Source of the DNA: a virus
Taxonomy: Duplodnaviria > Heunggongvirae > Uroviricota > Caudoviricetes
Strand: one strand, 5' to 3'
Virus record (IMG/VR): IMGVR_UViG_2711768001_000007
DNA length: 10,858 nt
The position numbers and the translations under genes are program-made. Shown here in pieces: positions 1-10,858 of the stretch. Positions within the stretch are counted from its first letter, which is position 1, and the number at the start of each line of letters is the position of its first letter. The notes beneath the pieces were generated by a model, which worked only from the letters and a program-made list of their open reading frames with translations, was not told where the DNA came from and searched no databases.

Positions 1-70
1 ATGATAGTTATTTATCATCTAGTGTTCGCGGGTGTTCGTGGTAGTGTTTTGTGTGCATTCATCGCTATGA
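1..70. repeat. Left terminal direct repeat, 70 bp, identical to 10789-10858; putative att core (attL side)
   Basis: Base-by-base comparison shows 1-70 and 10789-10858 are identical. It lies directly next to the integrase and clustered short repeats. It does not look like a tRNA 3' end. Confidence 0.8.
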
Positions 71-90
71 TTATAAAGGAAAATTTTGTT

Positions 91-164
91 TTCCTTGTTC
101 GCTCTTGTTCGTCACGGTTTGCCCTTGTACGATGCACGGTGTAGTCAATGGTGTAGTTAATTTT
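91..164. promoter_or_regulatory. Putative integrase arm-type sites: two 10-bp-phased TTGTTCG decamers (96-115) and tandem 12-mers GGTGTAGTCAAT/GGTGTAGTTAAT (138-161)
   Basis: Same motifs recur at the right end (10661-10717) in the same orientation, and TGTTCG decamers also sit inside the terminal repeat (22-41). Function is inferred from position near the att repeat and int. Confidence 0.4.
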
Positions 165-184
165 GATGACCGGAAACGCGAAAC

Positions 185-1423
185 ATGAGCAGCGCAATTC
201 ATAGACTTAGCGACACTCTTTTACGAAAATTAAGCGGATCACCAACCACAAAAAACGCCTTTTTTAATGACGGTGGCAATCTTAGCGTAAGACATTCCAC
301 CAGCGGCCTGTTAACCTGGTATTTCACTTACAGGGCCGGAACTGGCAGGCAGGTATCACCGGAACGCCTGAGACTGGGCAACTATCCCGATCTGAGCCTG
401 AAAGCAGCCAGGGAAAAAGCGGCACAGTGTCGCGCCTGGCTGGCGGAGGGGAAAAATCCACGCCATGAGCTTAATCACACAGTGCAGGAAGCGTTAGCCC
501 CTGTGACGGTTAAGGACGCGCTCACTTACTGGCTTGAGTCGTATGCGAAGGAAAAGCGCACTGACCACGAATCACTGAAAAGCCGTATCAATAAGCACAT
601 AATCAGCCAGATTGGTGCTATGCCGCTGGATAAATGCGAGCTACGCCACTGGCTGGCCTGTTTTGACCAGCTTGCTAAGCGTAATCCGGTATCAGCCGGC
701 TTTTTGTTGCAGGTATGCAAACAGGCGCTTAAGTACTGCCGTAAACGTCGCTACGCCGTCAGTAACGTTCTTGATGATATGGTCGTAGGTGATGTGGGAA
801 AAAAAGCAGAAATAAGCGAGCGAGTGCTAACAAACAAGGAGCTTGGCGAGCTACTCCGCGCACTGGATGAAAAAATTTTCCCGCCGTACTACAGCGCTTT
901 AATTCGCCTTCTGATTGTCTTCGGATGCCGTACCACTGAGCTAAGACGCTCCGAGGTTCGGGAATGGGATTTTAAAGAAATGCTCTGGACTGTGCCGAAA
1001 GAACACAGCAAAACGAAGGTAGCAATATTCAGGCCAATACCGGAAGCGATCTTGCCGTTCGTCATGAAGCTGGTGGAGCAGAACAGGCACACGGGCTTAT
1101 TGCTTGGAGAACTGAAAGGGCAATCATCCGTAGCAGAGTACGGAAGAACGGCACACAGACGCATTAATCAAACCCCCTGGTCGTTGCACGACATCCGGCA
1201 CACATTTACAACCATGCTGAACGATTTAGGCGTGGATCCGCATATTGTCGAACAGCTTACTGCCCACCAGATGCCAGGAATGCAACGCGTCTATAACCAC
1301 TCCCGTTATCTCGATGCAAAGCGTGACGCTCTTAATCTATGGGTAGACCGTCTCGAGCTTCTCCAGAACAATGATGAAAAAATCGTTGTTATGACCCCGC
1401 GAATTTACCCCCAAAATTCTTGA
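185..1423 (+). CDS. int: Site-specific tyrosine integrase, P4-like family
   Basis: 412-aa ORF. N-terminal region has the P4-integrase-like pattern (LSDTLL...FNDGGNLSVRHSTSGLLTWYFTYRAGTGRQ). C-terminal catalytic region carries GCRTTELRR (Arg), HDIRHTF (His-x-x-Arg) and RVYNHSRY (His, Tyr nucleophile). Confidence 0.9.
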   Translation: MSSAIHRLSDTLLRKLSGSPTTKNAFFNDGGNLSVRHSTSGLLTWYFTYRAGTGRQVSPERLRLGNYPDLSLKAAREKAAQCRAWLAEGKNPRHELNHTVQEALAPVTVKDALTYWLESYAKEKRTDHESLKSRINKHIISQIGAMPLDKCELRHWLACFDQLAKRNPVSAGFLLQVCKQALKYCRKRRYAVSNVLDDMVVGDVGKKAEISERVLTNKELGELLRALDEKIFPPYYSALIRLLIVFGCRTTELRRSEVREWDFKEMLWTVPKEHSKTKVAIFRPIPEAILPFVMKLVEQNRHTGLLLGELKGQSSVAEYGRTAHRRINQTPWSLHDIRHTFTTMLNDLGVDPHIVEQLTAHQMPGMQRVYNHSRYLDAKRDALNLWVDRLELLQNNDEKIVVMTPRIYPQNS

Positions 1424-1462
1424 CAAATTACGGCTGTTTTTTCTTTAAGAGATTACAGCCGT
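1420..1462 (+). promoter_or_regulatory. Inverted repeat ACGGCTGT/ACAGCCGT (1430-1437 / 1455-1462) with an overlapping TTGACA (1420-1425) at the int stop codon; possible operator or weak promoter
   Basis: Read directly from the sequence. No convincing -10 at proper spacing, so function is uncertain. Confidence 0.25.
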
Positions 1463-1842
1463 GAATAGATCTTAGAATATCGGGGAATATCTGCAAATAT
1501 CTTCTCTTTATATGTGTCAACTATCGAAAAAAATTGAAATGTCTTCTTCTGAGTTCTTATTCTCTGTTTCTTGATTGTTCCAACACCTGATGGTTTATCT
1601 ATTTGTTTTTAATGAGGTAATTCAGGTGACATGCCAAATGACGACATTTTTTGTTGCGTCGCTTAAAAACTCGTGACACGATTTTAAACACTAACGAGCT
1701 TCTACGAACCTTAGCGAACAAAGCCTTTAGTATGGTTGTGTTTTTAATTTAAGAGGTGAAAAAGAATCTAAGTAATATCCGATCTCATATATCTACAGCT
1801 AAGAGAAAAGTTTATATACGTAATTTTTATGTAGGTTTTTGT

Positions 1843-2052
1843 ATGCGTGAAATAAATGAAGATCGCGTAATCCGTGAGGATGAATGTCGTAAGTTAACTG
1901 GAGTGTGTCGCACTACACGCTACGAACTGGAGAAAAAAGGGAGCTTTCCGTCTCGCCGTAATCTTGGTGGGCGTTCTGTAGGTTGGCTGCTGTCCGAGGT
2001 TATGGAATGGGTTAAAAGCCGGGATCGCATTAATTCAGGTAAGGCAGCGTAA
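1843..2052 (+). CDS. alpA: AlpA-family (prophage CP4-57 regulatory protein-like) HTH regulator/excisionase
   Basis: 70-aa product from ATG 1843 (RBS-like TAGGT upstream). C-terminal GGRSVGWLLSEVMEWV matches the AlpA pattern (GVKSVGWIEAEIDEWL in E. coli AlpA, from memory). The track ORF begins at GTG 1756, but the N-terminal extension looks non-coding. Confidence 0.7.
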   Translation: MREINEDRVIREDECRKLTGVCRTTRYELEKKGSFPSRRNLGGRSVGWLLSEVMEWVKSRDRINSGKAA

Positions 2053-2166
2053 AGGGGAGCATATGACATATAAAACAAAGACGACCGGGGGCGGTCGCCA
2101 ATGGATACACACTAAACTTGAACGCATCACCAACAATGCCACATTTGCGGCTGGTGGGCAATGTGA

Positions 2167-2340
2167 TCAGTCAGATTTGGTTCGTTCCAAGGTTTGCAAC
2201 GAGAGCTTTTTCCTGTGCTCTTTAAGGAATTTCTCAAGAGCAAAAGCACATGGCGCGAATCTTTCTGATTCATGCTCTATCTTTCTGCGCCGTCTTTTCC
2301 GTGCCGGTGATAATGTTTTGGTCAATTCTTTATCGGTCAT
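2167..2340 (-). CDS. Small basic hypothetical protein (57 aa from Met-6; 62 aa if started at 2355)
   Basis: Minus-strand ORF 57 bp downstream of the RHH gene. AGGA lies 7 nt upstream of the ATG at 2340. Lys/Arg-rich (RKRRRRK). No recognised family. Confidence 0.4.
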   Translation of the reverse strand: MTDKELTKTLSPARKRRRRKIEHESERFAPCAFALEKFLKEHRKKLSLQTLERTKSD

Positions 2341-2397
2341 TGTGTTGTCCTGCATAGCAATGCGCCGTAGTTACTCACACCACGGCGCTGATAGTGA

Positions 2398-2595
2398 TTA
2401 TTCTGATTCTTTGGCCTTCCGGCGCTGTTCATATTTTAATTTGCGTCCACAGGCATCTAAGACCCATGCGGAAAAATTAGCACTAGGATTAGTTAATTTT
2501 TCTTGTTCAACGCTGGCATCAATCCCATCTATAAGCTCATGTGGGAATCGAATATTTTTCTTTGCTGATTTGTTGTTTGTGTTACCGCTAGACAT
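2398..2595 (-). CDS. Ribbon-helix-helix (Arc/MetJ/CopG-like) DNA-binding protein; candidate element repressor
   Basis: 65-aa ORF with strong RBS (GAGGTG 6 nt upstream). Segment IRFPHELIDGIDASVEQEKL...SANFSAWVLDA follows the P22 Arc pattern (FNLRWPREVLDLVRKVAEENGRSVNSEIYQRVMES, from memory). Sits divergently from an operator-bearing promoter region. Confidence 0.6.
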   Translation of the reverse strand: MSSGNTNNKSAKKNIRFPHELIDGIDASVEQEKLTNPSANFSAWVLDACGRKLKYEQRRKAKESE

Positions 2596-2622
2596 TGATG
2601 CACCTCACTTAAATGGACTTTA

Positions 2623-2702
2623 TGGGCGCACACAATACAGCAAAAAAAATGAGATGTTAAGTATTGACATGTGCGCACACATGATTTTAATCTGTGCGCA
2701 CA
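2623..2702. promoter_or_regulatory. Divergent promoter/operator region: TGGGCGCACA (2623-2632), TGTGCGCACA (2670-2679), TGTGCGCACA (2693-2702); rightward promoter -35 TTGACA 2664-2669 / -10 TTTAAT 2686-2691; leftward promoter -35 TGTTAA(rc) 2655-2660 / -10 ACAATA(rc) 2632-2637
   Basis: Two perfect 10-bp palindromes spaced 23 bp centre to centre, plus a 9/10 third copy 47 bp away. They overlap back-to-back sigma70-like hexamers with 16-17 bp spacers. Confidence 0.55.
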
Positions 2703-2800
2703 GTTTGAGTTTTGTCACTCAAATTAAGCAACGCCCCGCAGTGCTCGCAACACATGCAGGGCGTCTAACCACCAACGATAGCAAGAGTATCGAGGTAGCT

Positions 2801-3004
2801 ATGAGAAATCATACCACACACCCGCAAGGGCGGGACTCGCACAACCTGAATAAATATATCTGGCGTTTTATCGCCCTGAGCACGGCACAACCGCGCGTGA
2901 TTACCATTGAGGCCAGCAGCGAACAGGAAGCACGCCAGCAATCCCCGGCTGGCTGCGTGATGGTATTCGCCGCCCGTATTCGTCAGGGGGGGTACCATGC
3001 CTGA
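2801..3004 (+). CDS. Hypothetical small protein (68 aa), first ORF of the rightward early operon
   Basis: ATG 2801 preceded by GAGGT (2792-2796). In frame with the 3' end of the long track ORF 2063-3004. End overlaps the next ORF start. Low confidence. Confidence 0.3.
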   Translation: MRNHTTHPQGRDSHNLNKYIWRFIALSTAQPRVITIEASSEQEARQQSPAGCVMVFAARIRQGGYHA

Positions 3005-3317
3005 TATGTCAAATTACCAGTACCTGATTAATCCGCATTTTAACTGTGAGCATGATATTGCTAAAAAGGTTTATTCCGCTGCGGATGGGGCTACTGACAA
3101 TATATCAATGGCTGTTGCGTCAATTGGTAGCCTGATGTGGCATGCGTCAGAAAATGAGGACTATGACGAAAAGGCCATGCGCATTGATATGGGTAATATC
3201 GGTTTGTTACTGGCAATGCTTGGACATTTTGATATTTCGTTACGGTGCACCATTGAAAATGCCACAGATGCATTAAATGCTATAAAGAAAGCGAATACTG
3301 ATTCAAATCGGGGATAA
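2997..3317 (+). CDS. Hypothetical protein (106 aa)
   Basis: ORF with G-rich RBS (GGGGGGG) upstream; codirectional with the replication gene. No recognised motif. Confidence 0.45.
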   Translation: MPDMSNYQYLINPHFNCEHDIAKKVYSAADGATDNISMAVASIGSLMWHASENEDYDEKAMRIDMGNIGLLLAMLGHFDISLRCTIENATDALNAIKKANTDSNRG

Positions 3318-3323
3318 ATAATC

Positions 3324-3623
3324 ATGAGAACGTATTTATCTGGCTTGACTGCCAGCGGTTATGCACACCCCCAAATTATCCCCGGCGCTATTTATCTGGA
3401 TAAGAACGGTAACAGAGTAACGGTAAAAGAACTGATGTTTGACCGTGTGTATTTTATCCGTGATGGCTATTCATTTCTTAGTTCGCTGAACGTGGAGATC
3501 TTTATTTGCAGATTCCGGCGGGAAATCCCGACTTCCAGAAATAACCATGTGTCACGTGTGGATGTGGATAAAAAACTACAGGAACTGAAAAACATGATTG
3601 CCGCGTGGAGAGAGCAGAAATGA
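3324..3623 (+). CDS. Hypothetical protein (99 aa), translationally coupled to the replication gene
   Basis: ORF whose stop overlaps the rep start (ATGA at 3620-3623). No recognised motif. Confidence 0.5.
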   Translation: MRTYLSGLTASGYAHPQIIPGAIYLDKNGNRVTVKELMFDRVYFIRDGYSFLSSLNVEIFICRFRREIPTSRNNHVSRVDVDKKLQELKNMIAAWREQK

Positions 3624-5437
3624 AAAAAGCGCCAAATTTAAAACACCAGCCGCGTGACAAAATGACGGAAGTCATCATTTTTGCGGGTAGTGATGCGTGG
3701 GCACATGCGAAGCAGTGGCAGGAACAGGACGGGCGACTGGCTGGCGATAACGTGCCACCTGTCTGGCTTGGAGAGCAACAACTTGCCGAACTGGACAACC
3801 TGCAAATCGTACCGGATGGACGCTATCGCGTGCGTCTCTACCAGGCGGGGTTATTGCGTCCGGGGCTTGTTAATACCATCGGGCAGAAACTGGCAGCGGC
3901 AGGTGTCAGGGATGCTGATTATTACCCTGAAGGAATGCACAGCCAGAAACGGGAGAACTGGCGCGAATATCTGGAACGTGAGCGGGGAGAGCTGACGGAA
4001 AAGAAAAAGGTAGTTGAACTGCCTGTAAAGAAAAAAGAGCGGGTAAAAGACGATAACGCTTCATCACTGGCGCTTAACCAGATGGGAGCAAGTCAACGCG
4101 GCGAAGTTCTCCTGGCACATTATGGCGGTGAACTGGCGATTCATGCCGACTCTGACACTGTTCACCATTACAACGGCGTTGTATGGGAGCCAGTACAGGA
4201 TAAAGAATTACAGCGAGCTATGGCGCAGATTTTCATTGATGCGGAGATCAGCTATTCGCAGAACGCCATTAAATCGGCGGTCGATACCATGAAGTTAAGT
4301 TTGCCTGTAATGGGGAATACAGCCCGTAACCTGATTGGATTCAGTAACGGGGTATTTGATACCAGAACAGGTAATTTTCGGCAGCATAACAAAAACGACT
4401 GGTTGTTAATTGCCAGTGAATTACCTTTCAGCCCACCAGCAGAGGGGGAAACGCTGGCAACACATGCGCCGAATTTCTGGAAGTGGTTACGCCGTTCGGT
4501 GGCTGAGAATGACCGCAAGGCGGATCGCGTACTGGCTGCATTATTCATGGTGCTGGCGAACCGGTACGACTGGCAGTTATTCATTGAGGTAACAGGTCCA
4601 GGGGGAAGTGGTAAAAGCGTGATGGCGGAGATTTGCACCATGCTGGCGGGTAAGGCTAATACAGTATCAGCGAGCATGAAGGCGCTGGAAGATGCAAGGG
4701 AACGCGCGTTAGTGGTTGGCTTTTCGCTGATTATCATGCCGGATATGACCCGCTACGCTGGTGATGGGGCGGGAATTAAGGCTATTACAGGCGGTGACAA
4801 GGTGGCAATCGACCCAAAACATAAAGCCCCATATTCAACGCGTATCCCGGCAGTAGTGCTGGCGGTTAACAATAACGCTATGTCATTCAGTGACCGCAGT
4901 GGGGGGATCTCGCGCCGTCGGGTGATATTCAATTTTTCGGAAGTTGTACCGGAGAACGAACGCGATTCAATGCTGGCGGAAAAAATAGAAGGTGAGCTGG
5001 CGGTAGTGATTCGTCATCTGCTTACACGGTTTGCTGACCAGGACGAAGCCAGACGCCTTTTATATGAGCAGCAGAAATCAGAAGAAGCACTCGCGATAAA
5101 GCGTGAAGGTGATTCGCTGGTGGACTTCTGCGGCTATCTCATGGCGTCGGTAATGTGTGATGGCCTGTTAGTGGGTAATGCTGAAATTGTGCCATTCAGC
5201 CCGCGCAGGTATCTCTATCATGCCTATCTGGCTTATATGAAGGCACATGGGTTTGGTAAACCTGTAACACTGACGCGCTTCGGTAAAGATATGCCGGGGG
5301 CAATGGCGGAATATGGCAGGGAGTATATGAAACGGAAAACGAAGCACGGTTTGCGTTCAAACGTGACACTGACGGAGGAATCAGAAGACTGGATGCCATC
5401 ATGTGTATCGGTCACTAATGACGATAGCAAAAATTAA
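3620..5437 (+). CDS. Replication initiator: D5_N-like region plus SF3-type P-loop helicase (P4-family primase C-terminal-like)
   Basis: Walker A GPGGSGKS and Walker B-like LIIMPDM. D5_N-like segment IGFSNGVFDTRTGNFRQH...LPFSP. Start taken at ATG 3620 (GGAGAG RBS) rather than GTG 3605. Iteron array begins 14 nt after the stop. Confidence 0.85.
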   Translation: MKKAPNLKHQPRDKMTEVIIFAGSDAWAHAKQWQEQDGRLAGDNVPPVWLGEQQLAELDNLQIVPDGRYRVRLYQAGLLRPGLVNTIGQKLAAAGVRDADYYPEGMHSQKRENWREYLERERGELTEKKKVVELPVKKKERVKDDNASSLALNQMGASQRGEVLLAHYGGELAIHADSDTVHHYNGVVWEPVQDKELQRAMAQIFIDAEISYSQNAIKSAVDTMKLSLPVMGNTARNLIGFSNGVFDTRTGNFRQHNKNDWLLIASELPFSPPAEGETLATHAPNFWKWLRRSVAENDRKADRVLAALFMVLANRYDWQLFIEVTGPGGSGKSVMAEICTMLAGKANTVSASMKALEDARERALVVGFSLIIMPDMTRYAGDGAGIKAITGGDKVAIDPKHKAPYSTRIPAVVLAVNNNAMSFSDRSGGISRRRVIFNFSEVVPENERDSMLAEKIEGELAVVIRHLLTRFADQDEARRLLYEQQKSEEALAIKREGDSLVDFCGYLMASVMCDGLLVGNAEIVPFSPRRYLYHAYLAYMKAHGFGKPVTLTRFGKDMPGAMAEYGREYMKRKTKHGLRSNVTLTEESEDWMPSCVSVTNDDSKN

Positions 5438-5450
5438 ACTTATGGAATAA

Positions 5451-5673
5451 CTGTTCACCACTGTTCACCCTGTTATAAATATCTTTTATATCAGTATATT
5501 ATAGGGTGAACAGTTATTTATGAACTGTTCACCAAACTATTCACTGTTCACCTTTTTGATTGTTTATTGAGCTTCAAGGGTGAACAGTGGTGAACAGTTG
5601 GTGAATAGTTTTTGTGAAACTGTTCACCCCTTAACATTATGAATTAAAAGATAAAATATCAAAAGGTGAACAG
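5451..5673. repeat. Iteron-type replication origin: about 9-10 copies of GGTGAACAG / CTGTTCACC in both orientations within AT-rich DNA
   Basis: Copies at 5451-5459, 5461-5469, 5505-5513, 5525-5533, 5544-5552, 5579-5587, 5589-5597, 5600-5608 (degenerate), 5620-5628, 5665-5673. The core matches the TGTTCACC type I iteron of the P4 ori/crr as I recall it. Confidence 0.8.
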
Positions 5674-5724
5674 GTGAAGGGTTAAAACGCAAAAATTTTA
5701 ATTTACTGCTGTGAGATAAAGCCT

Positions 5725-5970
5725 ATGACAGCGAAGCACATAAAAAAATCACAATCGCACGCCCTTGATTTGACGGAACACTGGTTAAGGGTGTCGATAA
5801 AAATCATCGACCGCAACGCCGGGGAAGGATATGCGAAAGCACATCCCGAACTGATTAGCGCATTCATGACAACGGCAGCTGCAAACTTTGCCACGCTGAC
5901 AGAACGGGAGATTGCCGAAGCGGAACAGGTGACAACCATCAACGTTAAAACCGGAGAGCAGACAGCATGA
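5725..5970 (+). CDS. Hypothetical protein (81 aa), translationally coupled to the SSB-like gene
   Basis: ORF with ATGA overlap to the next gene (5967-5970). No recognised motif. Confidence 0.45.
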   Translation: MTAKHIKKSQSHALDLTEHWLRVSIKIIDRNAGEGYAKAHPELISAFMTTAAANFATLTEREIAEAEQVTTINVKTGEQTA

Positions 5971-6389
5971 CAGCACAGATAGCGGCTTACGGGCGGCTGG
6001 TGGCTGACCCGCAGTTAAAGACCACCAGCAAGGGTACACAAATGACGATGGCGAGTATGGCGGTCCCACTTCCGTGCAGCCAGGCAGATGACGGAACGGC
6101 GACGATGTGGTTATCCGTCCTGGCGTTTGGCAGACAGGCCGAAGCACTGGCAAAGCACCGCAAGGGTGAACTCCTGAGCGTGGCGGGTAACATGCAGGTG
6201 AGCCAGTGGACCGGACAGAACGGGGAGACGCGGCAGGGCTGGCAGGTTATCGCAGACAGCGTAATCAGTGCGAGAACGGCGCGACCGGGCGGCAAAAAAG
6301 GCCAACAGGGGCAGGCTACTGATGCACTGAGCAGAGCAAAACAACAGGCGGGAAATGATGATCCGTACGGGGATAACATACCGTTTTAA
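5967..6389 (+). CDS. ssb: Single-stranded DNA-binding protein homolog (OB fold) with C-terminal acidic ...DNIPF tip
   Basis: 140-aa product aligns by eye with E. coli SSB: LSVLAFGRQAE vs HRVVLFGKLAE, VSQWTGQNGETRQ vs RTRKWTDQSGQDR, and C-terminal DDPYGDNIPF vs DFDDDIPF. Confidence 0.75.
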   Translation: MTAQIAAYGRLVADPQLKTTSKGTQMTMASMAVPLPCSQADDGTATMWLSVLAFGRQAEALAKHRKGELLSVAGNMQVSQWTGQNGETRQGWQVIADSVISARTARPGGKKGQQGQATDALSRAKQQAGNDDPYGDNIPF

Positions 6390-6403
6390 GCAACGAGTAA
6401 CAG

Positions 6404-6428
6404 AAGCCGGAGCAATCCGGCTTTTTTA
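6404..6428 (+). terminator. Rho-independent terminator-like hairpin after the SSB-like gene
   Basis: Stem AGCCGG (6405-6410) / CCGGCT (6417-6422), 6-nt loop, then T-run 6422-6427. Confidence 0.6.
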
Positions 6429-6497
6429 TGGGTCCTCCCGGTGTAGTGACCTGCCACGGGGCGGGAGCGTCGCGGAAAAAGGCTGGTTTTTGCATTT
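6429..6497 (+). repeat. Conserved ~70-bp element, copy 1 (about 92% identical to 8964-9035)
   Basis: GGGTCCTCCCGGTG...CCACGGGGCGGGAGCG.CGCGGAAAAAGGCT.GTTTTTGCATTTTCA. Internal dyad CTCCCG/CGGGAG and GGTG/CCAC. Differences between copies cluster in the putative loop. Confidence 0.7.
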
Positions 6498-6688
6498 TCA
6501 TGGCGGCGGCAGCATGTGTAGTAATTTATTGATAATTAAAAGTTATTTCTGTTTTCACCTGTACAATATTTTTTTCTCCCTGTCATTAGACCAGTTTGCA
6601 ATTAATTGAAATATATAAATAAATCTGTTTTTCACCTGCCAGGTGGAGTTGCCTGTGTCAAAACGTGTTCAGATGGCGGGATATTTAT

Positions 6689-6711
6689 GCCGGATTTTAT
6701 CCGGCTTTTTT
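6689..6711 (+). terminator. Rho-independent terminator-like hairpin in the AT-rich region before the capsid operon
   Basis: Stem GCCGGAT (6689-6695) / ATCCGGC (6699-6705), then 6 T. A 13-bp palindrome CACCTGcCAGGTG lies upstream at 6633-6645. Confidence 0.5.
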
Positions 6712-6813
6712 GTGTCTGAATCTCATTAATCTATTTTTATGATAGAAATATGTTTATCTACCACTTTTATCGATCAATAATGTGCACAGTTTAGTCAGTA
6801 AGAGGAAGTTACT

Positions 6814-7023
6814 GTGAGTTGTATTAATGACCTGAACACGGGCGATATCAGGGGTGGTTCCGTTCATCTGGATGCGCAGACCGTTATGCGCCTTAAGCAG
6901 TACAGGATCGACCATATAAATCATCATCCTGACCAACCATTACCAGGTGTGGCGCAGATTGTCAGACATGCCGTAAACACCTGGCTTAATCAGAATGGTT
7001 TTGCATCGGTGGGGGAACAATGA
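6814..7023 (+). CDS. Hypothetical small protein (69 aa), possibly RHH-like, translationally coupled to the protease-capsid gene
   Basis: GTG start 6814 with strong RBS AAGAGGA (6800-6806). Stop overlaps capsid start (ATGA 7020-7023). RHH assignment is a guess from a beta-strand then two-helix pattern. Confidence 0.45.
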   Translation: MSCINDLNTGDIRGGSVHLDAQTVMRLKQYRIDHINHHPDQPLPGVAQIVRHAVNTWLNQNGFASVGEQ

Positions 7024-8933
7024 ATCGCTGGTACACCATTAAGGCGGCGGATGTTCGCGGAGCGGCGGATATATCTATCTATGAGGAGATTGGCGGCTTC
7101 GGTGTTACTGCAAAGCAGTTCGCGGAAGACCTGAAAGCCCTTGGCGATGTTTCACATATCAATCTGAGGATCCATTCACCAGGTGGTGATGTGTTTGAAG
7201 GCATCGCCATCTATAACCTGCTACGGAATCATCCGGCAGACATTACGGTTTATATCGATGGTGTTGCGGCTTCAATGGCTTCGGTGGTCGCAATGGCTGG
7301 CGATCGTGTTGTGATGCCGGAAAACGCCATGATGATGATACATAAGCCGTGGGGTATCTCTGGCGGAAATGCTGGTGATATGCGTGATTATGCTGATTTG
7401 CTGGATAAGGTGGAAACCGTGTTAGTCCCTGCTTATGCCAGAAAAACGGGCAAATCAGCACAGGAAATTACCGCCATGCTGGAAGATGAAACCTGGATGG
7501 ACGGGAAAGAATGCCTTAAGCACGGTTTTGCTGATGAATTGTTGCCATCCGTCAGAGCAATGGCGCGAATTGAATCGAAGCGCACAGGAGATTTTTTACA
7601 TATGCCGGAAACCATTAAAGGAATGATTACACCGCCACAGGGAGCGGCAAATATTGCTGGTAATGAACAGAAACGCATCAATGGAATAAGTGAAGTGTTT
7701 AGCCTGTTCGGCAGTCGTTACGACGGGATCAAAATGGCGTGTCTGGAAGATGCATCATGTACACCGGAAATGGCCCGTGAAAAGCTGTTGAACGAGCTGG
7801 GGCGCGAGTCCACGCCATCCAATAAAAATACCCCGGCTCATATCTATGCCGGAAACGGAAACATAACAGGTGATGCAATTCGTCAGGGGCTTTATTCCCG
7901 TCTTGGGTATGAACGGCCTGAACGAGGCAACCCTTACGCGATGATGAGTCTTTTTGAAATGGCCCAGGCATCACTGGTTGATCGTGGTATCACTGTGAGC
8001 GGTTTTATTAATCGCTCGCAGGTTGTTAATGCGGCTTTTACACACAGCAGCAGTGATTTTTCTCATATTCTGGCTGGTGGGGCTGAAAAATCTGTACTGA
8101 AAGGCTGGCAGGACAGCGGCGAAACGTTCCAGAAATGGACGCGTACCGGTTCGCTTTCAAACTTTCATGAAGCAAAGCGCGTTGGTCTGAATGGTTTTTC
8201 AAAGCTGGATAAAGTACCGGAAGGTGCGGAATATAAATACATCACCACCAGCGATAAAGGTGTACCTATTGCGCTGGCCACGTACGGGAATATATTTTCC
8301 GTTACCCGTCAGGCCATTATCAACGATGACCTGACCCAGTTAACTACAATCCCCATGGCGATGGGACGCGCAGCTGCCAGAACAGTTGGCAATCTGGTTT
8401 ATCTCCTGTTAACCAGCAACGGCAAGTTTACGGATGGTAAAGCGTTATTCCATGCCGATCATAAAAATCTTATTGCGAAGGATATGGACATGGAGGGGCT
8501 TAACGAAGCCCGTAAGCTGATGCGCCTCCAGGAAGACGCTAACGGCGATTCGCTGAATATTACCCCTGCATTTGTCCTGGTCCCCGCCGCGCTGGAGTCT
8601 GCCGCACATCGCGCCATTCTGTCATCGTCATCACTCTTTCCGGTTGATGGCGTGGGCACTATCAATCAGAACCCCGGCATCATTAACGTGGTGAAAGATA
8701 TGGCGGAGGTAATCGTTGAGCCACGTCTTGATAAAGCCAATAACAAGGAGTGGTATGTGGCAGCGGCGAAGGGTATGGACACGATAGAGGTCGCTTATCT
8801 TGATGGTATTGATACGCCATATCTTGAGGAGCAGGAGGGCTTTACTGTTGATGGCGTCGCCTGGAAGGTGCGCATAGATGCAGGTGTCGCGGCCCTCGAC
8901 TATCGCGGATTACTGAAATCGAGTGGAGCATGA
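7020..8933 (+). CDS. Fusion protein: N-terminal ClpP-family prohead protease plus C-terminal probable phage major capsid protein
   Basis: N-terminal ~190 aa align with ClpP: IHSPGGDV vs INSPGGVI, GVAASMAS vs GQAASMGA (catalytic Ser), MIHKPW vs MIHQP (catalytic His). The C-terminal ~440 aa have capsid-like character (ending ...GVAALDYRG); that part is a judgement call. Confidence 0.8.
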   Translation: MNRWYTIKAADVRGAADISIYEEIGGFGVTAKQFAEDLKALGDVSHINLRIHSPGGDVFEGIAIYNLLRNHPADITVYIDGVAASMASVVAMAGDRVVMPENAMMMIHKPWGISGGNAGDMRDYADLLDKVETVLVPAYARKTGKSAQEITAMLEDETWMDGKECLKHGFADELLPSVRAMARIESKRTGDFLHMPETIKGMITPPQGAANIAGNEQKRINGISEVFSLFGSRYDGIKMACLEDASCTPEMAREKLLNELGRESTPSNKNTPAHIYAGNGNITGDAIRQGLYSRLGYERPERGNPYAMMSLFEMAQASLVDRGITVSGFINRSQVVNAAFTHSSSDFSHILAGGAEKSVLKGWQDSGETFQKWTRTGSLSNFHEAKRVGLNGFSKLDKVPEGAEYKYITTSDKGVPIALATYGNIFSVTRQAIINDDLTQLTTIPMAMGRAAARTVGNLVYLLLTSNGKFTDGKALFHADHKNLIAKDMDMEGLNEARKLMRLQEDANGDSLNITPAFVLVPAALESAAHRAILSSSSLFPVDGVGTINQNPGIINVVKDMAEVIVEPRLDKANNKEWYVAAAKGMDTIEVAYLDGIDTPYLEEQEGFTVDGVAWKVRIDAGVAALDYRGLLKSSGA

Positions 8934-8937
8934 CAAC

Positions 8938-8963
8938 AAGGGCGGCGATAGCCGCCTTTTTTT
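8938..8963 (+). terminator. GC hairpin plus T-run after the capsid gene; terminator-like, and also contains a 9-nt match to lambda cosN
   Basis: Stem GGCGGC (8941-8946) / GCCGCC (8951-8956), loop GATA, T-run 8957-8963. GGGCGGCGA (8940-8948) matches the first 9 nt of lambda cosN GGGCGGCGACCT as I recall it. Confidence 0.5.
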
Positions 8964-9035
8964 ACGGGTCCTCCCGGTGGGGTGGTCTGCCACGGGGCGG
9001 GAGCGGCGCGGAAAAAGGCTAGTTTTTGCATTTTC
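8964..9035 (+). repeat. Conserved ~70-bp element, copy 2 (about 92% identical to 6429-6497)
   Basis: See copy 1. Same position relative to a GC hairpin plus T-run. Confidence 0.7.
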
Positions 9036-9190
9036 ATTCGTCATCATCATCTTTCTATAATGTTGAATTTTAAGTGTTTTTATTTTTGGTATGTTAATTT
9101 TGCTTATTTTGTGTTCAACATACAGCGCGTTTTTTGACCTTTTTTAAAAGATATTTGCAAGATGCATTTTTAAAACATTCTGGAGCGGGT

Positions 9191-9676
9191 ATGGATCGGG
9201 AACTGAAAAATCTGATGCTGAACATTAACCAGCTGGCGGCGATAGCGGGAATATGTCGCCAGACTGCGGCGGCAAGGCTGAAAAATATCCAGCCAGCCGG
9301 AGGACATGACAAGCTGAAACTCTATCGGGTGACTGACATTCTGACTTGTTTTCTTGATCTTCCCGTTCCGGCATCACTGGAAGAAATGGAGCCACACGAC
9401 CGTAAGGCCTGGTATCAGTCCGAACGTGAGCGCCTCAAGTTCGAACAGGAAACGGCGCAACTCATACCCGCCGATGATGTGCGAAAAGAGATGGCTATAT
9501 GGGGAGAAATCGTAAGCGAGGAACTGGAAAAACTCCCCAGTATTCTGGCACGTGATGTTGGGCTTAAACCGATGGCAGTAAACAGAGTGCAGTCAATTAT
9601 TGACGATTTGTGTAATCAGATTATCAGCCGGATGGTAAAAAATGACGTAGTGAATGAGGTCGCAAAACAGGCATGA
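9191..9676 (+). CDS. Terminase small subunit, lambda Nu1-like
   Basis: From ATG 9191 (GGAG RBS 9183-9186). NQLAAIAGICRQTAAARLKNIQPAGGHDKLKLYRVTDIL parallels lambda Nu1 KKQLADIFGASIRTIQNWQEQGMPVLRGGGKGNEVLYDSAAVI (from memory). The track ORF starts at TTG 9134, which I consider less likely. Confidence 0.7.
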   Translation: MDRELKNLMLNINQLAAIAGICRQTAAARLKNIQPAGGHDKLKLYRVTDILTCFLDLPVPASLEEMEPHDRKAWYQSERERLKFEQETAQLIPADDVRKEMAIWGEIVSEELEKLPSILARDVGLKPMAVNRVQSIIDDLCNQIISRMVKNDVVNEVAKQA

Positions 9677-9960
9677 TAATGACCGAATCTGAAATACTGC
9701 GATTAATCCGCTGTGCTGGTGGAATTAGCCAGTTGGCTGACGAACAGGCCGCGCAGCCGGATACAGTCACCGCTGAAAATTACGCGCGTGTGGTGGCTGA
9801 GGTGATGCGCCGTGACGGTATTGAGCTTAACGGCGTGGATATGCGCAACATACGAACCAGAGTCCTTGAGTTGCTGGCATACCGTCGCCGTTCTCAACAA
9901 CGGAGGGAGAGCGCGAAAAATACTTACCAGTGGAAGAAGCCGGAACGGTTGCAGCGGTAG
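9673..9960 (+). CDS. Hypothetical 95-aa protein with weak resemblance to the N-terminal Nu1-binding segment of lambda large terminase gpA
   Basis: ATGA overlap with the terS-like gene, as Nu1 and A overlap in lambda. SEILRLIRCAGGISQLADEQAAQPDTVTAENY vs gpA SQVNRLRHFVRAGLRSLFRPEPQTAVEWADANY. Similarity ends after ~40 aa and the ORF stops at 95 aa. Confidence 0.45.
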   Translation: MIMTESEILRLIRCAGGISQLADEQAAQPDTVTAENYARVVAEVMRRDGIELNGVDMRNIRTRVLELLAYRRRSQQRRESAKNTYQWKKPERLQR

Positions 9961-10299
9961 ATTCCTGATATTCAGGAAAACCACGAATCTGTGGGGTTTA
10001 CTGGCGCGGTTACGGCGGTGACACGCACCGAGGCAGAACAATTACCGTAGGTTAAAGCGACAGTATTCACACCAAAGGCAGAAATTAGCGGTTAACGTAA
10101 CTGACTGATATTTTCGGGAACAGCCAACGGCTGAGGCCGGAGCTATAAAAATAGCTTTGGGTACAGTCCTCAGTTTTGAGGGATGTTAACCAACTGAATA
10201 ATAAGCAAACCTCAAAATTGAGTTTTGTATCTGCCTGAGTTATTTCTGTGCTAACTTGCTGATATTCCCGATAGCGCAAAAGTGCGTTGGCTGGTGGGT

Positions 10300-10319
10300 G
10301 AGTTGCAGATCTGCAACTC
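10300..10319. repeat. Perfect 20-bp palindrome GAGTTGCAGATCTGCAACTC
   Basis: Reverse complement is identical; in a non-coding region with other dyads at 10338-10358 (ACTACCC/GGGTAGT) and 10392-10412 (GATACCC/GGGTATC). Confidence 0.7.
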
Positions 10320-10445
10320 GACCATGAAATTACGGAAACTACCCGTAGTTTGGGTAGTAAGAGTAACACCCAGATTTTGGGGCTTACTCGCGATACCCAA
10401 ATAAAGGGTATCTGTGGAAGAAATATCGTTTCTCATATGTGAGTA

Positions 10446-10516
10446 CCGAGGGCGGAATTCCGCCTTCGGTTACTTATTGTGCTCATGCACAGGGAGGGGC
10501 GGGTCAAATCCCTGTG
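10446..10516. repeat. Cluster of three hairpin/palindrome elements: near-perfect 24-bp palindrome with GGCGGAATTCCGCC core (10451-10464), TGTGC/GCACA (10478-10491), CACAGGGA/TCCCTGTG (10488-10516)
   Basis: Read directly from the sequence; non-coding. Could be a structured RNA or protein-binding sites. Confidence 0.6.
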
Positions 10517-10660
10517 ACCTGACGTCTTCCGGACTGCCAGCCCCATCGATTTTTTATACCCGCGAAAAATGAAAAACGCTTCACGCTGGTGGGCCTGATG
10601 CCGATAACTGGTTTCATGACTGATAGCCGGAAAATGATAACGATTAAAGCGTGTTGATCT

Positions 10661-10717
10661 TTGTTCGTGGTTGTTCGATATTGTTCGTGGAACGGTGTAG
10701 TTAATGGTGTAGTTAAT
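10661..10717. promoter_or_regulatory. Putative integrase arm-type sites at the right end: three 10-bp-phased TTGTTCG decamers (10661-10690) and tandem GGTGTAGTTAAT x2 (10694-10717)
   Basis: Mirror of the motif content at 91-164, same orientation, about 70 bp inside the right terminal repeat. Confidence 0.4.
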
Positions 10718-10788
10718 TTTACTGTTTTTGACGAGCTTATTGTTTGCAACTCAATGAAAAATAAAGGCTAATAAGCCAAATACTATAA

Positions 10789-10858
10789 ATGATAGTTATT
10801 TATCATCTAGTGTTCGCGGGTGTTCGTGGTAGTGTTTTGTGTGCATTCATCGCTATGA
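10789..10858. repeat. Right terminal direct repeat, 70 bp, identical to 1-70; putative att core (attR side)
   Basis: Exact identity to 1-70. Confidence 0.8.

Follow-up and report, generated by a model that had tools for sequence, protein, structure and literature searches.

A circular 10.8-kb element is very probably a Gram-negative PICI of the E. coli EcCI family that carries a protease-capsid fusion and a small terminase homologue

The stretch of viral DNA analyzed here (IMG/VR virus record IMGVR_UViG_2711768001_000007; 10,858 nucleotides, hereafter the window) consists of a single 10,788-bp unit followed by a 70-bp wrap-around, and carries the following genes and features.

1–18, with a second copy at 10789–10806, plus strand: att core ATGATAGTTATTTATCAT, attL/attP version (by comparison with chromosomal attL/attR)
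95–161, plus strand: left-arm repeats, two copies of TTGTTCG (95–111) and two of GGTGTAGTYAAT (138–161) (repeat family D3)
185–1423, plus strand: int, P4-type tyrosine integrase with an arm-binding N-domain (Pfam Arm-DNA-bind_3, 1e-16; Phage_integrase, 1e-17)
1843–2052, plus strand: alpA regulator (Pfam Phage_AlpA, 5e-16)
2167–2355, minus strand: phrog_21027 protein (PHROG, 2e-14)
2398–2595, minus strand: YlcI/YnfO DUF3950 protein (PHROG, 1e-27; DUF3950, 2e-6)
2654–3004, plus strand: Icd-like gene (host cell-division inhibitor-like), conserved portion 2801–3004 (PGAP annotation, loci L001 and L002)
2997–3317, plus strand: hypothetical 106-aa protein (phrog_15327, 2e-71)
3324–3623, plus strand: DUF4222 protein, 99 aa (Pfam DUF4222, 9e-17)
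3620–5437, plus strand: Pri-Rep replication protein with D5_N, SF3 helicase-type DUF5906 and a Pox_D5 C-terminal domain (Pfam)
5452–5672, no strand: replication origin with nine TGTTCACC iterons, oriented both ways and grouped in sets about A+T-rich stretches
5725–5970, plus strand: conserved 81-aa hypothetical protein (phrog_1231, 6e-49)
5967–6389, plus strand: ssb, single-stranded DNA-binding protein (Pfam SSB, 7e-16)
6425–6662, plus strand: cos1, cdtI/Tritos/HannyBb-type cosB-like region (by comparison with phage cdtI)
6814–7023, plus strand: 69-aa protein directly 5' of the capsid gene (phrog_4934, 2e-33)
7020–8933, plus strand: ClpP-like prohead protease/HK97-fold major capsid fusion, 637 aa (CLP_protease, 2e-35; Phage_capsid_4, 1e-53)
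8961–9190, plus strand: cos2, phi458/mEp460-type cosB-like region directly 5' of terS
9191–9676, plus strand: small terminase homologue, DUF1441 family, 161 aa (Pfam DUF1441, 3e-35; phrog_141, 1e-57)
9679–9960, plus strand: conserved 93-aa hypothetical protein, the last gene of E. coli PICIs (phrog_1561, 5e-52)
10492–10574, plus strand: cos3, homologous to the cos region of SfV/SfI/SfII/ST64B/phiP27-type (HK97-like) phages
10789–10858, plus strand: 70-bp wrap-around copy of 1–70, forming with 10661–10788 the attP junction

Pfam and PHROG searches and, for the iterons, a motif count bore out the int, alpA, rep, iterons, ssb, protease-capsid fusion and terS that an earlier note on this DNA had described, at the same positions; among the ORFs of the window there were no matches to a portal, large terminase, tail or lysis protein or to P4 sid, psu or delta, as the note had also said. 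Int is 95% identical to Int of the PICI EcCIIHE3034 and 78% identical to that of EcCICFT073, and the corresponding values for AlpA are 100% and 59%; by analogy with EcCICFT073, AlpA may be the helper-induced activator of the island. The small minus-strand pair (2167–2595) is divergent from the Icd-like gene, and EcCICFT073 is arranged alike. Of the "repressor switch" proposed earlier, it is this divergent arrangement that stands, the word repressor being interpretive. PGAP flags a pseudogene fragment at 2063–2402. The Icd-like gene is 93% identical to its counterpart in EcCIIHE3034 and 97% identical to that in EcCICFT073, and a PADLOC search with the 106-aa protein (2997–3317) gave no match. 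The 99-aa DUF4222 protein is 33–34% identical to the equally placed DUF4222 proteins of EcCICFT073 and EcCIIHE3034, and its position suggests that it is a divergent counterpart, without an RGD motif, of RgdR (c1493/ECs1581), a protein described in PMC3378721.

The Pri-Rep protein matches phrog_864 ("DNA primase", 2e-191), is 48–49% identical to Pri-Rep of EcCICFT073 and EcCIIHE3034, and occurs as an exact copy on 640 contigs. Directly 3' of the rep gene lies the iteron array, which contains the inverted repeats I1 and I2 and agrees with the published layout of PICI origins; the window holds 10 copies of TGTTCACC, against 0.40 expected by chance, and nine of the ten fall within 5452–5672. Downstream, the 81-aa protein is 87.5% identical to its counterparts in both EcCICFT073 and EcCIIHE3034, whereas SSB is 92% identical to that of EcCIIHE3034 and 71% to that of EcCICFT073. 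The 93-aa protein is 77% identical to the product of the last gene of EcCIIHE3034 and 73% to that of EcCICFT073. The backbone as a whole (int, alpA, the Icd-like gene, DUF4222, pri-rep, the iteron origin, ssb and the 93-aa gene) is collinear and homologous with those of these two named PICIs, and relative to them the difference is confined to the late module.

In that module the capsid fusion is 58% identical over its full length to cdtI gp05 and phi458 Orf29, and its Ser85 and His108 line up with the catalytic Ser and His of ClpP. Relative to the phage proteins, the fusion has indels in common with homologues from Klebsiella, Dickeya and Serratia, and it belongs to a lineage, borne by satellites, in which indels are conserved, which is a modest new point. 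The exact capsid protein was found in 238 collection blocks. The capsid-terS cassette also occurs within PICI backbones of Dickeya and Serratia, joined there to different replication modules, and these PICIs have a 59-aa ORF at the position of the 69-aa protein. The DUF1441 protein, whose PHROG family is labeled "terminase small subunit", is 68% identical to phi458 TerS over residues 1–151, while against cdtI TerS the C-terminal half alone aligns (49%). It is thus a small-terminase homologue, as the earlier description "Nu1-like terS" held, but its family is DUF1441: it has no PDB or Nu1 match and does not belong by sequence to the Nu1 family. Taken together, the fusion and the DUF1441 TerS appear to have been copied from lambdoid phages of the cdtI/phi458 type. 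Where relatives have lambda E/D-like genes plus Rpp, the window carries the fusion and the DUF1441 TerS.

Both phi458 and cdtI TerS end in an acidic C-terminal tail that is missing from the TerS homologue, whose binding of the large terminase may therefore differ from theirs. This raises the possibility that, within the same PICI, the DUF1441 protein is Rpp-like, forming a heterocomplex with helper TerS that is redirected to the island cosB and blocks helper packaging. The gene sits where EcCICFT073 and EcCIIHE3034 have RppA/"terS", its product combines 68% identity to a helper-type TerS with a non-acidic stretch of the last ~10 residues, unlike phi458 and cdtI, and an evolutionary origin of Rpp proteins from TerS has been proposed (PMC6739421). 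However, the sequence is unlike solved RppC and the lambda Nu1 N-domain, similarity to the small-terminase protein of EcCIIHE3034 is marginal (E=0.013), the protein has the full length of phage TerS, and the protein of EcCI18098 is classed as TerS in PMC6092414. We consider an Rpp-like role somewhat unlikely, and below we treat the protein as an island TerS homologue.

Three cos-like sites were recognized in the window, the lambda cosQ and cosN reference sequences being those of PMC6092414 Fig. S5. Cos1 comprises a cosQ-like TTTATGGGTCCTCCC (6425–6439) and a cosN-like GGGCGGGAGCGT (6459–6470), and positions 6459–6662 are 94.6% identical to positions 1–204 of the phage cdtI record. In cos2, a cosQ-like TTTACGGGTCCTCCC (8961–8975) and a cosN-like GGGCGGGAGCGG (8995–9006) precede terS, and the region shares 78% identity with that 5' of phi458 terS and 84% with the mEp460 right end. 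The cosN motif has two matches in the window versus none expected. Cos3 is 95–96% identical to genome ends in 16 phage records, of which phiP27 annotates the matching stretch as "cos-site", and it is kept at 96–100% in 12 related E. coli elements. Each of the three sites thus resembles, at the level of sequence, a separate phage lineage, again a modest new point.

The earlier note took the perfect 70-bp direct repeat as the boundary of the element. The repeat is present (1–70 and 10789–10858, 100% identity), and the fact that it is exact and starts at the att core speaks for a reading in which it represents attL and attR, the element being integrated and the window an excerpt from a chromosome. 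In E. coli chromosomes, however, where copies up to 100% identical to window 1–10806 lie between cspD/yljB and clpS, the sole flanking duplication is an 18-bp core, ATGATAGTTAT(T/C)TATCAT, the two copies of which differ by one mismatch (attL is ATGATAGTTATTTATCAT and attR is ATGATAGTTATCTATCAT in loci L001 and L002). This core alone recurs at the right end in all 12 chromosomal copies; to the right of attR these have chromosomal DNA (GTGGAGTAG...) leading into clpS, not window 19–70, and window 10807–10858 was not found there. The right end of the window instead runs from right arm through core to left arm, which is the order of an attP junction, and the first base of the window is exactly the first base common to attL and attP. 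The junction was found in none of 5,426 complete E. coli genomes, in which the best coverage ends at window 10806. From the order at the right end, and from the duplication of the core only together with the absence of the junction from these genomes, it follows that the repeat is a circular or concatemer overlap across attP and not an att duplication, and the chromosomal-excerpt reading has next to no probability. Searches of IMG/VR, JGI metagenomes and GTDB representative genomes likewise gave no match to the junction, so that support for the circular form comes from one contig. The empty att site that had been sought was recovered, the modelled site being unbroken in 5,057 of the 5,426 E. 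coli genomes (best matches 100% over 418 bp). In the att arms lie five of the six matches to TTGTTCG and all four matches to GGTGTAGTYAAT (none expected); the left-arm copies of both are presumed to be arm-type Int or RDF binding sites.

Named PICIs occupy this att site too: Table S1 of PMC6092414 places EcCIIHE3034 (10.5 kb) and EcCI18098 (10.8 kb) at cspD-clpS, and that paper gives ATGATAGTTAT as the core of both and states that both encode TerS. It also reports transfer of 18098::cat at 10–110 transductants/ml, a low frequency from its native host. Such low transfer, the clearly lambdoid origin of the head genes, terS and the cos regions, and the PGAP-flagged fragment could be accommodated if the element were a decaying, immobile remnant of a lambdoid prophage that by chance has kept int, two head genes and a replicon. 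We find this very unlikely. Every core gene is intact, the replicon is of the PICI/P4 type and not lambdoid, and the layout is kept across genera with varied replication modules; the exact copies of the capsid protein and of Pri in many collection blocks and contigs likewise argue against decay, the window itself is the excised form, and the empty sites are precise.

We conclude that the window is very probably an excised, circular or concatemeric Gram-negative PICI of the E. coli EcCI family, of SatelliteFinder "Type A", an assignment made from Pfam and PHROG matches standing in for the SatelliteFinder profiles. The PICI definition (PMC10085698) lists integrase, AlpA, primase-replicase, a capsid gene and a small terminase, and treats portal, tail and holin as "forbidden"; the window has five of the five core components in canonical order and a size near the 9.5-kb median, contains none of the components forbidden for Type A (tail, holin, portal, head-tail connector/adaptor), and shows no definition-level differences. 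Its host is E. coli, the species with 97% of Type A elements (PMC10085698). The earlier note, which rightly described a complete, compact integrative satellite with P4-type integration and lambdoid packaging (the integrase is of the P4 type, the backbone is alpA/pri-rep and the packaging signals are lambdoid, of the cos type), could name no class for it. A new satellite class between classical and capsid-forming PICIs, with its own capsid and terS and no portal, would draw on two observations, namely that the fusion and the DUF1441 TerS have no protein-level homologue in EcCIIHE3034 or EcCICFT073, the two best-studied relatives, and that conserved indels mark the satellite-borne fusions off from the phage proteins as a lineage. 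However, capsid plus terS without portal is the published Type A definition (PMC10085698), capsid genes are frequent in reference Gram-negative PICIs (21 of 29; PMC10111431), Int and AlpA are 78–100% identical to those of named PICIs, the same cassette lies inside Dickeya and Serratia PICI backbones, and a 10.8-kb TerS-encoding PICI has already been published for the identical att site, PICIs at this site having been listed and experimentally tested (PMC6092414). A new class is therefore extremely unlikely. Because an own capsid and small terminase without a portal are usual for PICIs, the element is an ordinary member of a well-described kind of satellite; with the repeat a circularization overlap and the content that of a described family, the earlier claim of novelty falls.

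If the island works like EcCICFT073, a helper phage would induce alpA, and AlpA would turn on the rightward operon and Int-mediated excision. Pri-Rep would then bind the TGTTCACC iterons and, with SSB assisting, convert the circle to concatemers. The island TerS homologue may bind cosB beside cos2 and recruit the large terminase of the helper, while through cos1 and cos3 helpers of the cdtI type and the SfV/ST64B type could each use their own terminase to package the island. Island DNA would enter heads on the helper portal, helper tails then being attached, and a head of lambdoid size would be filled by four units (43.2 kb); alternatively, the island capsid protein might make or reshape smaller shells.

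Among known systems, a possible functional analogue of the fusion is Ccm of SaPIbov5, which reportedly makes small capsids: it too is a homologue of the helper's major capsid protein and is carried by a satellite whose packaging is of the cos type, but the system is Gram-positive and Ccm is unrelated in sequence to the fusion. P4 resembles the window in its P4-type integrase, AlpA/Vis-like regulator, Icd-like gene, D5_N/SF3-helicase replication protein and size of ~11 kb, but the window lacks sid, psu, delta and epsilon, and its cos and head genes are of lambdoid and not of P2 type. The cf-PICIs, such as EcCIEDL933, were reportedly described by Alqurainy et al. in 2023. Their int, alpA and pri-rep are of the kind found in the left half of the window, and like them the window encodes its own HK97-fold capsid protein, prohead protease and TerS; however, the cf-PICI definition adds a portal, head-tail adaptor and connector and large terminase (PMC10085698), all of which the window lacks.

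EcCICFT073, the prototype Gram-negative cos PICI, matches in order throughout (int, alpA, minus-strand YlcI, icd-like, DUF4222, pri-rep, origin, 81/85-aa gene, ssb, capsid gene, packaging-specificity gene and conserved last gene) and, like the window, has several cos sites with lambda-like cosQ/cosN. Its cos packaging is helper-dependent, via the Rpp mechanism (PMC6739421), and its capsid gene has no detectable phenotype (PMC6092414). It differs in its att site (ycfD-phoQ), in carrying PerC, in its lambda E-like capsid with a separate decoration protein, in having RppA and no TerS, and in having two published cos sites (PMC6739421; PMC6092414), none of SfV/ST64B type, against three in the window. 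EcCIIHE3034 has the att site, core and gene order of the window, but where the window encodes the protease-capsid fusion and DUF1441 it has a lambda E-like capsid gene, a D-like decoration gene and a 180-aa "terminase small subunit" that is unrelated, and, unlike the window, it has no cos3. The closest published relative is EcCI18098, which has its att site, core and 10.8-kb size in common with the window, and the primer arms of which match at 9911–9959 (45/49) and 10657–10706 (49/50), at 92–98% identity; from these two 50-nt arms, the size, the site and the TerS statement we infer the identity of the two elements.

The window comprises a 10,788-bp unit whose first 70 bases recur unchanged after its end (positions 1–70 are identical to positions 10789–10858); the earlier note had taken this perfect direct repeat to bound the element. 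E. coli chromosomes match the window at up to 100% identity, with at least 80% of it held by 52 complete genomes, and the element is located in them between cspD/yljB and clpS. The left chromosomal junction reads GATAG, then ATGATAGTTATTTATCAT, then CTAGTGTTCG, and the right junction reads ACTATAA, then ATGATAGTTATCTATCAT, then GTGGAGTAG, continuing into clpS. Only an 18-bp core is duplicated in the chromosomes, with one mismatch; the remaining 52 bases of the window's terminal repeat were absent to the right of attR in all 12 of the 12 chromosomal copies. The right end of the window runs from right arm through core to left arm, an arrangement that is the attP junction. This junction was present in none of 5,426 complete E. 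coli genomes, whose best matches end at position 10806, and an exact search for it gave no matches, and no independent circular forms, in IMG/VR, JGI metagenome contigs or GTDB representative genomes. Because duplication in the chromosomes is confined to the core, and because the attP junction is missing from them, the 70-bp repeat comes from a circular or concatemeric molecule whose sequence wraps around at the end of the contig. It is therefore no att duplication but a circularisation overlap that spans attP, the artefact that the earlier note had itself raised as a possibility. The empty att site that the earlier note had proposed to look for in related genomes does exist: when we joined both flanks through one core, the modelled site was contiguous in 5,057 of the 5,426 E. 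coli genomes, with best matches at 100% identity. These findings make the window a sequence-level example of an excised PICI and indicate that, on a small contig, perfectly repeated ends can stem from an attP wrap-around and not from an att duplication.

The first base of the window is exactly the first base common to attL and attP, a start point that would be the expected outcome of the assembly graph if the sample mixed integrated and excised copies. Both att arms carry two copies of GGTGTAGTYAAT (none expected), and TTGTTCG occurs in two copies on one side and three on the other; these repeated motifs are consistent with putative arm-type binding sites. The published 'att core' of EcCIDI14, CGGTGTAGTTAATGGTGTAGTTAATT (Fillol-Salom et al. 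2018, Table S1), is identical to the arm-type repeat of the element at 10693–10718 (and 138–161), so the published sequence may mark an arm site and not the core where crossover takes place. A tRNA search of the window returned none, so the island does not target a tRNA.

The gene content described in the earlier note (int, alpA, a replication gene with iterons, ssb, a protease–capsid fusion and terS) was recovered by ORF, Pfam and PHROG scans, and its principal features are as follows.

185–1423, plus strand: P4-type tyrosine integrase (Int), at the left end of the element
1843–2052: AlpA (Phage_AlpA, 5e-16), 100% identical to the AlpA of EcCIIHE3034, a published PICI at cspD–clpS
3620–5437, plus strand: D5_N/DUF5906/Pox_D5 replication protein (Pri-Rep), by Pfam
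5967–6389, plus strand: SSB
7020–8933, plus strand: ClpP-like protease fused to an HK97-type major capsid protein
9191–9676, plus strand: DUF1441 protein, of a PHROG 'terminase small subunit' family

The same scans of the window bore out the claim that portal, large terminase, tail and lysis genes, as well as P4 sid, psu and delta, are missing. All genes point rightward except for two small ORFs, which are leftward in EcCICFT073 (the prototype Gram-negative cos PICI) too. What had been called a repressor switch stands as an arrangement, two small leftward ORFs facing an Icd-like gene; the repressor label is interpretive. The sequence TGTTCACC occurs 10 times in the window, against 0.40 copies expected by chance, and nine of these iterons lie within 5452–5672, directly 3' of the replication gene and in both orientations around A+T-rich stretches, marking out a putative iteron origin in the place after Pri-Rep where PICI criteria require one.

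A scan of the whole window against Rfam (E ≤ 1) yielded one spurious eukaryotic lncRNA match and no C4/CI-type immunity RNA near or upstream of the Icd-like gene. PADLOC detected no known defence system among ten proteins (those of nine small or hypothetical ORFs, and Pri-Rep), and a promoter and terminator consensus scan gave counts no higher than in shuffled controls. We rejected a 313-aa plus-strand ORF (2063–3004) as a large regulator: it has no family match and overlaps two supported minus-strand genes, and in RefSeq/PGAP its 3' part is the Icd-like gene and its 5' part a pseudogene fragment, which corresponds to a BRO-N remnant in EcCIIHE3034. At 6754–6927 on the minus strand RefSeq annotates a 57-aa ORF, whereas some gene callers report an overlapping 69-aa ORF on the plus strand (6814–7023; phrog_4934, 2e-33), and it is the latter that is probably the real gene. 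A DUF4222 protein (3324–3623) is the positional counterpart of the virulence regulator RgdR (ECs1581/c1493) and has PGA at residues 20–22 where RgdR has its RGD motif.

The earlier note could not name a class for this content. However, the SatelliteFinder core of a PICI (PMC10085698) consists of an integrase, an AlpA/MerR/Stl regulator, a primase–replicase, a capsid gene and a small terminase, and its forbidden components are tail, holin, portal and head–tail (connector, adaptor) genes. As judged by Pfam and PHROG surrogates, the element has all five core components, clustered, and none that is forbidden, so what had seemed unplaceable is a textbook Type A PICI, and the proteins match a well-described satellite family. 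The element likewise has the features by which Fillol-Salom et al. (2018) recognise Gram-negative PICIs, namely int at the left end, a shared specific att site, an AlpA-family regulator after int, mainly rightward genes and, by sequence, a Pri-Rep gene followed by sets of iterons around an A+T-rich region. Two further PICI traits are that lysis, tail and other phage-making genes were absent from the ORF list and from the Pfam and PHROG scans, and that its size, 10,788 bp against 43–47 kb for candidate helpers, fits the expected quarter to third of a helper genome. Two other memberships were considered and rejected: the portal, head–tail adaptor/connector and large terminase (with HNH) that define cf-PICIs were absent from the ORFs and from the Pfam and PHROG scans, and for P4-like satellites no Psu, Sid, Delta or Ash match was found in Pfam or PHROGs, and epsilon was absent. 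As a class, the element adds nothing: a capsid gene is present in 21 of the 29 reference Gram-negative PICIs (PMC10111431), and descriptions of Gram-negative PICIs that combine a capsid and a small-terminase gene and lack a portal go back to 2018, with hundreds now catalogued.

Three segments of the window resemble packaging signals. An 80-nt repeat (6422–6501 and 8958–9037; 91% identical) holds lambda-like cosQ and cosN motifs, the cosQ-like 15-mers having one or two mismatches to lambda cosQ and the cosN-like 12-mers lying 19 nt downstream (GGGCGGGAGCGT at 6459 and GGGCGGGAGCGG at 8995, compared with GGGCGGCGACCT in lambda). By sequence, then, cosQ and cosN stand at lambda-like spacing and are followed by cosB next to terS, as in a lambda-type cos. 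The records of phages cdtI and Tritos start exactly at the first cosN (cos1), and window 6459–6662 is 94.6% identical to cdtI 1–204. Downstream of the second cosN (cos2), the sequence resembles the region before terS of phi458 and mEp460 (78–84%) and runs into the terS of the island. The third segment (cos3; 10492–10574, 83 bp) is 95–96% identical to the genome ends of SfV, SfI, SfII, ST64B and related HK97-like phages, carries a 'cos-site' annotation in phiP27, and is a putative non-lambdoid packaging signal. Twelve related E. coli elements conserve all three segments, and in the Dickeya and Serratia islands a cos-like segment immediately follows the capsid gene. EcCICFT073 has two cos sites, for a reason described in the literature as an open question. 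Since each cos of the element matches a different phage lineage, the sequences suggest a wider helper range. If the three sites do serve three helper lineages, this would bear on PICI helper range and on the reason for multiple cos sites in some PICIs; three lineage-specific cos sites may be new, as a modest addition.

The small terminase had been described as Nu1-like. By sequence it is instead a DUF1441 protein, for which a PDB search (E < 0.05) returned no match to Nu1 or RppC; it shares 68% identity with phi458 TerS across residues 1–151, aligns with cdtI TerS in its C-terminal half only, and matches its EcCIIHE3034 counterpart at no better than E = 0.013. Its C-terminus (…VKNDVVNEVAKQA) differs from those of the phi458 and cdtI proteins, which end strongly acidic (…GADDEEELQQEE and …IPDEEGESL), and this non-acidic tail may engage the large terminase differently. 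The missing acidic tail would also fit a protein that acts like Rpp, by pairing with the TerS of the helper, and the DUF1441 protein could do so, but it bears no sequence similarity to RppC.

Phages cdtI and phi458 have a single head protein, with which the protease–capsid fusion shares 58% identity across its entire length. In these phages terS, terL, a head–tail adaptor, the portal and the fusion gene are adjacent, whereas the island keeps only the first and last of this block, the genes between them being missing. In the assembly collection, 238 blocks contain an identical fusion protein, and some of the elements that carry it occupy a second position, between rcnR and thiM. Three loci (L015–L017; 2529–12941) have the same replication and late modules, with the identical fusion, and a different integration module (a 406-aa integrase, a DUF6387 gene and a 74-aa AlpA) at this rcnR–thiM site, which indicates modular exchange of the integration module. 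Homologues of the same length and 70–80% identity occur in Klebsiella, Dickeya, Pectobacterium, Serratia and others, those of Dickeya and Serratia in int–alpA–primase islands. We aligned the proteins of the window, Klebsiella, Dickeya and Serratia, together with one further 72%-identical homologue, with the phage proteins. Relative to the latter, all share a 7-aa N-terminal extension, a deletion that removes 28–29 aa from the linker behind the protease domain and a 7–15-aa insertion in the capsid domain; the satellite context was confirmed for the window, Dickeya and Serratia proteins only. In alignment, Ser and His of the protease coincide with the catalytic residues of ClpP, and the fusion gene looks both functional and specialised; the capsid gene of EcCICFT073 has no phenotype. 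A satellite-borne protease–capsid lineage with conserved indels may likewise be new, again modestly so. In the Dickeya PICI (L018 and L019; 11156–13987), which is otherwise PICI-like and adjoins fis, a 943-aa lambda-type tape-measure gene, an unexpected tail gene, directly follows the fusion homologue.

The integration site and core, the excised form, the PICI replicon with its iterons and the three cos homologues were found in the element itself; the steps of its life cycle we infer from EcCICFT073. A helper phage would induce alpA, and AlpA would switch on the rightward operon and Int-mediated excision, after which Pri-Rep and SSB would replicate the circle. The island TerS would bind cosB at cos2 and recruit the helper's large terminase, with cos1 and cos3 used directly by other helpers, and the DNA would enter heads built on the helper portal and then joined to helper tails. 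Four units amount to 43.2 kb, or 92–100% of the 43–47-kb genomes of lambdoid candidate helpers, a length in keeping with the published finding that multimers of EcCICFT073 are packaged in full-size heads. Small, island-sized heads made from the island's own capsid protein are also possible. We consider it unlikely that this PICI lineage is a multi-helper specialist that combines three cos sites with a satellite-specific fusion and assembles island-sized shells on a stolen helper portal. In such a scheme cos1 may pair with cdtI, cos2, through the island's own TerS, with phi458/mEp460, and cos3 with SfV/ST64B HK97-like phages; if true, it would provide a functional intermediate between classical and capsid-forming PICIs and an answer to why PICIs carry several cos sites.

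The element is of a known kind, and the published EcCI18098 is probably closely related to it. Its att site and core (ATGATAGTTAT…) are identical to those published for EcCIIHE3034 and EcCI18098, the two E. coli PICIs with this core at cspD–clpS in Table S1 of Fillol-Salom et al. 2018 (PMC6092414), which are 10.5 and 10.8 kb long, respectively, and are both stated to encode TerS (PMC6092414). EcCI18098 was marked with lambda-Red primers whose two homology arms match window 9911–9959 (45/49) and 10657–10706 (49/50). The marked derivative, 18098 ORF17-ORF18::cat, gave 10–110 transductants per ml after mitomycin C (PMC6092414); if the cat cassette replaced the DNA between both arms, it deleted the region with cos3, a loss that could contribute to the low reported transfer. 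In some genomes (L008, 17374–21914; L012, 17017–21914) a second island, with int, a 605-aa protein, AlpA and DUF3987, lies near the element, approximately 0.5–0.9 kb downstream of clpA.

P4 shares with the element only int, alpA, the icd-like gene and a D5_N helicase-type protein. The compared backbone genes stand in the same order in the element, EcCIIHE3034 and EcCICFT073, and are 33%–100% identical.

Protein identity of the element's backbone genes to EcCIIHE3034 and EcCICFT073, respectively
Int: 95%, 78%
AlpA: 100%, 59%
Icd-like: 93%, 97%
DUF4222 (position of RgdR): 34%, 33%
Pri-Rep: 48%, 49%
81-aa protein: 87.5%, 87.5%
SSB: 92%, 71%
Last gene: 77%, 73%

The late module alone is without a protein-level homologue in these two PICIs, and both of them lack cos3. 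Their late genes encode a lambda E-like capsid protein, a D-like decoration protein and Rpp or 'terS', whereas those of the element are the 69-aa gene, the protease–capsid fusion and the DUF1441 protein. PICIs that have an att site and integrase in common can thus swap their late module, lambda E/D with Rpp for a ClpP–capsid fusion with a DUF1441 TerS, to suit another type of helper head.

Follow-up and report, generated by a model that had tools for sequence, protein, structure and literature searches.

Predicted attP of a capsid-forming PICI-type satellite of Escherichia coli, with tandem 12-mers and phased decamers on both arms

Introduction

In KplE1, TorI has five binding sites that share a GTTCG core, three of them 8 bp long, 2 nt apart and located beside the -35 box of int (PMC2951348). 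Along attL of this element three phased TorI sites are followed by the IntS arm sites and then by the int ATG (PMC2951348), a layout that the K-12 sequence confirms, with tandem 12-bp arm sites in attR. Tyr28 of TorI is a DNA-binding residue (PMC3509656), and excision factors in general bind head-to-tail on direct repeats one helical turn apart (PMC7498355). The attP, Int and Vis of P4 are the subject of Pierson & Kahn 1987, Cali 2004 and Piazzolla 2006, to which we refer as they are cited in PMC7286903; the P4 annotation (NC_001609) lists 12-bp arm repeats that flank the core on either side in tandem pairs.

In helper-embedded PICIs (HE-PICIs) a doubled motif, tgTGTATTGCantgTGTATTGCa, has been described in two co-oriented copies, one of them 81 ± 2 bp upstream of the attP centre and the other 132 ± 2 bp downstream (PMC10111431). 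This doubled motif was reported to be unique to HE-PICIs, and its binder was left open (PMC10111431). AlpA of Gram-negative PICIs has been reported to act at its own promoter, in the int-alpA region (PMC10111431), and in the PICMI satellites alpA is necessary and sufficient for excision (PMC10803314). The paper on CP4So AlpA contains no AlpA footprints (PMC5148205).

Here we analyse the IMG/VR virus record IMGVR_UViG_2711768001_000007, a stretch of 10,858 nt to which we refer as the window. Judged by gene content it is a 10.8-kb capsid-forming, PICI-type phage satellite of E. coli, with genes for int, alpA, a P4-alpha-like rep, SSB, a ClpP-protease/capsid fusion and a DUF1441 protein. Our concern is the repeats at its two ends, their relation to integration, and the proteins that may read them.

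Results

The hexamer TGTTCG occurs on the + strand at positions 23, 33, 96, 106, 10662, 10672 and 10682, and again at 10811 and 10821, while exact matches to GGTGTAGTYAAT are restricted, window-wide, to positions 138, 150, 10694 and 10706. In total the window holds 16 TGTTCG against 6.0 expected, and 0 of 200 shuffles reached 16. As a non-redundant reference for these statistics we used a 10,788-bp circle in which the terminal repeat is counted once. On this circle 7 of the 14 sites lie inside a 292-nt att region (binomial P = 3e-8), where they share one orientation throughout and form three arrays with a spacing of exactly 10 bp; a single 10-bp pair of TGTTCG appeared in just 4 of 2000 Markov simulations. 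The phased hexamers and tandem 12-mers that an initial annotation had seen at both ends are both present, far above chance. The set at 10661-10717 that it had named as the partner is a true one, since the 60-nt modules 105-164 and 10661-10720 are 78% identical in direct orientation. Copies inside the terminal repeat are also there as claimed, but those at 23/33 recur at 10811/10821 only because 1-70 equals 10789-10858, so that physically there is one site and not two. Beyond the exact hexamers, degenerate decamers continue in phase on the int side (CGGTTTG at 115-121 and TTGTACG at 125-131) and on the other side (GTGTTGA at 10651-10657), so that each arm carries four helical turns of decamers and then two 12-mers.

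On the + strand, the P arm begins with a decamer array at 10651-10687, in which the degenerate GTGTTGA is followed by three copies of TTGTTCG in exact 10-bp phase (candidate AlpA sites), and continues with two tandem copies of the 12-mer GGTGTAGTTAAT at 10694-10717, which are candidate integrase arm-type sites. An A/T-rich spacer of 67 nt (10718-10784) separates these 12-mers from the core. It contains a weak IHF-like site at 10749-10761 with three mismatches, and the homologous position is a perfect consensus in two groups of related elements (B and C, described below); a search for the IHF consensus at one mismatch or fewer gave no match in either arm of the window. The predicted crossover core, ATAAAT-GATAGTT-ATTTAT on the + strand at 10785-10803, would comprise a C site, a 7-bp overlap at 10791-10797 (equal to 3-9) and a C' site at 10798-10803 (equal to 10-15). 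In K-12 the attB reads ATAGAT-GATAGTT-ATCTAT, a perfect 6-bp inverted repeat flanking the same 7 bp. We infer the cleavage register around the GATAGTT overlap, and with it the core model, from this inverted repeat, from attL and attR, which are the predicted recombinants, and from a base at position 12 that segregates with the right flank.

Overlapping the core is the block of identity between attP and attB, ATGATAGTTATTTATCAT, at 1-18 on the + strand, which is the same physical site as 10789-10806 and in which attB has C at position 12. Six nucleotides from the C' site begins a core-proximal pair of GTGTTCG decamers, 10 bp apart, at 22-38 on the + strand (physically the same as 10810-10826), again candidate AlpA sites. 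The P' arm then presents, also on the + strand, a decamer array at 95-131 (TTGTTCG, TTGTTCG, the degenerate CGGTTTG and TTGTACG, in exact 10-bp phase), likewise of candidate AlpA sites, and the tandem 12-mers GGTGTAGTCAAT and GGTGTAGTTAAT at 138-161, candidate integrase arm-type sites that lie 128 nt past the overlap and 23 nt ahead of the int ATG. The order is consequently four decamers, two 12-mers, the 67-nt spacer, core, two decamers, a gap, four decamers, two 12-mers, 23 nt and int. One further decamer pair, TTGTTCGctaagGTTCG, is located outside att on the - strand at 1703-1722, in 10-bp phase between int and alpA, and is a candidate AlpA operator. Scans of 1-400 and 10400-10858 for sigma-70 promoters found none.

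The int gene (185-1423, + strand) encodes a tyrosine integrase with an Arm-DNA-bind_3 domain (Pfam E = 1.2e-16), a central domain and a catalytic domain (Phage_integrase, E = 1.1e-17). Its product is 24% identical to P4 Int, 21% to IntS and 38-45% to HE-PICI integrases. The product of alpA (1843-2052, + strand) is a winged-helix protein of the Phage_AlpA family (PF05930, E = 4.8e-16) and is here proposed as excision factor and regulator. It is 43% identical to the P4 excisionase Vis, 25% to TorI and 42-55% to AlpA of HE-PICIs, and in the alignment its Tyr27 pairs with the DNA-binding Tyr28 of TorI.

E. coli STN0717-20 carries an identical copy of the element, with yljB/cspD on one side and clpS on the other. 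At least 80% of the element is present in 52 complete genomes, the P arm was detected in 327 of 5426 complete E. coli genomes, and K-12 has the empty attB. The TGA stop codon of the host gene yljB is at window positions 2-4. Rfam and tRNA scans over the full window gave no hits, which places the att site outside any RNA gene.

Comparison of the empty site with the lysogen junctions bears directly on whether the terminal repeat named in the initial annotation is a biological duplication at att. The empty site in K-12 reads gatagATGATAGTTATCTATCATgtggag, with the attB block ATGATAGTTATCTATCAT, and the lysogen junctions read gatagATGATAGTTATTTATCATctagtgttcg on the left and ctataaATGATAGTTATCTATCATgtggag on the right. 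What is truly duplicated in the chromosome thus amounts to 18 bp, one of them mismatched. Position 12 is T in attL and C in attR, the base always segregating with the right-hand flank, and attL and attR together are the reciprocal recombinants predicted from attP x attB. Both the chromosomal attR junctions and the K-12 attB part from the window after these 18 bp, where the right end of the window, past the core, runs into ctagtgttcgcgggtgttcg, that is, into the int-side arm. A contiguous junction of P arm, core and P' arm was found in 0 of the 5426 complete E. coli genomes. Since attL and attR share 18 bp only and the junction is absent from these genomes, the two "ends" of the window, and with them both repeat sets, are on this sequence evidence predicted to be the two arms, P and P', of one attP.

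The segment 10789-10858 (+ strand) would then be a second reading of 1-70, from the overlap at a circular (excised) or other attP-type junction; as a repeat it is absent from integrated copies. Such a double reading is what an excised circle should give when its ends overlap in the assembly. Among related metagenome contigs one (L064) forms a circle whose ends overlap by about 117 nt across its own P arm, and another (L013) has the attP junction on one side and attR with host DNA on the other. The latter was the only other record in IMG/VR with the attP junction of the window, and a search of JGI metagenomes gave none. The first base of the window is also the first base of the attB/attP identity, a start that would fit, too, an assembly graph with a branch point where the excised form parts from the integrated one. 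Tandem insertion was considered as another source of the 70-nt repeat and is unsupported in the 5426 complete genomes.

The comparison of related att regions that the initial annotation had called for was made with IMG/VR loci and E. coli genomes, since a scan of genome contigs with Int gave a single locus. Integrases in IMG/VR are 92-100% identical to the window Int in group A and 76-79% in groups B, B2 and C. The cores and overlaps read ATAAAA-GGACATA-TTTTAT in group B, ATAAAT-ATCGTGA-TTTTAT in group B2 and ATATAT-AACAGCA-TTTTAT in group C, and all three fit the same 6-7-6 inverted-repeat register, placed equally far from the arms. Exactly 128 nt separate the overlap from the first P' 12-mer in 18 of 18 loci, and 22-23 nt separate the P' 12-mers from the start of int across the groups. 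The P-side spacer measures 67-68 nt in 18 arms of the four core groups with no conservation of sequence, to the point that the spacer of one group A locus (L031) is unrelated, and groups A, B and C all retain the P-arm decamers in phase. Arm repeats and geometry are hence kept across four core specificities, with four different overlaps and an arm geometry that is constant to within 1 bp. A spacer of fixed length and freely drifting sequence is characteristic of a rigid nucleoprotein architecture.

The two kinds of repeat vary differently among these groups. Groups A, B and B2 have the same 12-mers, with A as base 11 at all sites, while in group C the 12-mers end in CACT or CATT at all four sites, on both arms and 10 kb apart. 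Residues 28-55 of Int, which form the predicted beta-sheet of the arm domain, do not differ between A and B and carry N28S, R36K, H37Y, S38L and L42K in group C; the 12-mers and the arm domain thus covary, from one informative contrast (group C vs A/B). Decamers of group A read TTGTTCG; those of B and C alike read TTGTTCC, TTGTTTC, TTGTGTC, TTGTTGC, TTGTAGC or TTGTGCA. The AlpA helix reads LTGVCRTTRYELEKKG in group A and LTGLSR(T/S)CRYRLEKAG in B and C, so that decamer type follows the AlpA recognition helix, again from one contrast (A vs B and C alike). The int-alpA region holds decamers and no 12-mers, with two phased units in the window and five or six units of their own type in groups B and C, and in group A the int-alpA pair GTTCG-N5-GTTCG is retained even where its flanks diverge.

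These patterns should be interpreted with some caution, since the covariation rests on three or four lineages that are not mutually independent. Int residues 3-27 also differ between A and B, in the same contrast as the decamers. Within groups B and C the decamers are heterogeneous, keeping TTGT and mostly a C at position 7, and a structural or bending role could fit them.

At the origin, rep (D5/P4-alpha-like) is encoded at 3605-5437 and is followed by nine TGTTCACC iterons. The iteron, (C)TGTTCACC, is the P4 type I iteron, and the rep product is 48% identical to P4 alpha; the nine copies in the window ori are accompanied by zero TGTTCG, a hexamer found in none of the oris examined. Iterons are of the TGTTCACC type with a rep at least 97% identical to that of the window and of the TGTCTACC type with a rep about 47% identical, in any integrase group. 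The locus with the unrelated spacer, L031, combines group A arms (TTGTTCG/TTGTTTG) with TGTCTACC-type iterons and a rep that is 47% identical, and a second locus, L044, has a 97.5%-identical rep and eight TGTTCACC iterons with group B arms (TTGTTCC, TTGTTTC, TTGTAGC, TTGTGCA). Since the iteron follows the rep type whatever the integrase group, the TGTTC pentamer common to iteron and decamer is a coincidence, and the link between rep and att that the initial annotation had raised from this pentamer is refuted by the comparison.

Discussion

Our results favor a single attP with a GATAGTT overlap, in which the 12-mers would be read by the arm domain of Int and the decamers by AlpA, and on the sequence comparisons presented here we regard this combination as fairly probable. 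The surroundings of the core are those of an attP for a heterobivalent integrase, insofar that an Int with an arm domain is encoded next to it, the core is short and shared with attB, and putative arm sites stand on both sides at fixed distances. The decamers in turn have the properties of an excision-factor array, being co-oriented repeats one turn apart, located in the att arms of an element that encodes a winged-helix protein. Their position core-distal to the 12-mers on the P arm is atypical for excision-factor sites. We infer which protein binds which motif, as well as any promoter control, from the covariation and the arrangement of the repeats, and it is by analogy only that the arrays may serve autoregulation or control of the int promoter.

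According to this model a heterobivalent tyrosine integrase would exchange strands in GATAGTT between the inverted ATAAAT/ATTTAT core sites, while its N-terminal arm domain would bind two tandem 12-mers per arm, at fixed distances from the core. The TTGTTCG decamers would be operators for AlpA, the homolog of P4 Vis and KplE1 TorI, which may bind head-to-tail, one monomer per turn, beside the Int arm sites and the core. By bending the DNA, AlpA could help to load the integrase for attL x attR excision and would probably hinder re-integration. The copy of the motif between int and alpA might let AlpA regulate transcription. More tentatively, and with somewhat more doubt than belief, we propose that AlpA may read one decamer code at four places, namely at both arm-site pairs, at the core and upstream of alpA.

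The initial annotation had regarded the phased repeats as integrase arm-type sites or an intasome scaffold. That they are att-arm or intasome elements stands, and Int does have an Arm-DNA-bind_3 domain; the decamers themselves are likelier to be sites for AlpA. If the N-domain of Int bound every repeat, the decamers would be expected in both arms and beside an integrase with an arm-binding domain, as they are, decamer and 12-mer would share a core, as they do in TGT (TTGTAGC vs GTGTAGT), and the difference in Int residues 3-27 between A and B, where the decamers differ, would be explained. We nevertheless consider this unlikely, since 10-bp head-to-tail arrays are a hallmark of excision factors (PMC7498355) and GTTCG is the experimentally defined TorI site in KplE1 (PMC2951348). 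Moreover, Int 28-55 is the same in A and B yet their decamers differ, the decamers are the same in B and C yet the sheet differs, and arrays of five or six decamers lie between int and alpA without any 12-mer. A reversal of roles, with AlpA on the tandem 12-mers and the integrase on the decamers, could draw on TGTAGTC, a string inside the 12-mer that is presumably also found in a lambda Xis site. Previous work, too, allows either Int arm domains or AlpA on the doubled motif (PMC10111431). Tandem 12-bp repeats are, however, the arm repeats in P4 and KplE1 (PMC2951348). Such a reversal is decidedly unlikely also because base 11 changes only in group C, where the AlpA type equals that of B but the Int arm domain differs, and because the int-alpA regulatory region is without 12-mers.

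That the decamers should serve a host factor, such as an OmpR-family response regulator reading direct repeats, or should be a mere sequence-directed bend, is very improbable. The direct repeats about one turn apart with a TGTTC core would suit such a role, the TorR box being CTGTTCATAT; the degeneracy of the decamers in groups B and C points the same way. A host factor would nonetheless demand a constant motif, whereas the motif shifts with the lineage of the element, in the same host species and together with its own AlpA, and decamer arrays adjoin alpA. Turning to the terminal repeat, direct-repeat delimitation of an integrated element truly flanked by 70 bp would also have set the start of the window at the first base of identity, and the core-proximal TGTTCG pair would in that case belong to the host attB. 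This is extremely improbable given that the K-12 attB and every chromosomal attR diverge after 18 bp and that the junction is contiguous in none of the 5426 genomes; a mixed assembly graph of excised and integrated forms would presumably break at the identity block as well. Binding of the replication initiator to the att decamers, linking ori and att, is barely credible: iteron and decamer (TTGTTCG) do have one pentamer in common, but L031 and L044 uncouple iteron and rep type from the att arms, the examined oris are free of TGTTCG, and TGTTCACC is the P4 type I iteron. We therefore retain the model in which Int would read the 12-mers and AlpA the decamers of one attP.

The order of sites is that of attL in KplE1/CPS-53 (HK620, Sf6): core, two sites, a gap, three phased GTTCG sites, arm sites and the int ATG. 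The core-proximal pair of the window corresponds to I1/I2 of KplE1 and the P'-arm array to I3-I5, even the flanks of the sites match (AGTTCGTCA vs TGTTCGTCA), and TorI and AlpA are homologous winged-helix proteins. The two systems differ in the sequence of the arm sites, which are of the GGGTAAAAT type in KplE1, in the location of the TorI sites on attL only, where the window has decamers on both arms, and in the mapped sigma-70 int promoter that overlaps the sites in KplE1 and for which no counterpart is detectable in the window. P4 likewise has one arm pair just upstream of int, preceded by TCCG-type repeats in a phase of about 10 bp, and it shares with the window the excisionase kinship noted above for Vis and the same TGTTCACC iteron. 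P4 differs by its GGGGGCA-type arms, its core in a tRNA-Leu gene and its extra inverted arm copies, and it takes whole P2 capsids whereas the element of the window encodes its own capsid protein. The same layout recurs upstream of intA in CP4-57, the origin of the AlpA name.

Lambda attP has the Int arm sites P1, P2 and P'1-3 and the Xis sites X1-X1.5-X2. It resembles the window in its heterobivalent integrase, in arm sites on both arms, in a 7-bp overlap, and in excision-factor monomers on one-turn direct repeats beside an Int arm site. It differs in the family of the arm domain and in the number and orientation of arm sites, and there is no detectable relation between the site sequences. The Xis sites of lambda are on one arm, and the presence of excision-factor-type sites on both arms is the main departure of the window from lambda and KplE1.

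With respect to HE-PICIs, the window has a co-oriented tandem motif of 12-bp period at matching distances, one copy of it just upstream of int. Taking position 6 as the attP centre, the P' pair starts at 138, which is 132 bp downstream, and the last TGTAGTTA of the P pair ends 79 bp upstream. The motifs themselves differ (TGTATTGC in HE-PICIs, TGTAGTYA in the window), no clear array of phased decamers was seen beside the doubled motif in the HE-PICI arms examined, and the element integrates between yljB and clpS whereas HE-PICIs are embedded in a prophage gene. The doubled-motif geometry that had been called unique to helper-embedded PICIs is also present in a neighbouring integrase clade and in P4, and our data add comparative evidence to the question left open in PMC10111431, namely whether the integrase or AlpA reads the doubled motif.

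In conclusion, the attP layout is of an ordinary, already described kind and introduces no new principle; what the analysis provides is a map, at single-base resolution, of the site at which a common satellite recombines. If AlpA indeed reads its code at four places, a factor induced by the helper phage would couple excision, a block to re-integration and transcriptional activation of the satellite, and AlpA filaments would form on both arms, unlike in the one-armed excisive models of lambda and KplE1. The comparison of the four core groups suggests a rule in which the arms stay fixed, the ATAAAT-type core sites are conserved and the 7-bp overlap changes freely. Such a rule would explain how this integrase family is retargeted to new chromosomal sites, and it could guide the design of tools for site-specific integration.

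Attachment-site architecture

The arrangement at the attL site of the K-12 element CP4-57 (L087 500-660) has the same layout as that in the window: GTCCCG/GTCCG motifs recur there at 10-bp spacing and are followed by tandem 12-mers, TTAGGCCCATTG and ATAGGCCCAACG, together with an inverted copy. In CP4-57 these repeats sit just upstream of intA. Among the related elements sorted by integrase, those of groups B and C (L005, L061-L085) carry a perfect 16-bp palindrome, CAGTATGCGCATACTG, that adjoins an array of 5-6 decamers, the phased repeats proposed as AlpA sites. The palindrome lies in the int-alpA intergenic region, immediately past the int stop codon. A terminator scan matched the core-proximal decamer pair of the window (26-41, read a second time at 10814-10829), whose sequence could also form a weak hairpin with a T-run behind it; this hairpin reading is probably incidental.

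Replication origin and possible late-gene control and packaging features

The replication origin (window 5436-5680) contains nine TGTTCACC iterons in both orientations, identical in sequence to the type I iteron of P4, and the rep protein of the window shares 48% identity with the helicase/ori-binding part of P4 alpha.

Two 91% identical copies of an 80-nt direct repeat with a GC-rich, hairpin-like centre are found at window 6422-6501 and 8958-9037, one ahead of the protease-capsid gene and the other ahead of the DUF1441 gene. Stretches resembling this repeat occur in lambdoid phages, close to packaging genes. The repeat may be a shared control element of late genes. Further downstream, a strong terminator-like hairpin (window 10445-10470) is followed by 84 nt (10491-10574) that match, at 95% identity, the very end of the genome of Salmonella phage ST64B. 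The region 10445-10574 is a possible cos or packaging site.

The gene model at window 2063-3004, a 313-aa ORF, is uncertain. A Pfam search with this ORF returned no match, and the NCBI annotation of the chromosomal copy, which is 100% identical, instead places three features in this stretch: a fragment of a pseudogene, a YlcI/YnfO gene on the opposite strand and an Icd-like gene.

Integration site and putative excised forms

In the host, the stop codon of yljB, a tiny gene, overlaps the att identity block (window 1-4; locus L004 441-528). This stop codon is restored upon integration, and the host DNA from the identity block to clpS is shifted by 10.8 kb. Elements sharing the same 7-bp overlap (AACAGCA or ATCGTGA) are found beside differing host flanks, on the left in L061 and L062 and on the right in L055 versus L057, and therefore more than one chromosomal site is used by one integrase type. 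The metagenome contig L013 (1-300, 10470-10780) has an attP junction at one end and attR with host DNA at the other, and the contig L064 is circular, its ends (1-120, 10980-11098) overlapping by ∼117 nt. Together, these two contigs suggest that excised circles of such satellites occur in natural samples.

Follow-up and report, generated by a model that had tools for sequence, protein, structure and literature searches.

A predicted YlcI/YnfO-family RHH repressor switch with an accessory partner and an eta-like overlapping frame in a PICI-type Escherichia coli phage satellite

The global repressor of Gram-negative PICIs has been called "unclear" in the literature, and the locus analysed here raises the question of what might keep such an island silent. 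The locus is a leftward two-gene cassette (minus strand, 2167-2595) within a 10,858-nt stretch of viral DNA, IMG/VR record IMGVR_UViG_2711768001_000007, the whole of which we refer to as the window. The original prediction, made from the letters of the window, described an Arc-like RHH repressor followed by a small basic partner, standing where P4 would use an RNA immunity factor; both minus-strand ORFs are present at these coordinates. The reading that we favor, with a probability of roughly 70%, is a switch built on a YlcI/YnfO-family RHH repressor, with an accessory partner and an override through an eta-like ORF.

The element, the cassette and its 65-aa protein

The first and last 70 nt of the window are identical, and the element is thus taken to be a 10,788-bp circular or excised form. 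Window positions 1700-3100, the only segment searched, match an E. coli chromosome at 100% identity, and the chromosomal site of the element is bordered by yljB/cspD on one side and clpS on the other. The plus strand encodes a tyrosine integrase, AlpA, an Icd-like protein, a DUF4222 protein, a D5-type primase and SSB, as well as a ClpP-protease/major-capsid fusion and a TerS-like DUF1441 protein; the rightward operon comprises the Icd/Kil-like gene, orf106, the DUF4222 protein gene and the primase gene. Integrase, AlpA and primase-replication genes are co-directional, the size falls in the range of ~10-15 kb, and only a subset of virion genes is present, as in Gram-negative PICIs. Judged by this gene organization, the region is the predicted regulatory switch of a PICI-type E. 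coli phage satellite; the island lacks sid, delta and psu and is therefore no P4-type satellite. The alpA gene, the upstream member of the rightward unit, is convergent with the minus-strand cassette. The features of the region are collected in Table 1.

Table 1. Coordinates of genes, promoter-like sites, predicted operators and hairpins in the regulatory region of the window.
Feature	Position	Strand	Remarks
alpA (AlpA-family regulator)	1843..2052	+	Pfam PF05930, E=4.8e-16; PGAP CDS with identical coordinates
Eta-like ORF, 313 codons, over cassette and operators	2063..3004	+	last 48 residues are an Icd/Kil-like domain
Intrinsic-terminator-like hairpin (2099-2080) with T-run (2079-2070)	2070..2099	-	8 pairs, 6 of them G-C, then TTTGTTTTAT
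Basic partner, 57 aa, predicted helical	2167..2340	-	conserved core ERFAPCAFALEKFLKE; PHROG 21027
GC-rich hairpin between both genes	2362..2388	-	inverted repeat, inside the block conserved under all RHH alleles
YlcI/YnfO-family (DUF3950) RHH protein, 65 aa, proposed repressor	2398..2595	-	
O3, predicted operator	2623..2632		TGGGCGCACA, 1 mismatch; touches last -10 base and covers predicted P_L start
P_L promoter-like site	2632..2660	-	-35 TTAACA (2660-2655), 17-nt spacer, -10 TATTGT (2637-2632)
P_R promoter-like site	2664..2691	+	-35 TTGACA (2664-2669), 16-nt spacer, -10 TTTAAT (2686-2691)
O2, predicted operator	2670..2679		TGTGCGCACA; within P_R spacer; extended palindrome 2668-2683
O1, predicted operator	2693..2702		TGTGCGCACA; directly 3' of P_R -10, at predicted start; extended palindrome 2692-2703
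Stable hairpin in P_R transcript leader	2731..2764	+	~5 sequence types with compensatory stem changes
Icd/Kil-like ORF, 67 aa, nested in frame	2801..3004	+	own GAGG SD (2792-2795)

The first gene of the cassette, with a GAGG SD (2606-2603) 7 nt 5' of its ATG, encodes a protein that passes the curated cut-offs of both PF13132 (DUF3950; 28.3 bits, cut-off 25) and NCBIfam NF041551 (YlcI_YnfO_N; 59 bits, cut-off 30), and PGAP labels the gene YlcI/YnfO. Its size and motif are those of this family (~60-70 aa with IRFP...NFSAWV..C), relatives of which are spread across Enterobacterales, and nine residues are invariant in a 39-member alignment (R16, F17, P18, F41, S42, W44, V45, C49 and K52). No functional description was found in the literature under the names YlcI or YnfO.

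The original prediction had recognized the Arc/Mnt RHH pattern in this protein; the RHH fold stands, whereas the Arc/Mnt family assignment does not. An AlphaFold model built on the 39-sequence alignment (pLDDT 73.8) has an extended, strand-like N-terminus followed by two helices, which is the arrangement of an RHH fold (N-terminal strand plus two helices, similar to solved RHH proteins), with the strand itself unformed in the monomer model; the nearest solved folds are RHH antitoxins. The strand and helix A are in register with those of Arc (NLRWPREVLDLV in the window protein, NIRFPHELIDGI in Arc). A Foldseek search of the PDB with the model gave no significant match (best TM-score: an RHH ParB, E=7.6), a profile built from the family alignment found none at all among PDB sequences, and curated RHH family profiles were all sub-threshold across the 39 YlcI/YnfO members, including HicB_lk_antitox (8 members, best E=0.0021) and Arc, RHH_1, CopG_antitoxin and NikA-like (one member each). 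These sub-threshold links all point in the same direction. For Arc in particular, PF03869 did not match the window protein at E<=10, its best score in the YlcI/YnfO family was E=0.009 (in one of the 39 members), other alleles of the same slot reached E=0.038 and 0.14 at best, and hhalign against Arc gave a probability of 5%. On the strength of the model we therefore accept an RHH fold for the 65-aa protein and place it outside the Arc/Mnt family, because the profile links are sub-threshold and Foldseek gave no significant match.

Predicted operators and allele-specific palindromes

The original prediction also named the 65-aa protein as the natural candidate to bind the palindromes adjoining its gene, and these palindromes are real: at a tolerance of one mismatch, the 10.8-kb window has three copies of TGTGCGCACA, which fall within the same 80 bp (2623-2702), against a chance expectation of 0.47 for the whole window. 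The promoter-like sites around which they are arranged, P_L and P_R, are consensus matches only; P_R was found by eye, having been missed by a promoter scan that demands A at the second -10 position, and its -35 element (TTGACG or TTGACA) is kept among allele classes and genera. The cassette is flanked by the P_L-like site (2660-2632) and by the terminator-like hairpin and T-run (2099-2070), the latter being the predicted end of the leftward transcript.

The comparison set consisted of 38 metagenomic loci and several genomes with the 57-aa gene. Across this set, at least 12 different small RHH alleles lie upstream of a conserved 57-aa gene; of nine alleles tested against NCBIfam, six belong to YlcI/YnfO and three are Arc-like, being sub-threshold on that same model. 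The block that stays conserved whichever RHH allele is present starts at window position 2427. In each of the 13 allele classes an 8-mer palindrome particular to that class is repeated, always in the same places relative to the conserved promoter elements, and a cross-count matrix of the top 8-mers between classes is essentially diagonal. Two different islands with an identical RHH allele (L072 and L079) have a common motif, GGTAATTA(CC), and the O157 RHH allele is accompanied by the operator motif GGTAATTACC. When YlcI-family members from different genera are compared, the residues immediately N-terminal to the strand covary with the operator core: KKN before IRFP occurs with TGTGCGCACA (Escherichia, Rahnella, Klebsiella and Erwinia), YKG with GTGTTTAAACAC and TKG with GGTGCACAAACAC. 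Allele-specific repeated palindromes at constant positions are what cognate repressor/operator pairs would be expected to show. The RHH gene plus its operators thus appears to be an exchangeable module that exists in many alleles, each with its own palindrome; the allele of the window, together with its operators, is found in 69 of 5426 complete E. coli genomes.

The 57-aa partner and the overlapping eta-like frame

From its first ATG the partner ORF spans 2167-2355 (62 aa), and a second ATG at 2340 gives 57 aa; in the alignment all homologues start at the equivalent of ATG 2340, which in the window is preceded by an AGGA SD (2351-2348) 7 nt upstream. The ORF is in the same frame as that of the RHH gene, from which it is separated by one TAA and 57 nt. 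As had been predicted, the partner is small and basic (17 K+R, pI 10.3, hydrophilic) with no recognizable family: there was no match in Pfam, NCBIfam or PADLOC (the last returned nothing for either cassette protein), and the sole match was PHROG 21027, annotated as of unknown function. The judgment that a toxin role is unlikely agrees with the lack of any toxin or defense match in the same three collections. The suggestion of an Mnt-like second regulator fares less well, as the AF2 model is all-helical (helices 17-32 and 34-61, pLDDT 70) and there is no RHH motif.

All 39 loci (26 distinct sequences) have an undisrupted ORF with its ATG and AGGA SD. The aligned homologues range from 55 to 98% identity and are all ~57-67 aa long; in more distant homologues, with less than 50% identity, the motif F/Y-x-P-C-x-F-A-L-E-x-F-L-K persists and the remainder diverges. 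Variability at codon positions 1, 2 and 3 (0.21, 0.20 and 0.31) is a weak coding signal confounded by the overlapping ORF, and is ambiguous because both strands share wobble positions; the strands were instead discriminated by comparing dN/dS and BLOSUM scores in the two frames. By these measures dN/dS is 0.27-0.34 in the partner frame vs. 0.41-0.47 in the overlapping antisense frame, and the BLOSUM score is higher in the partner frame in all 21 divergent pairs. The coding signal is weaker than that of the RHH gene. Taken together, the sequence evidence makes it likely, in our estimation, that the partner is translated, and the 57-aa product is probably a real helical, basic protein.

Its distribution is narrow. 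An exhaustive HMM search of 1.84 billion representatives recovered eight partner clusters, forming one narrow family, plus one spurious repeat protein, and tblastn against 50,697 phage records gave no match. Partner DNA is present in 1465 of 5426 complete E. coli genomes (27%), and a homologue is absent from all 35 YlcI loci of other genera that were inspected, in at least 28 of which the RHH gene is monocistronic. The range of the partner thus appears to be limited to Escherichia-lineage satellites. Within that range it remains constant alongside at least 12 RHH alleles that have different operators, and it is unchanged although the C-terminal tails of the RHH proteins differ (RRQRRKAKEQE vs. 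QQRGIEPKG). A partner that is the same under all RHH alleles and missing in other genera would be an accessory rather than an obligate co-repressor; an operator-specific form of the co-repressor role that had been suggested is therefore unlikely on this comparative evidence.

The earlier description of the cassette made no mention of its nesting, antisense, in a long open ORF. This eta-like ORF starts at ATG 2063, 11 nt 3' of the alpA stop, behind an AGGGGAG SD (2053-2059), and its frame passes through the partner, the RHH gene, the operators and the leader before it reaches the Icd-like domain (NF033153, residues 265-308, E=1.5e-18); both minus-strand genes lie wholly within it and share its wobble positions. 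The nested Icd/Kil-like ORF would be the first product of the predicted P_R transcript. In 13 of 13 allele classes the antisense frame is stop-free through the RHH gene, the spacer and the partner, and its openness extends through the allele-specific operator DNA; it is open for >200 codons in 24 of the 35 loci of other genera, and for ~800 codons across a duplicated cassette. When synonymous codons were resampled, the frame stayed open in only 4-77% of trials per class, and shuffled non-coding parts were almost never open, a result that is overstated where Icd-like coding sequence was counted as non-coding. In most classes with a placeable ATG the eta-like ORF starts ~6-14 nt past the stop of an upstream alpA-type gene, and at its other end it is either fused to the Icd-like gene or ends ~10-20 nt from the Icd-like start. 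Amino-acid conservation is poorer in the eta-like frame than in the minus-strand frames, so that selection seems to act on the openness of the frame and not on its product.

The layout recalls that of P4, in which eta (214 aa) overlaps the end of the alpA homologue vis, in the same position as the window ORF, and in which the C-terminus of Eta carries the same domain (NF033153, residues 161-208, E=1.4e-20). An internal promoter of P4 drives early and replication genes, as is proposed for P_R in the window. In the portion of PMC10111431 that summarizes Forti et al. (1999), the constitutive promoter and CI RNA of P4 are located within eta; the same review text describes Kil as a truncated in-frame product of eta, and full-length translation of eta from an upstream promoter as blocking termination, so that transcription reads through and immunity is overridden (PMC10111431). 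The common layout and the shared Icd/Kil-like domain indicate that the window ORF is the counterpart of P4 eta/kil, and in this respect the P4 analogy drawn in the original prediction was apt.

P4 relies for immunity on the CI RNA, whose seqA/isrK targets are encoded on that same strand (C4, 74.9 bits; isrK, 60.8 bits). The Rfam models C4, isrK and c4-a1b1, all of which detected P4 as a positive control, had no match in the window at E<=1 and none in 2560-2860 at E<=10, and Rfam searches of the window and of the leader alone gave chance-level matches only. Nor did C4 or isrK match the leader hairpin, and a search for an RNA target complementary to its loop found none, which gives no sign of CI/seqA-like pairing by this hairpin. 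Compared with P4, the window thus has, in place of the CI RNA, antisense genes for a candidate repressor and its partner, along with predicted operators at divergent promoter-like sites. The claim of a replaced RNA factor accordingly holds for the window, which has no CI (C4), although not as an exclusive arrangement: in six related loci the RHH cassette and a C4 RNA module occur together, so RHH and RNA immunity are not mutually exclusive, and the RHH protein may be one control layer among others.

Proposed switch, alternatives and relation to known systems

From the ORFs, family assignment, fold similarity, operator positions, allele/operator covariation and conserved open antisense frame computed here, we infer DNA binding, repression, promoter activity, read-through and a role for the partner as follows. 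The 65-aa RHH protein, made from P_L, would bind the three palindromes as a dimer or a dimer of dimers. Bound at O2 and O1, in the spacer and at the start of P_R, it would shut off the rightward operon; bound at O3, which covers the -10 and start of P_L, it would limit its own synthesis. The partner would be co-transcribed downstream of the RHH gene as far as the terminator at 2099-2070, and would act on a target common to all RHH alleles; as a weak guess, its Arg/Lys-rich segment may bind nucleic acid and help to keep the island silent. Upon helper infection, AlpA-dependent transcription would begin upstream. The transcript from the alpA promoter, being translated through the eta-like ORF and so protected from premature termination, would reach the replication genes despite the repressor, and would collide head-on with transcription from P_L, silencing the repressor. 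AlpA is known to activate PICI genes and its own promoter and to be induced by helper phage (PMC6092414), and AlpA of Pseudomonas is a processive antiterminator (PMC7969949; PMC9371919). Over-expression of alpA alone is sufficient to induce EcCICFT073 (PMC6092414). This model PICI has the same cassette, with an RHH allele (YlcI/YnfO family according to PGAP), the 57-aa partner, two GTGGGCCACAC sites and a 341-codon eta-like ORF, which makes the idea directly testable.

The second gene invites two other readings. The 57-aa ORF might be no gene at all, its conservation being due to the eta-like ORF, to the terminator and hairpins or to an antisense RNA, with the RHH gene as the only member of the leftward unit. 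The weak codon-position signal and the narrowness of the family are compatible with this, as are in-frame indels, which the overlapping plus-strand ORF would require equally, and the frequency with which RefSeq skips the partner and annotates the long plus-strand ORF. We nonetheless regard a non-coding partner as rather unlikely, given that the ORF, ATG and SD are intact at every locus, that both dN/dS and BLOSUM scores favor the partner frame over the antisense frame, that the motif survives below 50% identity, and that the protein is called in CFT073 and in PHROGs. If the ORF is a gene, the pair might be a type II toxin-antitoxin or addiction module, with the RHH protein as an autoregulating antitoxin and the 57-aa protein as a small toxin that stabilizes the island. 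The window does resemble RHH antitoxin/toxin pairs (CopG, ParD, VapB and TacA) in having the RHH gene first, a small gene second and palindromes at the promoter, but its second gene is unlike a toxin, encoding a hydrophilic 57-aa helix without toxin or defense match, and the pairing is confined to Escherichia, with the RHH gene mostly solitary elsewhere. Moreover, two of the three predicted operators lie on the promoter of the divergent replication operon, not on the cassette's own promoter, and the partner stays constant while the RHH C-terminal tails vary. Neither a toxin-family second gene nor conservation of the pair together, by which a type II module is recognized, was found, and we consider this reading very improbable.

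The standing of the RHH protein itself can be questioned as well: it could be a mere local autoregulator, or regulate an unrelated target, with the island controlled by AlpA (and by C4 RNA where present). The induction of EcCICFT073 by AlpA over-expression alone would fit such an arrangement, as would the C4 RNA modules of some relatives, the status of P_R as a consensus prediction, and the position of lambdoid YlcI homologues, which lie near cos in another context and, in the case of the YlcI of lambda, may have an unrelated target. Against it, O2 and O1 fall on the spacer and start of a near-consensus P_R aimed at the Icd-like/primase operon, and the same arrangement recurs in all allele classes and in the different genera, with operators that themselves vary in sequence; a purely local role is, in our view, improbable.

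Under the favored reading of a YlcI/YnfO repressor switch, the 65-aa protein is a good candidate, on comparative grounds, for the missing Gram-negative PICI repressor. A bolder version, which we put forward as doubtful, is that the cassette would serve Gram-negative PICIs, EcCICFT073 among them, as master repressor and immunity determinant, with at least a dozen heteroimmune specificities and an antisense location within an eta-like ORF; helper- and alpA-driven transcription, kept alive by translation, would bypass repression at P_R and collide with repressor transcription, and the partner would be an arginine-rich nucleic-acid binder guarding against leaky read-through. YlcI homologues near cos in lambda-like phages have no obvious replication operon to control, so the family would not always serve as a satellite master repressor.

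Several known systems share parts of this design. Arc and Mnt of P22 are tiny RHH proteins that act on palindromic operators over closely spaced promoters and are autoregulated. The arrangement in the window resembles P22 immI in the small RHH size class and in the palindromes at closely spaced promoters; it differs in that the protein belongs to the DUF3950 family, has a conserved N-terminal N-x-K-S arm and stands in another genetic context, with three 10-bp predicted operators. The curated family of the window protein (NF041551, PF13132) includes YlcI (DLP12), YnfO (Qin) and a lambda ORF near cos, which are ~64 aa long and 41-43% identical to it; in lambdoid genomes they are found at the right end, next to bor and the terminase genes. 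Stl repressors are larger helix-turn-helix proteins that are inactivated by bound helper proteins, whereas the candidate in the window is a 65-aa RHH protein whose relief would come from alpA read-through, not from a known anti-repressor. The likeness to Stl lies in the divergence of the RHH gene from the replication operon and in its proposed role as a silencer, since Stl/Rpr of Gram-positive PICIs (SaPIs) also diverge from the replication operon and are proposed to silence it until the helper arrives (PMC6092414).

RHH repressor/operator switches are a familiar type, and P4 provides the precedent for the eta/kil principle. Relative to the literature searched, which lay largely outside subscription titles, what appears to be new is the assignment of a repressor role to YlcI/YnfO, the modularity of its predicted specificities, and the antisense nesting in an eta-like ORF in Gram-negative PICIs. 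If the reading is correct, the DUF3950/YlcI/YnfO family, to which two y-genes of E. coli K-12 and an ORF of phage lambda belong, would gain a testable role as sequence-specific RHH repressors, and a multi-specificity module would explain both the silence of the islands and why they may be mutually immune. An antisense cassette within a frame that is kept open would likewise extend the P4 eta/kil principle, by which translation protects read-through.

The locus also carries a warning for annotation, since a long frame may be called while the genes nested in it are missed, or the reverse. In RefSeq, PGAP frequently annotates the long frame (as gene or pseudogene) and drops the partner, or does the opposite: the partner has no call in four inspected records (the source genome L001, O157:H7 L079, and the hits H41 and H43), and the O157:H7 annotation misses the repressor gene as well, whereas in CFT073 the partner protein is called.

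The cassette and its antisense frame in related elements

The ribbon-helix-helix (RHH) gene and its basic partner, which form the minus-strand cassette, are also present in the model phage-inducible chromosomal island EcCICFT073 (L082 243-1053, corresponding to approximately 1380242-1381052 of NC_004431.1, E. coli CFT073). There the YlcI/YnfO-family RHH allele encodes 59 aa, the 57-aa partner is retained, the putative operator GTGGGCCACAC occurs twice, and the eta-like ORF comprises 341 codons. P4 eta is the counterpart of the window ORF, which contains a nested Icd/Kil-like domain; the frame of this ORF is kept open across alleles and genera. In two of the compared loci (L077 and L078, ~2049-4463) the cassette is tandemly duplicated, with one copy degenerate, and the antisense shared-wobble frame is open for ~800 codons.

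Six relatives (L042, L046, L049, L066, L076, and L077) encode a C4 antisense RNA in addition to the cassette, located farther down the rightward operon; four of the six also have isrK or c4-a1b1 targets. Thus, protein and RNA immunity modules are able to coexist. Homologs of YlcI/YnfO (64 aa, 41-43% identity) are also encoded by phage lambda and its relatives (e.g., phage O276, L081 200-394), on the leftward strand adjoining bor and close to the right genome end.

Features of the window, with coordinates
Feature	Position	Strand	Remarks
Eta-like ORF	2063-3004	+	313 codons; antisense to the entire cassette
GC-rich hairpin	2362-2388		Between RHH stop and partner start; kept under every allele
Leader hairpin	2731-2764	+	In rightward transcript; ~5 sequence types, stem changes compensatory
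Protease-capsid fusion	7020-8933		ClpP-like prohead protease fused to major capsid protein
DUF1441 protein	9134-9676		Matches terminase small-subunit PHROGs

Hairpins of the cassette and the rightward leader

The intergenic hairpin within the cassette is not followed by a T-run, and therefore may adjust the balance between the RHH and partner cistrons, in either expression or stability. The sequence types of the leader hairpin and the RHH alleles assort independently, and a search of the nearby sequence found no target complementary to this hairpin.

Annotation of the cassette region

RefSeq annotation of this region is inconsistent between genomes. In E. coli O157:H7 (L079 8796-9740) both cassette genes are unannotated and the long ORF is recorded as a pseudogene, namely a fragmentary Icd-like protein; the partner lacks annotation in the source genome (L001); and in the 16.5-kb ‘phage’ vB_KppS-Ant (L075) the sole annotation at this position is a 324-aa antisense ORF. 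The PHROGs label for the Icd-like families (window 2801-3004; L080 8168-8584) is ‘transcriptional repressor’, most likely inherited from the historical P4 CDS ‘cI gene product (AA 1-137)’. That CDS in fact corresponds to the 3' portion of eta, whereas CI proper is an RNA.

Element ends and capsid genes

Positions 1-70 of the window are identical to 10789-10858. The window is thus one copy, with terminal redundancy, of a circular element of 10,788 bp in its excised or packaged form; the integrated form in NZ_AP022482.1 has yljB/cspD on one side and clpS on the other. The protease-capsid fusion and the DUF1441 protein, with portal and large terminase absent from the island, constitute a partial capsid module that is unusual for a PICI. 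An 80-nt direct repeat (91% identity) with a GC-rich hairpin was observed after the ssb gene (6422-6501) and again after the protease-capsid gene (8958-9037); this repeat could serve as a terminator, or as a packaging or regulatory element.

Follow-up and report, generated by a model that had tools for sequence, protein, structure and literature searches.

The intergenic region upstream of the replication genes of an E. coli satellite island contains three short palindromic sites that we interpret as operators of YlcI, a small predicted ribbon-helix-helix (RHH) protein, which would silence the rightward promoter PR, with an antisense RNA over the leader of the first rightward gene acting as a second, post-transcriptional layer of control. 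We assign this reading a probability of about 0.78. It is supported by the fixed positions of the sites, their co-variation with the predicted DNA-reading residues of YlcI, the RHH model of the protein, and the course of the rightward operon, which runs into a primase gene. An earlier sequence-only reading of this DNA had proposed an immunity switch in which a rightward replication operon is set against a leftward repressor operon. Comparative analysis supports that proposal in the form of a repressor/operator module; of the Cro-like antagonistic regulator that would make the circuit a bistable switch, none was recognized among the rightward genes, and the Icd-like protein encoded there carries the PHROG label "transcriptional repressor" but does not co-vary with the operators. 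The conserved antisense RNA, the predicted second control layer, had been overlooked altogether.

Judged by its genes, the analyzed stretch of 10,858 bp, hereafter the window, is an E. coli satellite island of the int-alpA-primase-capsid type, with the gene order of Gram-negative phage-inducible chromosomal islands (PICIs) and a reduced capsid module (Table 1). Over the 800 bp around the palindromes, the sequence matches the E. coli STN0717-20 chromosome with 100% identity, and the window corresponds there to an island of ~10.5 kb between cspD/yljB and clpS. Of 5426 complete E. coli genomes, 1668 carry parts of this 800-bp region. The genes for the integrase, AlpA and the primase share the same orientation at the left end, as in Gram-negative PICIs. 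No portal, large terminase or head-tail genes were found in the island, whose capsid module spans 7020-9960, and the full gene set that capsid-forming PICIs (cf-PICIs) carry is thus not present.

Table 1. Predicted genes and regulatory features of the window (arrows give the direction of minus-strand features)
Feature	Position	Strand	Description
Tyrosine integrase gene (int)	185-1423		Left end of island
alpA, AlpA-family regulator	1843-2052	+	Pfam Phage_AlpA, 59.2 bits; convergent with ylcI
Terminator-like hairpin	2080-2099	-	T-run for leftward transcription only; between alpA and leftward genes
62-aa ORF, basic	2355->2167	-	Behind ylcI; phrog_21027; absent from RefSeq annotation
ylcI-type gene, 65-aa YlcI/YnfO (DUF3950)	2398-2595	-	Shine-Dalgarno GAGGTG 2606->2601
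O3, predicted weaker operator	2622-2633		ATGGGCGCACAC; 9/10 of core palindrome at 2623-2632
PL, predicted promoter	2632-2660	-	-35 TTAACA 2660->2655, 17 nt, -10 TATTGT 2637->2632; found by consensus scan
PR, predicted promoter	2664-2693	+	-35 TTGACA 2664-2669, 18-nt spacer, -10 TAATCT 2688-2693; predicted start ~2700
O1, predicted operator	2669-2680		12-mer ATGTGCGCACAC; perfect 10-bp palindrome 2670-2679; fills PR -35/-10 spacer
O2, predicted operator	2692-2703		CTGTGCGCACAG, perfect 12-bp palindrome; covers last two -10 bases and predicted start ~2700
Short hairpin	2704-2723	+	TTTGAGT...ACTCAAA; 5' end of predicted PR transcript
Predicted cis-antisense RNA, ~79 nt	2800->2722	-	5' domain 2800-2767; terminator hairpin 2765-2730, U-rich tail
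Predicted antisense-RNA promoter -10	2813->2808	-	TATGAT, TGG extended -10; inside Icd-like codons 3-5
Icd-like gene, 67 aa	2801-3004	+	NCBIfam phage_ICD_like (NF033153), 69.6 bits, cut-off 25
106-aa ORF	starts 2997	+	Start overlapped by Icd-like stop
P4-family primase gene	3605-5437	+	Rightward operon, after 106-aa ORF and DUF4222
SSB gene			After primase in island gene order
ClpP-protease/major-capsid fusion gene	7020-8933
DUF1441 TerS-like protein gene			After protease/capsid fusion; with 95-aa ORF within 7020-9960

On the rightward side, the genes do run into the primase, in the order Icd-like gene, 106-aa ORF, DUF4222 and primase, so that what had been taken for a replication operon can keep that name. 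On the leftward side, ylcI is a candidate for the expected repressor gene, but it hardly forms an operon: the leftward unit consists essentially of ylcI alone. The 62-aa ORF behind it has a counterpart in a second E. coli island (L042, 2034-2222), whereas none of the 37 loci from other species contains it. We read two reading-frame calls in this region as artifacts, namely, the Icd-like gene as annotated by RefSeq, which begins at 2654 and thus within the operator region, and a mechanically called 313-aa ORF at 2063-3004 that crosses the opposite-strand ylcI, the operators and the RNA, because both span the operators and the RNA, and because a Shine-Dalgarno sequence and an ATG are kept at the position equivalent to 2801 in related loci. 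The convergent arrangement of alpA and ylcI is found in 21 related loci, and alpA transcripts may run through ylcI in antisense, towards PR.

The two perfect palindromes reported previously are exact matches to TGTGCGCACA at 2670-2679 and 2693-2702, and a 9/10 copy, TGGGCGCACA, occupies 2623-2632. These three sites are the only matches to TGTGCGCACA with at most one mismatch in all 10,858 bp, compared with a mean of 0.47 matches in shuffled controls, of which 3 of 200 reached three or more; at two mismatches, the additional matches elsewhere in the window stay at chance level. When no motif was preset, any perfect 10-bp palindrome repeated at most 100 bp apart appeared in 0.23% of 3000 windows simulated under a first-order Markov model of the window.

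The sites are embedded in two predicted promoters, PR and PL, recognized by their sequence elements and conservation, whose -35 hexamers lie back to back with 3 bp between them. The PR pair was not picked up by a consensus promoter scanner; an A-rich tract (2643-2650) lies upstream of it. Consistent with the earlier description of the perfect palindromes as sitting inside and just downstream of the rightward -35/-10 pair, O1 lies in the PR spacer and O2, centered 23 bp from O1, at the -10/start, and the third copy likewise falls where it had been placed, with O3 abutting the leftward -10 and overlying the predicted leftward start. The putative operators accordingly overlap core elements of PR and the -10/start of PL, as in an immunity module.

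To place this layout in a broader context, we built an alignment of 27 homologs of the 65-aa protein and with it retrieved 37 loci from one-genome-per-species contigs of many Enterobacterales genera (Serratia, Rahnella, Klebsiella, Pectobacterium, Enterobacter, Xenorhabdus, Pantoea, Brenneria, Proteus, Morganella, Arsenophonus, Erwinia, Gilliamella and others). The layout recurs in the 37 loci, with the central six bases specific to the element. A TTGAC -35 is present in 37 of 38 loci and is directly followed by an O1 12-mer of the form GTG-N6-CAC; the O1-O2 spacing equals 23 bp in 33 of 38. A TAnnnT -10 that is separated from the -35 by 18 nt and overlaps O2 with its last bases is likewise seen in 33 of 38. 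Of the 37 loci, 24 carry an O3-type site 46-47 bp upstream of O1, beside the leftward -10; its average degeneracy exceeds that of O2. For PL, the -35 is weak and varies among related loci, and in most of them a TATnGT directly abuts O3. Within this framework, the central hexamer of the operator changes from TGCGCA in the window to TATATG, TTTAAA, GGTGCA, TACCCC, TGGCCG or TCTACA elsewhere, and O1 and O2 change in concert, with a mean of 1.4 mismatches per 12 positions within a locus versus 4.0 per 12 between loci. Five loci (L011, L016, L021, L022, L036) have a longer intergenic region with an apparent extra, fourth operator that falls between O3 and O1, 24 bp upstream of the latter. At the place of the short hairpin downstream of O2 in the window, other loci (L002-L038) also have a hairpin, which often uses the right half of O2 (CACC...GGTG).

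The same module, unannotated, was found in vB_KppS-Ant, an induced-prophage record that encodes an integrase, a primase and a full capsid/packaging set including portal and terminase, and that we take to be a capsid-forming PICI. In an O157:H7 island (L042), the position of ylcI is occupied by a different, unannotated 57-aa gene with an RHH-like pattern, alongside two ATGGTAATTACC repeats; neither Pfam, hhalign nor a PDB sequence search assigned its product to the RHH fold. An antisense RNA of the window type lies downstream of this gene as well. Because repressors and operators differ between islands that share the same RNA, the repressor/operator unit behaves like an interchangeable cassette placed before a conserved unit of RNA and Icd-like gene.

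The 65-aa protein belongs to the YlcI/YnfO family, scoring 28.3 bits against PF13132 (cut-off 25) and 59 bits against NF041551 (cut-off 30), and no function for YlcI/YnfO was described in the literature searched. The sequence-only reading had called it an RHH protein, and structure modeling agrees: a medium-confidence monomer model (pLDDT 74) shows a beta-strand followed by two helices, the RHH fold, and its closest structural matches are RHH antitoxins (TacA, ParD). By sequence, YlcI had no match to a Pfam RHH family at E<=0.01, and the family profile had none among PDB sequences at E<=10. The protein consists of the RHH domain alone, and we consider it a predicted RHH repressor.

Co-variation between operators and proteins points to YlcI as the reader of the palindromes. 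Operator distance correlates with distance over YlcI residues 2-15 (Mantel r=0.64, p<=2e-4), whereas residues 16-58 show no such relationship (r=0.03); the loci are related to one another and hence are not independent samples for these statistics. Among individual columns, residues 12 (z 10.1) and 14 (z 7.0) show the strongest association with the operator, ahead of residues 5, 11 and 6; columns of the helices and tail that vary just as much have z<=3. R16 is invariant among YlcI homologs, and the alternating residues 12, 14 and 16 are spaced as if they pointed to one side of a beta-strand. Arc, MetJ and CopG read DNA through alternating residues on one beta-strand face, and the co-variation suggests the same of YlcI, that is, recognition of a short symmetric operator by alternate beta-strand residues, as in RHH proteins. 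A code can be read at residues 12/14: K/N goes with TGCGCA, T/G with TATATG- or TTTGTG-type centers, Y/G with TTTAAA, K/H and K/A with GGTnCA, and Q/K or T/K with TACCCC or TGGCCG; if the code is correct, a YlcI K12T/N14G variant would prefer GTGTATATGCAC-type sites. The codons for residues 2-15 are only 30-70 bp from O3, and linkage in recombination cassettes therefore contributes to the co-variation; the rest of ylcI, however, shows none. Repressor and operators thus appear to change specificity together between related elements, as would be expected of an immunity module.

We considered whether another regulator of the element, namely, AlpA, the Icd-like protein or the primase, binds the palindromes instead. 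AlpA is the established activator of gene expression in E. coli PICIs (PMC6092414), and the Icd-like protein matches phrog_6196 and phrog_1743, both labeled transcriptional repressor. However, operator distance is uncorrelated with the sequence of the Icd-like protein (r=0.03), a near-identical Icd-like gene stands behind three operator types (L016, L030, L034), and the operator type of the window is found before four Icd-like types. AlpA identity does not go with operator type either, being 34% relative to the window in a locus with the same operator (L010) and 56% in one with a different operator (L006), and sites in a promoter spacer and on a -10/start suit repression rather than activation. 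In these comparisons, operator type tracks YlcI residues 2-15, not the Icd-like gene or AlpA, and we regard recognition by one of the other proteins as unlikely. We consider it still harder to credit that a host factor binds the sites or that they are structural elements, forming a cruciform, a terminator-like hairpin or replication-origin iterons, even though a scanner calls CATGTGCGCACACATG with its T-run at 2668-2683 terminator-like, and P4-family primases bind short repeats at their origins. Sites differ between elements that share a host species: the window has TGTGCGCACA, an E. coli island with a YlcI variant (L040) has GTGGGCCACACC, and another such island with its own variant (L041) has a site of the TAAGCCAC type, which argues against a single host factor. 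Moreover, the register of the sites to the -35/-10 is base-exact in most loci, as expected of operators but not of iterons. In two loci (L013, L026), the operator center is asymmetric, and O1 and O2 face in opposite directions; such non-palindromic sites exclude a hairpin requirement and indicate that the operators are units of protein recognition.

It is similarly improbable that YlcI is an antitoxin-like autoregulator of ylcI and the 62-aa ORF, with only an incidental effect on the rightward operon. The antitoxin matches of the YlcI model, and the small, basic ORF that follows ylcI and recurs in L042, would fit such a role. However, the ORF is missing from the loci of other species, which do keep O1 and O2 in their places over PR. 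In addition, YlcI ends without a C-terminal extension for toxin binding, and the two best sites are on PR, not PL. The 62-aa ORF was dropped as a toxin partner of YlcI on account of its lack of conservation outside E. coli.

A leader of ~100 nt with two hairpins downstream of O2 is common to all loci, and its conservation points to an RNA transcribed from the opposite strand. For the same alignment, the alifold energy is -28.7 kcal/mol on the minus strand versus -10.3 kcal/mol on the plus strand, 96.8% versus 84.5% of the pair cells are standard pairs, and 91 versus 4 cells are G.U. On the minus strand, compensatory changes are seen in 18 of 23 pairs, a count reached in 0 of 500 shuffles, with slid registers far below, and only this strand has a U-rich tail after the 3' hairpin. 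The lower share of standard pairs, the scarcity of G.U cells and the weaker alifold energy led us to reject the plus-strand leader as a functional RNA, whether c4-like or a translational attenuator. In the window, the predicted RNA folds with an MFE of -37.3 kcal/mol (z -5.1) and is complementary to the 5' UTR and Shine-Dalgarno sequence (GAGG 2792-2795) of the Icd-like gene.

A covariance model from which the window had been left out produced a single, full-length match there, at 2722-2800 (-), with 66.9 bits and an E-value of 6e-13, and one match each in other loci that had not gone into the model, including vB_KppS-Ant and three further E. coli islands. The putative promoter of the RNA is conserved as well: in 36 of 38 loci, a minus-strand TAnnnT is followed, after exactly 7 nt, by an invariant A. 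The hexamer is kept although the encoded amino acids differ, its invariant T being a wobble base; the corresponding -35 is poor in many loci. The antisense-RNA locus is present in 1576 of 5426 complete E. coli genomes (~29%).

The RNA is absent from Rfam, a search of which yielded only a chance lncRNA match over the whole window and only sub-threshold matches over 2596-2830. The best of these was to SymR (RF01809), full length at 2800->2727 (-), with 20.8 bits and an E-value of 0.07, against a gathering score of 61. The C4/CI antisense RNAs of P1, P7 and P4 had no match in the window at E<=1 and none in 2596-2830 at E<=10. No Icd-linked antisense RNA was described in the literature searched.

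From these observations, we infer the following mode of action. YlcI dimers would bind the three TGTGCGCACA sites, reading the central six base pairs via residues 12, 14 and 16. At O1, in the spacer, and at O2, on the -10/start, YlcI would, to judge from the positions of these sites, exclude RNA polymerase from PR and thereby keep the Icd-like/DUF4222/primase operon silent in the island. O3, the weaker match, would be filled last and limit repressor synthesis at high YlcI levels; it is the predicted autoregulatory site of ylcI, and the YlcI module is probably autoregulated. Given the back-to-back geometry, polymerases at PR and PL probably compete, and repression of PR may favor PL. Cassettes that differ in repressor/operator specificity would act as immunity types of the elements carrying them.

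The antisense RNA, presumably made from a constitutive promoter, would pair with the 5' UTR and Shine-Dalgarno sequence of the Icd-like gene and block its translation; translational coupling and polarity probably extend this effect to the replication genes further downstream, whose expression would fall as well. More speculatively, read-through of the antisense terminator might add transcription into ylcI, and a helper phage might induce AlpA, with read-through from alpA overriding the lock. The terminator-like hairpin between alpA and the leftward genes would end leftward transcription only, and because no rightward terminator separates alpA from PR, alpA transcripts could have this effect.

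The predicted mechanism belongs to a known kind, the combination of an RHH repressor with an antisense RNA, for which phage P22 and plasmid pMV158 are the closest precedents. In P22 immI, the RHH repressors Mnt and Arc act at the divergent promoters Pant/Pmnt together with the sar antisense RNA. The island resembles immI in having a small RHH repressor candidate divergent from the operon it would control, operators over the -10/start of back-to-back promoters, and a predicted short cis-antisense RNA that covers the ribosome-binding site of one of that operon's genes. In P22, however, two RHH proteins of known Pfam families use 17- and 21-bp operators to control an antirepressor, whereas the island has one DUF3950 protein, three 12-bp sites at spacings of 23 and 47 bp, a satellite replication operon as the predicted target, and an antisense promoter inside the first gene. 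In pMV158, copy number is controlled by the RHH repressor CopG and by antisense RNA II, which acts on repB. Here too, an RHH repressor on a short pseudo-palindrome is combined with a small, translation-blocking antisense RNA to govern replication genes, but copG is co-transcribed with repB behind a single operator on a plasmid, unlike the divergent ylcI of an integrated satellite, and no sequence relationship was detected between the island system and pMV158.

The target of the RNA recalls another group of systems. In the immI region of P1 (c4 RNA, icd, ant), blocked translation of icd shuts off the downstream genes by polarity, and the island shares with P1/P7 immI and with the CI RNA of P4 a first reading frame of the Icd family whose translation a small RNA targets or, in the island, is predicted to target. 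The c4 and CI RNAs arise by processing of a same-strand transcript and work via short complementary boxes, whereas the island RNA is predicted to be a true cis-antisense transcript. In architecture, it recalls the SymR/SymE pair, in which a two-domain antisense RNA of ~77 nt starts beside the start codon of its target; with its score below the gathering threshold, the island RNA is not a member of the SymR family, and its target is an Icd-like protein, not SymE.

Among satellites, the nearest counterpart of YlcI would be Stl, a helix-turn-helix protein larger than YlcI. Like the island repressor candidate, Stl/Rpr is divergent from a satellite replication operon. In Gram-positive PICIs (SaPIs), this repressor lies opposite the excision/replication operon and Stl is inactivated by helper-phage proteins, and in their Gram-negative counterparts an activator, AlpA, is the regulator known (PMC6092414). 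According to a 2018 study of Gram-negative satellite islands, a repressor had not been found, and no repressor of capsid-forming PICIs was described in the literature searched. What is new is thus an uncharacterized protein family together with an undescribed RNA, in elements where the repressor was missing.

YlcI, from DUF3950, a family of unknown function, is therefore a candidate repressor for Gram-negative satellites, with a specificity code that could be read from residues 12/14 and the operator center, and the repressor, code and RNA could serve to engineer or derepress satellites. A broader generalization, which we offer tentatively and at somewhat less than even odds, is that small, often unannotated RHH genes like ylcI are the master repressors of Gram-negative PICIs and cf-PICIs, organized as exchangeable immunity-type cassettes in front of a conserved antisense RNA that gates translation of the Icd-like/replication operon, and forming with it a double lock that the helper overrides. 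If so, induction might proceed, for instance, via AlpA-driven read-through across ylcI or via a phage antirepressor, in line with the relief of repression by helper phages that we suppose for the island.

YlcI/YnfO homologs are also encoded by many lambdoid and Stx phages, near the right end, by cos. In lambda, a homolog with ~43% identity lies at 48142-48303 (-) of J02459.1, unannotated in this classic record.

Follow-up and report, generated by a model that had tools for sequence, protein, structure and literature searches.

The three small open reading frames that lie ahead of the replicase gene in this virus record appear, at odds that we put slightly above even (roughly 0.55), to open, as its first cistrons, the early replication operon in a PICI of the EcCICFT073/CP-933C type, where translation of an Icd/Kil cistron would gate the genes behind it. 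The features on which this reading is based are collected in Table 1. Throughout, the window denotes the whole stretch of 10,858 nucleotides that was analyzed.

Table 1. Coordinates and assignments of features in and around the operon head
Feature	Coordinates	Strand	Assignment and basis
alpA	1843-2052	+	PF05930, E 3.8e-16; upstream of ORF1, same strand
Long in-frame ORF1 extension	2063-3004	+	313 aa in total; candidate Eta-like form
YlcI/YnfO-family (DUF3950) small protein	2398-2595	-	NF041551, 3.5e-16; PF13132, 1.6e-6
Divergent promoter/operator region	2623-2702		three copies of the palindrome TGTGCGCACA
Leftward promoter, predicted	2660-2632	leftward	TTAACA/TATTGT; promoter scan
Rightward promoter, putative	TTGACA 2664-2669, 16 nt, TTTAAT 2686-2691	+	identified by eye
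Structured ORF1 leader	2731-2792	+	alignment, folding, covariation
ORF1	2801-3004	+	67 aa; Icd-like/Kil family; first cistron of the early operon
ORF2	2997-3317	+	106 aa; acidic helical-hairpin protein, rare family confined to satellites; P4 epsilon slot
ORF3	3324-3623	+	99 aa; basic DUF4222 protein of the RgdR family, coupled to the replicase
Primase-family/D5-type helicase replicase	3620-5437	+	downstream end of the operon; D5_N, DUF5906 and Pox_D5 domains

The Element and the Layout of Its Early Operon

The 10.8-kb window is a PICI-type satellite that matches E. coli STN0717-20 at 100% identity (identical RefSeq record, NZ_AP022482.1). It is inserted with cspD/yljB on one side and clpS on the other, and perfect 70-nt direct repeats are found at its two ends (1-70 and 10789-10858). 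The RefSeq annotation lists, in addition to int and alpA, genes for YlcI/YnfO, Icd-like, hypothetical, DUF4222, primase, SSB and capsid fusion proteins. As in other Gram-negative PICIs, int, alpA and pri-rep follow one another in sequence, which is also the order in CFT073; the size falls within the range of about 10-15 kb, and lysis and tail genes are absent from the annotation. The same gene order recurs in EcCICFT073, in Sakai Sp7/CP-933C, in four more E. coli loci and in loci L017-L022. Indeed, EcCICFT073-type PICIs and the cf-PICI EcCIEDL933 (CP-933C) have in common with the window a backbone of int, alpA, (YlcI/YnfO), the Icd-like gene, small ORFs, DUF4222, pri/rep, a hypothetical gene, SSB and morphogenesis genes. 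They differ from it in two places. The morphogenesis module of the window holds only a ClpP-protease/capsid fusion and DUF1441, and the slot that separates the Icd-like gene from DUF4222, which varies from 1 to 4 small ORFs by island, is occupied by one 106-aa gene in the window, by four unrelated ORFs in CFT073 and by three in Sakai. The element is an EcCICFT073/CP-933C-type PICI and not a P4-like satellite. The head of its operon is the usual layout for such satellites rather than new cargo, and none of the PADLOC-DB defense models matches ORF1, ORF2, ORF3 or the long ORF, which leaves the earlier suggestion of anti-phage cargo without a known defense family behind it.

The three ORFs are translationally chained to each other and to the primase/helicase, and the gene order bears out that they head a rightward early operon that ends in this gene. 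The replicase also matches TIGR01613 (primase_Cterm), with a score below the cut-off. ORF1 and ORF2 overlap by 8 nt (ATGCCTGA), such that the final codons of ORF1, CAT GCC TGA, include the ORF2 start. A gap of 6 nt separates ORF2 from ORF3, and ORF3 overlaps the primase by 4 nt (ATGA), the primase start ATG at 3620 lying within the ORF3 stop. Candidate Shine-Dalgarno elements read from the sequence are GAGG at 2792-2795 for ORF1, a G-run at 2986-2992 for ORF2 and GGGGA at 3310-3314 for ORF3. The order alpA, Icd/Kil, small gene(s), replicase-coupled small gene resembles that of P4, which runs vis, eta/kil, epsilon, orf151, cnr, alpha. The parallel to the P4 left operon that had been drawn at the outset thus extends to homology in the case of ORF1, a relative of eta/kil, whereas ORF2 and ORF3 have no detectable homology to epsilon, orf151 or cnr.

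ORF1 Belongs to the Icd-like/Kil Family

ORF1 had been regarded as the least certain of the three, and all three had been described as unknown ORFs with no identifiable motif. It is instead the best supported, with a match to the Icd-like family NF033153 of 69.6 bits (cut-off 25, E 1.7e-19) and one to phrog_6196 at E 1e-44. The same NCBIfam profile recovers P1 Icd (52.6 bits, E 3.4e-14) and, in the P4 eta/kil ORF, residues 85-132 (73.9 bits, E 7.8e-21). An internal ATG of the P4 eta ORF, preceded by an AGGAGG Shine-Dalgarno sequence, yields a product of exactly 65 aa, and we take these C-terminal 65 aa to be Kil. By these profile matches, ORF1 is homologous to P1 Icd and to the C-terminal domain of P4 eta/kil. 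Its identity is 92% with the EcCICFT073 gene, 51% with Sakai ECs1577 and 28-35% with the P4 Kil and P1 Icd proteins. Among solved structures, no relative of the Icd-like family or of DUF4222 was found.

The likeness extends from the protein to the arrangement of the gene. Like P4 kil/eta and P1 icd, ORF1 is short (65-73 aa across these cistrons) and is translated first in an early operon, and its stop overlaps the next start, by 8 nt as in P4 kil/epsilon and compared with 4 nt in P1. Junctions of this type recur in P4, in P1 and in five satellites. The overlaps that follow the Kil/Icd cistron are kept as GTGCGTAA in P4, ATGCCTGA in the window, ATGGCTGA in locus L006, ATGCGTAA in L009 and ATGCTTAA in Sakai, with ATGA in P1, CFT073 and L012. 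These observations add kil/icd to int, alpA/vis and primase as the fourth gene through which PICIs and P4 are linked by homology.

The P4 eta gene also has an in-frame upstream extension, as ORF1 does, of 73 codons in P4 and 246 codons in the window; unlike that of P4, the extension of ORF1 is antisense to two genes. The long frame begins 11 nt past the alpA stop and runs antisense through the two leftward genes with no stop, while the other two forward frames contain 15 and 21. None of 2000 dinucleotide shuffles gave a stop-free extension, and the frame upstream of ORF1 is open in 8 of 10 distinct loci, over 237-462 codons. No Pfam family matches the extension, and the only PHROG matches are weak, Ant-like and in CFT073. 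A PGAP pseudo-CDS is annotated at 2063-2402. The ORF1 start is called at 2654 (117 aa) in NZ_AP022482.1 and at the equivalent of 2801 in four related genomes. The 2654 start precedes the -35 box of the local promoter, so its use on transcripts from that promoter is unlikely, and only as a portion of the long frame would it be translated.

Operators, Leader and the Proposed Gate

Between the divergent genes, a repeat scan places the TGTGCGCACA palindromes at 2623-2632 (with one mismatch), 2670-2679 and 2693-2702. Related loci carry two repeats at the same positions, with differing sequences. The rightward promoter was missed by the promoter scan, which needs an A at position 2 of the -10 element. 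A YlcI/YnfO-family gene is found at the same position in CFT073, L013-L017 and L022, and its product is a candidate repressor that may act at the palindromes. This would be a divergent, protein-type switch, as opposed to the C4/CI antisense RNA control of P4 and P1. An Rfam search of the whole window returned no C4/CI or IsrK antisense RNA at E <=1, and with no C4/CI-type RNA in the window the P1/P4 style of control is not transferable as it stands. The sole Rfam match in the window is a chance lncRNA hit.

Downstream of the promoters lies the conserved ORF1 leader. A hairpin occupies 2731-2764 and is followed by the unpaired, C-rich tract CTAACCACCAA (2765-2775) and then by a second, small hairpin, CGATA/TATCG (2776-2792), directly against the Shine-Dalgarno element. 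The folding z-score is -3.64. Of the 16 pairs in the consensus structure, 4 show compensatory changes, and 96% of cells are paired; the covariation measures were matched by at most 1 in 500 shuffles, and the number of further pair types by 11 in 500. Widely conserved DNA begins between about 2713 and 2761, close to the leader hairpin. Within the island, the complement of the leader tract (CTAACCACCAAC) was found nowhere besides the site itself.

We propose that in the quiescent island the divergent YlcI/YnfO-type protein would occupy the three palindromes and keep the local promoter (TTGACA 2664/TTTAAT 2686) off. Upon helper infection or induction, AlpA-driven transcription would come in from upstream, and ribosomes translating the long frame between the alpA stop and ORF1 would sustain it, much as for P4 eta. 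The gate for ORF2, ORF3 and the replicase would then be translation of the Icd/Kil cistron, acting both through the conserved NTGNNTRA/ATGA overlaps and by blocking polarity across the C-rich structured leader, in the role that P1 icd has towards ant, and kil towards the left operon of P4. The Icd/Kil protein itself would halt host division or growth. ORF3 would be a basic DNA- or RNA-polymerase-associated cofactor, produced alongside the replicase, that modulates replication or transcription, and its effects on host genes (LEE, motility) would be by-products. ORF2 may be an early protein-binding effector directed at a helper or host protein, which is the least certain of the assignments. In P4, kil and eta are reported to have roles in anti-termination (Forti et al., 1999). 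The AlpA protein of EcCICFT073 is an activator of PICI induction that turns on downstream genes (PMC6092414).

The gate so proposed comprises the operators together with the structured leader and the long open frame, and it could explain both how an island is switched on and why phage anti-defense proteins can cause it to kill the cell. In a more far-reaching form, which we regard as unlikely to hold, the Icd/Kil cistron, the C-rich leader and the stop-free extension, antisense to the repressor genes, would constitute a translation-dependent gate common to P4, E. coli PICIs and cf-PICIs. Polarity would then spare only transcripts under translation, whether they come from the alpA side or from the local promoter once derepressed. 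The operon would serve a second purpose as a growth-arrest device triggered by phage, with the ORF2 family as a hitherto unrecognised satellite effector aimed at some protein of helper or host, and DUF4222 as a Tudor-like cofactor linking the replicase to RNA polymerase or DNA. Should none of this hold, the region would be the ordinary regulatory head of a common satellite.

Growth Arrest in Related Elements

The gate competes most closely with a reading in which the operon head (the Icd-like gene, variable small ORFs, DUF4222 and primase) is primarily an abortive-infection or superinfection-exclusion module. An incoming phage protein would derepress it and the Icd-like toxin would kill or arrest the cell, making these genes defense cargo rather than parts of the life cycle. 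Experiments on relatives count in favor of this reading and of the gate alike. In ECOR61, programmed cell death on phage orf24 requires six linked genes, among them an Icd-like gene and a DNA primase; the growth arrest is gone once the Icd-like gene is removed, and suppressor Tn insertions fall in that gene and in the next two small ORFs (Silas et al., bioRxiv 10.1101/2023.04.06.535777). Cell death in that strain is probably effected by the Icd-like gene, which bears indirectly on whether proteins of this family block division or kill when expressed. P4 behaves similarly with Abc1, and suppressors of the ECOR15 P4 hit int, alpA, the Icd-like gene (eta/kil), an ORF106-like gene and the primase (bioRxiv 10.1101/2023.04.06.535777). 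The variability of the slot behind the Icd-like gene is likewise hotspot-like. However, in all islands examined, prototype PICIs included, the genes invariably head the replication operon and are coupled to the replicase; the absence of PADLOC matches also counts against a defense module. The reconstituted effect in ECOR61 was called muted (bioRxiv 10.1101/2023.04.06.535777), and uncontrolled satellite replication is also expected to arrest growth, as in EcCICFT073 (PMC6092414). We consider a primarily abortive-infection role possible but somewhat unlikely, and note that the abortive-infection and life-cycle readings are compatible with one another. What the present analysis identifies is a variable slot, with a rare family of candidate effectors in it, directly behind the toxin gene. 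The PICI papers that we consulted assign none of these genes a part in the satellite life cycle.

ORF2 Is a Satellite-Restricted Helical Hairpin

ORF2 matches phrog_15327 from end to end (E 2e-71), and no Pfam or NCBIfam model matches it. A homologue search of 1.84 billion representatives returned only 15 hits. The homologues P0059, P0064 and P0065 are 26-40% identical to ORF2 (alignment A5), and all three are located in int-alpA satellites behind an Icd-like gene. Hits P0058, P0060 and P0063 are TPR/repeat proteins that align over a short low-complexity stretch and were discarded as spurious. The AF2 model (pLDDT 78.8) consists of two long helices, and a fold search of PDB and BFVD gave no match at E <=0.001 (best E 0.13); matches to spectrin and EsxB were judged to be generic helical hairpins and uninformative. 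ORF2 is a member of a tiny family of acidic helical-hairpin proteins confined to satellites, where they follow an Icd-like gene.

The location of ORF2 invites comparison with P4 epsilon, which has the same slot right after kil/Icd, the same 8-nt overlap and a similar size (95 aa, compared with 106 aa for ORF2). By this comparison ORF2 would be an analogue of P4 epsilon or P1 Ant, an antirepressor that binds the repressor of a resident helper prophage, or the island's own, and thereby brings about induction. Indeed, P1 ant comes after icd with an ATGA overlap, a small, acidic protein that is all-helical in the AF2 model would suit protein binding, and the family is found in satellites only. The argument is nonetheless one of position. 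Profile comparison by hhalign detects no similarity between ORF2 and P4 epsilon (probability 0.2%), no homology was detected to P4 orf151, and ORF2 does not resemble the small ORFs that fill this slot in CFT073 and Sakai. According to published descriptions, such PICIs sense helpers rather than induce them. As to the island's own repressor, ORF2 is at least 94% identical across islands with differing YlcI/YnfO alleles and operators, which speaks against an antirepressor directed at it. More generally, it does not co-vary with repressor/operator type, DUF4222 allele or replicase type. An antirepressor role for ORF2 is, in our view, improbable, and we favor the broader assignment as an early effector.

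ORF3 Is a Replicase-Coupled DUF4222 Protein

The match of ORF3 to Pfam PF13973 (60.9 bits, cut-off 27, E 8.8e-17) and its model, which has a Tudor/SH3-like core, identify it as a member of the DUF4222/RgdR family with that core. RgdR is an experimentally studied regulator whose DNA binding is non-specific and whose effects on transcription are pleiotropic (PMC3378721). RgdR (ECs1581, of O-island 51/CP-933C/Sakai Sp7) and c1493 (of EcCICFT073) are, like ORF3, basic DUF4222 proteins of 99 aa, and their genes have the same position and the same ATGA overlap onto the replicase gene. They differ in sequence, in that ORF3 is only 30-33% identical to either and has PGA at aligned residues 20-22 in place of RGD. 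ORF3 belongs to a separate allele group, within which identity is 91-99%.

A 99-aa DUF4222 gene lies directly before the replicase gene and overlaps it in the window, CFT073, Sakai, L013-L016 and L017-L022, and it is coupled in this way to three replicase types (D5_N, AAA_25 and DUF927). P4 cnr (ORF106, DUF5375), a copy-number regulator that binds alpha, is likewise directly upstream of its replicase. It has no similarity to DUF4222, however, and is separated from alpha by a gap of 14 nt, whereas ORF3 overlaps the primase start. An hhalign comparison of ORF3 with cnr/ORF106 gave a probability of 0.1%, and no homology was found to P4 epsilon, to orf151 or to the small genes that precede the replicase in two other satellites. 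None of the three ORFs showed homology to a housekeeping replication accessory.

Since RgdR acts on host genes, ORF3 could instead be a moron-type host regulator, kept for rewiring host transcription (virulence, motility, surface) and not for service to the satellite. RgdR/ECs1581 and c1493 activate LEE1/T3S and repress motility, and deletion of OI-51 reduces colonization (PMC3378721). However, ORF3 is a distant relative at the identity given above, and it is devoid of the motif at residues 20-22 from which RgdR takes its name and which matters for T3S activation (PMC3378721). The ED1a orthologue of RgdR is inactive on T3S, and the family also occurs in strains without LEE (PMC3378721). The gene moreover always overlaps the replicase start and belongs to an early operon that is repressed in the quiescent island, which is unusual for a moron. 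We give the moron reading little credence. The present analysis puts the virulence regulator RgdR in its native context, as an early gene with a Tudor-like fold that is coupled to the replicase.

Gene Status and Distribution

All three ORFs, which the original prediction had placed within 2801-3623, are annotated CDSs in NZ_AP022482.1; together with the profile matches and the conservation in related elements, this confirms that they exist as predicted. Pooled over five close loci, pN/pS is 0.28 for ORF3, 0.62 for ORF2 (with only 11 variable sites) and 0.67 for ORF1, so the substitution evidence is strong for ORF3 only, ORF1 and ORF2 being weakly below 1. The variable sites of ORF1 in the close loci are evenly spread over codon positions (10/12/10). 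The status of ORF1 and ORF2 as genes rests on family-level conservation and synteny. It is very improbable that any of the ORFs is merely a frame left open by chance within a leader region, as the pN/pS of 0.6-0.7 for ORF1 and ORF2 among close relatives, the even spread of ORF1 sites and the tiny size of the ORF2 family are set against profile matches far above cut-offs, length, order and overlaps kept across divergent satellites (down to identities of 26-40% for ORF2 and 28-35% for ORF1), confident AF2 folds for ORF2 and ORF3, and phenotypes of Tn insertions in equivalent genes. As far as comparison of sequences goes, the three ORFs are real, conserved genes that head the replication operon of an E. 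coli satellite.

When the three proteins were compared by tblastn with 50,697 phage records, ORF2 and ORF3 gave zero matches and ORF1 a single one, in vB_KppS-Ant, which at 16.5 kb is probably itself a satellite. Among complete E. coli genomes, the three-ORF stretch (1.1 kb, coverage >=80%) is present in 375 of 5426, and the ORF1 part in 1363 of 5426. These counts correspond to about a quarter of the genomes for the Icd-like cassette and to about 7% for the exact three-gene head.

Results and Discussion

The three small ORFs preceding the primase gene, ORF1 (67 aa), ORF2 (106 aa), and ORF3 (99 aa), appear in the ORF listing of the window at exactly the coordinates of the original prediction, and RefSeq annotation includes all of them. 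The start of ORF1 is the predicted one in four related genomes and is placed at 2654 in the source genome only. ORF1 ends CAT GCC TGA, and the ATG of ORF2 lies within these codons, so that the two genes share 8 nt; a gap of 6 nt separates ORF2 from ORF3, and the stop of ORF3 overlaps the primase ATG (ATGA). Of 5426 complete E. coli genomes, 375 contain the 1.1-kb block at ≥80% coverage and 1363 contain the ORF1 part, which occurs in up to six copies per genome. A comparison of five close loci gave pN/pS ratios of 0.28 (ORF3), 0.62 (ORF2, with 11 variable sites), and 0.67 (ORF1); because of the latter two values, the coding case for ORF1 and ORF2 rests on profile matches and on synteny between evolutionarily distant loci, not on substitutions. 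All three genes are in families already named or clustered, and their layout is common to prototype phage-inducible chromosomal islands (PICIs).

The window is 100% identical to the chromosome of E. coli STN0717-20 (NZ_AP022482.1), at a site between cspD/yljB and clpS. Perfect 70-nt direct repeats (att sites) lie at both ends, 1-70 and 10789-10858, and the window is therefore one complete 10.8-kb island. Its gene order is that of the Gram-negative PICI backbone, common to EcCICFT073 and the Sakai Sp7/CP-933C element.

Coordinates of the island's genes and of the ORF1 leader elements
Feature	Coordinates	Strand	Remark
Integrase	185-1423	+	
alpA	1843-2052	+	
62-aa ORF	2167-2355	-	
YlcI/YnfO family gene	2398-2595	-	
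Leader hairpin	2731-2764	+	Conserved, structured ORF1 leader
Unpaired C-rich tract CTAACCACCAA	2765-2775	+	Between the two leader hairpins
5-bp hairpin adjoining SD	2776-2792	+	ORF1 leader
ORF1-ORF3	2801-3623	+	ORFs of the finding
Primase-family/D5 helicase	3620-5437	+	
Hypothetical gene	5725-5970	+	
SSB	5967-6389	+	
ClpP-protease/major-capsid fusion	7020-8933	+	
DUF1441	9134-9676	+	

The original prediction had ranked ORF1 as the least certain of the three and had likened the ORFs to the P4 left operon. ORF1 is instead the best anchored, and for this gene the P4 parallel is one of homology, not analogy only, because of a shared model, sequence identities, and conserved junctions. The model that ORF1 matches (Icd-like/Kil family, NF033153) is also matched by P1 Icd (E 3.4e-14) and by residues 85-132 of the P4 ORF annotated "cI gene product (AA 1-137)" (E 7.8e-21). 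An internal ATG of that P4 ORF, with AGGAGG ahead of it, yields exactly 65 aa, which we take to be the size of P4 Kil, Eta being the longer in-frame form; both points reportedly go back to Forti et al. in 1999. PGAP names the P4 eta/kil gene in ECOR15 "Icd-like". ORF1 shares 92% identity with the EcCICFT073 gene, 51% with Sakai ECs1577, 35% with P1 Icd, and 28% with P4 Kil. At the boundary with the following gene the type of junction is conserved: GTGCGTAA in P4 (kil/epsilon) and ATGCCTGA in the window, with the same type in other satellites (ATGGCTGA, ATGCGTAA, ATGCTTAA) and ATGA at the corresponding position in P1 (icd/ant1), CFT073, and satellite locus L012. One 324-aa variant (P0057) carries the long extension, the Icd-like domain, and ORF2 as one continuous frame (…IRQGCAMPDMSNYQ…), so the two cistrons can be joined by a small indel in their 8-nt overlap.

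Traced upstream, the ORF1 frame stays open as far as an ATG at 2063, 11 nt past the alpA stop, which gives a frame of 313 aa (2063-3004, +) that runs antisense to both leftward genes. No stop interrupts the extension, versus 15 and 21 in the other two plus-strand frames, and stop-free dinucleotide shuffles numbered 0 of 2000. Open in-frame extensions of 237-462 codons are present in 8 of 10 distinct loci, distant satellites included, starting at, or close to, the stop codon of the plus-strand gene ahead (alpA, HTH_17, ORF6N, or Bro-N), with a per-locus P for a stop-free extension of ≤0.0015. In satellite locus L009 a 256-aa ORF ends with the Icd-like domain, and Sakai has a separate 247-aa ORF at the place of the extension. 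No Pfam family was found for the extension, and its PHROG matches were only weak, Ant-like, and in CFT073. The extension thus stays open but is not conserved as a protein. A PGAP pseudo-CDS (2063-2402) lies inside the long frame, which recalls P4 eta as an in-frame longer form. Third codon positions coincide on both strands in this register, so substitution patterns cannot tell the selected strand; the long frame may be translated as an extension like Eta, or it may be a genuine antisense overlap of genes. The 2063-2402 interval and its Sakai counterpart (L003, 2732-3475, ECs1576) carry a plus-strand long ORF in some records and minus-strand YlcI/YnfO plus a small ORF in others; automated pipelines are inconsistent on the alpA-ORF1 interval.

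Upstream of the interval in the original prediction, between the divergent YlcI/YnfO gene and ORF1, the palindrome TGTGCGCACA occurs in three copies, at 2623-2632 (one mismatch), 2670-2679, and 2693-2702. The palindromes bracket a rightward promoter of near-consensus sequence, identified by eye (TTGACA at 2664-2669, 16 nt, TTTAAT at 2686-2691) and overlap the -10 of a leftward promoter given by a promoter scan. Related islands have two repeats at the same positions with other sequences, and their YlcI/YnfO alleles also differ, a pattern that would fit an allele-specific repressor/operator pair. The palindromes and divergent promoters may constitute the repressor/operator switch of the island, an element called unclear for Gram-negative PICIs in 2018 (PMC6092414). 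The ORF1 leader has a folding z-score of -3.64 and a consensus structure of 16 pairs, 4 with compensatory changes, in which 96% of cells are paired. Its covariation measures were reached by at most 1 of 500 shuffles, and that for further pair types by 11 of 500. The widely conserved DNA segment starts at ~2713-2761, near the first leader hairpin, and ends at the ORF1 stop. A C4/CI-type RNA is absent from the window, an Rfam search matched no family to the leader, and a search of the island found no complement of the C-rich tract elsewhere in it.

ORF2 has no match in Pfam, NCBIfam, or PADLOC, nor in phage genomes by tblastn. A full HMMER scan of 1.84 billion representatives returned 15 matches, three of which were repeat or TPR proteins and were rejected as spurious. 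The true relatives (alignment A5) are P0011 (66% identity), P0059 (40%), P0065 (30%), and P0064 (26%); all are 100-106 aa and lie in int-alpA satellites 3' of an Icd-like gene or domain, directly after it for P0059 and with one or two small ORFs between in L009 and L012. Three arrangements follow these relatives, with AAA_25, DUF927, or untyped genes. In other islands this slot contains differing numbers of unrelated small ORFs, four in CFT073, three in Sakai, and two in satellite locus L017; the position after the Icd-like gene is a variable slot. ORF2 shares the exact slot of P4 epsilon, though hhalign found no relationship. By residue count the protein is acidic, and its AF2 model (pLDDT 78.8) shows two long helices folded into a hairpin, for which fold searches of PDB and BFVD gave generic coiled hairpins only, none at E ≤0.001 (best 0.13). 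ORF2 keeps ≥94% identity between islands whose repressor alleles, operator sequences, DUF4222 alleles, and replicase types are different, and no co-varying cis partner is visible across them. We favor a protein-binding effector.

ORF3 scores 60.9 bits against DUF4222 (PF13973; cut-off 27). The one studied member, RgdR (ECs1581) of O-island 51/CP-933C, activates LEE1 and type III secretion, represses motility, and binds DNA non-specifically, with orthologues c1493 (CFT073) and ECED1_1787 (ED1a) (PMC3378721). ORF3 is 30% identical to ECs1581 and 33% to c1493, with the same length and position, but PGA replaces the RGD motif of RgdR. A profile search gave 450 relatives, which fall into two allele groups and are nearly all 99 aa long. 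In the AF2 model, residues 23-63 make up a confident core (pLDDT about 90), a small beta-barrel, and residues 78-98 form a helix at the C-terminus. At every locus examined the DUF4222 gene overlaps the start of the replicase, whether D5_N-type, AAA_25, or DUF927; its position is equivalent to that of P4 cnr, to which it has no similarity. The favored reading of ORF3 is a replicase- or polymerase-associated cofactor. In P0172 (L020-L022, 3501-3800), the N-terminus of the window's DUF4222 allele (MRTYLSGLTASG) is joined to the body of the RgdR allele, and the gene sits after an ORF2 copy 94% identical to that of the window; this mosaic suggests recombination inside the DUF4222 gene.

In our view, the early operon begins with a gated head, the ORF1-ORF3 block. 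The local promoter would be repressed by a YlcI/YnfO-type protein, while AlpA-dependent transcription, as demonstrated for EcCICFT073 (PMC6092414), would enter from upstream, with the long frame translated along the way. Once the Icd/Kil cistron is translated, the conserved overlaps and the prevention of polarity would allow ORF2, ORF3, and the replicase to be expressed, and the Icd/Kil protein would itself arrest the host. Relatives supply experimental support for this reading, and the same results, in ECOR61 and P4, make an abortive-infection module at the operon head a live rival or complement. Cell death triggered by a phage gene in ECOR61 needs a six-gene set including the Icd-like gene and primase, with suppressor insertions located in the Icd-like gene and in the next two ORFs; the P4 suppressors of death triggered by Abc1 map to int, alpA, the Icd-like gene, an ORF106-like gene, and primase (bioRxiv 10.1101/2023.04.06.535777). 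The PICI gene homologous to P4 kil, the stop-free extension overlapping the candidate repressor genes, the variable slot with its ORF2 family, and the predicted Tudor-like fold of RgdR proteins all seem under-appreciated.

The island encodes a ClpP-like prohead protease/major capsid fusion, also present in satellite loci L006 and L018, and a DUF1441 protein, while portal and large terminase are absent from the annotation; it thus fits neither the classical PICI, which lacks capsid genes, nor the full capsid-forming type represented by CP-933C. A second repeat pair near the island ends (60 nt, 78% identical, 105-164 and 10661-10720) contains tandem GGTGTAGTYAAT motifs, possible arm sites for the integrase. 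A direct repeat of 80 nt, with 91% identity between its copies, is found just 3' of SSB (6422-6501) and just 3' of the capsid fusion (8958-9037); each copy precedes the next gene block, and the two may be repeated regulatory or terminator/promoter elements.

Follow-up and report, generated by a model that had tools for sequence, protein, structure and literature searches.

The iteron array and its setting

The 10,858-nt stretch of DNA analyzed here (the window) carries a cluster of short repeats directly 3' of rep, a gene whose product resembles the alpha protein of phage P4. This raises the question of whether the cluster is an origin of replication and, if so, which protein reads it and where its primers come from. 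Our analysis indicates that 5451-5680 very probably serves as the vegetative origin of replication for a phage-inducible chromosomal island (PICI) of the EcCI18098 type. An iteron origin had been proposed from a sequence-only reading of this DNA, and the proposal is supported by the position and architecture of the array, the homology of the initiator, the co-variation of the iterons with the iteron-binding domain, and a plasmid test in the related island EcCICFT073.

The window comprises a whole PICI plus ∼60 nt. Its 11-mer att core (ATGATAGTTAT) is also that given for EcCIIHE3034 (10.5 kb) and EcCI18098 (10.8 kb) in Table S1 of Fillol-Salom et al. (2018; PMC6092414); both of these islands lie between cspD and clpS and encode TerS. 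In complete genomes the window is flanked by cspD/yljB and clpS, and it contains a TerS-like gene; the att core, insertion site, size and TerS-like gene therefore identify it as a catalogued PICI of the EcCI18098 type. We took as a PICI an element of ∼10-15 kb with int, alpA, unidirectional rightward genes and its own att sites, and without tail or lysis genes. The int, AlpA, rep, SSB, capsid-related and TerS-like genes of the window are all on the + strand, and the island has its own att repeats. The gene order around rep, the origin and SSB is common to EcCICFT073 and EcCIIHE3034, and 648 of 5426 complete E. coli genomes (∼12%) contained the origin region.

Several other features of the island were observed. 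Positions 7020-8933 encode a fusion of a ClpP-like prohead protease and a major capsid protein (637 aa), and 9134-9676 a DUF1441/TerS-like protein; no portal, large terminase or head-tail genes were found among the island genes. EcCIIHE3034, at the same att site, has a separate major capsid gene, a decoration gene and a different Rep allele, and islands at the cspD-clpS site are mosaics. A 313-aa + strand open reading frame at 2063-3004 has an odd composition and looks spurious; at the equivalent position, related RefSeq islands (L003, L006, L087) carry a minus-strand YlcI/YnfO gene and a small Icd-like gene.

Between 5451 and 5673, the repeat GGTGAACAG/CTGTTCACC occurs nine times exactly and once with a single mismatch (GGTGAATAG at 5600), in both orientations. 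The nine to ten copies recognized earlier were thus correctly counted and placed. The rep stop codon (TAA) occupies 5435-5437 and the first copy starts at 5451, so that the earlier statement that the array starts 14 nt after the stop is right as a position, with 13 nt lying between the two. The intergenic region that holds the array extends from 5438 to 5724. In the whole window we counted 14 matches to GGTGAACAG/CTGTTCACC with at most one mismatch, against a mean of 2.1 in shuffled sequences, and none of 200 shuffles reached 14. The 8-mer core, TGTTCACC, was seen nine times exactly, where 0.009 occurrences are expected from the base composition of the 287-nt intergenic region. Two further sites have two mismatches (TATTCACT at 5538-5545 and GGTGAAGG at 5673-5680), and relatives carry full iterons at the equivalent positions. 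If these degenerate sites are counted, the array consists of 12 sites and ends at 5680. The GC content of the iteron region is 32-34%, compared to 47% for the whole window. A full-text search of the literature for the iteron sequence returned unrelated primer lists only.

The sites fall into two modules (Table 1), and in each the order is two direct sites, an AT-rich spacer of 35-36 nt, one inverted site and three direct sites. Distances between the TGTTCACC cores, with signs for orientation, are +10+43-21+19+ in the left module and -10-11-21+44- in the right; read on the minus strand, the spacing of the right module is +8+44-21+11+10+. Center-to-center distances of 10, 21 and 43-44 bp correspond to approximately one, two and four helical turns, a phasing that would place the iteron sites on one face of the DNA.

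Table 1. Positions of the island features discussed in the text, numbered along the window.
Feature	Position	Strand	Details
attL core ATGATAGTTAT	1-11	+	direct repeat; attR copy at 10789-10799
rep ('pri-rep'), P4 alpha-like initiator/SF3 helicase, 605 aa	3620-5437	+	Pfam D5_N, DUF5906, Pox_D5
N-terminal alpha/beta domain of Rep, 125 aa, in place of the zinc ribbon and Toprim of alpha	3620-3994	+	without Pfam family
SF3 helicase ATPase core	4592-4918	+	DUF5906/PPV_E1_C
C-terminal winged-helix origin-binding domain	5105-5392	+	Pox_D5; PDB 1KA8
Left origin module, ori1 orientation	5451-5552	+	sites at 5452(+), 5462(+), 5505(-), 5526(+), 5538 (degenerate, TATTCACT), 5545(+)
Left AT-rich spacer, candidate unwinding element	5470-5504		35 nt, 17% GC
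Central T-rich spacer, dyad center between converging iteron triplets	5553-5578		26 nt, 27% GC
Right origin module, inverted layout	5579-5680	-	sites at 5579(-), 5589(-), 5600(-) (TATTCACC), 5621(+), 5665(-), 5673(-) (degenerate, CCTTCACC)
Right AT-rich spacer	5629-5664		36 nt, 17% GC
Island SSB, member of the replication module	5967-6389	+	Pfam SSB, TIGR00621; C-terminus ...DNIPF

Since the two modules are inverted relative to each other, the whole stretch of ∼250 nt (5440-5690) forms an imperfect palindrome, and an inverted repeat (I1) has 56-nt arms that are 75% complementary. A single strand of this stretch was predicted to form a single long hairpin (-52.1 kcal/mol; z = -9.7 relative to shuffled sequences), with the central spacer as its loop. 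A promoter and terminator scan of 5300-5800 found neither consensus, and none between rep and the next gene at 5725. In the absence of a terminator between rep and the origin, the rep transcript should cross the origin into the gene at 5725 and the SSB gene. Rfam and tRNA scans of the whole window found no hits, including no C4-type antisense RNA.

Comparison with P4 and other satellite replicons

The alpha protein of P4 binds the type I repeats of that phage. In the GenBank record of P4, TGTTCACC is annotated as 'ori type 1 repeat' in both the origin (six copies, 9310-9413) and crr (ten copies, 4291-4590), and the earlier identification of the iteron core with the P4 type I repeat therefore holds. 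Read in the sense of alpha, P4 ori1 has the layout +10+43-22+11+10+, and its sites 2 and 3 are separated by an AT-rich spacer of 35 nt. Both modules of the window share this site layout and AT-rich spacer, which are present here twice and in inverted orientation, and all six sites of the right module, read on the minus strand, correspond to those of P4 ori1. When P4 ori1, both window modules and both crr repeats were aligned, the mean column identity was 70%. Judged from these sequence comparisons, the description 'same core' understates the likeness to P4, as the cluster appears to combine the layout of ori1 with the position of crr: P4 crr lies directly 3' of alpha, as the window cluster lies directly 3' of rep.

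The two initiators are homologous in the helicase and in the C-terminal origin-binding domain (1KA8). P4 requires ori1 together with the distant crr, both in cis. In contrast to P4, where ori1 and crr are ∼4.7 kb apart in the record, the window has a single cluster in one compact site, and no bipartite arrangement was found. P4 also has an annotated terminator between alpha and crr (P4 4604-4628), whereas none was found after rep in the window, and alpha contains a zinc ribbon and a Toprim primase, neither of which is present in the window Rep. The replicon of the window is thus a compact version of the P4 design, with one rep-proximal site in place of the split ori1 and crr.

In Gram-negative PICIs, the initiator gene has been described as being immediately followed by the origin, in which two sets of iterons flank an AT-rich region (PMC6092414). 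The window agrees with this description, since its origin is immediately 3' of rep and consists of two opposed iteron sets with AT-rich DNA. A rep-ori segment of EcCICFT073 maintained a temperature-sensitive plasmid in DH5alpha without a phage, in a rep-dependent manner, and deletion of ori reduced the number of colonies but did not abolish them (PMC6092414). EcCICFT073 and the window share the order DUF4222, rep, intergenic origin of ∼288 nt, small ORF and SSB, as well as the SF3 core and the layout of the origin. Identity between the two Reps is 49% over their whole length, rising to 70% in the N-terminal domain and falling to only 35% in the binding domain. The iterons differ, being TGTCTACC/TATCTACC in EcCICFT073 and TGTTCACC in the window, and the allele tested in the plasmid was that of EcCICFT073.

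The published description of PICI origins and the EcCICFT073 plasmid test mean that the kind of element, and the function of a close sibling, are already in the literature (PMC6092414). The window origin is accordingly a further allele of the known PICI/P4 kind of origin, in a catalogued island. The same paper regarded the organization of the origin as unique to PICIs and the relationship of Pri-Rep to P4 alpha as no more than distant (PMC6092414). The window Rep differs from that description in being 48% identical to alpha and in having no detectable primase domain. We did not find in PMC6092414 statements on the P4 iteron and ori1 layout of the window allele, on a 'Pri' protein without a primase domain, or on co-variation between the wing of the binding domain and the iterons.

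The Reps of SaPIs load themselves; a C-terminal winged helix binds the iterons, and origin melting does not require ATP (Qiao et al., 2022; PMC9371898). Their origins, like that of the window, lie immediately 3' of rep and contain 6-12 short iterons in opposed orientations around AT-rich DNA (PMC9371898), and their initiators are self-loading SF3-type helicases with a C-terminal winged helix, whose core is homologous to that of the window Rep. However, SaPI iterons are 5-6 nt long compared to 8 nt here, the SaPI primase is of another type and is either separate or fused, and the SaPI origins have no detectable sequence relationship to that of the window. Twinkle, the human mitochondrial helicase, offers a functional analogy only, as it belongs to SF4 whereas Rep belongs to SF3.

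Rep, its relatives and priming

The upstream DUF4222 gene ends in a stop codon that overlaps the start codon of rep (ATG, 3620); this start is backed by the RefSeq annotation and a conserved MKxAPN N-terminus. Residues 113-595 of Rep align with residues 290-771 of P4 alpha (48% identity over 484 aa), and the sole NCBIfam match was to TIGR01613, the helicase model for the C-terminal part of P4-family primases (E 2.5e-27). The SF3 motifs are intact: Walker A is GPGGSGKS (aa 326-333; 4595-4618), Walker B is IIMPD (4730-4744), motif C is AVNNN (4862-4876) and the arginine cluster is RRR (4910-4924). The helicase core is homologous to SaPI5 PriRep (PDB 7OLA, E 2.8e-10). Residues 497-593 matched the C-terminal domain of P4 alpha (PDB 1KA8, E 1.4e-24), and the wing of this domain reads TKHGLRSN (aa 574-581, 5339-5362).

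To compare related replicons, we scanned one genome per species and obtained 80 loci from Enterobacterales. The array starts no more than ∼100 nt 3' of rep in every relative with an identifiable array among these 80 loci. Together with the window and P4 (82 loci), exactly one cluster of the TGTTCACC type was present in 64 of the 82, other alleles were present in 17, and two clusters were found in P4 only; the search for a second cluster in the 64 relatives covered ±4 kb. The layout +10+43-21+11+8+ ∼44 -10-21+44-8- recurs in Kluyvera, Raoultella, Pluralibacter, Pectobacterium and Pantoea and in the induced element vB_KppS-Ant. Across ten relatives spanning genera, conservation was 93% in iteron columns compared to 74% in other columns.

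Four iteron alleles were seen: T[GA]TTCACC, T[GA]TCTACC, TCTCCACC and TGTCC[GA]CC. In an alignment of the binding domain from ∼80 loci, the allele groups differed chiefly in one segment of the wing, the rest of the domain being conserved. P4 and the window belong to the TTCACC group, whose wing is TK[HQ]G[IL][RQ][ST]N; most members of the CTACC group have a five-residue insertion and KGRxIxN; the TCTCCACC group has TKGNMRSN; and the GTCC group has ATRGRIQSN or a similar segment. Gly577 was the only column that separated the TTCACC group from the rest. Of the evidence gathered here, this co-variation of wing and iteron points most strongly to the C-terminal domain of Rep as the part that reads the repeats.

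Other loci showed further arrangements. In the P4-like loci of Xenorhabdus and Photorhabdus (L036-L083), a full-length alpha bearing a primase is followed directly 3' by an ori1-like module, and no second cluster was found within ∼3 kb upstream. A single site close to rep appears to be the usual arrangement, and the split ori1 and crr of P4 an exception to it. No clear iteron array was seen in the 373 nt 3' of the gene in Pasteurella phage Pmp7, whose Rep is 34% identical, and the rule that the array lies 3' of rep may not reach that far. In Serratia phage Scapp (43 kb), which encodes an alpha-like primase-helicase of 38% identity, a repeat of approximately GAAAAGTGCAAT occurs in both orientations at 4411-4908, 3' of the gene; the design of iterons after the initiator thus extends beyond satellites. 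In two database proteins (P0007 and P0008; 793 aa), a part that is 99% identical to the first 89% of Rep is followed by a phage portal domain (PF04860), which suggests deletions that fused rep to a portal gene in capsid-forming relatives.

One helicase and binding core was found with three kinds of N-terminus: the zinc ribbon and Toprim of P4 in proteins of ∼810 aa, the domain of the window Rep in proteins of ∼600 aa, and a third, helical-looking one in proteins of ∼585 aa. The third module (∼110 aa, motif SDALFSCVYxWVNGH) occurs in Pectobacterium, Serratia, Yersinia, Rahnella, Erwinia and others (loci L016-L035, L084, L086), and by BLAST it matched neither the window domain nor the P4 primase.

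The sequence-only reading had also noted that the N-terminal ∼240 aa of Rep show no primase motifs. The absence stands, and the extent does not: the part that is unlike P4 is ∼112-150 aa long, as residues 113-595 align with alpha. A domain search detected no primase domain in this region, whereas P4 alpha scored on both Zn_Ribbon_Prim (PF08273, residues 30-66) and Toprim_3 (PF13362, 210-299). Rep gave no zinc-ribbon, Toprim or primase profile match in Pfam or NCBIfam even at E ≤ 1-10, its first 167 residues matched no Pfam family at E ≤ 1, and no further primase gene was found in the island.

The family of domains related to Rep 1-125 had 91 representatives among 1.8 billion proteins, and none of 24 members matched any Pfam family at E ≤ 10. 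Elsewhere the domain is fused to four unrelated types of replicative ATPase, namely D5/SF3, DUF927, AAA_25 and VapE-like; it behaves as a portable module in the usual primase slot (proteins P0122, P0124, P0168, P0130 and P0136). A single-sequence AF2 model of full-length Rep was unusable (pLDDT 33). For the N-terminal domain alone, AF2 with an alignment of 24 sequences gave a confident alpha/beta model with a pLDDT of 92.7. Foldseek searches of this model against PDB and BFVD returned no significant or informative match. Comparison of the family by hhalign with P4 alpha 163-299 detected no significant similarity, and against 47 P4-type N-termini the probability was 0.1%; homology to Toprim can therefore not be claimed from sequence.

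We mapped the Toprim catalytic positions onto the family alignment by motif and secondary-structure register, without superposition. Where Toprim has its Glu, after strand 1, the family has a nearly invariant Ala (A22-G23), and R72-x-Y74-x-A-G77 takes the place of the DxD after strand 3. Elsewhere in the alignment, Glu17 is invariant and Glu112 nearly so. Our reading of the model is that the domain may be Toprim-like or Rossmann-like, without a canonical active site.

As both a zinc ribbon and a Toprim active site are missing from Rep, primers would most likely be supplied by host DnaG, and host priming of this replicon is plausible. This is strengthened by the replication of the EcCICFT073 rep-ori, whose N-terminal domain is 70% identical, in DH5alpha without a phage. 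Counting against host priming here, DnaG is normally recruited by DnaB rather than by an SF3 helicase. The N-terminal domain could instead be an unconventional, minimal Toprim-like primase, with the replicon priming itself as P4 does and not using the host primase; we regard this as unlikely. It is possible, and we put it forward tentatively, that the domain is a previously undescribed replication module: an adaptor through which a self-loading helicase would acquire the host primase, or else an unconventional primase of minimal size; either way, the 'Pri-Rep' proteins of Gram-negative PICIs would not be conventional primases. P4 replication is independent of DnaG, as alpha itself primes, and if that is so, loss of the primase domain would alter the host dependence of the Rep replicon.

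Probable origin function, its alternatives and consequences

From homology and the co-variation described above, Rep would bind the 8-bp sites through its C-terminal winged helix, with the wing TKHGLRSN setting the specificity. By analogy to the SaPI Reps and other SF3 initiators, Rep may oligomerize on both modules and melt an AT-rich spacer, and could then load itself, without a separate loader, as two oppositely oriented SF3 hexamers for bidirectional synthesis. Host DnaG would supply the primers, perhaps recruited through the N-terminal domain or the island SSB. The ...IPF tail of an SSB is its usual partner-binding tip.

The cluster could alternatively act as a crr-like enhancer in cis, with synthesis starting elsewhere, for example at an ori2-like site inside rep, and Rep looping the two sites together. 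P4 crr does hold the same position, directly 3' of the initiator gene, and the ori2 of P4, inside alpha, reportedly works with crr. There is also an exact TGTTCACC inside rep, in the D5_N region (4159-4166), with an inverted one-mismatch copy at 4127-4134; however, one exact 8-mer per 10.9 kb is close to the chance expectation of 0.33. No second cluster was found in the window or within ±4 kb in the 64 relatives, and each module has the full layout of ori1 with an AT-rich spacer, and not the layout of crr alone. Moreover, rep and the region 3' of it sufficed for replication in EcCICFT073, although the fragment includes the rep coding sequence (PMC6092414). We therefore consider an enhancer role improbable.

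The two copies inside rep are 24 nt apart (32 nt start to start), showed no consistent counterpart in relatives, and may be without meaning.

Iteron-binding initiators often autoregulate, which would favor the view that the repeats act chiefly as operators for Rep, or as roadblocks, and regulate the transcription that passes from rep into the SSB and capsid genes. As neither a terminator nor a promoter consensus was found in 5300-5800, transcripts from rep must cross the array before reaching 5725. Such a role, however, leaves unexplained the AT-rich spacers, the helical phasing, the identity of layout with the mapped ori1 of P4 and the ori-dependent plasmid maintenance in EcCICFT073, and we consider it very improbable as the main function. 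A regulatory side effect is compatible with origin function and is hence not an alternative to it. A packaging role (cos/pac) was rejected, as there was no supporting evidence and the layout is that of a mapped origin.

With 5451-5680 read as the origin, the origin, the initiator and the determinant of specificity are fixed for a PICI allele carried by ∼12% of complete E. coli genomes. In these islands, the gene annotated as 'primase' or 'pri-rep' lacks any detectable primase domain, which matters when replication autonomy is inferred from annotation. PICIs, cfPICI-like and P4-like satellites of Enterobacterales share one common replicon design. From the co-variation of wing and iteron it can be predicted, by a simple rule, which satellites have initiators of the same specificity and are possibly incompatible or cross-activating. 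Since this PICI allele and P4 have the same iteron and wing sequence, their initiators could fire or block each other's origins. P4-like satellites, PICIs and cfPICIs co-occur less often than expected in E. coli (PMC10085698), and it is a possibility that satellites sharing iterons interfere with one another.

Follow-up and report, generated by a model that had tools for sequence, protein, structure and literature searches.

A bacterial-type SSB and an overlapping 81-residue ORF as the last genes in the replication operon of an Escherichia coli phage satellite

The window, that is, the whole 10.8-kb stretch of DNA analysed here (10,858 nucleotides), is a complete Gram-negative PICI, an E. coli phage satellite, at the cspD/clpS site. 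Judging by its sequence, the element encodes a true bacterial-type SSB of its own, and the gene for it overlaps that of an 81-residue protein, ORF81; these are the final two genes of the PICI replication operon. The best explanation for the whole, and in our judgement probably the right one, is that an accessory SSB and a second accessory protein, ORF81, together close this operon. The pair is not new, and the SSB gene is ordinary and already annotated in public genomes, where the exact protein is named "single-stranded DNA-binding protein" and ORF81 is hypothetical (RefSeq). What is new is the neighbourhood link of the ORF81 family to genes for primases, helicases and clamps.

The features discussed below are as follows (window coordinates).

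3605..5437, + strand: Pri-Rep, D5-type primase-helicase (PF08706 D5_N, PF19263 DUF5906, PF03288 Pox_D5; phrog_864 DNA primase)
5446..5683, unstranded: iteron field, AT-rich DNA flanked by about 12 GGTGAACAG copies of both orientations (repeat families D1-D4 and I1-I21)
5725..5970, + strand: ORF81, 81 aa, ATG at 5725, TGA at 5968-5970 (phrog_1231, E 6e-49)
5967..5970, + strand: ATGA overlap, SSB start codon over the ORF81 stop, read from the sequence
5967..6272, + strand: SSB OB-fold domain, aa 1-102 (PF00436 over residues 5-99)
6273..6353, + strand: SSB linker, aa 103-129, about 27 aa, with six basic (K+R) residues and one acidic (D+E)
6354..6389, + strand: SSB tip NDDPYGDNIPF plus stop codon, conforming to the clade tip pattern, with the same IPF as in E. 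coli SSB
6402..6427, + strand: intrinsic terminator hairpin, stem GCCGGA/TCCGGC followed by T6, closing the replication operon

The satellite and its replication block

The original prediction had taken the SSB to be encoded by a satellite, and the gene content bears this out. Exact direct repeats of 70 nt at the two ends of the window (1-70 and 10789-10858) are the att duplication of the island, which makes the window a single integrated element in its full length. Immediately inward of them is a second, degenerate repeat of 60 nt, with 78% identity between its copies (105-164 and 10661-10720). Many E. coli chromosomes carry, between the genes cspD and clpS, islands 100% identical to the window. 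Gram-negative PICIs are defined by an integrase, a regulator, a primase-replicase with an iteron origin downstream, a capsid gene and terS (PMC6092414, PMC10085698), and the criteria we used were a size of about 10 kb, att direct repeats, these five core components and mostly one direction of transcription (PMC10085698, PMC6092414). All five components are present. The order of genes is a tyrosine integrase, an AlpA-type HTH regulator, YlcI/YnfO and Icd-like genes and DUF4222; then the D5_N/DUF5906 primase-helicase, the iteron field, ORF81, SSB and the intrinsic terminator; and finally a small ORF, a ClpP-protease/major-capsid fusion and a DUF1441 (TerS-like) gene. Helper-phage-dependent induction, replication and packaging have been shown for the related island EcCICFT073 (PMC6092414).

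The late part of the island has features of its own. The ClpP-like prohead protease is fused to the major capsid protein in a single chain of 637 aa (7020-8933), and the DUF1441/TerS-like protein is encoded at 9134-9676; a portal and a head-tail connector are absent from the island. Two copies of an 80-nt direct repeat, 91% identical (6422-6501 and 8958-9037), begin, respectively, at the T-run of the terminator that follows SSB and at the terminator that follows the protease/capsid gene. Each copy contains a hairpin, CCTCCCGG...GGGCGGGAG, and both copies recur jointly in related islands with the same capsid module (L001, L003, L034, L100 and others). The repeat has no match in Rfam, and it could be a regulatory element ahead of each late module. 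As for structural RNA, the locus and its surroundings gave nothing in Rfam but a spurious, sub-threshold lncRNA match.

Pri-Rep, called "DNA primase family protein" by PGAP, is encoded upstream of ORF81 and SSB, probably in the same transcription unit. Directly 3' of its gene, the GGTGAACAG iterons are grouped as two oppositely oriented sets within 5446-5683. The origins of E. coli PICIs have been described at just this place, directly 3' of pri-rep (PMC6092414), and the iteron layout agrees with that description; by this analogy we take the field to be the predicted replication origin. On the other side, the terminator after SSB folds as RNA at -16.1 kcal/mol (z = -4.05), and an equally good fold was obtained in 0 of 200 shuffled sequences. 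A separate promoter for the ORF81/SSB pair was considered and set aside, as a scan for sigma-70-like promoters between the primase and ORF81 found none, although the scan was crude and the evidence from it is weak. The absence of a promoter before ORF81 and the presence of a terminator after SSB fit a single early-operon transcript. In one published classification, too, "Primase, SSB and DUF5906" are assigned to the "Replication" category of PICI genes, which colocalises with the origin (PMC10111431). A plasmid with just the pri-rep gene and the origin of EcCICFT073 is maintained in DH5alpha (PMC6092414), so neither ORF81 nor SSB is required for replication as such.

The SSB gene had been presented as a curiosity of one element, which it is not: it is a standard annotated PICI replication gene, found also in EcCICFT073, and of 5426 complete E. 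coli genomes 2839, about half, have a match to the 1.3-kb region. Each of the 80 loci from viral contigs has the whole block of primase, origin, ORF81 and SSB, bar two whose contig stops short of SSB. The integrases of these 80 loci are anywhere between 21 and 100% identical, and most of the loci have some other capsid/TerS module downstream. This constancy of the block amid variable integrase and packaging genes makes the ORF81/SSB pair a part of the replicon rather than variable cargo.

Allelic variation within the block is uneven. Across L002-L081, SSB falls into identity classes of about 70%, 78-80% and 94-100%, which are shuffled relative to the primase alleles (about 87% and 97-100%); ORF81, never below 91% identity, is thus the most conserved gene of the block. 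A phage origin of the pair was also considered and rejected: searches of 50,697 phage records by blastn and tblastn gave no match to ORF81, and for SSB the matches reached 32% identity at most.

The position of the pair bears on a quite different idea, namely that ORF81 and SSB are defence or counter-defence cargo, which would guard the satellite or its helper against host sensors of phage ssDNA or of SSB, or serve as a decoy. Their place between origin and packaging genes is indeed near a common site for PICI accessory genes (PMC10085698). But the pair closes the replication transcription unit and is invariant across islands, when true cargo varies, and no PADLOC model matches ORF81 or SSB at E <= 0.1, so a known defence system was discarded as a candidate. 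A defence role for the pair is unlikely, and this particular version of it we regard as very improbable.

The SSB and its C-terminal tip

The two reading frames lie exactly where they had been placed, ORF81 at 5725-5970 and SSB at 5967-6389. SSB is a 140-aa protein encoded on the + strand (ATG at 5967, TAA at 6387-6389). It scores 58.6 bits against PF00436 (gathering score 26) and 59.1 bits against TIGR00621 (cut-off 53.95), passing both thresholds, and 26 solved SSB chains in PDB match it at E <= 1e-3. Assignment of the domain to a non-SSB OB family by profile search had been named as the result that would count against the proposal; the profile searches gave SSB instead. A PriB-like or other non-SSB OB fold is ruled out by the above-cut-off SSB profiles together with the IPF tail.

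For alignment, the E. coli SSB reference was checked against PDB structure 1eqq and is identical in extent. The island protein and E. coli SSB (140 and 178 aa) share 44 identical positions. The linker, which measures about 27 aa in the former and about 56 aa in the latter, accounts for nearly all of the difference in length and is indeed shortened, as predicted. Three of the four aromatic residues that stack on ssDNA are kept (W48, F54 and W81, corresponding to W54, F60 and W88 of E. coli SSB), and the position of the fourth, W40, is non-aromatic in the island SSB. His55 of the E. coli protein, the residue mutated in the tetramer-stability allele ssb-1, is replaced by Leu.

Typical bacterial SSBs are homotetramers that bind ssDNA cooperatively; their OB domain covers the DNA strand, and their C-terminal tip is the docking site for partner proteins. 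Tips of the island clade conform to the pattern P[YFW]xD[NGDE]IPF. The prediction that the C-terminal IPF is conserved was borne out: 71 of 78 distinct loci have an intact SSB with this tip, far beyond chance, which reflects purifying selection. The remaining seven loci (about 9%) carry truncated SSB alleles, which shows that the gene can be lost. The linker contains an A6 run at approximately 6294-6299, close to a segment that encodes GGKK, and the alleles in L009, L012, L060 and L099 stop or shift frame straight after the GGKK segment by this run. Such alleles would give OB-only products devoid of the linker end and the IPF tip; they could be slippage mutations, sequencing errors or signs of decay.

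The claim that DNIPF is a variant tip holds in part. The island tip is less acidic than that of the host, but Asn at position -4 stands where the clade as a whole is variable (N, G, D or E). Much the same evidence has to be weighed for the possibility that the satellite SSB competes with host SSB by means of its altered tip and its short, basic linker, so that either host replication and repair proteins are channelled to satellite DNA, or the replication and recombination of the helper are starved or poisoned, resulting in interference. The tips, PYGDNIPF on the island and DFDDDIPF in the host, differ visibly, and the linker is half as long as that of the host, basic and not rich in Gly, Gln and Pro. 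The clade is also confined to satellites, since deposited phage SSBs are less than 33% identical to it and only nine plasmid records reach 60%; and not all EcCICFT073 genes responsible for interference with lambda were identified in the 2018 study (PMC6092414). However, the variant residue occupies a freely variable position, some members of the clade have DDIPF just as the host does, and the SSB gene belongs to the replication block, outside the variable interference and packaging genes. Interference by EcCICFT073 was, moreover, later ascribed to redirection of packaging, in a paper that does not mention ssb (PMC6739421). Competition with the host protein thus seems to us unlikely.

The island SSB is most likely an accessory of the satellite replicon, which would coat unwound DNA and dock host partners via its tip. 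We base this role on what is generally known of SSBs, on the conservation of the tip and on the position of the gene. No functional test of a PICI SSB was found in the searchable literature.

ORF81 and its relatives

SSB had been said to overlap an unassigned 81-aa ORF, and it does so by the four nucleotides ATGA at 5967-5970. This overlap is kept in 76 of 81 related loci that have both genes, despite the variable C-terminus of ORF81. The sole Shine-Dalgarno-like sequence, GGAG, precedes the start codon of SSB by 12 nt, a poor spacing, and therefore translation of SSB plausibly depends on termination of ORF81; the overlap suggests that the two are probably coupled. An ORF of 101 aa is inserted between ORF81 and SSB in L023 (6243-6548) and also in L013, where it is ATGA-coupled to ORF81, giving a three-gene coupled string; it resembles none of the other genes examined.

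ORF81 matches phrog_1231 along its full length, residues 2-80 aligning to positions 4-82 of the 83 in the profile, and so do all 39 of the diverse ORF81 relatives that were tested. Neither Pfam, NCBIfam nor PADLOC gave a match to ORF81, and the 39 relatives likewise have no match in Pfam. ORF81 has 164 close relatives, and when 1.8 billion representatives were searched with a profile, 669 remote ones came to light, 70-110 aa long and with the common core ID..FG.GYAK.HPELIAAFM.TAA.DF. The AlphaFold2 model, built from an alignment of 121 sequences, has a pLDDT of 84.7 and helices at 3-32 and 41-68, so ORF81 is predicted to be a helical hairpin, rather like a bent pin with a loose end: the conserved motif ID..(F)G.GYAK.HPELI.AFM.TAA.(N/D)F would lie at the turn, followed by a disordered tail. 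Fold searches with this model recovered generic hairpins only, and a sequence search of PDB gave a single marginal match (E 0.064).

The gene neighbourhoods of the family are more informative. Primases of the Toprim-DUF927 type are found adjacent to an ORF81 relative, or within three genes of it, in L154, L160, L082 and L162; those of L154 and L160 are Zn-ribbon/Toprim/DUF927 proteins encoded in PICI-like islands and followed by capsid and protease. DUF5906 primases accompany the relatives in L163 and L093, the former an integrase-AlpA-DUF5906 primase island in which the ORF81 relative overlaps the primase stop codon by 4 nt. Other relatives occur near RepB_primase and a D5_N helicase (L166), a Prim-Pol (L168), a DnaG-type zinc-ribbon primase (L170) and a phage beta-clamp (L169). 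Altogether, a gene for a primase, helicase or clamp is nearby in six or seven of ten sampled remote relatives, which had been picked by length of contig and not at random, and absent from the remaining three or four contexts (L161, L165 and L167). The link of the family to replication genes is thus a tendency seen in a small sample, a lead rather than a rule.

L170, a small integrase-bearing island from a metagenome, has two ORF81-family paralogues in tandem, which overlap each other (4717-5004 and 5001-5306), directly upstream of the DnaG-type primase, an arrangement which hints that the hairpin proteins may act as dimers.

None of about 18 contexts of remote phrog_1231 relatives has an SSB nearby. 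A cryptic SSB downstream of these relatives was looked for and rejected, as the genes coupled to them on the downstream side encode proteins related neither to each other nor to SSB. These observations bear on the idea that ORF81 is a dedicated chaperone, regulator or adaptor of SSB, the two making up a two-component unit for handling ssDNA. The conservation of the ATGA coupling in 76 of 81 loci speaks for such a unit, and ORF81 is better conserved than its neighbour, with 88% identity to the EcCICFT073 protein against 71% for SSB. Against it stand the relatives just described, which have no SSB beside them and are coupled to unrelated genes, or, in L163, to a primase instead of SSB; and where the 101-aa gene is inserted (L013, L023), it is this gene that is ATGA-coupled to ORF81. 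On balance a dedicated SSB partner is quite improbable. The prediction that had coupled ORF81 to SSB was right about the overlap, while ORF81 turns out not to be SSB-specific: its relatives accompany primases in modules that have no SSB at all.

Relatives beside varied primases, and none beside an SSB, make ORF81 look like an accessory of replication modules, more precisely, to go by its neighbours, a small accessory protein of mobile-element primase-helicase modules. If we had to guess at its molecular partner, we would name the primase-helicase or origin complex before SSB.

Taken together, the accessory roles preferred here for both proteins suggest the following course of events. Once a helper phage activates the island, Pri-Rep would open the origin, and the island SSB would coat the strands that Pri-Rep unwinds at the iterons. 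The SSB tip may then dock those host proteins that interact with SSB, for instance chi, a subunit of the Pol III clamp loader. ORF81 would be made from the same message just ahead of SSB, whose translation is probably coupled to ORF81 termination. The result would be extra SSB capacity for a burst of satellite replication, helpful but not essential.

A bolder version of this scheme treats ORF81 as a widespread accessory subunit of mobile-element replication initiation, which would work with unrelated self-loading primase-helicases; it might remodel the origin, help to assemble the helicase or connect the module to parts of the host replisome. In enterobacterial PICIs it would be coupled stoichiometrically to a satellite-specific SSB, the modified tip and linker of which would tune the recruitment of host proteins. 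We offer it tentatively, as a possibility worth keeping in mind more than as an expectation.

As it stands, the SSB finding carries little weight, since it confirms a routine annotation in a very common E. coli satellite. What retains interest is that a 10-kb parasite which borrows nearly everything has an SSB of its own, with a conserved, less acidic tip, and that the better-conserved ORF81 belongs to a family, phrog_1231, which recurs beside the primases of many unrelated mobile elements. Answers as to what SSB and ORF81 do would fill a gap in our understanding of how satellite replicons assemble on host machinery.

Comparison with known systems

The closest known system is EcCICFT073 of E. 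coli CFT073, in which the same pair (C_RS06990/C_RS06995) follows primase and origin with the same 4-nt overlap. Its ORF is 85 aa long and 88% identical to ORF81; its SSB has 136 aa, 71% identity and the tip PYGDDIPF. The two islands share the order of integrase, AlpA-type regulator, YlcI/YnfO, Icd-like gene, DUF4222 and primase. They differ in the site of integration, next to roxA/phoQ in the case of EcCICFT073 and between cspD and clpS here, and in the downstream genes, which are PerC, a lambda-type capsid and a decoration protein in EcCICFT073, and the ClpP-protease/capsid fusion and the DUF1441 TerS-like gene in the present element. Comparison of these late genes indicates that the packaging module has been swapped between islands with a common replication block.

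E. coli SSB (P0AGE0; PDB 1eqq) has the same architecture as the island protein, a PF00436 OB fold, a disordered linker and a tip ending in D-x-IPF. The linkers are, however, unlike: Gly/Gln/Pro-rich and about 56 aa long in the host, basic and about 27 aa long on the island, and the island tip PYGDNIPF has fewer acidic residues than DFDDDIPF. The host ssb gene is essential, whereas the PICI SSB is dispensable for replication of a pri-ori plasmid (PMC6092414).

The phrog_1231 family, which ORF81 matches end to end, is an uncharacterised family of phages and prophages, with neither a Pfam entry nor a solved structure, and its link to replication modules comes from gene neighbourhoods.

SSBs of conjugative plasmids and temperate phages (phrog_44) are likewise extra, element-encoded copies of the bacterial type with an IPF-type tail. 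In sequence they stand well apart from the island SSB, deposited phage proteins being below 33% identity and those of plasmids almost all below 60%. Plasmid SSB genes lie in the leading region, and those of phages in the recombination module; the gene described here is placed instead in the primase-origin replicon of a satellite.

Follow-up and report, generated by a model that had tools for sequence, protein, structure and literature searches.

The window, by which we mean the whole 10,858-nt stretch of DNA analysed here, contains an island whose genes follow the order int, alpA, Icd-like, DUF4222, primase, SSB, small ORF, capsid, TerS or Rpp, p95, as they do in EcCICFT073, the model Gram-negative phage-inducible chromosomal island (PICI), which was located in the CFT073 chromosome. 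In E. coli STN0717-20 this island is located between cspD/yljB and clpS. It includes an integrase, AlpA, a D5-type primase and SSB, has a size of 10.8 kb and carries an incomplete set of virion genes, all of which are properties of PICIs; terL, portal and tail genes are absent from the window. The capsid gene encodes a fusion of a ClpP-like prohead protease with a major capsid protein, 56–57% identical to its homologues in helper-type phages. It is preceded by the gene for a small island protein and followed by that for a homologue of the terminase small subunit TerS (Table 1). Other assignments were considered and rejected. A capsid-forming PICI (cf-PICI), which would encode capsid, protease, portal, TerS, TerL and head-tail connectors, was rejected since of these only the protease-capsid fusion and TerS are present, with no terL or portal match in the window, and a P4-like satellite was rejected on gene content. 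By its sequence, the gene behind the second repeat copy described below is not that of a Rpp-type redirection protein (139–154 aa): it encodes a phrog_141/DUF1441 TerS homologue. Compared with solved structures, including RppC, the DUF1441 protein gave no sequence match at E<=10.

Several other features concern the island as a whole. Positions 1–70 and 10789–10858 of the window are identical over 70 nt and are probably attL/attR core repeats, or else a circular overlap; the AP022482 chromosome matches the window up to position 10806 only. Just inside these ends are two 60-nt repeats (105–164 and 10661–10720, 78% identical) in which TTGTTCG and GGTGTAGTTAAT motifs abound and which resemble integrase arm-type sites. 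Immediately behind the primase gene, at 5436–5680, dense direct and inverted repeats of the GGTGAACAG type (D5, D7, D13; I1, I2, I7, I9, I11) probably form the replication origin of the island, as described for PICIs. A 313-aa ORF (2063–3004) corresponds in RefSeq to a truncated pseudogene and a separate Icd-like gene, with YlcI/YnfO on the opposite strand, and its PHROG match (transcriptional repressor/Icd-like family) is limited to the C-terminal 90 residues.

Table 1. Coordinates of the features discussed, as positions in the window
Feature	Position	Strand	Description and basis
Predicted ssb terminator	6404..6427	+	stem AAGCCGGA / TCCGGCTT, loop GCAA, T6; -13 kcal/mol, z -4.5
cos1 shared core	6422..6501	+	T-run, cosQ, spacer, cosN, proximal segment to +43; repeat and lambda/cdtI alignment
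cos1 cosQ	6430..6436	+	GGGTCCT, equal to lambda cosQ; 22 nt before cosN (lambda 23 nt)
cos1 cosN	6459..6470	+	predicted 12-nt cohesive end GGGCGGGAGCGT; flanks ACG, CGCGG; start of cdtI/Tritos records
cos1 cosB, putative, cdtI/HannyBb type	6502..6663	+	ends in vestigial terS start (~7 codons from 6643); 97% to cdtI-type over +44..+150
Candidate TerS-binding repeat, copy 1 of 2	6552..6561	+	TTTTCACCTG; motif count
Candidate TerS-binding repeat, copy 2 of 2	6629..6638	+	TTTTCACCTG; motif count
Second hairpin and T-run, end of cos1 cassette	6689..6711	+	terminator scan; close likeness to ssb terminator
69-aa island protein, upstream of capsid gene	6814..7023	+	phrog_4934; homologues at same position in L008, EcCICFT073
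ClpP-like prohead protease/major capsid fusion	7020..8933	+	Pfam Phage_capsid_4 1.4e-53, CLP_protease 1.9e-35
Predicted capsid terminator	8938..8963	+	stem AAGGGCGGC / GCCGCCTTT, loop GATA, T7; -15.7 kcal/mol, z -3.7
Coincidental 9-mer in 5' arm of capsid terminator	8940-8948	+	GGGCGGCGA; sequence
cos2 shared core	8958..9037	+	repeat and lambda/cdtI alignment
cos2 cosQ	8966..8972	+	GGGTCCT, exact heptamer, 22 nt before cosN
cos2 cosN, predicted	8995..9006	+	GGGCGGGAGCGG; position 12 G here, T in strain AP022482; phages have both
cos2 cosB, putative, L074/mEp460-related type	9038..9190	+	80% to phage L074; L057 cos2 99% identical
Island TerS homologue (DUF1441)	9191..9676	+	Pfam DUF1441 3.3e-35; phrog_141 'terminase small subunit' 5e-57

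Predicted terminator hairpins and the repeated element

The ssb gene stops at 6389 and a hairpin begins 15 nt after; the capsid gene stops at 8933 and is followed after 5 nt by another. Both are placed at gene 3' ends and have the 8–9 bp stems followed by a T-run (T6 and T7) expected of intrinsic terminators, and they are likely to be separate terminators, one of the ssb operon and one of the capsid gene. A terminator scan of the + strand missed both, probably because greedy stem extension consumed the T-run, and sequence together with fold z-scores was used instead. The ssb hairpin is also found behind ssb in the islands L008, L022, L057, L059 and L120 and behind ssb/perC in EcCICFT073. The stem of the capsid terminator is kept after the capsid gene in all relatives, with a loop that varies (GATA, ACCA, GAAA or AGCA).

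The hairpins are each followed by one copy of a direct repeat of 80 nt (6422–6501 and 8958–9037), identical at 73/80 positions (91%), for which our own estimate of chance occurrence in 10.8 kb is below 1e-20. Four of the seven mismatches are located between cosQ and cosN (see below). An earlier note on this DNA had described an element of this kind, duplicated after ssb and after the capsid gene with a hairpin and T-run before each copy, and in this it was right. It had also read the different stems of the two hairpins as compensatory changes that preserve one structure. This does not hold: the hairpins are not homologous, and each is kept at its own position in relatives with an invariant stem and a variable loop. 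As they are unrelated and each conserved in position, there is therefore no compensatory evolution between them. Nor are the two copies a recent segmental duplication lacking a conserved position, the outcome which the note had named as fatal to its proposal. Both positions are conserved in divergent relatives, and the conservation of each terminator at its own place rules out a recent private duplication. A small ORF of 34 aa (6428–6532) was rejected as an explanation of the repeat: its ATG reads ACG in the second copy, so the repeat is not coding.

The repeat as a predicted cos site

Both copies are in register with lambda cos, base by base, in a printed alignment that includes the joined ends of lambda and cdtI, HannyBb and PhiR40_1. 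The predicted cosN of the first copy (cos1), GGGCGGGAGCGT, equals that of lambda, GGGCGGCGACCT, at 9/12 positions, and the flanks ACG and CGCGG are conserved in both copies. The genome records of cdtI and Tritos, as deposited, have as their first base the equivalent of window position 6459, the predicted start of cosN. A sensitive BLAST search with copy 1 against phage records identified 25 lambdoid phages that match the 70–80-nt core. In a set of 105 phage loci, gathered from IMG/VR with a degenerate cosQ–cosN pattern, the core is present once per phage, directly upstream of terS-terL-portal-protease/capsid. Since there is one core per phage and it is in register with the lambda cos landmarks, we conclude from the sequence that the 80-bp repeat is a DNA packaging signal, the core of a lambda-type cos, rather than a structured RNA. 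By analogy with lambda, the cosQ–cosN core would be the part that TerL cuts and that serves in termination. The two sites, cos1 and cos2, have the same orientation and lie 2536 bp from each other, with the capsid gene of the island between them.

A TerS-binding site was among the functions that the earlier note had proposed for the repeat. The repeat does belong to a packaging, terminase-related site, but what is repeated is cosQ–cosN, and the putative TerS-binding cosB lies downstream and differs between the copies. The cosN-like 9-mer said to be carried by the second copy only, GGGCGGCGA, turned out to be the 5' arm of the capsid terminator, and a cosN is present in both copies. Taken together, the gene content and the cos landmarks make it likely, with a probability of about 85%, that the window is a 10.8-kb Gram-negative PICI packaged by the terminase of a lambdoid helper, and that the cosQ–cosN core is present in it as two direct copies, one before and one after the capsid gene.

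It is very improbable that the core is instead a structured RNA (a tandem terminator, a processing site or the target of a late regulator) with structure-preserving changes. Hairpin and core together fold somewhat beyond shuffled sequences (z -2.3 and -2.5), but this signal comes entirely from the terminator hairpins; the 70-nt cores have ordinary energies (z -1.0 and -1.15) and minimum-energy folds that differ between the two copies. Part of the internal dyad seen in the earlier note is real, in that 6-bp outer arms CTCCCG/CGGGAG exist in this cos type and can pair, but nothing else of it does. Among 41 distinct cores, 82.9% of cells pair in the most favourable structure compared with 82.3% in shuffles, both sides have changed in only 7/645 cells and several pairs are broken in 9–23 sequences, a covariation count that is unconvincing for a conserved structured element. 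The same sequence, moreover, appears to form the physical ends of phage genomes. An Rfam scan of the whole window found no family above its gathering score. The weak match to ST7-OT4_3 (window 8810–9113; E 0.018; 25.5 bits, where the gathering score is 50) was dismissed as a compositional artefact, this being a vertebrate lncRNA model without base pairs.

Position 12 of the cos2 cosN is G in the window (8995–9006) and T in the near-identical island of STN0717-20 (L007 11995–12006). Among phages G at this position is of the mEp460 type, and both variants are known there. With G in cos2, the window molecule cut at cos2 and cos1 would have cohesive ends with one terminal mismatch. When the literature was searched for the cosN and cosQ sequences, only unrelated papers came up.

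cosB regions, known systems and related islands

Homology between the two copies ends at +43 from the first base of cosN, and the sequences diverge from +44; in lambda the critical TerS-binding site R3 is at bp 50–65 (PMC9026076). Each of the putative cosB regions has motif repeats that are confined to it, and their role in binding is that of a candidate only. The sequence TTTTCACCTG occurs twice in the window (0.04 expected), both times in the cos1 cosB, and likewise twice in the cosB of cdtI. The cos2 cosB carries ATGTTRAW three times within a 62-nt stretch (9060–9067, 9091–9098 and, inverted, 9114–9121), with no other match in the window. At cos1 the phage homology stops just past the TerS start codon, leaving a truncated terS of ~7 codons. 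From cos2 onward an R40-like cosB and then terS follow in the printed alignment, and the distance from cosN to terS is 197 nt, similar to that in cdtI (185 nt) and lambda (191 nt). It is the putative region of TerS-binding specificity that differs between the two copies.

The island TerS is 68–71% identical to that of PhiR40_1 and 24% identical to Nu1, and its N-terminal DNA-binding part is nearly identical to that of the TerS of phage L074. Its C-terminal half is island-specific: compared with L074, L003 and L019 it ends ...VKNDVVNEVAKQA, without the acidic tail. The C-terminal half of the phage proteins, by contrast, is almost identical across three lineages. This hints at an altered interaction with TerL and possibly at a Rpp-like interfering role.

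The cos1 site and its cosB form a cassette bracketed by near-identical terminator hairpins, which include a 16-nt direct repeat (6415–6430 and 6699–6714, 94% identical) of sequence ATCCGGCTTTTTT(A/G)TG. In EcCICFT073 the same hairpin follows ssb/perC without a cos behind it. These observations suggest the hairpin as the point at which the cos1 cassette entered the island, or at which it can be removed.

Two cos sites in a PICI have already been published, for EcCICFT073 (Fillol-Salom et al. 2018, PMC6092414, and 2019, PMC6739421; Murialdo and Feiss 2022, PMC9026076), and pirated cos sites are established. In that island both sites are functional in plasmid assays, cos1 is needed for transfer and deletion of cos2 raises transfer (PMC6092414, PMC6739421). 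EcCICFT073 is of the same island family as the window and has the same gene order, with two cos sites whose cosQ and cosN are helper-like but whose cosB regions differ. One of these sites lies directly upstream of a gene for a small winged-helix DNA-binding protein, which is how cos and terS are arranged in phages. Before the cos1 of EcCICFT073 stand an identical terminator hairpin and an identical hairpin-cosQ junction, GCCGGAGAAATCCGGCTTTTTTTATGGGTCCT; the hairpin-T-run-ATGGGTCCT junction is the same as that before the window cos1. In contrast, the EcCICFT073 sites are lambda-type (cosN GGGCGGCGACCT), lie ~750 bp apart around rppA and are inverted (L013 32497–32600 on the + strand and ~33340–33260 on the - strand; NC_004431 1387496–1388340), an orientation that the accessible portions of the published text leave unstated. 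Those of the window are of the cdtI/mEp460 type, direct and, at a distance of 2536 bp, placed around the capsid gene; both of their cosB regions resemble true phage cosB regions, and a full TerS homologue takes the place of Rpp. What appears to be new relative to the known system is therefore this cos class, the direct sites around a capsid gene, the two phage-like cosB regions and TerS in place of Rpp.

Compared with lambda, the window sites share the exact cosQ GGGTCCT, a spacer of similar length (22 nt, 23 nt in lambda), the flanks ACG and CGCGG and a terS ~190 nt further on. They differ in the sequence of the cohesive end, in a cosB that is unrelated in sequence and paired with a DUF1441-type TerS, and in that the site occurs twice in one replicon. 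The cos1 site is essentially the cos of cdtI, HannyBb and Tritos, with a cosB 97% identical. The cos2 core equals that of the mEp460 type, G at cosN position 12 included, and its cosB is closest to that of the IMG/VR phage L074. Lambdoid phages have a single site before terS-terL-portal-capsid, whereas the island has lost terS behind cos1 and carries neither terL nor portal. SaPIbov5 is likewise a satellite with a helper cos site and a capsid-protein homologue, and SaPIbov4, for which two putative cos sites are reported, is cited as a second two-cos case. The staphylococcal cos-type islands differ in their unrelated cos sequence and helper family, a distinction drawn from their description. 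Lambda cos-duplication phages also carry two direct cos sites in one replicon, and cos-to-cos packaging or recombination removes the segment between them; these phages are laboratory constructs, whereas the island duplication is natural and stably kept.

The segment ssb-cos1-capsid-cos2-terS is almost intact in at least 184 of 5426 complete E. coli genomes; a search of genome contigs for primase relatives yielded 2 loci. Two direct cos sites around the capsid gene were found in at least 14 related islands, which fall into two lineages: A (the window, L007, L022, L057 and L120) and B (L008, L028, L031, L036, L059, L066, L080, L105 and L107), the latter without a TerS gene and with a capsid protein only 62% identical. 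Across the dual-cos islands identity is 21–100% for the integrase and 62–99% for the capsid protein. Within a single island, in both lineages, the two cores are 84–93% identical and the two cosB regions 25–67%. The two cosB regions of an island resemble different phage classes, which in lineage B are the L025 type and the L011/O157 type. L008 is an O157 island located in a helper terL; its cos2, cosB included, is a close match to the cos site of the prophage around it.

Some islands have one site only, cos2 in L009 and L109 and the post-ssb site in L033, L037 and L068. In L033 (7341 nt; 6345–6420) int, pri and ssb are 99–100% identical to those of the window, the capsid gene is absent and there is one hybrid cos, made up of cos1 sequence before cosN and cos2 sequence behind it and followed by terS. 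The capsid-less L037 and L068 have similar hybrid joints with another cosB; across these three relatives the downstream half is cos2-type or mEp460-type. The L033 hybrid would be the product expected from cos2-to-cos1 packaging or from recombination between the repeats, and by analogy it looks like the deletion product of a cos-duplication phage. The contiguous capsid-less junction is present in 2 of 5426 complete E. coli genomes; the dual arrangement is therefore stably kept.

The post-ssb cos of L008 (8283–8350), L031, L059, L066, L080 and L107 has the cosQ AGGTACT in place of GGGTCCT and a variant cosN; in L036 and L105 the cosQ at this site is intact. By the rules known for lambda, a cos without cosQ could allow packaging to start there but not to end, so that premature termination at cos1 would be prevented.

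Proposed packaging and the possible role of the second site

On the model of lambda and EcCICFT073, the induced island would replicate as concatemers, and TerS bound to cosB would, again by analogy, position the helper TerL to nick cosN. TerS would be supplied at cos1 by a cdtI-type helper and at cos2 by the island itself or by a helper of the L074/mEp460 type. DNA would then be packaged rightwards, towards cosB, and packaging would stop at a later cosQ–cosN when the head is full. With a unit of 10,788 bp, four units of the island make 43.2 kb, which fits helper genomes of 42–47 kb, as judged by record lengths; two sites per unit add possible packaged lengths of 40.6 kb from cos2 to cos1 and of 45.7 kb from cos1 to cos2. 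Of the two, cos2 together with the island TerS appears to be the most phage-like initiation module, and by analogy both sites may be functional. The different cosB alleles would permit packaging by two TerS specificity classes of helpers with a common TerL/cosN class.

This raises the question of why two sites are kept. They may represent an adaptive design with one site for each helper TerS-domain/cosB allele, among helpers that share a TerL/cosN class as do lambda and phage 21, the pairs being cdtI-type with L074/mEp460-type in the window and L025-type with L011-type in O157. We put this forward tentatively. Several observations stand against packaging by cos sites as the best explanation: one cos of EcCICFT073 is dispensable and its deletion raises transfer, islands exist with cos2 only (L009, L109) or the post-ssb site only (L033, L037, L068), most lineage-B copies of cos1 have the degenerate cosQ AGGTACT, L105 lies in a cdtI-type helper with neither cosB of that type, and the high identity of the cos1 cosB to phage could result from recent recombination, not selection. 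It is also conceivable, at the level of a possibility rather than a probability, that cos2 and the island TerS work alone and that cos1 is a non-functional or counter-productive remnant of a cdtI-type recombination, recent or neutral. The increased transfer of the EcCICFT073 cos2 deletion means that a second cos need not help, and the terS cut down to ~7 codons, the position of the cassette between near-identical hairpins, like an insertion scar, the lack of cos1 in L009 and L109 and the often mutated cosQ of lineage B all point the same way. Yet at least 14 islands that differ in integrase and capsid variant retain a post-ssb cos, and neither cosN and cosQ nor the repeated TTTTCACCTG motifs are damaged in the window. 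In addition, the cos1 cosB is 97% identical to phage even in L057, whose proteins are 85–95% identical to those of the window, and deletions that remove the capsid module are rare (2 genomes against 184).

The direct sites could, alternatively, mainly define a removable capsid cassette, cutting from cos2 to cos1 or recombination between the repeats giving an 8.25-kb capsid-less form and hence two genome forms. The arrangement int-pri-ssb-hybrid cos-terS of L033 is exactly the joint that this predicts, and L037 and L068 have similar hybrid joints with other cosB regions. The contiguous capsid-less junction is, however, so rare (2/5426 complete E. coli genomes, when 184 have the whole arrangement) that it would seem to be a by-product formed now and then, not what the arrangement is for, and we regard this explanation as improbable.

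If the two sites are indeed an adaptive design, the helper range for packaging would be doubled, and the placement of the sites before and after the capsid gene would in addition decide in what forms the genome can be packaged. Should each site serve its own helper class, this would explain why a second cos is kept, a question left open by the EcCICFT073 cos2 deletion, and would make helper range predictable from sequence. PICIs spread virulence and defence genes, and the packaging signals they carry determine their host and helper range. The sites described here add a variant of pirated and dual cos and no new principle.

Some of the relatives are located within other elements. L031 (9991 nt) has three cos sites, at ~684, 6165 and 8682, and appears to be a composite in which a lineage-B island lies inside a lineage-A island, by its protease/capsid gene. 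This agrees with earlier work (PMC10111431) describing helper-embedded PICIs whose target is the ClpP-protease site in a second PICI. The islands L008 (O157:H7 Z1835), L022 and L105 each lie within a lambdoid prophage, in its terL or terS region, and are thus helper-embedded PICIs. Although the helper around L105 is cdtI-type, both cosB regions of this island are of other types, a case that departs from a simple rule that the cosB of an island matches its resident helper.

Follow-up and report, generated by a model that had tools for sequence, protein, structure and literature searches.

The DNA examined here is the packaging end of an E. coli phage satellite of a known kind, a phage-inducible chromosomal island (PICI). 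Its organisation is very probably best explained as the late zone of a Gram-negative PICI that exploits lambdoid helpers of the mEp460/phi458/cdtI group and has two cos sites with different cosB segments, together with a small terminase (TerS) of its own. The window, by which we mean the whole 10,858-nt stretch of DNA analysed, holds a complete island of 10.8 kb with int, alpA, primase, SSB, protease-capsid fusion and terS genes, and an insert with 100% identity to it lies in an E. coli chromosome between cspD/yljB and clpS. Pfam matches across the window are to int, AlpA, DUF4222, a D5-type primase, SSB, the protease-capsid fusion and DUF1441, while Rfam and tRNA scans of it were empty. The island ends in 70-bp terminal direct repeats (att), and iterons are found 3' of the primase gene. 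The published layout of Gram-negative PICIs consists of int/alpA, a replication zone and a late zone of captured helper late genes (PMC10111431, PMC10085698, PMC6092414), and such islands are recognised by int, alpA and a primase/replicase with an adjacent origin, followed by a late zone with a capsid and/or terS homologue, at a size of about 10 kb, with att repeats and no tail or lysis genes (PMC6092414, PMC10085698, PMC10111431). The window shows this gene content in full. A cf-PICI would carry its own terL, portal, head-tail connectors and HNH (10.1101/2022.09.08.507074, PMC10085698), and was rejected since these are absent from the ORFs and Pfam matches of the window. A P4-like satellite was likewise rejected, as Sid, Psu and Delta gave no matches and the cos is lambda-like.

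The features of the packaging end are, by window coordinates:

6402-6427, plus strand: terminator hairpin and T-run after the SSB gene, directly 5' of cos1 (-15.4 kcal/mol, z = -5.83)
6430-6662, plus strand: cos1, predicted, with cosQ, cosN and a cdtI/Tritos/HannyBb-type cosB
6430-6436, plus strand: cosQ of cos1, GGGTCCT
6459-6470, plus strand: predicted cosN of cos1, GGGCGGGAGCGT, homologous to bases 1-12 of the cdtI and Tritos records
6522-6534, minus strand: IHF consensus of cos1, WATCAANNNNTTR, a perfect match at +64, as in cdtI
about 6549 and 6624: direct repeat of cos1, CTGTTTT(T)CACCTG
6643-6662: remnant of a cdtI-type terS start (first ~6 codons), at the end of cos1
6689-6705: terminator downstream of cos1
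6814-8933, plus strand: 69-aa ORF and fusion of a ClpP-type prohead protease with an HK97-type major capsid protein (637 aa), between the two cos sites
8938-8963, plus strand: intrinsic terminator of the protease-capsid gene; 8938-8946 pairs with 8951-8959, then T7
8964-9190, plus strand: cos2, predicted, with cosQ, cosN and an mEp460/phi458-type cosB, directly before the island terS
8966-8972, plus strand: cosQ-like heptamer of cos2, GGGTCCT
8995-9006, plus strand: cosN of cos2, 12-nt 5' overhang GGGCGGGAGCGG predicted from homology to phage record starts
9007-9190, plus strand: cosB of cos2, mEp460/phi458-type
9060 and 9114: inverted repeat in the cosB of cos2, ATGTTGAA and TTCAACAT
9191-9676, plus strand: island TerS, DUF1441 family, 161 aa (Pfam PF07278, E = 2e-35; phrog_141, E = 5e-57)
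9673-9960, plus strand: p95, 95 aa, or 93 aa if the start is the ATG at 9679 (phrog_1561, E = 5e-52)

The 69-aa ORF (phrog_4934) overlaps the protease-capsid fusion gene by ATGA, and the fusion protein (Pfam Phage_capsid_4, 1e-53, and CLP_protease, 2e-35; phrog_133) is 57% identical at the amino acid level to the products of the fused genes of Stx phages, PhiR47_1 and HannyBb, which belong to the same phage group. Knock-outs of a PICI capsid gene changed neither transfer nor interference (PMC10111431, PMC6092414).

By sequence, the two cos sites, which are in direct orientation, have one cosQ (GGGTCCT) and one cosN (predicted overhang GGGCGGGAGCGK) in common and differ in cosB. Two copies of GGGTCCT-N22-GGGCGG are present in the window, with 0.02 expected, each cosQ lying 29 nt before GGGCGG. 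A previous analysis of this DNA (the sequence-only reading) had described a single cos and overlooked the core at 6422-6501, which is 91% identical over 80 nt. The cosQ heptamer is also present at lambda 48473-48479, which is reported to be the lambda cosQ (Wieczorek & Feiss 2001). At 8992-9011 the sequence reads ACG|GGGCGG..CGCGG, with both flanks of the predicted nick, ACG and CGCGG, as in lambda, while the overhangs (8995-9006 and 6459-6470) agree with lambda in 7 of their 12 bases. In phages cdtI and Tritos, the genome record begins at the counterpart of base 8995 and ends ...CCTGCCACG, although these termini were possibly set by analogy and not measured, and the mEp460_4F5 linear record breaks 5 nt from the homologous cut base. 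For lambdoid phages of a related group, 5' overhangs that are 12 nt long and of the GGGCGGCGCGCT type have been inferred (PMC12315714). Since local alignment of lambda cos with the island cos brings only a modest gain over shuffles (scores of 28-30 against 18 ± 2.2), our cos call rests on the colinear geometry and on the homologous phage termini.

Where would cos2 be cut? A lambda-type cosN had been placed at 8940-8952 on the strength of the 9-mer GGGCGGCGA, which is indeed found at 8940-8948 and equals lambda bases 1-9. However, the lambda match ends after these nine bases, the same 9-mer occurs again on the minus strand at 2967-2975, and RNA folding assigns it to the 5' arm of the terminator hairpin of the capsid gene (GGGCGGC-GATA-GCCGCC, then T7; -16.2 kcal/mol, z = -5.66, with 0 of 200 shuffles as good), which begins 5 nt past the capsid stop codon (8931-8933). 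The homologous cut site is 55 nt downstream, at 8995-9006. An equivalent hairpin and T-run precedes cos1 of the model island EcCICFT073 as well. The two short cosB strings are indeed present, TTCGTCAT at 9037 (lambda 67) and the A/T-rich GTTTTTATTT at 9076 (lambda 83). Their lambda-like spacing holds when counted from 8995, with GTTTTTATTT at +82 and the terS ATG at +197 (+83 and +191 in lambda), but not from 8940 (+137 and +252). The lambda R-site core CGTTTCC is missing from the region, as had been noticed; it is found nowhere in the window, and its reverse complement only at 172, 4447, 7851 and 9448, outside the cosB regions. The lambda likeness extends to cosQ, the bases flanking the nick, the position of GTTTTTATTT, the start of terS at about 190-197 nt from the nick and the gpA family of the helpers' TerL, in contrast to the overhang, the R sites and the TerS family (DUF1441 here, Phage_Nu1 in lambda).

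The closest relatives of both sites are found in mEp460, phi458 and PhiR47_1 and in cdtI, Tritos and HannyBb, to which the cosQ-cosN core is 92-96% identical. From 6459 to 6662, cos1 shows 94.6% identity with cdtI and Tritos (bases 1-204 of either record), and over 233 nt it is 92.7% identical to HannyBb. The core of cos2 is 92-96% identical to mEp460, phi458 and 569R4; from 8959 to 9621 the identity to these phages is about 73%, and the similarity runs on colinearly into terS. Unlike in phi458, which has a perfect IHF consensus at +62, no such consensus was found in cos2 at up to one mismatch, and the phi458 cosB palindrome is also missing, so that cos2 is possibly weaker or of changed specificity. 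It is possible, though we consider it unlikely, that only one cos is functional, with cos1 a passenger of the capsid block or cos2 a passenger of terS, and hence that there is no dual helper range. Two functional cos sites have been described in EcCICFT073 (Fillol-Salom et al. 2018, PMC6092414; 2019, PMC6739421), where only cos1 is needed and deletion of cos2 raises transfer (PMC6092414), and while some sister islands have the cos1 of our island, several others that are near-identical elsewhere lack it, which shows it to be dispensable. On the other hand, the 204 non-coding bases of cos1, with the IHF site and the repeats among them, still match cdtI-type phages at 94.6%, and sister islands reside in the terL genes of both helper lineages.

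These sister islands share the module and lie within the terL genes of mEp460/cdtI-type prophages (phi458-like at one locus, L038, and cdtI-like at another, L040), and TerL, W and portal of the host prophages are 96-100% identical to those of phi458/cdtI. This location identifies the helper family: by homology, the helpers are the lambdoid mEp460/phi458/cdtI group, whose large terminase is of the gpA type, whose small terminase belongs to DUF1441 and whose protease and capsid genes are fused. Four island lengths (4 x 10,788 bp) amount to 92-101% of the helper genome lengths. Unlike these phages, the island lacks terL, portal and tail genes as well as an acidic TerS tail. Helper-embedded PICIs are known (PMC10111431), and the sister elements resemble them in integrating within helper late genes, here terL, whereas the window's own copy is chromosomal (cspD-clpS) and does not sit in a prophage.

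The gene after cos2 encodes a small terminase, as had been recognised, but not one of the Nu1 family. Its product is 65-71% identical to the annotated TerS of phi458, mEp460 and PhiR47_1, and phrog_141 is annotated as 'terminase small subunit', which places it with the small terminases of Gifsy-2/mEp460-type lambdoid phages. In phi458, mEp460_4F5, cdtI and Tritos the gene of the DUF1441 homologue has cos immediately on one side and a terL of the gpA family on the other; in the island, p95 stands in the place of terL. The only Pfam match is to DUF1441 and not to Phage_Nu1 (PF07471), BLASTP against Nu1 gave E = 1.3, and hhalign of DUF1441 with Nu1 reached a probability of 9% over 38 N-terminal columns, a weak winged helix-turn-helix (wHTH) resemblance. 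Weak fold matches of the AF2 model (pLDDT 76.6) include MerR-type wHTH proteins and lambda TerS (Foldseek with chain 6hn7_B: probability 0.85, E = 0.4), and a phmmer search of PDB sequences at E <= 1-10 found no Nu1, Rpp or terminase match, 6HLK and 6HN7 included. An Rpp-type PICI was rejected, as neither the 161-aa nor the 95-aa protein matches 6HLK, which c1503 of EcCICFT073 matches at 5e-31.

In island TerS, a winged HTH at the N-terminus is followed by a central helix that is conserved and by a C-terminal tail that is not acidic, ...ISRMVKNDVVNEVAKQA. Every alignment with the phage proteins stops at residue 150, and identity by segment is 70/78/65/24%, the last value being that of the C-terminal 21 residues. 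The net charge of the last 20 residues is +0.8, versus -7.2 in phi458 and -6.2 in cdtI, and the loss of the acidic tail is confined to a satellite clade of 161-162-aa proteins ending ...VKNDVVNEVAKQA. By analogy with lambda Nu1 and gpA, the acidic C-terminal tail of helper TerS is likely to be the contact for TerL, and since island TerS is devoid of it, the protein probably acts in mixed oligomers with helper TerS. Island and phage TerS have exactly the same recognition-helix segment, RQTAAARL, so any altered specificity of the island protein would be conjectural.

What is p95 then? The gene is conserved, specific to satellites and associated with cos sites, and, as far as sequence comparison can tell, it does not derive from TerL. 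The product is small, basic and three-helical, with a conserved C-terminal motif Y-x-W-K-K-P-E-R-L-R-R, and it is translationally coupled to terS in this island: the stop codon of terS and the next ATG do overlap as ATGA (9673-9676), although not in the manner of lambda, where the nu1-A overlap is 26 nt long (711-736). The first 40 residues, for which a likeness to gpA had been suggested as a possibility, resemble neither gpA nor helper TerL. The associated proposal, that p95 mimics the TerL N-terminus or is what is left of a truncated terL, is contradicted by BLASTP (E = 3.6 with phi458 TerL and 0.94 with lambda gpA, neither alignment at the N-terminus) and by hhalign of the p95 family with TerL N-termini (probability 0.06%). 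A HMMER scan of 1.84 billion representatives returned 36 matches, none of them terminase-sized (about 640-700 aa): 34 are 44-135 aa long and the other two are repeat-like proteins of 1813 and 2175 aa with 6 and 11 matched stretches. The family comprises 875 clusters, of which the best 120 are 93-144 aa in length. In 50,697 phage records there was a single, partial match, in an unannotated region of Klebsiella phage P12620-1. Searches of the AF2 model (pLDDT 73.5) with Foldseek against PDB and BFVD gave nothing at E < 0.1, NCBIfam gave no match, and a PDB sequence search gave no Nu1, Rpp or terminase match. A marginal PADLOC match to BrxA (E = 0.008) was judged to be noise.

p95 is 73% identical to the last gene (93 aa) of EcCICFT073, an island reliant on lambda-type TerS and TerL (PMC6739421). 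As the helpers of EcCICFT073 have a lambda-type gpA with an unrelated N-terminus, this conservation argues against mimicry of one particular TerL N-terminus. p95 is the terminal gene in 80 IMG/VR loci, and a cosQ..GGGCGG site, with any type of cosN, is found within 1.5 kb upstream in 68 of 82 loci, an inverted cos being only 48-65 nt upstream in about 24. These loci come from IMG/VR; a one-genome-per-species scan with the p95 alignment gave just two. It may be that p95 is a Ppi-like interference or adaptor protein that binds the helper TerS tail, TerL or cos DNA and favours packaging of the island, a proposal that we hold to be possible and rather doubtful. The proximity to cos, the near-absence from phage genomes, the strongly basic conserved tail and the coupling to terS all speak for such a role. 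Against it, p95 has no homology or fold match among characterised proteins, a distant homologue (45% identity) belongs to islands without a recognisable upstream cos, the post-origin genes of EcCICFT073 other than c1503 left lambda uninhibited when expressed, and the position may merely be that of the last gene of a late operon. The net charge of the C-terminal 30 residues is +6.8, compared to +3.5 and +5.5 for helper TerL N-termini and -6 to -7 for helper TerS tails, so an electrostatic decoy is conceivable on the basis of these opposite charges. A general decoy for TerS tails is hard to square with the presence of p95 in Rpp islands, where the tail of helper TerS has to stay free.

Comparison with EcCICFT073, in which we located the cos sites flanking rppA (order cos1, rppA, inverted cos2, 93-aa gene), reveals the same module position in an E. 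coli PICI. In either island a terminator hairpin stands directly 5' of cos, cosQ and cosN of the helper are retained at two cos sites, the first functional cos is followed by a gene whose product binds DNA and has a TerS-like wHTH, and the last gene encodes 93 aa. There are also differences. The cosN there is of the lambda type, GGGCGGCGACCT, in contrast to GGGCGGGAGCGK here; its cos sites are inverted, whereas ours are direct and 2.5 kb apart around the capsid gene; Rpp is encoded there and a full-length DUF1441 TerS homologue follows cos2 here; and its cosB was reported to be dissimilar to those of its helpers, while the cosB of our cos1 is recognisably of helper-phage type. The pac-type SaPIs, with TerS and Ppi, are similar in concept, since a satellite TerS redirects helper TerL and a small accessory gene is adjacent, but they package by headful and not via cos.

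In the model that we favour, the Gram-negative PICI with two cos sites and its own TerS, induction of the helper would lead to excision of the island, replication from its own origin and formation of concatemers. The helper TerL-containing terminase would then be led either to cos1 by helper TerS or to cos2 by island TerS. With its near-exact cdtI/Tritos/HannyBb cosB and no terS of its own, cos1 could be used directly by the TerS-TerL of that helper, while cos2 has a diverged mEp460-type cosB and directly precedes the island terS. We infer that island TerS, in which the helper-type DNA-binding domain and central helix are kept (70-78%) and the acidic tail is replaced, would probably enter mixed oligomers with helper TerS, with an Rpp-like outcome, rather than recruit TerL by itself. 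A more elaborate, "bilingual" version of this scheme would assign one cos to each helper lineage, have the tail-swapped TerS work only in mixed oligomers, as a convergent counterpart of Rpp, and make the 93-aa protein a general packaging factor of cos-PICIs; we put it forward as a speculation that we would not expect to hold in its entirety.

Could the module instead be a remnant of a decaying lambdoid prophage, its cos copies and terS being relics without a packaging function? At the end of cos1 there is indeed only a shortened terS start, TerS has an altered tail, terL and portal are absent and cos1 is missing in some relatives. Nevertheless, we regard this as highly improbable. The ORFs are intact, and the packaging module is 97-100% conserved even though the islands that carry it have different integrases, primases and insertion sites. 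Of 5,426 E. coli genomes, 191 contain 80% or more of 8900-9960. The int-alpA-primase-ori architecture and the att repeats are complete, and some relatives lie inside helper terL. Conservation of the altered tail in the clade of 161-162-aa proteins points to selection rather than decay.

The weakest explanation is that of the sequence-only reading, in which 8940-8952 is a lambda-type cosN, cosB is lambda-like, TerS is a Nu1 homologue and p95 diverts the helper terminase, either as a mimic of the TerL N-terminus or as a truncated terL: a lambda-family cos upstream of a small terminase stands, but despite the 9-mer, the cosB strings, the ATGA overlap and a p95 tail that is basic like helper TerL N-termini where helper TerS tails are acidic, the rest is already refuted at the sequence level by the terminator stem, the homologous cut at 8995, the DUF1441 assignment and the dissimilarity of p95 to TerL. 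Of the EcCICFT073 genes beyond the origin, c1503 (rppA) alone blocked lambda. We give this explanation almost no credence.

The recognition of the DUF1441 proteins here as small terminases is a gain for annotation, and the position of cos is corrected as well. If the details of the favoured model hold, two cos sites may broaden the helper range of an island, with one cosB dialect per helper lineage, and a satellite TerS may lose the tail that contacts TerL while keeping its DNA-binding and oligomerisation parts. The 93-aa gene adjoins cos in hundreds of islands, including the model island EcCICFT073, and a tail-less TerS would link the TerS strategy of SaPIs with the Rpp strategy of E. coli PICIs.

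Both ends of the 10,858-base window carry one 70-base sequence (1-70 and 10789-10858), terminal direct repeats that are attL and attR, and the insert between cspD/yljB and clpS of E. coli XJW9B277 is 100% identical to it. On a single strand follow a tyrosine integrase, AlpA, a DUF4222 protein, a D5-type primase, GGTGAACAG iterons, SSB, a 69-aa ORF (p69), a ClpP-protease/major-capsid fusion, a DUF1441 protein (the island TerS) and a 95-aa ORF (p95). Gram-negative phage-inducible chromosomal islands (PICIs) consist of an integration, a replication and a late zone; the genes of the late zone were captured from the late region of helpers and usually include one for a capsid protein, occasionally a homologue of terS (PMC6092414, PMC10085698, PMC10111431). 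Since the layout of the window matches this organisation, the region discussed here is the packaging end of a PICI. A P4-like element was rejected as the identity of the island, and a cf-PICI is ruled out because genes for TerL, portal and connectors are absent from the window.

Next to the att repeats lie 60-nt blocks, 78% similar and rich in TTGTTCGT (95-164 and 10661-10720), possible arm-type binding sites of the integrase. At 5436-5680, immediately 3' of the primase gene, GGTGAACAG recurs densely in direct and inverted orientation, and this cluster is probably the replication origin. A 313-aa ORF at 2063-3004 is probably spurious; in the region 2063-3104 RefSeq instead has a minus-strand gene of the YlcI/YnfO family, together with an Icd-like inhibitor of cell division of P4 type (about 2901-3104), and Rfam found no C4 or IsrK-type RNA there. 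The 830-nt non-coding stretch between the p95 gene and attR, which contains a strong GC-rich hairpin of 11 pairs (ACCGAGGGCGGAATTCCGCCTTCGGT, 10445-10470), is kept in sister islands embedded in terL.

The packaging end of the window comprises these features:

6430-6662, cos1, a complete site with a cosB of cdtI/Tritos type, absent from the sequence-only reading
6814-8933, p69 (phrog_4934) overlapping the ClpP-protease/major-capsid fusion by ATGA
5 bases 3' of the capsid stop codon, the capsid-gene terminator hairpin, GGGCGGC-GATA-GCCGCC and then T7
8964-9190, cos2, whose alignment with mEp460/phi458/569R4-type phages runs on through cosB into terS

The sequence-only reading had placed cosN at the 9-mer GGGCGGCGA at 8940. 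The strings it quoted are all there (GGGCGGCGA is lambda bases 1-9; TTCGTCAT at 9037 and GTTTTTATTT at 9076 correspond to lambda 67 and 83), and the lambda R-site core CGTTTCC is indeed missing from the region. Yet the 9-mer is not cosN: it forms the 5' arm of the hairpin behind the capsid gene. The RNA fold (-16.2 kcal/mol, z = -5.7) and the T7 just past the stop codon make this element a terminator, and a second copy of the 9-mer is found on the minus strand at 2967-2975. Read against the window, the actual lambda ends, TTACGGGTCCTTTCCGGTGATCCGACAGGTTACG|GGGCGGCGACCT|CGCGGG, match colinearly 55 nt downstream, at 8962-9011 (TTACGGGTCCTCCCGGTGGGGTGGTCTGCCACG|GGGCGGGAGCGG|CGCGG). The heptamer GGGTCCT of lambda 48473-48479, which we take to be cosQ, occurs at 8966 and 6430, in both cases 29 nt 5' of GGGCGG, and GGGTCCT-N22-GGGCGG is found twice in the window with 0.02 expected by chance. 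Numbering from 8995 puts GTTTTTATTT at +82 (lambda +83) and the ATG of terS at +197 (lambda +191); numbering from 8940 gives +137 and +252. The cdtI (AB285204) and Tritos (OV696610) records start at the homologue of 8995 (GGGCGGGAGCGT...) and end ...CCTGCCACG, termini as deposited and possibly set by analogy, and the linear mEp460_4F5 assembly breaks 5 nt from the homologous base. The cosQ spacing, the lambda-like geometry and the homologous record ends thus support a predicted cosN beginning at 8995 rather than 8940. For a related group, mEp213/LLS, 12-nt 5' overhangs of the form GGGCGGCGCGCT were inferred (PMC12315714).

A copy of the cos core, 80 nt and 91% identical, lies at 6422-6501 with a terminator hairpin directly 5', as at cos2, and past ...TTTCAT the two sites are wholly different. 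The region 8959-9621 is about 73% identical in nucleotides to mEp460/phi458/569R4-type phages, while 6459-6662 matches cdtI and Tritos (bases 1-204) at 94.6% identity; for HannyBb the figure is 92.7% over 233 nt. With these three phages cos1 shares a perfect IHF consensus, a directly repeated CTGTTTT(T)CACCTG and the start of the terS reading frame, of which about 6 codons, of cdtI type, remain at the 3' end of cos1 (from 6643), followed by a terminator (6689-6705). One cosQ and cosN are therefore present twice, with cosB from two different helper lineages. The phi458-type IHF consensus and palindrome are lacking in cos2. An inverted repeat, ATGTTGAA (9060-9067) and TTCAACAT (9114-9121), is found only in the island cos2 cosB and may represent TerS or IHF sites that have changed; its counterpart in phi458 is the palindrome CCACTGTAATA/TATTACAGTGG surrounding a perfect IHF consensus. 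Several related islands lack cos1, which is dispensable there.

The nearest known system is the EcCICFT073 module, which sets the precedent for two cos sites in a single E. coli PICI (PMC6092414, PMC6739421). We located these sites in the CFT073 genome (NC_004431) on either side of rppA, the order at 2500-3655 of the extracted locus (L099) being terminator, cos1 (GGGCGGCGACCT), rppA, inverted cos2 and a 93-aa p95 homologue. The window differs in the cosN sequence, in the orientation of the cos pair and in having a true TerS homologue where EcCICFT073 has Rpp. A small ORF of about the length of p69 also sits directly 5' of the EcCICFT073 capsid gene.

Pfam assigns the 161-aa product of 9191-9676 to DUF1441 (2e-35), and it also matches phrog_141, 'terminase small subunit' (5e-57). 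It shares 65-71% identity with the proteins annotated as TerS in phi458, mEp460 and PhiR47_1, phages of a type in which the homologous gene lies between cos and a gpA-family terL. Similarity to Nu1 is negligible (BLASTP E = 1.3; hhalign probability 9%, over the N-terminal 38 columns). In the AlphaFold model (pLDDT 76.6) a winged HTH lies at the N-terminus, with weak Foldseek matches to MerR-type domains and to the TerS chain from lambda in 6HN7 (probability 0.85, E = 0.4). The description 'Nu1-like' therefore holds only for role and probable fold, while the family is DUF1441 and not that of Nu1.

Both the mEp460 and the cdtI lineage have a DUF1441 TerS, with unrelated N-terminal DNA-binding domains, and their TerL proteins are 88% identical except for the first ~20 residues. 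The N-terminal domain of the island TerS is of mEp460 type (70% identity, versus 17-18% to the cdtI type), and its recognition-helix segment RQTAAARL is identical to that of the phage protein. Identity to phi458 TerS is 70% over residues 1-60, 78% over 61-100 and 65% over 101-140 but only 24% over 141-161. Almost every Enterobacterales DUF1441 homologue ends in a strongly acidic tail (...DDEEELQQEE, ...EEENQEDE, ...CCDEADM), whereas the satellite clade (161-162 aa; proteins P0157-P0170, compared with P0165-P0275) has a conserved neutral tail ending ...ISRMVKNDVVNEVAKQA (nt about 9611-9673), the net charge of the last 20 residues being +0.8 in the island TerS versus -7.2 and -6.2 in the phage proteins. 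Lambda Nu1 binds the N-terminus of gpA through its own C-terminus (PMC6739421), and the helper TerL proteins have a basic N-terminus. The likely TerL contact, by analogy, is the acidic tail, and this contact would be absent from the island protein.

The next ORF, p95 (9673-9960), had been proposed to be a TerL N-terminal mimic or a terL remnant. The ATGA overlap at 9673-9676 is present, but its likeness to lambda nu1/A is not, the true lambda overlap being 26 nt (711-736). BLASTP, HMMER and hhalign found no similarity to TerL N-termini: BLASTP gave E = 0.94 against lambda gpA and 3.6 against phi458 TerL, neither alignment at the N-terminus, and hhalign of a 20-member family alignment gave a probability of 0.06%. 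None of the 36 HMMER matches in a full scan of 1.84 billion representative proteins is a terminase-sized relative; 34 have 44-135 aa and the other two (1813 and 2175 aa) match over 6 and 11 separate stretches. By the criterion that the sequence-only reading itself had named, lack of significant similarity to TerL N-termini in profile searches, the proposal is refuted. That p95 imitates one specific TerL N-terminus is also unlikely because it is common to islands whose helpers' TerL N-termini are unrelated.

Instead, p95 is a conserved, satellite-specific, cos-associated gene. It belongs to phrog_1561, has relatives in 875 clusters at 90% identity (93-144 aa in the best 120 of the 875) and hardly occurs in phage genomes, as judged from 50,697 records. 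The family shares a core, ENYARVVAEVMRRDGIELNG-D---IRTRVL, and an invariant C-terminus, YxWKKPERLRR; the predicted structure (pLDDT 73.5) consists of three helices, a fold for which PDB and BFVD gave no match. In all 82 loci (80 from IMG/VR, CFT073 and the window) p95 is the terminal island gene, and in 68 of them a cosQ..GGGCGG site lies <=1.5 kb upstream, whether cosN is GGGCGGGAGCGK or the lambda-type GGGCGGCGACCT and with or without a terS or capsid gene. The EcCICFT073 copy (93 aa, 73% identical), last in that island, starts 65 nt 3' of the inverted cos2. Among the post-origin EcCICFT073 genes only c1503 (rppA) inhibits lambda (Fillol-Salom et al.); the position of the 93-aa gene after the origin implies that it was among the genes cloned, and if so it is not a strong lambda inhibitor. 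As to function, a packaging-accessory role is our leading guess, and a tentative one. In three loci (L014-L016; e.g. L015, 7760-8000) a 45%-identical homologue ends another island type (AAA_25 replicase, ProQ, PerC), and the intergenic region upstream has four copies of (A)AAAAGTGTCAA and no recognisable cos.

The helpers are indicated by sister islands in which the block from cos1 through p69, capsid, cos2 and terS to p95 is 97-100% identical while the integrase is different. They are inserted inside prophage terL (around codon 332), at ...SRIASFWM|EGPAAAYQ, in L027, L029, L031, L034, L035, L038, L039 and L040 (junctions in the last at about 325 and about 10660), and thus belong to the helper-embedded PICIs that PMC10111431 describes. 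TerL, the W-like protein and portal of their host prophages are 96-100% identical to phi458/cdtI, so that the module is tied to the mEp460/phi458/cdtI group; L038 sits in a phi458-like terL and L040 in a cdtI-like one, which fits a dual helper range. Four island lengths (4 x 10,788 = 43,152 bp) make 92-101% of the helper genome lengths, compatible with tetramers packaged in helper-sized heads, and multimer packaging was proposed for EcCICFT073 (PMC6092414, 10.1101/2022.09.08.507074). The protease-capsid fusion, conserved at 97-100% in the sister islands, shares only 57% identity with its helper counterparts, so the island may instead use small capsids. The fusion might act on capsid size or in interference.

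The homologous cos sites with two cosB types, the TerS homologue with an altered tail and the link to the helper family are established. On this basis we propose that after induction the island would replicate as concatemers, that cos1 would be used directly by the terminase of a cdtI-type helper and that the diverged cosB of cos2 would be bound by the island TerS. Without its acidic tail, this protein would recruit TerL via mixed oligomers with helper TerS, formed through the conserved central helix, and such oligomers would lower helper packaging in an Rpp-like manner; TerL would nick at GGGCGGGAGCGK, and cosQ would support termination. The model has to be read with the identical RQTAAARL of island and phage TerS, the missing IHF consensus and palindrome of cos2 and the dispensability of cos1 in relatives in mind. 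The island is a further member of the PICIs already known. One cosB dialect per cos site, the replacement of the TerS tail and the ubiquitous cos-adjacent 93-aa gene all appear to be undescribed in the PICI literature surveyed.

Follow-up and report, generated by a model that had tools for sequence, protein, structure and literature searches.

The palindrome-rich non-coding tail of a PICI-type Escherichia coli phage satellite reads as a mosaic of independent modules

The window analyzed here is a stretch of 10,858 nucleotides from a tailed-phage record (IMG/VR IMGVR_UViG_2711768001_000007), and its segment 9961-10788 is packed with palindromes and hairpins. We find that this segment is a mosaic of independent modules and not one structure. 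It is likely to be the non-coding, cis-acting tail of a circularized PICI-type E. coli phage satellite, flanked by the final gene of the packaging operon and the att site, and composed of a cos site, a terminator, Chi sites and attP arms; this assessment refers to the modular identity only and excludes the function of the conserved core within the tail. Sequence identities, positions and distributions are observed directly; cos cleavage, the activity of the terminator, protection by Chi, binding at the arm sites and any role of the core are inferences.

Positions 10789-10858 are an exact repeat of positions 1-70, leaving a unique length of 10,788 bp. The 70-nt terminal overlap indicates that the element is a 10,788-bp circle written linearly, so that the tail continues into attP and the integrase gene. 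An earlier note on this DNA had described a non-coding right end of about 830 bp; the segment is indeed non-coding, but the "right end" is an artefact of linearization, position 10788 being simply where the unique sequence stops. A 10,790-bp circular record with closely related gene order was also found, and an integrated copy (L001) sits between yljB/cspD and clpS. Using Pfam and PHROG families we identified genes for an integrase with an arm-binding domain, Phage_AlpA, a D5/P4-type primase (D5_N/Pox_D5), an SSB, a protease-capsid fusion and a DUF1441 TerS. The succession of integrase, AlpA and primase/rep followed by an iteron origin, in an element within the ~10-15 kb size range, is that of a Gram-negative PICI. 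The features of the tail and its surroundings are as follows.

9673-9960, + strand: last operon gene, 95 aa, PHROG 1561 (function not assigned), E = 5e-52
9961-10292, + strand: four degenerate hairpin modules, the fifth module being dyad 1 of the core
10290-10297, + strand: Chi site GCTGGTGG, at the left edge of the core and ~240 bp left of the predicted cos cleavage site
10293-10425, no strand: 133-bp satellite core, the 20-bp palindrome plus three dyads of the same type with centers at 10348, 10375 and 10402
10300-10319: perfect 20-bp palindrome GAGTTGCAGATCTGCAACTC, inside an imperfect 30-bp palindrome at 10295-10324
10338-10358: dyad 1, ACTACCC gtagttt GGGTAGT, preceded by a module-type box TGAAATTACGGAAA
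10365-10385: dyad 2 (weaker), ACACCC agatttt GGGGCT, nested in GAGTAA/TTACTC at 10361-10389
10392-10412: dyad 3, GATACCC aaataaa GGGTATC, with arms kept and spacer variable between islands
10445-10480, + strand: intrinsic-terminator-like hairpin from a terminator consensus scan, 11 pairs (8 G-C), loop AATT, T-rich tail TTACTTATTGT
10488-10575, + strand: putative cos site of an HNH-dependent (HK97/phiP27/SfV-type) packaging system, from phage homology
10535-10544, + strand: predicted 10-nt cohesive-end sequence TGCCAGCCCC, a 9/10 match to phage TGCCCGCCCC
10585-10592, + strand: second Chi site, lying 41 bp to the right of the predicted cohesive end
10661-10717, + strand: putative attP P arm from a motif search, three KTGTTCG (10661, 10671, 10681) and two GGTGTAGTTAAT (10694-10717)
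10789-10806, + strand: att core ATGATAGTTATTTATCAT, identical to window 1-18 and present at the attL/attR junctions of L001
19-184, + strand: attP P' arm, continuous with the tail in the circle and leading into the integrase gene
185-1423: integrase gene, carrying the arm-DNA-binding domain PF13356
6430-6500 and 8965-9040: two lambda-type cos sites, each spanning the end/start junction of phage cdtI

All five dyads described in the earlier note were recovered by a repeat search. An imperfect outer stem extends the GAGTTGCAGATCTGCAACTC palindrome over 10294-10325, stems of 7 bp are found at 10338-10358 and 10392-10412 and one of 8 bp at 10488-10516, and the dyad noted as a near-perfect 24-bp palindrome at 10446-10469 has 13-nt arms of 92% complementarity over 10445-10470. 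The dyads exceed chance. The longest palindrome in shuffled sequence averages 13 bp (300 shuffles) compared with the 20 bp observed, TACCC-N7-GGGTA occurs twice where 0.14 occurrences are expected, and two of the three perfect palindromes of at least 12 bp in the whole window lie in 9961-10788. However, the five dyads do not form one structured unit: they fall into three unrelated modules, the core, the terminator and the cos site. Conventional explanations (terminator, cos, arm sites, Chi) fit most of the striking dyads of the tail. The proposal of a cluster of protein-binding sites for packaging or excision control is supported, through the cos site (10488-10575) and the attP arm and core (10661-10806).

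The tail holds no credible open reading frame, as had been noted from the letters alone. Mechanical ORFs of 52-94 aa do overlap it, which is what a degenerate or unannotated coding sequence would leave; yet these ORFs match no PHROG family, RefSeq calls no gene here in the integrated copy, and the ORFs run across segments that are absent or replaced in other islands, so that a coding origin is barely conceivable. A tRNA scan found none. The 95-aa gene that precedes the tail occupies the same position in three island types, and a comparable non-coding region lies directly 3′ of it in every examined island with sequence beyond the gene. Its product has no Pfam family and no match among solved structures, and every one of its 875 homologue clusters is named "hypothetical"; the AlphaFold model is a low-confidence three-helix structure (pLDDT 58), of insufficient quality for a fold search. 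As a lambda-N-like, arginine-rich binder of boxB-like hairpins this protein was dropped, since BLASTP similarity was nil and no Pfam family was assigned.

The earlier note had also raised the possibility of a second cis-acting replication region, comparable to the crr of P4. The primase and the origin are P4-like, the latter with nine TGTTCACC iterons flanking an AT-rich stretch at 5452-5672, and in two relatives (L235 and L304) the same terminal slot contains an additional cluster of the relatives' own iteron GCGGGTTA, as this reading would have it. However, TGTTCACC is absent from both strands of 9961-10858, and KTGTTCG and GGTGTAGTTAAT, the sole short repeats of this segment, have mirrored copies across the att core next to the integrase gene, which is the pattern of recombinase arm sites. 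The sequence thus largely refutes a second replication region, and we regard one as extremely improbable.

Both repeat families of the putative P arm recur on the P' arm, at 22, 32, 95, 105 and 138-161. KTGTTCG is present three times on one arm and four times on the other, its longer form KTGTTCGH occurring just once elsewhere in the window, and GGTGTAGTYAAT is present twice per arm (4 matches, 0.10 expected) and nowhere else in the window. Consistent with an attP core, ATGATAGTTATYTATCAT lies at both island ends in NZ_AP022482.1 and once in the circle. This arrangement resembles attP of lambda, in which arm-type integrase sites flank the core and one arm also has Xis sites: both junctions have the same att core, short motifs recur on either arm, and the integrase carries an arm-binding domain (PF13356). 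It differs in that the island arm motifs are unrelated in sequence. By this pattern, the integrase and/or the excision factor AlpA probably use the 10661-10717 repeats as arm-type sites, and the two proteins would integrate and excise the element via these repeats and the mirror set past the att core.

Only 83 bp of the tail (10492-10574) match phages. These are 95-96% identical to the ends of SfV, SfIV, SfI, SfII and ST64B and 82% identical to phiP27 at the place where that record annotates a cos site. The matched segment constitutes the phage genome termini, the homology ends at phage gene boundaries, and in a prophage the same 83 bp lie between the HNH and P27-family TerS genes. The blocks GGGAGGGGCGGGTCAAATC ... 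GGACTGCCNGCCCC ... TTTTTATACCCGCGAAAAATGAAA are shared with cos sites of the SfV/SfI/ST64B/phiP27/HK97 type; in contrast to these, the island copy is located between the terminator and attP and is not flanked by HNH and TerS genes, neither an HNH gene nor a P27 TerS gene being found in the island. A satellite copy served by helper proteins would be expected to look this way, and we therefore call it a satellite-carried cos and not a phage cos locus. The hairpin at 10488-10516 would then form the left portion of a cos that derives from HNH-dependent lambdoid phages; it is not kept as a hairpin in related cos sites.

The termini of SfI have been mapped experimentally as 5′-TGCCCGCCCC-3′ (PMC3636060), and the cohesive end of phiP27 is annotated as CGCCCGCCCC. 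The predicted island sequence TGCCAGCCCC differs from TGCCCGCCCC by a C-to-A change at 10539, an allele that is common to at least nine other islands and found in none of the aligned phage cos sequences. A second island-specific change, T-to-A at 10550, is absent from the phages examined, and with these two substitutions the cos could be impaired or retuned. An induced helper would supply the TerS, TerL and HNH proteins, which would cleave concatemers of the satellite at TGCCAGCCCC (10535-10544) and package them. Satellites that carry a copy of the helper cos and are packaged by the helper terminase include SaPIbov5 and P4, and SaPIbov5 packaging also requires a phage HNH endonuclease. The island resembles them in bearing a helper-type cos, 95-96% identical to that of HNH-dependent phages. 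It differs from SaPIbov5 of Staphylococcus aureus in host and in unrelated sequences, and from both in that it also has a TerS of its own and a second, lambda-type kind of cos, in two copies.

The HNH-type cos is present in 10 of the 46 islands with a DUF1441/lambda-type TerS and in none of the 8 capsid-forming PICIs (cf-PICIs), which have a cos-like sequence by their own HNH-TerS genes. In other islands this slot is occupied by different variants of HNH-phage cos, including one that matches phi467 and the end of mEp235, implying repeated acquisition. The cos and the core could nonetheless be inert remnants of recombination between satellites and phages, carried because they lie between Chi and attP. 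In keeping with this, the terminal region is a visible patchwork in which modules have been gained, lost or duplicated from island to island; a Chi site coincides with the left edge of the conserved block; the cos substitutions are unseen in phages; and a TerS and two lambda-type cos sites are already present in the island. We nevertheless consider inert remnants improbable: the phage homology is limited to the functional intergenic cos segment, which is kept at 92-100% in many islands, the slot is filled by different HNH-phage variants, and the core is present in 13% of complete E. coli genomes and at no fewer than four integration sites.

The pair of lambda-type cos sites adjoins the island's own small terminase gene. 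With an HNH-type cos, two lambda-type cos sites and its own TerS, the island appears able to exploit two unrelated packaging systems. Chi sites are also abundant, with 12 in the window compared with 0.34 expected. In lambda, the recognition of Chi depends on its orientation relative to cos, and by applying this established rule here we infer that the Chi at 10290 is oriented for recognition by RecBCD entering from the cos-cleaved end. The positions of the Chi sites at 10290 and 10585 would allow both of them to halt RecBCD that enters at a cut cos end.

Upstream of the cos site, the hairpin at 10445-10480 probably ends the operon transcript, the dyad at 10446-10469 being the stem of this putative intrinsic terminator. 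The terminator scan gave 2 sites where 1.1 are expected, and the tail TTACTTATTGT is only moderately T-rich, a weak T-tract; in cf-PICIs a different hairpin with a T-rich tail occupies the same place after the core. No terminator was found by the scan between the stop codon of the last gene and the core, and the part of the tail upstream of the terminator is probably within the 3′ UTR of the last operon.

The 133-bp core was observed in 704 of 5426 complete E. coli genomes (13%, ~1 in 8), where it is annotated in none, and was absent from 50,697 phage records. It starts 40 nt past the stop codon in most islands and is shared by satellites that differ in integrase and packaging genes and occupy four or more integration sites. 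Its identity is ~94-100% in islands that represent three packaging types, compared with 81-98% for the adjacent gene. Instead of selection, a recent exchange of the terminal block among islands could account for such high identity. We recovered a single divergent copy (L314, 76% identical, from a mislabelled chromosome in a plasmid collection), in which the left half of dyad 1 is lost and dyad 2 is damaged; a protein-based scan of genome contigs for diverged cores gave one locus, and a search of viral contigs with the spaced-dyad pattern matched near-identical copies only. Exact matches to the 20-bp palindrome mostly lie in phage KilA-N genes, where the 20-mer encodes SELQICNS, a coincidence.

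Preceding the core, the four modules of 9961-10292 each consist of a TGATATTYYCGRAAA-like box (starting near 9966, 10106, 10196 and 10260) and, after it, a stem of 5-7 bp capped by an A/T-rich loop of 3-4 nt. The stems are CCACG/TGTGG, CAGCC/GGCTG, CCTCA/TGAG and AGCGCA/TGCGTT. In a catalogue of modules from 90 related regions the flanks are identical while at least 15 different complementary stems occur; a formal covariation test of the modules with a fixed-register pattern was too noisy for use. Copy number varies between islands from 1 to ~8, and in one relative (L068) the array contains a tandem unit of 54 bp. Short hairpins in variable copy number within a 3′ untranslated region are reminiscent of REP/BIME repeats and of lambda boxB/nut hairpins, and some modules have A-rich loops on 5-bp stems. 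However, the modules have no sequence resemblance to REP, and both comparisons are analogies only.

The leading reading is that the core and upstream modules are transcribed as the operon 3′ UTR and would act as RNA hairpins. In its full form, 9961-10470 would be one functional structured RNA, either a 3′-UTR-derived sRNA or a protein-binding RNA platform acting on helper or host transcripts, which we put forward as a tentative possibility. The + strand folds far below its shuffled versions, both for 10250-10482 (-100.3 kcal/mol, z = -9.4) and for 9958-10482 (z = -8.1); the region is placed between a stop codon and a terminator-like hairpin, whose sequences differ in two island types; and the paralogous modules stay paired with different stems, as compensatory changes under identical flanks. 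Mispairs of the G.U type are more frequent for the + strand (60) than for the - strand (33), and the core is more conserved than the neighboring gene. Nevertheless, several observations weigh against a structured RNA. Among 28 distinct core copies 95.8% of cells were paired with 2 double changes, a level that was reached in 113 of 500 shuffles and is not significant. The covariance-model search that the earlier note proposed returned no Rfam family for the tail at E up to 1; for four related loci, searched at E up to 0.1, it gave nothing relevant and a single chance match elsewhere. A weak match in the window to ST7-OT4_3 (8810-9113) is also due to chance. No promoter-like site was found, the core loops are conserved as much as the stems, pairing in helices 2 and 3 is broken in the divergent L314, and the compensatory change at the palindrome center sits where an RNA hairpin could not pair. 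We found no small RNA from such islands reported in the literature.

A DNA-level phased platform is almost as likely as the RNA hairpins. Here a dimeric protein of the satellite, the helper or the host would bind the 20-bp palindrome and the three dyads and control packaging, transcription read-through or recombination near cos/attP, a role that we put forward as slightly more tentative. The three xACCC-N7-GGGx dyads share one half-site and are spaced exactly 27 bp apart, with dyad 2 at the center of a 73-bp quasi-palindrome over 10338-10412. The arms of dyad 3 are kept while its spacer varies, and symmetry-restoring changes are seen both there (one double change in relatives, to GATCCCC/GGGGATC) and in the 20-bp palindrome, where in relatives the central pair goes from G-C through G.T to A-T and the outer pair 4/31 from G-C to A-T. 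Conservation is also of the sequence itself beyond its pairing. However, no candidate binding protein was found, the 95-aa neighbor offering only its poorly modeled three helices; dyads 1 and 2 are damaged in L314; and the pattern search gave no diverged versions elsewhere. The dyad motif is also not enriched in the helper phage SfV, where a candidate role of the dyads as mimics of a helper repressor operator was examined, in this phage only, and rejected, with 15 matches compared with 12.5 expected and none in the annotated operator region. A joint reading would make the core and module array a previously undescribed satellite-specific cis element, as structured 3′-UTR RNA or as phased platform, that controls helper exploitation in a dual-helper satellite, with the island's own TerS acting at the lambda-type cos sites and mimicry of an HNH-phage cos; as a whole this is doubtful.

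The prototype E. coli PICI, EcCICFT073, has int, alpA, primase-rep, an iteron origin and two lambda-like cosN (cos1, cos2), and lacks a TerS, its Rpp protein retargeting phage TerS instead (PMC6092414, PMC6739421). The island shares with it the int/alpA/primase genes, the iteron origin and the lambda-type cos pair, and differs from it in encoding a DUF1441 TerS and a protease-capsid fusion. E. coli PICIs are described in the literature as users of lambda-type cos sites, and we found no description there of an HNH-type cos in the classical ones. Authors of the cf-PICI work speculate that, because some phages require HNH, selection favored satellites that form capsids and bring a packaging module of their own. 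If the reading given here is true, a classical-type island with an HNH-phage cos beside its lambda-type cos sites would have a cheaper route to the same helpers, and this combination would bear on a question raised by those authors, the reason for multiple cos sites in some PICIs. Virulence and defence genes are spread among enterobacteria by satellites of this family, whose reach is set by the helpers that they can use. The core, being common, unannotated and better conserved than the adjacent gene, provides a defined target for deletion and binding experiments.

The element in the window is a phage satellite of the PICI (phage-inducible chromosomal island) type.

Satellite genes encoded in the window
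integrase with an arm-binding domain
AlpA regulator
Icd-like protein
D5/P4-type primase
SSB
7020-8933, ClpP-protease/major-capsid fusion (637 aa) with a ClpP-like prohead protease part
DUF1441 small terminase
9673-9960, 95-aa protein, PHROG 1561

The island with this protease/capsid fusion has no portal or large terminase gene. Positions 1-70 and 10789-10858 are identical over 70 nt, and the sequence is therefore a 10,788-bp circle. Because it is circular, and comparison of the circle with an integrated copy puts the att core (ATGATAGTTATYTATCAT) at 10789-10806, the "right end" of the earlier note (9961-10788) is no true end: it links the last gene to attP and runs on into the integrase gene. 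In seven complete E. coli genomes, an island of the same gene order lies between cspD/yljB and clpS and has this region at 99.9% identity. A circular record of 10,790 bp with closely related gene order (NZ_CP148328.1) was deposited as an E. coli plasmid, suggesting that assemblies sometimes recover the satellite in its excised form, as an episome.

The region is modular. Its sub-segments differ in distribution across E. coli genomes, and sharp boundaries show up when it is aligned with two further island types, a capsid-forming PICI of an O157-like strain and an island lying within a prophage portal gene. As the earlier note held, there is no credible ORF: the RefSeq annotation of an integrated copy is empty here, and the mechanical ORFs of the region match no PHROG family. 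Every dyad that it listed was also recovered in place. Perfect palindromes of at least 12 bp number only three in the window, among them 10300-10319 (20 bp) and 10451-10464; the longest in shuffled copies averages 13 bp. For 10250-10482 the fold energy of the + strand is -100.3 kcal/mol (z = -9.4 relative to dinucleotide shuffles; z = -7.2 for the minus strand); when the fold is extended left to the stop codon of the preceding gene, still ending at 10482, z is -8.1.

Within the region lies a 133-bp core (10293-10425); 704 of 5426 complete E. coli genomes have it, and none annotates it. It contains the 20-bp palindrome and, with centers exactly 27 bp apart, three dyads that share one type and jointly form a 73-bp quasi-palindrome.

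Dyads of the core
dyad 1, center 10348, ACTACCC-N7-GGGTAGT
dyad 2, center 10375, ACACCC-N7-GGGGCT
dyad 3, center 10402, GATACCC-N7-GGGTATC

Between islands the core is 94-100% identical and the adjacent gene 81-98%. Two related islands are helper-embedded PICIs lying within prophage late genes, L018 (3666-4778, in a gpA-type large terminase, within its nuclease half) and L002 (7738-8520, in a portal gene); both have retained the core near the right end. Dyad 3 keeps its arms between islands while its spacer varies. The single divergent copy of the core keeps the palindrome with compensating changes, as well as dyad 3; half of dyad 1 is lost and dyad 2 is damaged. Among 28 distinct copies, pairing is 95.8%, with only two double changes, no better than shuffles. 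In two relatives, L195 (5470-5580) and L070 (3851-3940), Chi and the palindrome of 20 bp precede 2-4 tandem GCATGTATTGCA repeats in place of the triple dyad, so the palindrome can be separated from the dyads as a module. Exact-pattern searches for the palindrome are swamped by coding matches in phage KilA-N genes (1312-1760 of the viral contig L160 and about 75 others), where GAGTTGCAGATTTGCAACTC codes SELQICNS; we regard these as chance.

The core is preceded on its upstream side by short modules in a variable array, each a TGATATTYYCGRAAA-like box and then a 5-7 bp stem with an A/T-rich loop; dyad 1 is also preceded by a module-type box. Paralogous copies have identical flanks and at least 15 different complementary stems, and one relative carries the modules as a 54-bp tandem repeat. 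As weak evidence, mispairs that would be G.U on the + strand outnumber the converse (60 vs 33). In all three island types, the last gene ahead of the region encodes the 95-aa protein, which has a basic C-terminus (YRRRSQQRRESAKNTYQWKKPERLQR) and 875 homologue clusters, all unnamed. The final codons of this gene look like the sequence flanking each module on the right, as though "gene end plus hairpin" had been duplicated again and again to give the array. We lean slightly towards core and modules being RNA hairpins in the 3′ UTR; almost as likely is a phased platform on duplex DNA to which a protein binds, and they may instead be a hitch-hiking recombination block.

The earlier note also suggested a second cis-replication region. 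The origin of the island lies at about 5440-5690, with nine copies of TGTTCACC (5452-5672, both orientations) around AT-rich DNA. This octamer, the iteron bound by P4 alpha primase, fits the D5/P4-type primase of the island. It is absent from the region, and a second replication region is therefore not supported here. In relatives, L235 (2051-2166, 9710-9854) and L304 (6080-6195, 14029-14071) have a second cluster of their own origin iteron in the terminal slot, so the slot can hold a second replication element; L151, L102, L269 and L028 also have one in their terminal non-coding region. These clusters have three direct and three inverted copies of GCGGGTTA/TAACCCGC around AT-rich DNA, and in several relatives, including L235 and L304, lie between two core copies, followed by diverged cos-like sequence. 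The arrangement resembles the ori plus crr of P4.

The remaining segments include ordinary features, namely attP arms, a probable terminator and Chi. A terminator scan of the + (operon) strand picks out the near-perfect palindrome at 10445-10470, and we are fairly confident in the prediction that the operon transcript would end there; in capsid-forming PICIs the corresponding position is taken by another hairpin, one with a T-rich tail. At 10661-10717 we find three KTGTTCG and two GGTGTAGTTAAT repeats, and both recur past the att core at 22-161, adjoining the integrase gene; the rest of the window has a single KTGTTCGH and no GGTGTAGTYAAT. Recombinase arm sites are laid out in this way, and we are fairly confident that the integrase and AlpA would act on the repeats. 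The window has 12 copies of Chi (GCTGGTGG), one per 0.9 kb and 8 of them on the + strand, where shuffles predict 0.34.

Chi sites in the window
297, 1069, 2150, 4433, 5116, 5996, 6022, 8073, 8245, 9715
10290 and 10585, the two within the region

It is an established rule that RecBCD recognizes Chi when approaching from the 3′ side of the site, and that its entry point on a lambda-type concatemer is the free end which terminase leaves behind. By this rule we infer that Chi at 10290, some 240 bp in from the terminase-made end, has the correct orientation, and we are fairly confident that Chi would limit RecBCD.

That end would lie in a cos site (the packaging site cut by terminase) at 10488-10575. 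Against 50,697 phage records, 10492-10574 is the only part of the region that matches: it is 95-96% identical to the termini of SfV, SfIV, SfI, SfII and ST64B, and 82% identical to phiP27, which has a 10-nt cos-site annotated within the matching stretch. Sequencing of SfI virion DNA gave the cohesive end 5'-TGCCCGCCCC-3' (PMC3636060), and at that position 10535-10544 reads TGCCAGCCCC. In a prophage the same 83 bp form the spacer separating an HNH endonuclease gene from a P27-family TerS (small terminase) gene, and the phage homology starts and stops at phage gene boundaries. We are fairly confident that a helper terminase would cut at 10535-10544. The site includes the 8-bp-stem hairpin of 10488-10516, which relatives do not conserve as a hairpin. 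Cos and core are independent, each being found without the other. Of the related islands whose flanks extend far enough, 10 of 46 with a DUF1441/lambda-type TerS carry this cos and none of 8 capsid-forming PICIs does; in these PICIs a cos-like sequence adjoins their own HNH-TerS genes. In one of them (L003, 4340-4420), cos-like GGGGTGGGGGGCG ... CCGACCGCC ... TCAAATTTTTATGCACGGG lies between an HNH-adjacent ORF and the terS gene, the position that phages use. Other islands hold other HNH-phage cos variants in the same slot, one matching phi467 and the end of mEp235.

Satellites carrying a helper cos are known (P4, SaPIbov5, EcCICFT073). This island also has two near-identical lambda-type cos copies, each across the end/start junction of phage cdtI.

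Lambda-type cos copies
6430-6500, junction at 6458/6459
8965-9040, junction at 8994/8995, just upstream of the DUF1441 small terminase gene

Two lambda-type cos are likewise described for EcCICFT073 (PMC6092414, PMC6739421). In the literature searched we found no description of the core or hairpin modules, nor of a classical-type E. coli PICI with the cos of an HNH-dependent phage beside a lambda-type cos. From this combination of sites we infer that the island could be packaged by two unrelated helper systems.
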